Assembly: GCA_000934665.2 (NCBI GenBank)
Contig: KZ539046.1
Location: 51,856 to 71,855, forward strand
DNA length: 20,000 nucleotides
Direction of reading: 5' to 3'
DNA from: Catajapyx aquilonaris
Lineage: Eukaryota
In this document: positions 1 through 20,000 of the stretch, in pieces
Layout: every line of letters starts with the position of its first letter
Position numbering within the stretch: position 1 is the first letter of the stretch
The notes under the pieces: generated by a model
What the model was told of the DNA's origin: nothing
Database searches by the model: none
What the model saw: only the letters and a program-made list of their open reading frames with translations
Position numbers and translations under genes: made by a program

Positions 1-3000
1 GTACAGAAGATTATGCACTCATTGGTGGTCACTTATGGTCTGGATATTGCTGAAATGACGATAAGTTCCGTGCTGCAAGTTTAGATGCGAGGAAATCAAA
101 CATGTAACATTTTTTAAACTACCAGTTATTTACAGTGCAGTAGAATTTATTAAATGTTCTATTTTAACCTTCCTGGTGTTCGCATACTGTTGTAATTTTA
201 CAGTGTGTAATGTAAATTGCAAATTACTATAAAACCCCACTTGCTTTGTGCAAAAGTATTGCATAAAACATTAAAAAGCGATCTTCTTCTGTCATATATT
301 TACTTCTTCAATATGAATTTTTGCACGTTGAAAAAGGTCTACAGCAACGTTTCGCAATTAAATCGGAAGTAACAAATCACCAGGGAACAGCTCACTTATG
401 ACTTTAGTACGGTAAATTATAAATGAAAGGCACCGACGTCTGAGCAAATGGAAGAACATCTGCCGCTTGTGACAGTGGACCACATGGAAGGTTCCTATTT
501 TGGGGGTAGTATGAGCATAAACCACTATTATCACGACAGAAAACATAAGGATATGAGACAAATATACCTGTGCGCTATTTGAGCGAAGTATGAAATTTAA
601 ATACTATATTAAAGTGTTTTCTTGAACAAGGTGTGCGCGTGATCAGGCCTAACTGATATACTGTTCATTGACTCCTCTCTGTGGCACAGATCACTCAACT
701 TGTGCTCTTCTTCGTAGGATTGTACCATCCAAGAGACAGAGTGAGATGCTTCATAATCGGCCATTAAATTTAAGGGCGCTCCACACATTGCCCCTGACGA
801 TTACGCACCCTCGAGAACAAGGCAAGTTTCGGTTGCATAACCACCCGAGACCATCCCCTCCTGGGGGAAGCTCCATATCAAAGACGTCAAATCCTAATAG
901 TATGCAAGGAGGGAGGGTAATGATAGGCGTTTGTGGGTGGGGTAATACCCCCACCCCTCCTTTCCCTCCCCCACTTGTAGACTTGTTTTTGCCTGTAAGC
1001 CGCTGTCAAGCTGCACTTGCCCCCATTAAGCGAGCTGTCAGGTCTCCCCCGCCGTAAGTCTTTGGCTTCGGGTCCAACGGCGCGGAAACCTGCAAGGGGA
1101 ACTCTTTGACAGCTTTTGGGATGCAAATGGCGGACGAGCCACGTCAGCGGTGACGATTTTGACGTCCCCTTGACGCCCACAGATGGAGACAAAAGAGAGT
1201 TGGAGGGAGGGAAGGGAGGCTGGGCTCAAAATAAACATGAGCCCTTTTTTCTCTCTGTCGCTAACTCTCCGATTAGCACACGTCATTTTTGTGCCCAGTA
1301 TTTTCCTCCAAAATCTGGATGGCGAGATAACCTCCACACCCTCCATCGTGTATTGTTCACCTTAAACGCATCAGGAAATGCATTAGGGGGTCCACTGCCC
1401 TTCCTCGTCCCTTTGACCTTTTTTGGGGGGACATTTGGGTAGGGTGCAGGGGTATCGTAGAAAGATTTAGGCATCAATTATTCCCCTATCGGCAGTTATT
1501 ATCAAAGAGAACGTATGTTCCTAGTTGACTACTCAAATCAAACTCCTGGCTATACCTATACAAATGCCTTTTATTTGATTGAAGTTTCGAGCAGTTGGAA
1601 TAAAAACGTAAATTGAGTGGAAAATCTAATGATTCATAGTGGTTCACAATATTGGGACTGTTTATGCGGCATTGATTCAACTGGACCAATGAGATTGTGG
1701 AATCAAATCCAAAAATATCAGCTAAGACAACAACGTGGCTATAAACATAGCGGACAAAATTTTTAACCTGGAAAATTTAATAATATCAAGTTTCAGAATG
1801 GCCTTGTTGGTTGACATATAATTATAGCGCTGGCTCAGGTCACATGTATATGGTAAGTCACTTTTCCCCAATTATTCAGGAGAGCCATTTCAAGTTTATT
1901 TTTTGGTTGCAAAAAAAAAGGTAGGGCCTACTAGTCGGAAACGGATGAAATTTCGCTACATAAATGGACTCGGGGACTTCTTTGCTCCTGTCATAATGAA
2001 ACATCATGCAACTCATTCAGAAAGTCATTTCCTTGGACTTACCATACTTGTGCTTGAAGAAGTTATGCGAACAACTAATATAAGTCCACAATTGCTTCAA
2101 ACATGTTACTACACATCACACTGTCAGGCAGGTATTGCTGAAGGGAGTGCACTCCTTGTTCTGGAATGTTATCACGTTGAGTGTAACTGTATTAAAGGTA
2201 ACTGGAATTTATTACTCCGGAATAAAAAATAATTTATACTGAATAATACTGTTGTTGTCACAAAACCAAATTATTGTCTCATGCAGCACATCACAAAAAG
2301 AGAACGCCATTAGCTGATTGGCTCAAGTTGACACCGATTACTGTTTTGTTTTGCTCCATTCCGCATCCCAAGTGCTGTGCCGGCAAAACCTGATTCATTT
2401 CCGAACATCCCGTAACGCTGTACTGTTCCCTTAATTAAGCCAATAACACAGAGCAAATCTCTCTAGCCGCCTCACATTGCGACAGCCCTCCATTCCTGCA
2501 ATAAGACAAAATGTCTCTCGTCTCAGCCAGCAATTACATTCGAACCCGGCGACATCGTCATCTGCCTGGTTTAAAAAAAGGTCCCACCGGAGGAATCCTT
2601 TTTATTTTCTCATCTAACAAGGCCCTGGTATGAATATGCAAGGCTGAAAATAAGCCCTGGGCAAAAAGCCCTTTCAGCGGGGGTAAGCATGTGACCCGGC
2701 TACAAACGACACCACTTCACTTAACATATCAATTAGGGTCTCGGTGATAAAAGAAGCTCTGGATTTAAGCTAATGAAGCAATTACAAGAGCATTCATCAA
2801 GGACGGAAAAAGAAAGCCGGGTGAGAAAACAGGGGTGTTTTTTCCCCCCCTAACCAGTCAGGTGGGTGCTTGGCTTTATATTTATCAATAACAGGGCCAT
2901 CAGGTGGGGGGTCAGGTTATCGGCTATCACTTAATTGGCCCCAGAGGGAGGGCGGACATGGTCAGATGGAGCGATATTACTCTCACCCCTTGTATGATAT

Positions 3001-6000
3001 TCGCGTGTCCTGGAGGGTATCGGTGGATTGTTCGGAATTGAGGTGACCCACCCAAGATTCAACAATACGTGTCTTGGATATTGGGGAGTCCAGCGGGGGC
3101 AGATTGACTGATCGAATCGAACCAATATCATTCCCCCCTCTTTCCAGCTTTGAATATCTAAAGTGCTTCCACCTCGCCTCCCGCTGATTTTCTCTTTTAT
3201 TTGATAATTTGTACTTAAGTCCAGAGGGGAGCACCCTTTTCTCCATCGTGTTTCCACCTACACTATTTTTTTTTTAAAAAAAAAAGCAGGTTCATATTAT
3301 GTGACGAAATAATCGCCTGCGTAATGTTTCATGATAAAGTATTTCCACGTTGCCTTCACAGAGCGAATAAGGTGTGAGAGGCAGTTATGCTGATGTGTAT
3401 GACCAAGTGAGATGAATTAAAACGACAAAAATCAGCTTCATCATGTTACTATTGTTCCGGACTTAGTTTTTCTTCATCTCTATCTATAGCCCACCAAACT
3501 TTGGACAATGGTACATTAAGAAGTTGGTCACCTTGGCCAAAATACCATGTACGAAGCAGGGGAGGATATGAGGAGGGAATTGTCCACTGGTTATACCAGC
3601 ACTCCATATCAAATGTGAATAAACATTTTAAATTGCTCATATATCAACATTATCTGGGCACGTAACACCTCCCATGTATTTCCTCCCCATGCATGTAAAT
3701 TCCTTTTTGGAAATGAGCCCAGCCCAGCCACCTCACTCCAGATCCATCTCGAGAGTACGTATTACATCCAGCCTCATTCCCGAAGACAGGGAAATGGAGA
3801 AGAAAAATGGCGCGTGTCCGGAGCAGTGCCAAGCAAAAAGGTGCTAATCAGAAGTATAGTGTGTAATGAAAAGGCGTTTCTGGAGCTTGGCATGTGCACC
3901 TTGGGAGAGTTTATTGGGCGTGAAATGACAGGCACGGAGGTGGTGGCGGCGGCGCGGACCTTGTTTACAGCCCCCTCAGATGGGGTGAGGATGGGGTGAG
4001 AAGAAGGTCTGGGAACCCTCCCCGCCTCTCTCGACACTCCTTCGCCTTCTCCTTTGCCGACTAATTTATGAGGAGCATTCATCAGGGCTTCTTGCATCGC
4101 ATTCGCCTGCCGACTATGCAGCCAGCCGTGACGGTACAGACTCCTTTACATGCCTCCGGAGGAGGGAACCAGAAGCCCGTGTCGCTCGTGACTGCTTCCG
4201 GAGGGGTTGACCTTTTCCCATACTTTGTCCTCTTTGCTAGGGTAGGAACACCGCCTGGCTTTCACTATATTTTGGAGCCACGTTTCGGTTAACTAATCGA
4301 CTTTGCGAGGGAAGGGGTATGATACATGGATTGAACTTGAGAGTTGGTTCCTTATTTACTGACGGTGCTGCATTGCATTGCCGTGAAACTTAGGCATGTT
4401 CATGTCAATCGCATTGTGCGGCAGGCAGTTTCCTAGTTTTTAGTTTAAAAGATCTTGTTATTGGCAGGATATTCATTACTCTGCACACTATCAGAAATAG
4501 CTACGTGCCTTCTGTGCACAATAATAATTGCTTATCCTGCTGGAGTTTTTTGAATCAGTGTTGAAATATCAGTATCCACTAACTTATGGATTACAAATAA
4601 TACCAATACTGACAAAATAATATTGTCTCTTATTTATTAGATATGCCAATACACCAGATGGTATCATACAATGTAACGTACACGAATCCATGCAATACAA
4701 AAATTGTCATTGATACGTAAATGAATCGAACTTATATTTGATATAGCCTACCGATGTTGCACTAATTATAAATAGCTATGCACTCTACGAAAAATGCGTT
4801 TGAATTCAGCAGTATTATTAGCCTTATTACGCTCCGATTACGCTGTTGATTAATGCTTTGTAGGAACATGTACAGTGCCACATTTTATTGCCTTAATTCA
4901 CGTGCTGAAATCGATCGTTTATTATGTGACACTCGCATAGATAATAATTTTAAAAAGGCACCCAGAGTATCATTCCAGCTTCAATAATTTAGAAGTCAAC
5001 TGTGCTGATATCCCACATACCCACAATTATGCATCCAACACTGCAGGTTACAACACGAAACAAGTCACACCCCACATGCATAGCGTTTGTAGTTTTTCTG
5101 TAAACGTGGGTGCGGTGGGTGGTCGCTTTTAGCGATCGACCATCCGAATCGAGCCATCGATTTATCAACTAGTTTGCTTTTCATAAATACGAGCTGTTTC
5201 GGGGCATAAATAAAGCGGGTTGCGTCCACCCAATTACGTCAGGCCTCAATGAATGCCATTGTTCGTTATGGGCTGGGGTGTCAAGGGGGTATGGTGGGAG
5301 GGTGTTTGCATACACAACGCCCCATGTTATTAGTTGTTTGGCTTCGTTGTCCATCCTTGTCACCGGACCTGTGGACCGTTATTCTTTGGAGAATGCGAAC
5401 ATTTCAAGGTGGTGCTCGACACGTGGTGGTACACGGGATACATGTTGTATCACCTATGGCGTTATGTTGTCATGCATTGTGGTACACACCCTGTTTTTTA
5501 TGATGGCAGATTTTTTTGTGAAGAGCAGCAAGATGCGGCTGATAGCGGTGTGAGGTGTTTGATCACTAAGCGTATCATTCAACAGTCAAGTCGGATCTCC
5601 TTGATTATCTGGCGTGAAATGTTTGGTTTCCGTCATTTCGTGTGTGGAACAGGCGCGATTATGTCTGCCTAGTTTCTCACGAGTGGTGGGTGTCACAGTT
5701 CAGGTGGTTCATAATAGCAATCTATGCTACAGACTTGCGGATTTATTGCAACTGCCCGGTAGGTGCAGTAGCTATTTTCAACTGTATCAATTAGTTTATC
5801 AGGTTTCTCTCTTATCCGCTCATTAAAGTCGCGACTCATTTTTAAACATGTTAACAGCGGTATACCGGTATCTTAGCCATGTGTCGAACCCGACTGCAAA
5901 ATCCCGCCACATACGGTTTGGATGGTTCATCCAGCGATGTCCCATCGACATTACTCGAATCAGCGCACCGGTTCATGGGACGTCAATTAAAATCGCGTTT

Positions 6001-9000
6001 GGCATGATCCACGTGATGGAAAATGCGTTTGACTGGCATGGTTTGGCACAACAGCCCAGCGACCTTCTAGAACTAACGAGAAGGTCGCCCTAGGGTTCCC
6101 CCCCTAATCGGTATGACTACAAAAAAAATAATTCAAGAAGCCAAATCCTACTCTTTTTCCCATGGAAGTTCCCGGGGGCCCGTCCAAAGGAAGCCGGAAA
6201 GCCGCCTAACCGCACCGATCGGTAATGAGGCATGTGGTCACAGGGGGCAACCGAGGAGAACCGCACCTGTCGCCACCTTCAGCAATCAACCCGTGGCCTT
6301 AACACCCCTGCTGACATTTTTTTTACACGGCCACACTGCGAGGATATGTCGCTTTTGTGGCAAATATTTTATATGCTCCTAGATCTGGGCACCTATAGCT
6401 GTATCCGAAGTTTGTTTGTCAAATGATTATTAATATCACTGGTATGCATCAGCGGTAGATGGCATTGGCCTTCTGCCTATTTAAAACCATAATTTGTCAC
6501 GACATTTGCGGCGCGAGTACCTCTCAATTTGCACCAAACGTGGTGCCCAATTACGCGGGTATTCACTGAAGCGTTGAAAAACGTCCCCAAAATGACGGAA
6601 TGGCTTGCAGCTGCCGGTGGCGCACCTGCAAAATTCAGACACGCTCCATCACGCCCTCTGCTCACCATGAATCTTACTGACCTGATGATACGTGGCATTT
6701 TGTAAGGTTGCGGATTTTGTGTTGTTGCTCGACTCATCCAGCCTTCCCGTATCATGCCTACTCATGCCATGTCACCCCATCCTCTCGACCCCCTATCCCA
6801 TGGCCCTTCAGTTCCAGATGGCAGTGACACGGCACCCCCCACGGCCCTGCTACCATGTCTCCTCCCACCCCCTCCTCCGATTTTCTGCCCCCTGAACTGC
6901 CACGACCATGCTGACCACTACTGTTGGGGAGAAAAGCAAGATCATACGGGGTGCGACAAACCCAAACTGCTAGTTAATTCATCAATCTGCGTCATGCTAG
7001 CTGGCAATTAAGGAGTTTTGTAGTAGCAGTTTTACGGACCTATGCCCCGTTGACTTCGAGCAAGTATGGAGTTTCCTCGCAAATTATGCTGAAATCAGCG
7101 AGGATACTGTTCGCATATATAAAGGGCGTCAAAGCGAGAAATATGCGGTAAAAAGTTTGCTGCACTGTATATAATTATTGGAAAGGTGCGTGAAATAGGC
7201 TGCATAAAAAGCATTCAGTTGATTAGTTCATATTCGTTGCTGTATAGCTGTCCAATCTAAAGGGTGCAGTGAAAGTTTGGCCGTTATACCAATAATTGCA
7301 ACCTTCTTTGTGATTGGTTACAATGGTAAGTTGCCATGTTAAAGTGGTCCAAACTTCAGTTGTAATCTTTGAGAATTCTATTCAGCAGTATATAATTATT
7401 TTGTCATGTAATCGCGGCATATTTTGTGCTCAGTTTATGTAATTTTTCCCGTAGACATATTTCCTCCTGGTTGCTTCTGGGATGTAAACGTCACACAGAA
7501 GCGGGCGTTGCTGTAAGACAAGGGCTCCCTAGTCCCCGTAATGTCTTTTGTCCTTGGGCGTGTTCCCACGGCATTAAAGCCTCTCAGTTACACTTGCCCC
7601 CAGCATCCTTGCTCCTTGTGTAATAAGACAAGCGTCCAACCCCTTTGCTCCATATCTCCACCTTCACCTGCAGTCTCAACAGGACTCTGGCCAAGTTGGA
7701 AGGCGCCGGGAGATTTTGGGGCGTACAAGGTTTTGCTCCGTATACCCACAGGCTACTTCGGAATTTCTCTTGGTCATTCAAAATTTTTGGACCTGTTAGT
7801 TTTGCAAAATGACGAATAGCTAGTAGATTTGTTTTAAACTTCAGACTCACAGATATATTCTATAGTTATGATCAGGGAAGACGAAATATTTGAGATTGAT
7901 CGGATTGTATATGTTTTGGTTCAAATAGTTTTATGATTTGCATAGATTTTATTGTGATGACTGTAATGAAGAGAAATTCCGGTTTGTAGTGCAACAATTT
8001 GCTACTCAGATTCCGAATTCCTAGTGTCATTTGTTAGAATTGGGAGACTTGACTTCCCTCACCAAAACATGTCAATTCTTTCCAGTCATGGAAAATTTAG
8101 GGAGAGGACTCCAATTACCATTAATGCTGCCAAAACCGTACCTGTGTCAGTCGGAAATTAATAATTTTTGGAATGCACTGAGAGATGACACAAACAACTC
8201 AGCATAGGGCGAAAAACGGCAGGTGACAGGCTAATTGCAGTATATCGCTGAAATGAAGAGCGTCAAGTCCATACAGCGTAATTACCGACATGACATTTCA
8301 GCAGTCATATGGGTTGGAATTTATTTCGCGACTGAAATGACAATTTGCTGTGCATGTAACGTCCATAAAGTTCATCAATTTAGCTTGTTTAATTGGTTCT
8401 GGTTCTACTTTTAAGTGTGTGATCTCTTTTTGACTTCAATAATTTCACACATAATCATTCAGTCAAACGTCTAGGGGGAATTTCTGGGCATCAGGCACCG
8501 TCTGCACATTACGTTACAAGGTGGTGATAAAGGTGCTCCCATATACTCTCTTCAGGCAAAGAATGATCCGAGAATACCTCCATCCATTGGAGGGACGCCA
8601 TTACATCATGCACCGCCTACCCTGGCAAGATTGCAGCGACGCCTGGTCTATACCTACCGCAGCTCTAAACAGTTAGATTGCCTCTGGGCGCGATTCCTGA
8701 CATGTGCTGCCAAGTGTGAGATGCAGTTAGCAATGATGAGAAGTGATGGATCGTACCCAGTTCGAATCCCTCAGCTGCGGAATAGGAAGATGCAAGTTAC
8801 TCTGGTCGGAATTAGGGCGGAAGGGACCCCAAGACATTCCTCACCCTTCCCAAGAGCTCTCGGGCGCCGACAGCCGCCTGATTATTTCGTCACGTGACCT
8901 CCGATCTTAATTGGAGTTGGCTTGACAGCTCTGTTTATCCTAATCAGGGAGGCAGCCGATGAGGAATTCTTCCTCATTTGCGACGCCTCGTATCTTATCT

Positions 9001-9345
9001 GCTTGTAATAACTTCGAAGCTAAAGACCCCGGTGGAGGTGGCCTATCTGTTCTCCTCGAGAGAGATATATCGACCTGAGAGTCCTTCAAGGTAATGGGAT
9101 GTTTCAGTTTGGGTGAGATGCCTTGAGGAATGGCTTCCTTTCGCTAAAAACCTTGTCAGTTAGAAGTGCGAAACATACCGGGAATTATGGGCTCGGGAAA
9201 TTAAAAACCTGTCCGATTTGTTGACACGACATACCGTATATTCTACTTCCTCCTTCTCAACTGCAGATGGAGAAGGGTAAAAAAGAAAGACCACCTTTGT
9301 CAATAATATAGTCTACCAGAAATAATGTATAATCCCAATCTGGCA

Positions 9346-9639
9346 TCAGCCAATCACCTGTATGAAAGCCTTGATGTAGTCGCCCTCTTGTATACCCAAG
9401 TAGGCTGGGGTATCACTTCCAGTACCAGCGCGACCATTCAACCGGAAATGGACCTGACACCACAACAGCTTCTGGAAATTGAGCACATCATCACATAAAT
9501 CATTGCTTGCAGAGTTCTGCATTGGATTCATGTCATCAACAAACATGATGCGGTGATGATACTGACCAGACGGTTACAAAAAAGCTGCCTTCAGCTTCTT
9601 AAACCGTGATGCGGTCTTCTTCATCATCACTTCTATCGG
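9346..9639 (-). pseudogene. Third SUMO-like copy (single domain visible); probable pseudogene, or a gene with an assembly indel
   Basis: C-half exon 9471-9358 KLLWCQVHFRLNGRAGTGSDTPAYLGIQEGDYIKAFIQ (acceptor aatttccag; donor gtgatt, or read-through VIG* to 9346). A 95-nt intron spans 9566-9472. The N-half reads PIEVMMKKTASRFKKLKAAF/CNRL|gtcagt with one extra T in a T6 run (9578-9583). The 5' end is unresolved. Confidence 0.75.
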
Positions 9640-9792
9640 CTGAAGTAAAGTATGCGGCCCATTAGCCGAATCAATTAGGAAACAGTACCTGAGGCTTGCA
9701 GACCCTTTGCATCGGTGTTTGGTGTGGGTTTAAAGTGGGGGAAGTGACCAGGGACCCCGGACTGAGCTCGACCAGAATGCAGCCGATCTAGT

Positions 9793-9793
<1 letters not shown>

Positions 9794-9856
<63 letters not shown>

Positions 9857-9871
9857 TTATCTATTTATCTA
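9794..9871. repeat. (TATC)n / (GATA)n microsatellite
   Basis: Directly visible tetranucleotide run next to the left TIR of the mariner element. Confidence 0.97.
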
Positions 9872-9878
9872 CATTCTG

Positions 9879-10688
9879 CAGGGTGTTCCAGAGTTGATGA
9901 CTCACTCTTTGAAACGCAATAATTACTTTCGAACGGAACAACATATATTTATTTAAAGTACGCGCCAAACCAGCAAGGGAGGGTGCGAAAATCTTCCATG
10001 TATAAGTGGCCGCAGCAATGCTCAGGTTTTGCAACAAAAATGACCGAAGCAAGACTGTCGTTAGAGAAACGTGTCCAGTGTGTTCGACTATATTCAGTGA
10101 CAAAAAATGTTACAGAAATGTGCCGTCAAATGGTAAACCTTTTCGGTGGACCAGCTCCTACCCGAAAAAACTGTTGCGAGAATAAACCAACGCAACGCGG
10201 GTTCAATGAAACTGGATGTGTCTTGGATCAAAAGAAACCCGGCAAAGGGAGAACAGTTCTGAACGCAGAAAACAAACAGCGCATCCGAGATGTACTGGAA
10301 AGTTCTCCAGCAAAAGCAAAATAAGTCCGACGCCTCTCTCTTGTGAGGTTATCTGAAGGAAAAGGTTTACCACCATCGAATCGACTCCCTGGAGCATCTG
10401 CGTGACATAATCACACAGGAGTTCAACGCGATCCCTGTTGGGAAGGCGTGCGACAACGTCGCCTTGCGATTGCAGGCCTGCATCGATGTGGAAGGGGGGT
10501 GGTTGACCATATAACCATGGAGAACAGGTATTAAGTTAGTATTTCTATGTAAGAGTGTGTTTGACTATGCCATTTGTTTTCCTTATCGCCTTTGTACTGT
10601 GAGAGGGTACGTACTTTAAATAAATATGTTGTTCCGTTCGAAAGTAATTGCGTTTCAAAGAGTGAGTCATCAACTCTGGAACACCCTG
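9879..10688 (+). mobile_element. Internally deleted Tc1/mariner DNA transposon (rosa/DD41D- or Tc3-like), 810 bp
   Basis: ~80-bp TIRs starting CAGGGTGTTCCAGAGTTGATGACTCACTCTTTGAAACG (9879-9961 / 10611-10688); TA on the right flank, TG on the left. N-terminal HTH-like frame from ATG 10040 (..FNETGCVLDQKKPGKGRTV..ESSP) is followed by the C-terminal motif 'L*GYLKEKVY...RLQACIDVEGG' (10341-10514). The catalytic core is absent. Confidence 0.88.
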
Positions 10689-10802
10689 TAGTTTAAGATC
10701 TAGGTTATGAACAAACACTCCAACGACGCCAACTTACGGAAATTGAAAATTCTGGAGGTTGGCAACAAAATAAACAAACCTGTTTGTTACACTGAACTGT
10801 GC

Positions 10803-10808
10803 TTTATT
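10803..10808 (-). promoter_or_regulatory. Candidate AATAAA polyadenylation signal of the tri-SUMO-like gene
   Basis: tttatt on + (AATAAA on -) downstream of the putative 3'-UTR exon beginning at 11167; position only. Confidence 0.3.
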
Positions 10809-11346
10809 ATTATTTTCGGGTCTTCGGGGATTCTATTCGGCCTTCTATTATTCTGTCATCCGCCAAATCAATGTTAAACTCGATGAACTCTGACTTCAAG
10901 TCAGGCTATGGATTAAGTGGGGGGAAAGACACAATCAGTATAGTCGTCAAAGTGTGTGAAATTGCACTGCTGTTTTAAAGTATTAACAATAATGAACATA
11001 GAGAGAACTTGAAATCTTTGGTAGCGAGTGCTCGAAAACAAGGGAGTGGCGTGGTATATCCTTTCCAACAGACCAGCATGTCCTCTTTCGCTCAACTCTC
11101 GTTGCCCAGCTCAGCTTCCATGGAATCCAGGATTACAGCTCAATCTATGAGCCTCATAGATTAGGACCTACATACACAATAACTGCAAAACCCATGATCA
11201 ATAATAAATGCATAAGTTACTAGAGGGTGATCTTCATTATTCATAATTATATAGTTGGTTGCAGTTTTTTAAGCACAACAAGGTGATCCAGCCAAACGTG
11301 TTCAGGGTTTACTATTAATCACAGACTCCAGCCGAATTGTACTAAC

Positions 11347-11478
11347 CTAGGCAGCTGGAGCTTTTAGTATGTTGACATGAATGGGATCTTCGTCCTCCAT
11401 GCCTAAGGAAGCGGGAGTGTGGCCGTCATGGATCTGCTGGCCATTGAACATGAAGACAACAGTAGACCTCAACAGCCC
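11347..11478 (-). CDS. Exon 7, SUMO-like domain 3 C-half and stop ([43 protein letters not shown])
   Basis: Acceptor ctattttcag; resembles SUMO1 '[35 protein letters not shown]'; TAG at 11349-11347. This exon is absent from the ORF track. Confidence 0.92.
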
Positions 11479-12308
11479 CTGAAAATAGATCACACTTCAT
11501 GAGTTCACAGCATTATTCCAATGGACTCGAACGGTCTGGAAACCATTGCTCTCAGCCAAATCTGAACATGATCATATCGGAGAAAATAAGTGGAAGTACC
11601 GACCCGCAGCTCGCAATACTGATCCATCACGTAGGCAAAGTTTGTGGTCGTCTTCAATTTAATTTTTACGAGATGCCCATCCTGACCAAAGGCATTCACG
11701 ATGATTATCTTAGGCTCCAGCTTGTGATTCTATGATTGGAATAGAGAAAGAAATCCCAGAGTAAATTATGTGCTCTAAATTATTTGTAGTCATAACCAAT
11801 AAGAGGGGTAGGCTATAGCAGCAAGAAGTACTCTGGCCACGAGTAAATATTATTGTAATTGATAGGTTCGTTCCGTAGTTGTATGACTTGCTGTATCTCA
11901 CCTGTATAACATGGATAGTGTCTCCCTCTTGCATACCCAAGGAGGCAGGGGTGGCACTTTCAGCGACTTGGTGACCATTGAACAGGAAATTAACATCTGA
12001 CCTCACCAGCTTCTAGAAATATGGCAACGTCATGGGATCATACCAAATAATCATTGCATGATTGTTGCACAAGCTGAATGACACCACAGTCTAATTTTTT
12101 CCAGCCAATTAATTTATTCCACCACATAAAGAATTTCTAGGTAAGTACGAGGGTTGATTCATAAGTCATTGCGCGTATTTTTTTATTCAAAAACGGTAAC
12201 ACATGCAGAGATGACCTGTGCTGAGTTTTGGAGATCCGACGATTACAATTTTATCTGGCATATAGATGTCGCCCATATCGCAAGGGGGGTGGGGAAACAA
12301 AGGGGGAA

Positions 12309-12339
<31 letters not shown>

Positions 12340-14413
12340 NCCCACCGCACCATCGCCCTAAGACGGCCCGAGCCTGATGCACTTGGAGCTGTTGGACGTT
12401 GCGTGCCGGACATTCGGCGATGGAGAACTCTGAAAGGCTAGAAAGGTCTCAGGAAGTTAGCATCCTCACTTATTCCTCGCCATCTCTTTGAAGTCCAGAA
12501 GTGCCACCATTTTGCCCTCGCTTGGAACTCTATCGCATTGAGGGCGATGGTTTTTTTAAACCGTCAGTGGCGATGGATGACACATGGCTCTGGTCATACA
12601 CATAGTGCTCTGACTTGTCCCAAAATCGAAATCAAGCTCCTGTGTTGTCCATCTCCGAGTGTCCCGCATGCAGCCAACTACAGCTCCAAGCGAGTCAAGC
12701 TCGGGCTGTCTCAGGGAGATGGTGCGGTGGCGGGGGGTGGGGGTGGGGTCACATTTCCCCTTTGTTTCCCCACCCCCACACGAAATGGGCGACATTTATA
12801 TGCCAGATAAAATTGTAATCGCCTGATCTTTAAAACTCAGCACATGTCATCTCTGTATATGTGTTACCGTTTTTGAATATATAAAAAATATGCTCAATGA
12901 CTTATGAATCAACCCTCGTATTACTAGTAATAGGGAATATTGATTACACTAGGTAGGTTAACAGTATTTTTTTATTTATTTTACCCCGTGCTCGAGCCTT
13001 CGGCTCGTCTTGGGGGGAAGGGGAAAGTTCCCAAGGGGGGGGGGGGGGGNGGGGGGGGGGGGCATCCTCGGTTTATAGTCATTATCGACTCTTTCAAATA
13101 CACCAGACCTTTTCTCTGGCCCCGGGCAGCTAAGGGAGTGCAATGCTGCCCCGGCGTGTCGGGTGAAAAGCGGAAAAAGACCCGGCCAAGCAGAGGTGAC
13201 GGGGACGGGATTTGAACCCCGGCCTCCCGCTTGGCTAGCCAGCGGCGTAACCACTAGACTACCACGCCTCCCTAGGTAGGTTAACAGTATTCAGATTCGT
13301 CAATTTTTTTTTTATCTAATTTAGGTTGGAATTAGAAAAATATCCTGGCATGTTGTCACTGATGGGGAATTAAACTGAATATAGGATATGGTGTCTTATA
13401 GCTTACGGCAGGGAAATCTGAAGAAAAAACTTTCAGAACAGAGAAGTGGTAAAGAATGATACTTACAAATTGGTTACAAAATGCTTCAAAGAGCTTCTCA
13501 AGCGGGTCCTGCTTCTTCATCGCCACTGTCATCCTCATGTTGCCATCCTGTCCTTGGACGTTGAAATGCATGTACTCTAACTTAGACCCGAAGGCATGCT
13601 GCGGAGGAATAAGTGGGAAAATATAACAACAGTGTAGTCAGCAATGTGGATGTTTACTCTCAGCAAAGCAAAAAGCAAGTGCACATCAACGATAAAATGC
13701 TCTACCAACAATATAACCTCTGACAGAGGAGACATAGATCAAAAGACATCAATATGATTGTATAAGTCCACGACTATATTGCTATACTGCTTGTATGACT
13801 ACATTTTCGGTTTGTACCTTGAAATATTGACGGATATGTCCTTCTTTAGATGATGCACCATCCACTTGGATGACGGCCTGGATTGTGTCTCCGTCCTGCA
13901 TGCCCAAGGAGGCAGGGGTATCACTCCCAGATATTTGGTGTCCATTATACAGGAAATTTACATCAGACAGGCGCAGCCCCTGGAAATTGATAACATCATA
14001 ACAATTCCCAAAGTAACATTCCATGCAGTGTTGAGCAAGCTATATATGACAACACAACATCCTCAGGCTATTAGGTTCCAGTGTACAAATAATTCATAAG
14101 TAAAAGATCATAGAGATGAAGCTTACTGACCCAACTGACACACAATCTTGCCATCAGGCTCTCAATCTCCTTCTGCTTCCTCGTCCTCTTATGTGACATC
14201 AGGGCAGTATTGCCATCTTTCAGTTGTATGATTAGCTCGATGCAATCCACGAGAGGCATCAAGTCATCCTGTGGATGGAGTGAGGGAAAATATAACACAA
14301 CAATCACGCTTAGTCCGTATATGTTCATCAGTGTTCATCACCTGATGCTGGGCCGGAGTTGCCTCATCATGATGTCGTTGGCCATCATCGCTGCCTCCAG
14401 TCGACGGGTCCAT
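11347..14413 (-). CDS. Spliced 7-exon gene encoding a ~290-aa protein with three tandem SUMO-like (beta-grasp) domains and no C-terminal GG
   Basis: Hand-assembled exons 14413-14342, 14268-14131, 13979-13818, 13598-13467, 12012-11902, 11729-11604, 11478-11347. All have GT..AG boundaries, all lengths are multiples of 3 and there is no internal stop. Start codon is in a gccATGG context with an upstream in-frame TAG. SUMO-family motifs recur three times: (G)QDG/KDG, Y/F/L-C at the end of helix 1, F-L/M-F/Y-NG-x-Q-I/V, TPASLGM(Q/E)(D/E)(G/E)D-x-I. Confidence 0.88.
11604..11729 (-). CDS. Exon 6, SUMO-like domain 3 N-half ([42 protein letters not shown])
   Basis: Acceptor tccaatcatag; donor CGG|gtcggt; 126 nt; GQDG, KLKTTT (cf. 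SUMO1 KVKMTT) and YCELR (cf. YCQRQ/YCERQ). Confidence 0.9.
11902..12012 (-). CDS. Exon 5, SUMO-like domain 2 C-half ([37 protein letters not shown])
   Basis: Acceptor atatttctag; donor CAG|gtgaga; 111 nt; SUMO C-half motif. Confidence 0.92.
12148..12918. mobile_element. Mariner-type non-autonomous foldback MITE (771 bp) in intron 4
   Basis: TA|CGAGGGTTGATTCATAAGTCATTG ... CAATGACTTATGAATCAACCCTCG|TA; imperfect inverted arms of ~280 bp (12148-~12428 vs ~12645-12918); this region is absent from the paralogous intron near 17105. Confidence 0.9.
12969..13271 (-). mobile_element. tRNA-derived SINE with 20-bp target-site duplication
   Basis: A box TAGTCTAGTGG (13261-13251), B box GGTTCAAATCC (13218-13208), A-rich tail near 12969-12982. 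TSD CTAGGTAGGTTAACAGTATT at 12949-12968 and 13272-13291. Confidence 0.9.
13467..13598 (-). CDS. Exon 4, SUMO-like domain 2 N-half ([44 protein letters not shown])
   Basis: Acceptor ttattcctccgcag; consensus donor TTT|gtaagt; 132 nt; resembles SUMO2/3 '[35 protein letters not shown]'. Confidence 0.92.
13818..13979 (-). CDS. Exon 3, SUMO-like domain 1 C-half plus linker ([54 protein letters not shown])
   Basis: Acceptor aatttccag; clear SUMO C-half motif. Donor AAG|gtacaa at 13818; an alternative in-frame donor CAA|gtggat would end the exon at 13866. Confidence 0.88.
14131..14268 (-). CDS. Exon 2, SUMO-like domain 1 N-half ([46 protein letters not shown])
   Basis: Pyrimidine-rich acceptor ttttccctcactccatccacag; donor TGG|gtcagt; 138 nt; pattern I-x-L-x-I-Q-x-x-DG...L-M-x-x-L-C fits the SUMO beta1-beta2-alpha1 segment. 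Confidence 0.8.
14342..14413 (-). CDS. Exon 1 (leader [24 protein letters not shown])
   Basis: gccATGG Kozak context; 72 nt; donor CAG|gtgatg; 73-nt phase-0 intron ending tccacag. No homology support, so this is the least certain exon. Confidence 0.6.
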
Positions 14414-14885
14414 GGCCAGACGTTGGGCCAGAGTGTATACCGGGGCAGAAGAAAGAGACAGAAGAACTGACCTGGAAATGTTCTATTCCGTTTGACAGCA
14501 CGACAGAATCCGATGCTGGTTGTGCGGGGGTTGCCACATCGGAACATAATCAGACACCTGGCAATACTGTTCTAATACTCAGCTTTATTTTTTAATTAAT
14601 TAAGGCTACCCATCCATACATGGCTAATTTAGCTTTTGTAAGTTTCTAAAAAGGAAATTGCGGTGGTTCATTGCAGCGTTGCCACGTCCATTCCGAAATG
14701 GCCGTTGGAAGGCGGGAGTTTCAAGTGATGGTCATGAATGGTGACATGAATTACATCTATTTTATTATTACAGATTATGACCAGATATCTCAAGTTAATT
14801 AGGAAACATAGTGGCCCAGGTCTGGAGTTGTTCCAGTATTTGGTGCTGTGTAAATGACATTAACCTCTAGGAGCTACATATATAG

Positions 14886-15071
14886 CAGTGGTTCTTGAGT
14901 GGTTCCCAACCTTTTTCGGGTCGCGACCCCCATTTATGATAGTAAAATAACCTGCGACCCCCCCCCCCCCCCCGCCGAGTGTTAGTAGGCGTTGAAAAAA
15001 AAACCTTTTGGTGATGTTTTAATTTATGAAAATTACCGCGGGCACGCGCGACCCCCAGGTTGAGAACCACT
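14886..15071. mobile_element. hAT (Charlie-like) MITE
   Basis: Termini CAGTGGTTCT / AGTGGTTCCCAACCT ... AGGTTGAGAACCACT with repeated subterminal GCGACCCC motifs; right terminal base and TSD are lost. Confidence 0.7.
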
Positions 15072-15387
15072 TTTTTGTCCGAACAGTTATCGGAAAATTG
15101 CGCGTAGCTGCTACTTTTTTAGCAGTGACTTGCAAACGATGATTTTTCGGAGGAACGGGAATATTCCCTGCGAATCGTAGACTGTTGAAGTGGCATACTT
15201 GCTGCCCACTGAAAATTGAGGGTCAAGCCTGGAAAAAAGAGGGTCACACATGCCATGGGATGTGTGACCCTCTTTTTCCCATTCCCCATTCCCCCGACAA
15301 ATCACCGGTTGCAAGTCACTGCTTAAAAAGTAGCAGCTACGCGCAATTTTTCGATAACTGTTCGGACAAAAAAGATTAGACACCCTG
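15071..15387. mobile_element. Left-truncated Tc1/mariner MITE with long inverted arms and a central hairpin
   Basis: Right end ...GATTAGACACCCTG|TA (CAGGGTG terminus). Arms 15071-~15143 vs ~15300-15373. Central palindrome AAAAAGAGGGTCACACAT-n8-ATGTGTGACCCTCTTTTT (~15233-15277). Confidence 0.75.
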
Positions 15388-15696
15388 TATAGCATAATCA
15401 AGGTTCAAGAAACTAATAAAAACCGGTGAATTTAGGTATCCAAAGAAAAATCGTCCGCATTTTTAGCAACATTTTATTTGAATTATTCCGAATATTAAAA
15501 ACAATGAACATACAGAACTTCTTGAAACCTGAGATCTTTGGTAGTGAGTGCTCGAAAACAAGGGAAGAAAAAACAAAAGTGATATTATATGGTATTCCTT
15601 CCAACAGTCGAGCACATCCTCTTTATCTTAATTGCCCTTCTTCAGTTCAGCTTCCACAAAACCTAGGGTTACAGCAGAGAGATTAGGACCTACGTA

Positions 15697-15796
15697 CTAT
15701 ATCGCCCAAAAAGATAGAGACGATTTTGCATTTGACTCAAGTGCAACTTGCACTTGAATCAAATGCCAATCGTCTCTATCTTTTTGAGCGATATAG
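15697..15796. mobile_element. 100-bp palindromic MITE with TA target duplication
   Basis: TA|CTATATCGCCCAAAAAGATAGAGACGATT...AATCGTCTCTATCTTTTTGAGCGATATAG|TA; near-perfect hairpin over its whole length; empty site 'gacctacatacacaataac' at ~11165-11183. Confidence 0.9.
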
Positions 15797-15968
15797 TACA
15801 CAATAACTGCAAAATCCATGATCAATAATAAATGCTGTACAAGTGGGTGATCCTCATTATTCATAGTTGGTATATACCAGTTTATTCCTAAACACTTTTA
15901 TGACAAGGTCCAACCAAATACTTGTTCAGGGTTTACCATTGATCACACACCCAAGCCGAACTACAAAC

Positions 15969-17042
15969 CTAGGCAGCTGGAGCTTTTAAAATGAGAGTGT
16001 CAATGCGATCTTGTCCCTCATGTGTAAAGAGGTGGAAGTGTGCCATCATTGATATGCCGGGCATGGAACATGAAGAGAACCGTAGGCCTCAACAGCCCCT
16101 GAAAATAGATGACTTCATGAGTTCACAGCATTACTATTATTCCAATTGACTCTCACAAGTCACAAGTCGTTCTGGAAACCATTGTTTCAACCAAATCTGA
16201 CAATGTTACTTCAAATCTGAAAAAATAAGTGGAAGTATACTGACCTCGCAATACGGGTCCTTATCCATCAGGCAGGCATGGTTCGCGGTCATCTTCACAT
16301 CTTATCTTATTTTATGCGTGAGGCCAGCATCCTGACAAAGCACATTCAAGATGATTCTCTCTGGCTCCATGTGATTCTGTGGTTGCCTGGTTGGAGTATA
16401 ATAATAATCCTATATAATAAAATAATAATCCTTGGGTAGTGCCTGACCCTCTTGGGGTATGCGGCACGGACCTTTATTGTCTCTTTATTGTACATGGTAC
16501 AGTGGGACCTCGATTTTTGAAGCGCCCGGGCCTGACAGGAGGGGATGTGCAAGGTGCAGTGCAATGTCTTGGGTGTAGTCGTTTTGTGAACTCCCCCGGG
16601 TGGTTTGTCTTATCGGAAATACCACCCGAGACGAAGCCAGAGACAGCCGAACTCTGCACGAGATGATGGGGTCCCAGGGCTGGGATCGAACCCGGGACCT
16701 TAACATCCGTGGGCGCATACATTACCGCAGCGCCACTTCACACAGTAGGCCCTATATAGAGAAAGAGAAATGCAAGTGGCCATAATGTGCTCTAAATTAT
16801 TTGTAGTCATGAACAATAGTAGCAGTATAATTATCATCCGCATGTAACAAGCGAGGAAATATTATTGAATTACTAATATATTTTGTTCCGCAGTTGTATG
16901 ACTTTCTGTACTTGTCACTCACACTCACCTGTATGATAGCCTGGACGTTGTCTCCCTCTTGCATGCCCAAGGAGGCAAAAGTGTCGGTTCCAAAAATACC
17001 GTGACCATTATGGAAGAAATGAACCTTGTGACTCAGCAGCCC
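15969..17042 (-). pseudogene. Pseudogenised partial duplicate of exons 5-7 of the tri-SUMO-like gene
   Basis: Exon 17042-16929 is intact ([38 protein letters not shown], donor gtgag). Exon 16376-16245 reads NHMEPERIILNVLCQDAGLTHKIR*DVKMTANHACLMDKDPYCE with TAA at 16304-16302. Exon 16098-15969 is 130 nt versus 132 nt (two 1-nt deletions) and ends in the same AAAGCTCCAGCTGCCTAG. Confidence 0.88.
16417..16750 (-). mobile_element. Second, unrelated tRNA-derived SINE with (ATT)n-like tail
   Basis: A box TGGCGCTGCGGT (16735-16724), B box GGTTCGATCCC (16692-16682), (ATT)n tail. Candidate TSD CCTATATA at 16409-16416 and 16751-16758. Absent from the paralogous intron 5 near 11740. Confidence 0.8.
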
Positions 17043-20000
17043 CTGGAAATTGGCAACATCATGAGATCATACCAAAAAGTCATGGAGCAAACTGAATGAT
17101 ACCACAATTATTAACTTAATATGTGTCACTGACAAGGAACTTATAAATAAACCTCAAGTAGGATAATATTATTGTGTCTTAGCCTGTGGCAGGGGAATCT
17201 GAAACTTCAGATCAGATGTGGTACCGTATATCACGCATCAGATGAAGGATTTGTTGTTGCCAAGTAGTCTATGTGTGCAGTAATCAGCAGGGTCTTCTTT
17301 TTGGCGTAATGTCGAATTAAATAATTTTAAGCTTTAACAGCAACTGCTACAACAAAACTCATTGACGTCGAAATATTTCCAAGAACTTTGATTCAAATTA
17401 TGTCGAATAAATTATTGATGATAGAGAGATGATAGTCGCGAATGTTCAATAAATCCACCATTTTGAAACTATAGTCCAGAAATACGATCGCACACTATAA
17501 TGGAAGAAGCAACCCGGCTGGTCGACACAGAGCTCCTATTATAACCGCTTTTTCCCAACGGGACACCGGGGGAAAATACAAAGTGATGTCAGAATAGAAA
17601 ATAATAGCATCTGTGCAGTTTTTTCCCCTAAACTGAAATTGTCGCCGCATTTTGAAAAGTGCGTCCAGAGGTCAACGATTGGTCCCCACTGCATCGGAGG
17701 GTAGAGAGAGTTAACGCTCTTTGCTATTTTTTTCATTTTTTTTTTGAAAATCCGGGAGGGGTGAGAGGGTTGAGGCTGAGAGTGAATGAGATGCGGGGGA
17801 ATGCATCACATTAGTGGGCTGCCAATCTCTGCCGCCTCTGACATGACTAATCCATCGGCCCTCCAATCAAAGGACCGGCTCTCTCCGGGACCGCGTCCGG
17901 AATATTCCAGGGAGACCTGTTTTGGGGTATATACTCTCCCCATCGCACCAAAATATGTGCAGGGGGAAGTCGCACCCCTCCCCCTCTCTAAAAAAAAGTG
18001 TGGTCTAATGTTTTGTCCGGCGTGGCCTGTCAAATTCAAAGTTCTAATTCATACATGGCCTCCTGAGTTTGCAAATCCTCATCAATAGGTTTTTCATTCC
18101 AGGATTTCAATTCCAGGTTGTCAGATGATGCCAAATTGGGAATGACATCTTCTTTGACGCTACAGGCTCTCAATCATCAAACTGCCCATGACGAATATTT
18201 TGGCGATATTCATGTGGGTCCATTTTTTTTTCTATTCGAGGCTGTCCGATATCTGGTTGAGCAGTCGGCTTGATAACAATTGCGGCCTGCATCTTTTTGC
18301 TGGCACGCTTGTATTGTTATGGAAATTTCGTCTGGAATATTATAGTGGCTCCGACCAACCGTACTTTTCTCACTTCCAGTTACTTGACGCTTTTTCCTCT
18401 GGCTCTCAAATTATTCTCGATGTCGTCTGAGAAGGCAGACAACGTGTTACAGGAGACTGCTTTGTAAAAGCCTGGGTAAATGAGCCGGGCAAATTGTGTG
18501 CCAGGATAGATATAAGTATTCATGTTGAGTGCACGGTTTTTTTTTCTAAGGCAGATTGAGATAAGTTACTCTCTTTAACTTGCAAATTGATCCAAAGTGG
18601 GTTTCAGTTCTGGAAGGGATTAAGGTGCATAATTTGGAAGCATGATGTTCATATAGATTTTAATGCTGGTGGTGGTGCCAATTTGCCTCTTGGTTTACAT
18701 AATCATTAGGTCACACACGGGTTATTTTAAGACACGAATTGCGTAACTGACTTTAGAGCTGAAATTCTTAGTAGAGCTATGTGAACAATCTTTCTACTGG
18801 AAAGAAAATTATTTTGACCAACATGCACTTGCTATTGACACATGGCTATAAAAAACAAAGTCATCGAACCCTGTAACGGATTCCTTGGTCAATCCGACGC
18901 TTCCAATAATGATGGGAAGGCTTTTGGAAAGGCTTGGAAAATTGAGGGGTGTCTGAAAAAGAGTGTGTCGACCTGACCGCCTCTATTTCGTCGCAGTTAT
19001 TCTCATGAAATTCCATTTGCGCCGTAATGGGATTTAGTGGCAAAGCGCGGAATGGTGCTTCTCGTGGGATTGACGCCAACTCCACGTTTGGTATAATATC
19101 AAGTCCTTCTTTTCTCACGATGCGATGGATTTACAGGGAGGCCAGGGCTGCAAGATTGACTCTCAACACTTTTCAAAATATGTTAGGCCCATTGTCATTT
19201 TGATCCAATTATGGAAGAAGCCAAAAAATTCAGGCTTGAAAATTCAACGTGTGTATATCATGTCGCTCCTTCCAGTTGGTTCTATTCTGAAAGGAAGATG
19301 CGCTTGATTACTCGGGCGCTTTTGTAGCCATAGACTCCGACACTGTTGCTAATGGATGGGAAAATCACCTTGTCTTCCTTCATTTTCACGCCTCACAAAC
19401 TCGTCCAACTAGCTTAATTGTGAAGCAATTAATTCCGATTTATGCATGAGTTTTCGCCTACTGGTGACTGAAGGATGAAAAGGTAGTTACCCTTTGTTGT
19501 ATATGTTATTAAAGTAAGTGCTGGTGACCTAGTCTTACTTGAAATTGTGGAAGCGAAAACTGATGTATAATAGTACATAGTAAGTTTATAACATGCTAGT
19601 GTAGACGCACTGGACAAACTGTGGCCTTTTTGGAAGAATTCAGCTACCAAAATGATTTTTAAATGCCATATTTTTTTTCTAACTGCTCCCACGCTTCGAT
19701 ACACCTGCACGACACCTCAGACACATCAAGGACCTTTTAAAGTCAAATCCCACAAAAAAGCACCCCTTCTTATTCCAGCAACATCCATCTACCCTTTTAA
19801 AAAATTACGGCCCAATTTGTGAATACAACCCGTTGTCATCACCCCTACCTGCAGGCAACCCACCTGACCACAAATCCCGCACGAGCGCCCCCACAGCTCA
19901 ACCACTCGAACCAATTACCCCTGATTGTTATCTGCCCTCATCCTCCTCGGACCCAATCAGTCAGCTCACAAGTCAAGTATCAATATTTAGGCACTGCAGG

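Follow-up and report, generated by a model that had tools for sequence, protein, structure and literature searches.

Maturation of SUMO by proteases, activation by E1 and conjugation all need a C-terminal di-glycine. Canonical SUMO is a single UBL domain with a precursor of about 90-115 aa, and its SENP-exposed C-terminal di-glycine is the one used by E1. The RENi proteins (Rad60/Esc2/NFATC2IP) have two C-terminal SUMO-like domains (SLDs; one in plants) behind a long polar N-terminal region, and are described as non-conjugatable proteins whose tandem, GG-less SLDs act by non-covalent SUMO mimicry (PMC549199, PMC11065178). RENi SLD2 binds the backside of Ubc9 through an acidic residue, E380 in Rad60 and D394 in NFATC2IP (PMC11065178). 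Concatemers of SUMO-like domains without diGly motifs are encoded at the grass DSUL/GSUL2 locus (maize DiSUMO-like; rice Os07g38700/38710), and these are independent fusions in different lineages (Hammoudi et al. 2016, PMC6680281).

Linear poly-SUMO has also been engineered as head-to-tail units in which GG is replaced (4bkg linear di-SUMO2), and these fusions stand in for chains and engage readers with several SIMs through avidity (Keusekotten et al. 2014, PMC3901395). The RNF4 SIM domain binds linear SUMO fusions as well as K11-linked chains, and yeast cells degrade a linear tetra-SUMO2 reporter via RNF4 (PMC3901395). Poly-SUMO precursors (P0001, P0025, P0031; P0005 of Rhizophlyctis rosea) hold several SUMO units per frame and keep GG after several or all of them (3/3 in P0025); because the GG is kept, they could be cut to conjugatable monomers in the manner of polyubiquitin.

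The locus compared here with these systems lies in a window of 20,000 nucleotides, the whole stretch of DNA that was analysed. A gene model on the minus strand runs from the start ATG at 14413 to 11347 and is made of seven exons:

14342-14413, minus strand: exon 1, ATG in the context gccATGg, a 24-aa His/Asp/Gln-rich leader and the donor CAG/GTGATG; no Pfam family
14131-14268, minus strand: exon 2, presumed N-terminal half of SLD 1, 46 aa; no Pfam match
13818-13979, minus strand: exon 3, C-terminal half of SLD 1 and a 16-aa linker; Rad60-SLD at 7.1e-8, 32.6 bits
13467-13598, minus strand: exon 4, N-terminal half of SLD 2; Rad60-SLD at 0.062, 13.6 bits, below cut-off
11902-12012, minus strand: exon 5, C-terminal half of SLD 2 and the donor CAG/GTGAGA; Rad60-SLD at 2e-7, 31.2 bits
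11604-11729, minus strand: exon 6, N-terminal half of SLD 3; Rad60-SLD at 0.065, 13.5 bits, below cut-off
11347-11478, minus strand: exon 7, C-terminal half of SLD 3 and the stop TAG at 11347-11349; Rad60-SLD at 5.8e-8, 32.9 bits

Splicing of the model gives an open frame of 873 nt (290 aa and the stop) that ends in ...NILKAPAA. All six introns are GT..AG and each exon starts in phase 0; the seven GT-AG exons with an uninterrupted frame of about 290 aa claimed by an earlier, sequence-only reading were borne out. An in-frame stop stands 23 codons upstream of the ATG, and the canonical AATAAA closest to the TAG is at 10808, more than 500 nt away. A reading frame running past the TAG was considered and rejected, because the GT after the stop cannot remove the TAG. 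The seven exons would all be joined in one spliced mRNA, and the predicted protein has the order leader, SLD 1, 20-aa linker, SLD 2, 6-aa linker, SLD 3.

Contigs of the DNA runs X1 and X2 match 11200-12173 and 13246-14600 with 0 differing letters, and because they cover the exons in this way, the exons are no assembly artefact. Runs X1-X4 are DNA runs from one sample and possibly the source of the assembly, however, and the agreement is for that reason not independent support. Contigs of run X5 (type unspecified) contain repeats only, in 8 of 30 bins, and cover no exon. Joints in the DNA contigs, such as the one from 11953 to 13973, connect exons or repeats that resemble each other, and their sides are 21-49 letters long.

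When each of the 7 exons was scanned separately with Pfam, Rad60-SLD (PF11976; curated cut-off 23.8 bits) was found above the cut-off in 3/7 (exons 3, 5 and 7), below the threshold in 2/7 (exons 4 and 6) and not at all in 2/7 (exons 1 and 2); in this check, which had been proposed with the sequence-only reading, the C-terminal halves of all three units pass singly. An HMM of canonical SUMO, built from 30 single-domain SUMO matches only, recovered three domains from the spliced model, with 54.7, 63.1 and 68.7 bits. The alignments of unit 2 (profile positions 24-95) and unit 3 (24-92) both cross the exon junction, and the exon 6 piece alone scores 19.1 bits; unit 1 aligns over positions 41-104 only, which comprise the helix and the C-terminal half, and only the last ~12 residues of exon 2 align to SUMO helix alpha1. 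By hhalign, exon 6 reached a probability of 93.8% (E 1.8e-7) and exon 4 a probability of 24% (E 8e-4), and the alignment of unit 1 begins at residue 35. Exon 2 alone showed no SUMO similarity by Pfam, with an hhalign probability of 0.05%, and unit 1 may therefore not fold as a beta-grasp. The claim of three SLDs thus holds for three units that score 54.7-68.7 bits, and not for the N-terminal half of unit 1, in which no match was detectable; the alignments show a complete beta-grasp domain in units 2 and 3, and one is presumed for unit 1.

In blastp, the units share 39-43% identity with one another; against single-domain SUMOs, the best values are about 35% (unit 1), 42% (unit 2) and 48% (unit 3). 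Ubiquitin repeats were rejected as the identity of the units: the polyubiquitin PDB matches are nine stretches of 6 bits summed, each insignificant alone. Among SUMO-type PDB chains, 4bkg_A matches exons 3 and 7 best, a rank that it owes to its two units.

No unit has a GG at the expected position or up to 5 residues from it (0/3), as had been claimed, and the tails read DGASS, VIQ/NHK and KAPAA. In unit 1, DGA occupies the place of the canonical SUMO GG, and exon 5 ends in ...HVIQ at its splice donor, the exact start point of a would-be QQTGG tail. Without a di-glycine in any unit, the protein could undergo no SUMO-protease maturation, E1 activation or conjugation. The gene model shares the SUMO-type beta-grasp domain with canonical SUMO (the N-terminal half of unit 1 not being detectable), but has three domains in 290 aa and no di-glycine for E1; likewise, it shares with the poly-SUMO precursors several SUMO units in one frame, but keeps GG after none of them.

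Rather than one protein, the locus may make shorter products, for instance a single-SLD protein from exons 1-3 with read-through, or exon-skipping isoforms. Skipping any exon leaves the frame intact, because all exon lengths are divisible by 3 and all exons are in phase 0; furthermore, the frame of exon 3 is open for 11 more codons past its donor, to a stop at 13782-13784, and an alternative in-phase GT follows ...AVIQ within the exon. However, no SUMO-like tail is gained by read-through, units 2 and 3 have neither a start codon context of their own nor a stop-free upstream leader, and the introns between units span only 219 and 172 nt and have polypyrimidine tracts and good acceptors. Together, these features leave the shorter products with only a slim chance of being the true output.

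An orthologue of NFATC2IP/Rad60/Esc2 with an extra SLD would account for the tandem SLDs without GG and for the position of the most divergent SLD, which is the first in the gene, as it is for RENi SD1 (PMC549199); in both, divergence is greater in the first SLD than in the last. The leader is only 24 aa, however, with no polar low-complexity N-terminus (100 aa or more in RENi), and no coding-looking ORF lies upstream before a decayed copy of the gene, although exons still farther upstream may have escaped detection. The units number three, not two, and in their C-terminal halves the match to SUMO1/2 chains beats that to NFATC2IP chains 40- to 1000-fold; against PDB chains, phmmer gave exon 3 an E-value of 5e-5 with SUMO2 and of 2e-3 with NFATC2IP, and exon 7 one of 1.3e-6 with SUMO1, with NFATC2IP absent among the 60 matches listed. 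The adjoining decayed paralogues are typical of a young paralogue cluster, not of a conserved single-copy gene, and orthology to RENi is accordingly very improbable. The contention that the gene fits neither canonical SUMO nor RENi held up: no di-glycine, three units, a 24-aa leader and SUMO1/2-like sequence.

A profile search of 1.84 billion representatives gave no orthologue among 646 matches (best 150 of 646 listed). Of the 11 candidates from a word-index search with exon 3 in 'longer' mode, none reached E <= 1e-3, and the 85-aa exon-3 ORF in 'near' mode brought up no candidate; the gene appears to be lineage-specific, as had been proposed, in both the profile and the word-index searches. 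The uniqueness implied by the same reading did not survive, because 29 of the best 150 of the 646 matches have at least three SLDs and no GG, Medicago and Caenorhabditis proteins among them, and because the grass concatemers are published. These 29 matches suggest that multi-SLD proteins without GG form a class that is widespread and for the most part unstudied, and the predicted kind of protein is already known from plants and many unstudied eukaryotes. The multi-SLD matches come mostly from short contigs, and 5 of 20 clusters looked up carry any name. Among these uncharacterised proteins, P0027, P0033 and P0035 have three SLDs in 235-248 aa, P0045 of Medicago truncatula has four SLDs and no GG, and P0086 of Caenorhabditis tropicalis, a 'Rad60-SLD domain-containing protein', also belongs to the multi-SLD proteins without GG. 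Like the gene, they have at least three SLDs, short linkers and no GG, with lengths of 200-370 aa common; however, none is orthologous, and the best per-unit identities of the gene (35-48%) are to single-domain SUMOs.

A domain tree of 234 rows pairs units 1 and 2 as sisters (SH-aLRT 92) and leaves unit 3 unplaced; its resolution is poor, with 127 of 226 inner branches open. None of the other multi-SLD proteins corresponds to the gene one unit at a time, and in most of them, too, the domains cluster by protein; on the sequences compared, an origin independent of the other multi-SLD proteins is shown. This extends to the grass GSUL2 clade, with which the gene has no common descent in that tree, units 1 and 2 pairing together. 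The maize DSUL gene reportedly has a genetic function. Both DSUL/GSUL2-type concatemers and the gene model are head-to-tail fusions of at least two SUMO-derived UBL domains, and in both settings further tandem SUMO-like copies duplicate and decay, here on the same strand as the gene; unlike DSUL/GSUL2, the gene has three units. As far as sequence comparison goes, the resemblance is in kind and not of family descent.

Two such copies flank the gene, and intron 4 holds two repeat features:

15969-17042 (16929-17042, 16245-16384, 15969-16098), minus strand: decayed tandem copy of exons 5-7, upstream of the gene; blastn 75%
9349-9471, minus strand: lone SLD C-half exon, downstream of the gene; E 9.5e-10 to exon 3
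12133-12428 and 12644-12931, no strand assigned: arms of an inverted-repeat element in intron 4, 82% identical over 301 nt
~12950-13290, no strand assigned: SINE-like piece in intron 4, a repeat insertion

The copied segment upstream, 15520-17090, takes in the 3' flank as well, with segment identities of 68-88%; its exon-6 copy has an in-frame stop and its exon-7 copy is split. The lone downstream exon scores 31.1 bits with the canonical SUMO HMM, its ORF ends in ...IQVIG before a stop, and it is 83.6% identical to the upstream copy over 55 nt; no partner N-half was found for it.

Between the gene and the decayed upstream copy, identity is 266/367 (72.5%) in exons, 222/289 (76.8%) in introns 5 and 6 and 76% in the 3' flank, and dN/dS is 0.74. 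The exons are thus no better conserved than non-coding DNA, and therefore either constraint since the duplication was weak or absent, or the exons diverged fast. One explanation for these values is that the gene is an intact-looking relic without function in a birth-and-death array of SUMO paralogues, either silent or transcribed without consequence. Such a relic would be in keeping with the two neighbouring copies that are already dead, the degenerate N-terminal half of unit 1, the repeat-rich surroundings with insertions in intron 4, and the lack of an orthologue or near-identical ORF in the protein collections searched. However, gene and copy, only ~25% diverged, differ by 5 frame-breaking indels and 1 stop, and all of these lie within 369 nt of the copy and none in the gene, whose 873 nt are open and whose six splice-site pairs are intact. 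In addition, the units are widely diverged from each other, yet each retains 55-69 bits to canonical SUMO. Comparison of the intact units gave pN/pS of 0.56-0.69 for 73-75 codons and of 0.39-0.42 for the C-terminal halves, against 0.84-0.88 for exon 5 and the two decayed copies; with synonymous differences near saturation, the ratios between units call for long purifying selection after the triplication. The selection signals on the gene are moderate, and we consider the relic somewhat unlikely, though a serious alternative.

A bolder explanation is that a natural, uncleavable tri-SUMO 'chain' is expressed in an animal-like lineage, where it would titrate or scaffold multi-SIM readers (RNF4-type ligases, SUMO proteases), with rapid turnover of the cluster arising from conflict or lineage-specific regulation. 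Exons that diverge at least as fast as introns since the last duplication while the frame is kept would then be due to a protein caught in conflict or in a lineage-specific regulatory role. We regard this fuller reading as improbable.

The reading that we prefer, tentatively and at a little under even confidence, is a SUMO-derived concatemer gene born in a small cluster of SUMO paralogues that duplicate in tandem; if expressed, its product would act as a linear chain mimic. The gene is probably a lineage-specific offshoot of SUMO. Its origin may be traced to an ancestral SUMO core on two exons, with an intron just before 'GL...' of strand beta3. Of 16 matches inspected, 6 are exon-sized ORFs of canonical SUMO genes (P0078, P0079, P0085, P0113, P0120 and P0139), and SUMO homology in these begins at the same residue at which exons 3, 5 and 7 start. 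With phase 0 at both of its borders, the two-exon module could be copied within the gene and leave the frame unbroken, and such duplication would have given the leader and three SLDs.

As no conjugation is possible, the concatemer, if expressed, would act only through non-covalent contacts; most likely it would imitate a short SUMO chain in linear form and bind readers with SIMs via units 2 and 3. Hydrophobic residues are kept at the beta2 'QFKI' groove positions in unit 3 (KIKL) and unit 2 (TVAM), and by alignment are lost in unit 1, which may serve as a spacer or new surface. Basic groove residues are partly lost in the SUMO HMM alignment (K to A and R to Q in unit 2; R to L in unit 3). RNF4 binding is lost in QFI and IKR groove mutants (PMC12077520). 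In all five SLD C-terminal halves of the window, those of the units and of both decayed copies, N stands at the D of SUMO2 'FDG' (F-x-F-[N]-G), a column that may be the Ubc9-backside contact equivalent to NFATC2IP D394 / Rad60 E380. Engineered linear poly-SUMO has identical SUMO2 units, intact grooves and designed spacing, whereas the gene has diverged units, linkers of 20 and 6 aa and grooves only partly kept; poly-SUMO mimicry is plausible, with putative SIM binding and a putative cellular role, such as the scaffold or decoy proposed in the sequence-only reading. If expressed, the gene would be a natural experiment on the effect of an uncleavable linear SUMO chain in the cell, and a further independent case of a SUMO-paralogue cluster that yields non-conjugatable concatemers, which in the literature found are described for grasses only. 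As a single unannotated locus with a predicted gene, it carries modest weight.

No Rfam family or ARAGORN tRNA was found in the window, and no Pfam family at E <= 0.01 in its 27 other ORFs, so that no neighbouring gene gives the locus a context. The locus is rich in repeats. Summed contig depth is hundreds to ~150,000 on the intron 4 repeats, compared with ~25-50 on the exons, and these repeats contain two Ns, at 12341 and 13051. The segment 13195-13272 was read by eye as tRNA-derived, from motifs resembling box A and box B.

The minus-strand gene opens with an ATG at 14413 (context gccATGg), which is preceded in frame, at a distance of 23 codons, by a stop. The GT-AG splicing model comprises the following exons:

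14413-14342, minus strand, exon 1
14268-14131, minus strand, exon 2
13979-13818, minus strand, exon 3
13598-13467, minus strand, exon 4
12012-11902, minus strand, exon 5
11729-11604, minus strand, exon 6
11478-11347, minus strand, exon 7, ending with TAG at 11349-11347

All introns begin with GT and end with AG, the acceptors are pyrimidine-rich, and every junction is in phase 0 because each exon length is divisible by three. The joined exons amount to 873 nt (i.e., 290 codons, then TAG). The sequence-only reading had proposed seven GT-AG exons giving an open frame of about 290 aa, and the splice model matches both its gene limits and its C-terminus, ...NILKAPAA, exactly. Positions 11200-12173 and 13246-14600 showed zero letter differences from DNA contigs of two runs, which are possibly the assembly's own source.

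Three SUMO-like domains (SLDs) had been assigned to this protein, here termed unit 1 (exons 2-3), unit 2 (exons 4-5) and unit 3 (exons 6-7). When exons were scanned singly with Pfam, Rad60-SLD exceeded the gathering score in the C-halves, that is, exon 3 (7.1e-8), exon 5 (2e-7) and exon 7 (5.8e-8); exons 4 and 6, which encode N-terminal halves, matched Rad60-SLD weakly and below threshold (0.062 and 0.065), and exons 1 and 2 had no Pfam match. A canonical-SUMO HMM was built from 30 single-domain SUMO proteins among the profile-search matches, with the window sequence excluded, and against it the spliced model yielded three domains of 54.7, 63.1 and 68.7 bits. The alignments of units 2 and 3 run from profile position 24 to 92-95 and cross the exon junctions; that of unit 1 begins only at position 41, in the latter half of helix alpha1. 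With hhalign, exon 6 alone reached 93.8% probability, exon 4 alone 24% and exon 2 alone nil, and within unit 1 the alignment begins at residue 35. The HMM and hhalign alignments thus demonstrate two complete predicted SLDs and one predicted SLD with an unrecognisable N-terminal hairpin, so that the earlier assignment stands in full for units 2 and 3 and in part for unit 1. From its length, position and phase, we infer that unit 1 may be a third complete beta-grasp.

An HMM-positioned check of the spliced model found no GG at the expected place in any unit (0 of 3), confirming the earlier claim that no domain ends in GG: unit 1 has DGA where GG is expected, unit 2 is ended by a splice donor directly after VIQ, and unit 3 has the C-terminal KAPAA. 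There is also no psi-K-x-E site in the 290-aa protein. That the E1-E2 pathway is closed to a SUMO-type protein without the di-glycine is established biochemistry, as summarised in PMC2946365; because the di-glycine is missing, entry of this protein into the pathway would be impossible, and any function would be non-covalent only.

Published work indicates that a linear SUMO fusion can mimic a SUMO chain: RNF4 binds such fusions with its SIM domain as it does native K11-linked chains, and yeast degrades a linear tetra-SUMO2 reporter through RNF4 (PMC3901395); loss of RNF4 binding is described for the SUMO2/3 groove mutants QFI and IKR (PMC12077520). In the canonical-SUMO HMM alignment, unit 3 has KIKLKT and unit 2 has TVAMKK at the 'QFKIKR' stretch; each of these two units keeps both hydrophobic groove positions, with some basic residues gone, and unit 1 has polar residues at the groove stretch in a MAFFT alignment. 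On the best reading, unit 3 appears to be the most SUMO-like unit, and the protein may mimic SUMO towards SIM-bearing readers in a bivalent or trivalent way. The scaffold or decoy function suggested by the sequence-only reading is not supported. In every SLD C-half of the window, the F-x-F-N-G motif has N where SUMO2 has D. This N column may correspond to the Ubc9-backside contact made by NFATC2IP D394 and Rad60 E380. Charge reversal of either of these residues is reported to abolish UBC9 binding (PMC11065178).

Among PDB sequences, the C-halves were closest to true SUMOs. Exon 7 matched SUMO1 chains from 1.3e-6 and SUMO2/3 chains from 5e-5; exon 3 matched a 98-aa SUMO-like chain, 5gjl (5.9e-7), and SUMO2/3 chains from 5e-5, with weaker matches to NFATC2IP chains (2e-3 to 4e-3). 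Polyubiquitin rows topping the exon 7 list were rejected as sums of nine 6-bit stretches, each insignificant. By blastp, the units share 43% (1 vs 2), 40% (2 vs 3) and 39% (1 vs 3) identity with one another, and 35-48% with single-domain SUMOs. The RENi family (Rad60/Esc2/NFATC2IP) is defined in PMC549199 by a polar N-terminal low-complexity region and one or two SLDs. The earlier view of a lineage-specific, GG-less poly-SLD protein that is neither SUMO nor RENi is supported. Six of 16 match sequences examined (P0078, P0079, P0085, P0113, P0120 and P0139) are ORFs of exon size from canonical SUMO genes, in which SUMO homology begins at the start residue of exons 3, 5 and 7, after unrelated residues of which the last is Q. 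As indirect evidence, this fits a phase-0 intron before 'GL...' that would be ancestral and shared; the gene accordingly has the look of a SUMO gene with its two-exon core triplicated.

A profile of the window's five C-halves, searched against 1.84 billion representatives, matched 646 proteins at E <= 1e-3, of which 42 reached <= 1e-10 and 2 reached <= 1e-30. The best 150 of the 646 were annotated with the canonical-SUMO HMM, a domain being counted if it extended to profile position 85; 144 had at least one SLD, 52 had two or more and no GG, and 29 had three or more and no GG. Together with the published grass DSUL/GSUL2 locus, whose SUMO-like concatemers have lost the diGly motifs and where fusions are described as independent in maize and rice (PMC6680281), these 29 leave the uniqueness implied by the sequence-only reading unsupported. 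P0027, P0033 and P0035 each have three SLDs in 235-248 aa and lie on 1-3 kb contigs. Names were present on 5 of 20 clusters looked up; P0045 is a Medicago truncatula protein with four SLDs labelled 'NFATC2-interacting protein' and 'SUMO 3', P0086 a Caenorhabditis tropicalis 'Rad60-SLD domain-containing protein', P0026 an MMETSP transcript, P0050 a JGI 'small ubiquitin-related modifier', and P0005 a Rhizophlyctis rosea protein with some GGs kept. For three-SLD or tandem-SLD proteins in animals, a literature search gave none beyond PMC6680281 and PMC549199.

A per-domain phylogeny was computed with IQ-TREE in quick mode (LG+G4, 85 columns, 234 rows) from domains that run from profile position <=32 to >=88, the window's own excepted; 10 of 244 rows, from proteins with more than six domains, were dropped, and the set was free of bona fide SUMO1, SUMO2/3 and RENi SLD1/SLD2 of the same phylum. 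Domains mostly group by protein or close relatives. Unit 1 is sister to unit 2 (SH-aLRT 92), with unit 3 left unplaced; there is no sign of an orthologous triple-SLD family in this poorly resolved tree (127 of 226 inner branches open). SLD concatenation seems to have occurred many times, and the gene belongs to a known, little-studied kind, SUMO-like concatemers that arise in tandem clusters of SUMO paralogues and are non-conjugatable.

When the window was searched with the seven exons (tblastn) and its six-frame pieces were scanned with an HMM, further SLD pieces turned up on the same strand only:

17042-15969, minus strand, decayed copy of exons 5, 6 and 7, upstream of the gene
9471-9349, minus strand, lone SLD C-half exon, frame ending ...IQVIG, then stop

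The lone exon is 83.6% identical to the decayed copy over 55 nt, and no partner N-half was found nearby. Besides the exons, the copied segment (15520-17090, minus strand) takes in the introns and some 340 nt of the 3' flank.

Identity between the gene and its decayed copy
Exon 5, 68.5%
Intron 5, 68.9%
Exon 6, 69.0%
Intron 6, 87.7%
Exon 7, 79.2%
3' flank, 76.0%

Intron 6 is more alike than any exon. Such a pattern is unusual between a gene and its pseudogene and is a hint that the exons diverged fast or that gene conversion acted locally. Separately, the C-halves in exon 5 (11902-12012) and exon 3 (13869-13979) share 82% identity over 90 nt, closer than the remainder of units 1 and 2, which suggests a later duplication or gene conversion between them.

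Evidence for selection on the gene is mixed. Its frame and splice sites are intact; the copy has a split exon-7 part and, against the SUMO-homologous frame, five frame-breaking indels (5, 2, 7, 1 and 1 nt), a 3-nt insertion and a single in-frame stop, in its exon-6 part, none of which occur in the gene. Among the three intact units pN/pS is 0.56-0.69 over 73-75 codons (C-halves, 0.39-0.42), with synonymous sites near saturation in pairs that include unit 3; the ratios for exon 5 paired with each of the two decayed C-halves are 0.84 and 0.88. The intact frame and the unit ratios argue against the gene being a still-intact relic; however, exons have diverged since the last duplication at least as much as introns (72.5% vs 76.8% identity), and the gene/copy dN/dS of 0.74 over 117 codons, as would be expected for a neutral copy and a weakly constrained gene, is also near the value for two neutral copies. 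A relic is a doubtful but serious alternative, and expression of the gene, predicted from sequence, is modestly favored.

Intron 4 (1454 nt) contains two repeats of very high summed read depth, and others lie nearby:

12133-12428 and 12644-12931, arms of an inverted-repeat element in intron 4, 82% over 301 nt
about 12950-13290, SINE-like repeat in intron 4, minus strand for box A/B-like motifs spotted by eye at about 13195-13272
9879-9962 and 10610-10688, inverted repeat (94%) flanking a 133-aa ORF at 9923-10324, plus strand
9786-9871, short tandem repeat
15070-15374 and 15694-15799, two palindromic or inverted repeats (91-92% identity) between gene and copy

The inverted-repeat element (12133-12931) is a repeat family, because its contig depth is in the thousands; it includes a long C run with an N at 12341. 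ARAGORN and Rfam returned nothing for the SINE-like repeat, whose G run contains an N at 13051. No Pfam family was found for the 133-aa ORF; 9879-10688 is probably a small transposable element. Of 27 window ORFs of at least 70 aa other than those of the gene, none had a Pfam family at E <= 0.01. Summed contig depth on the SINE-like repeat reaches about 150,000, compared with about 30 on the exons.
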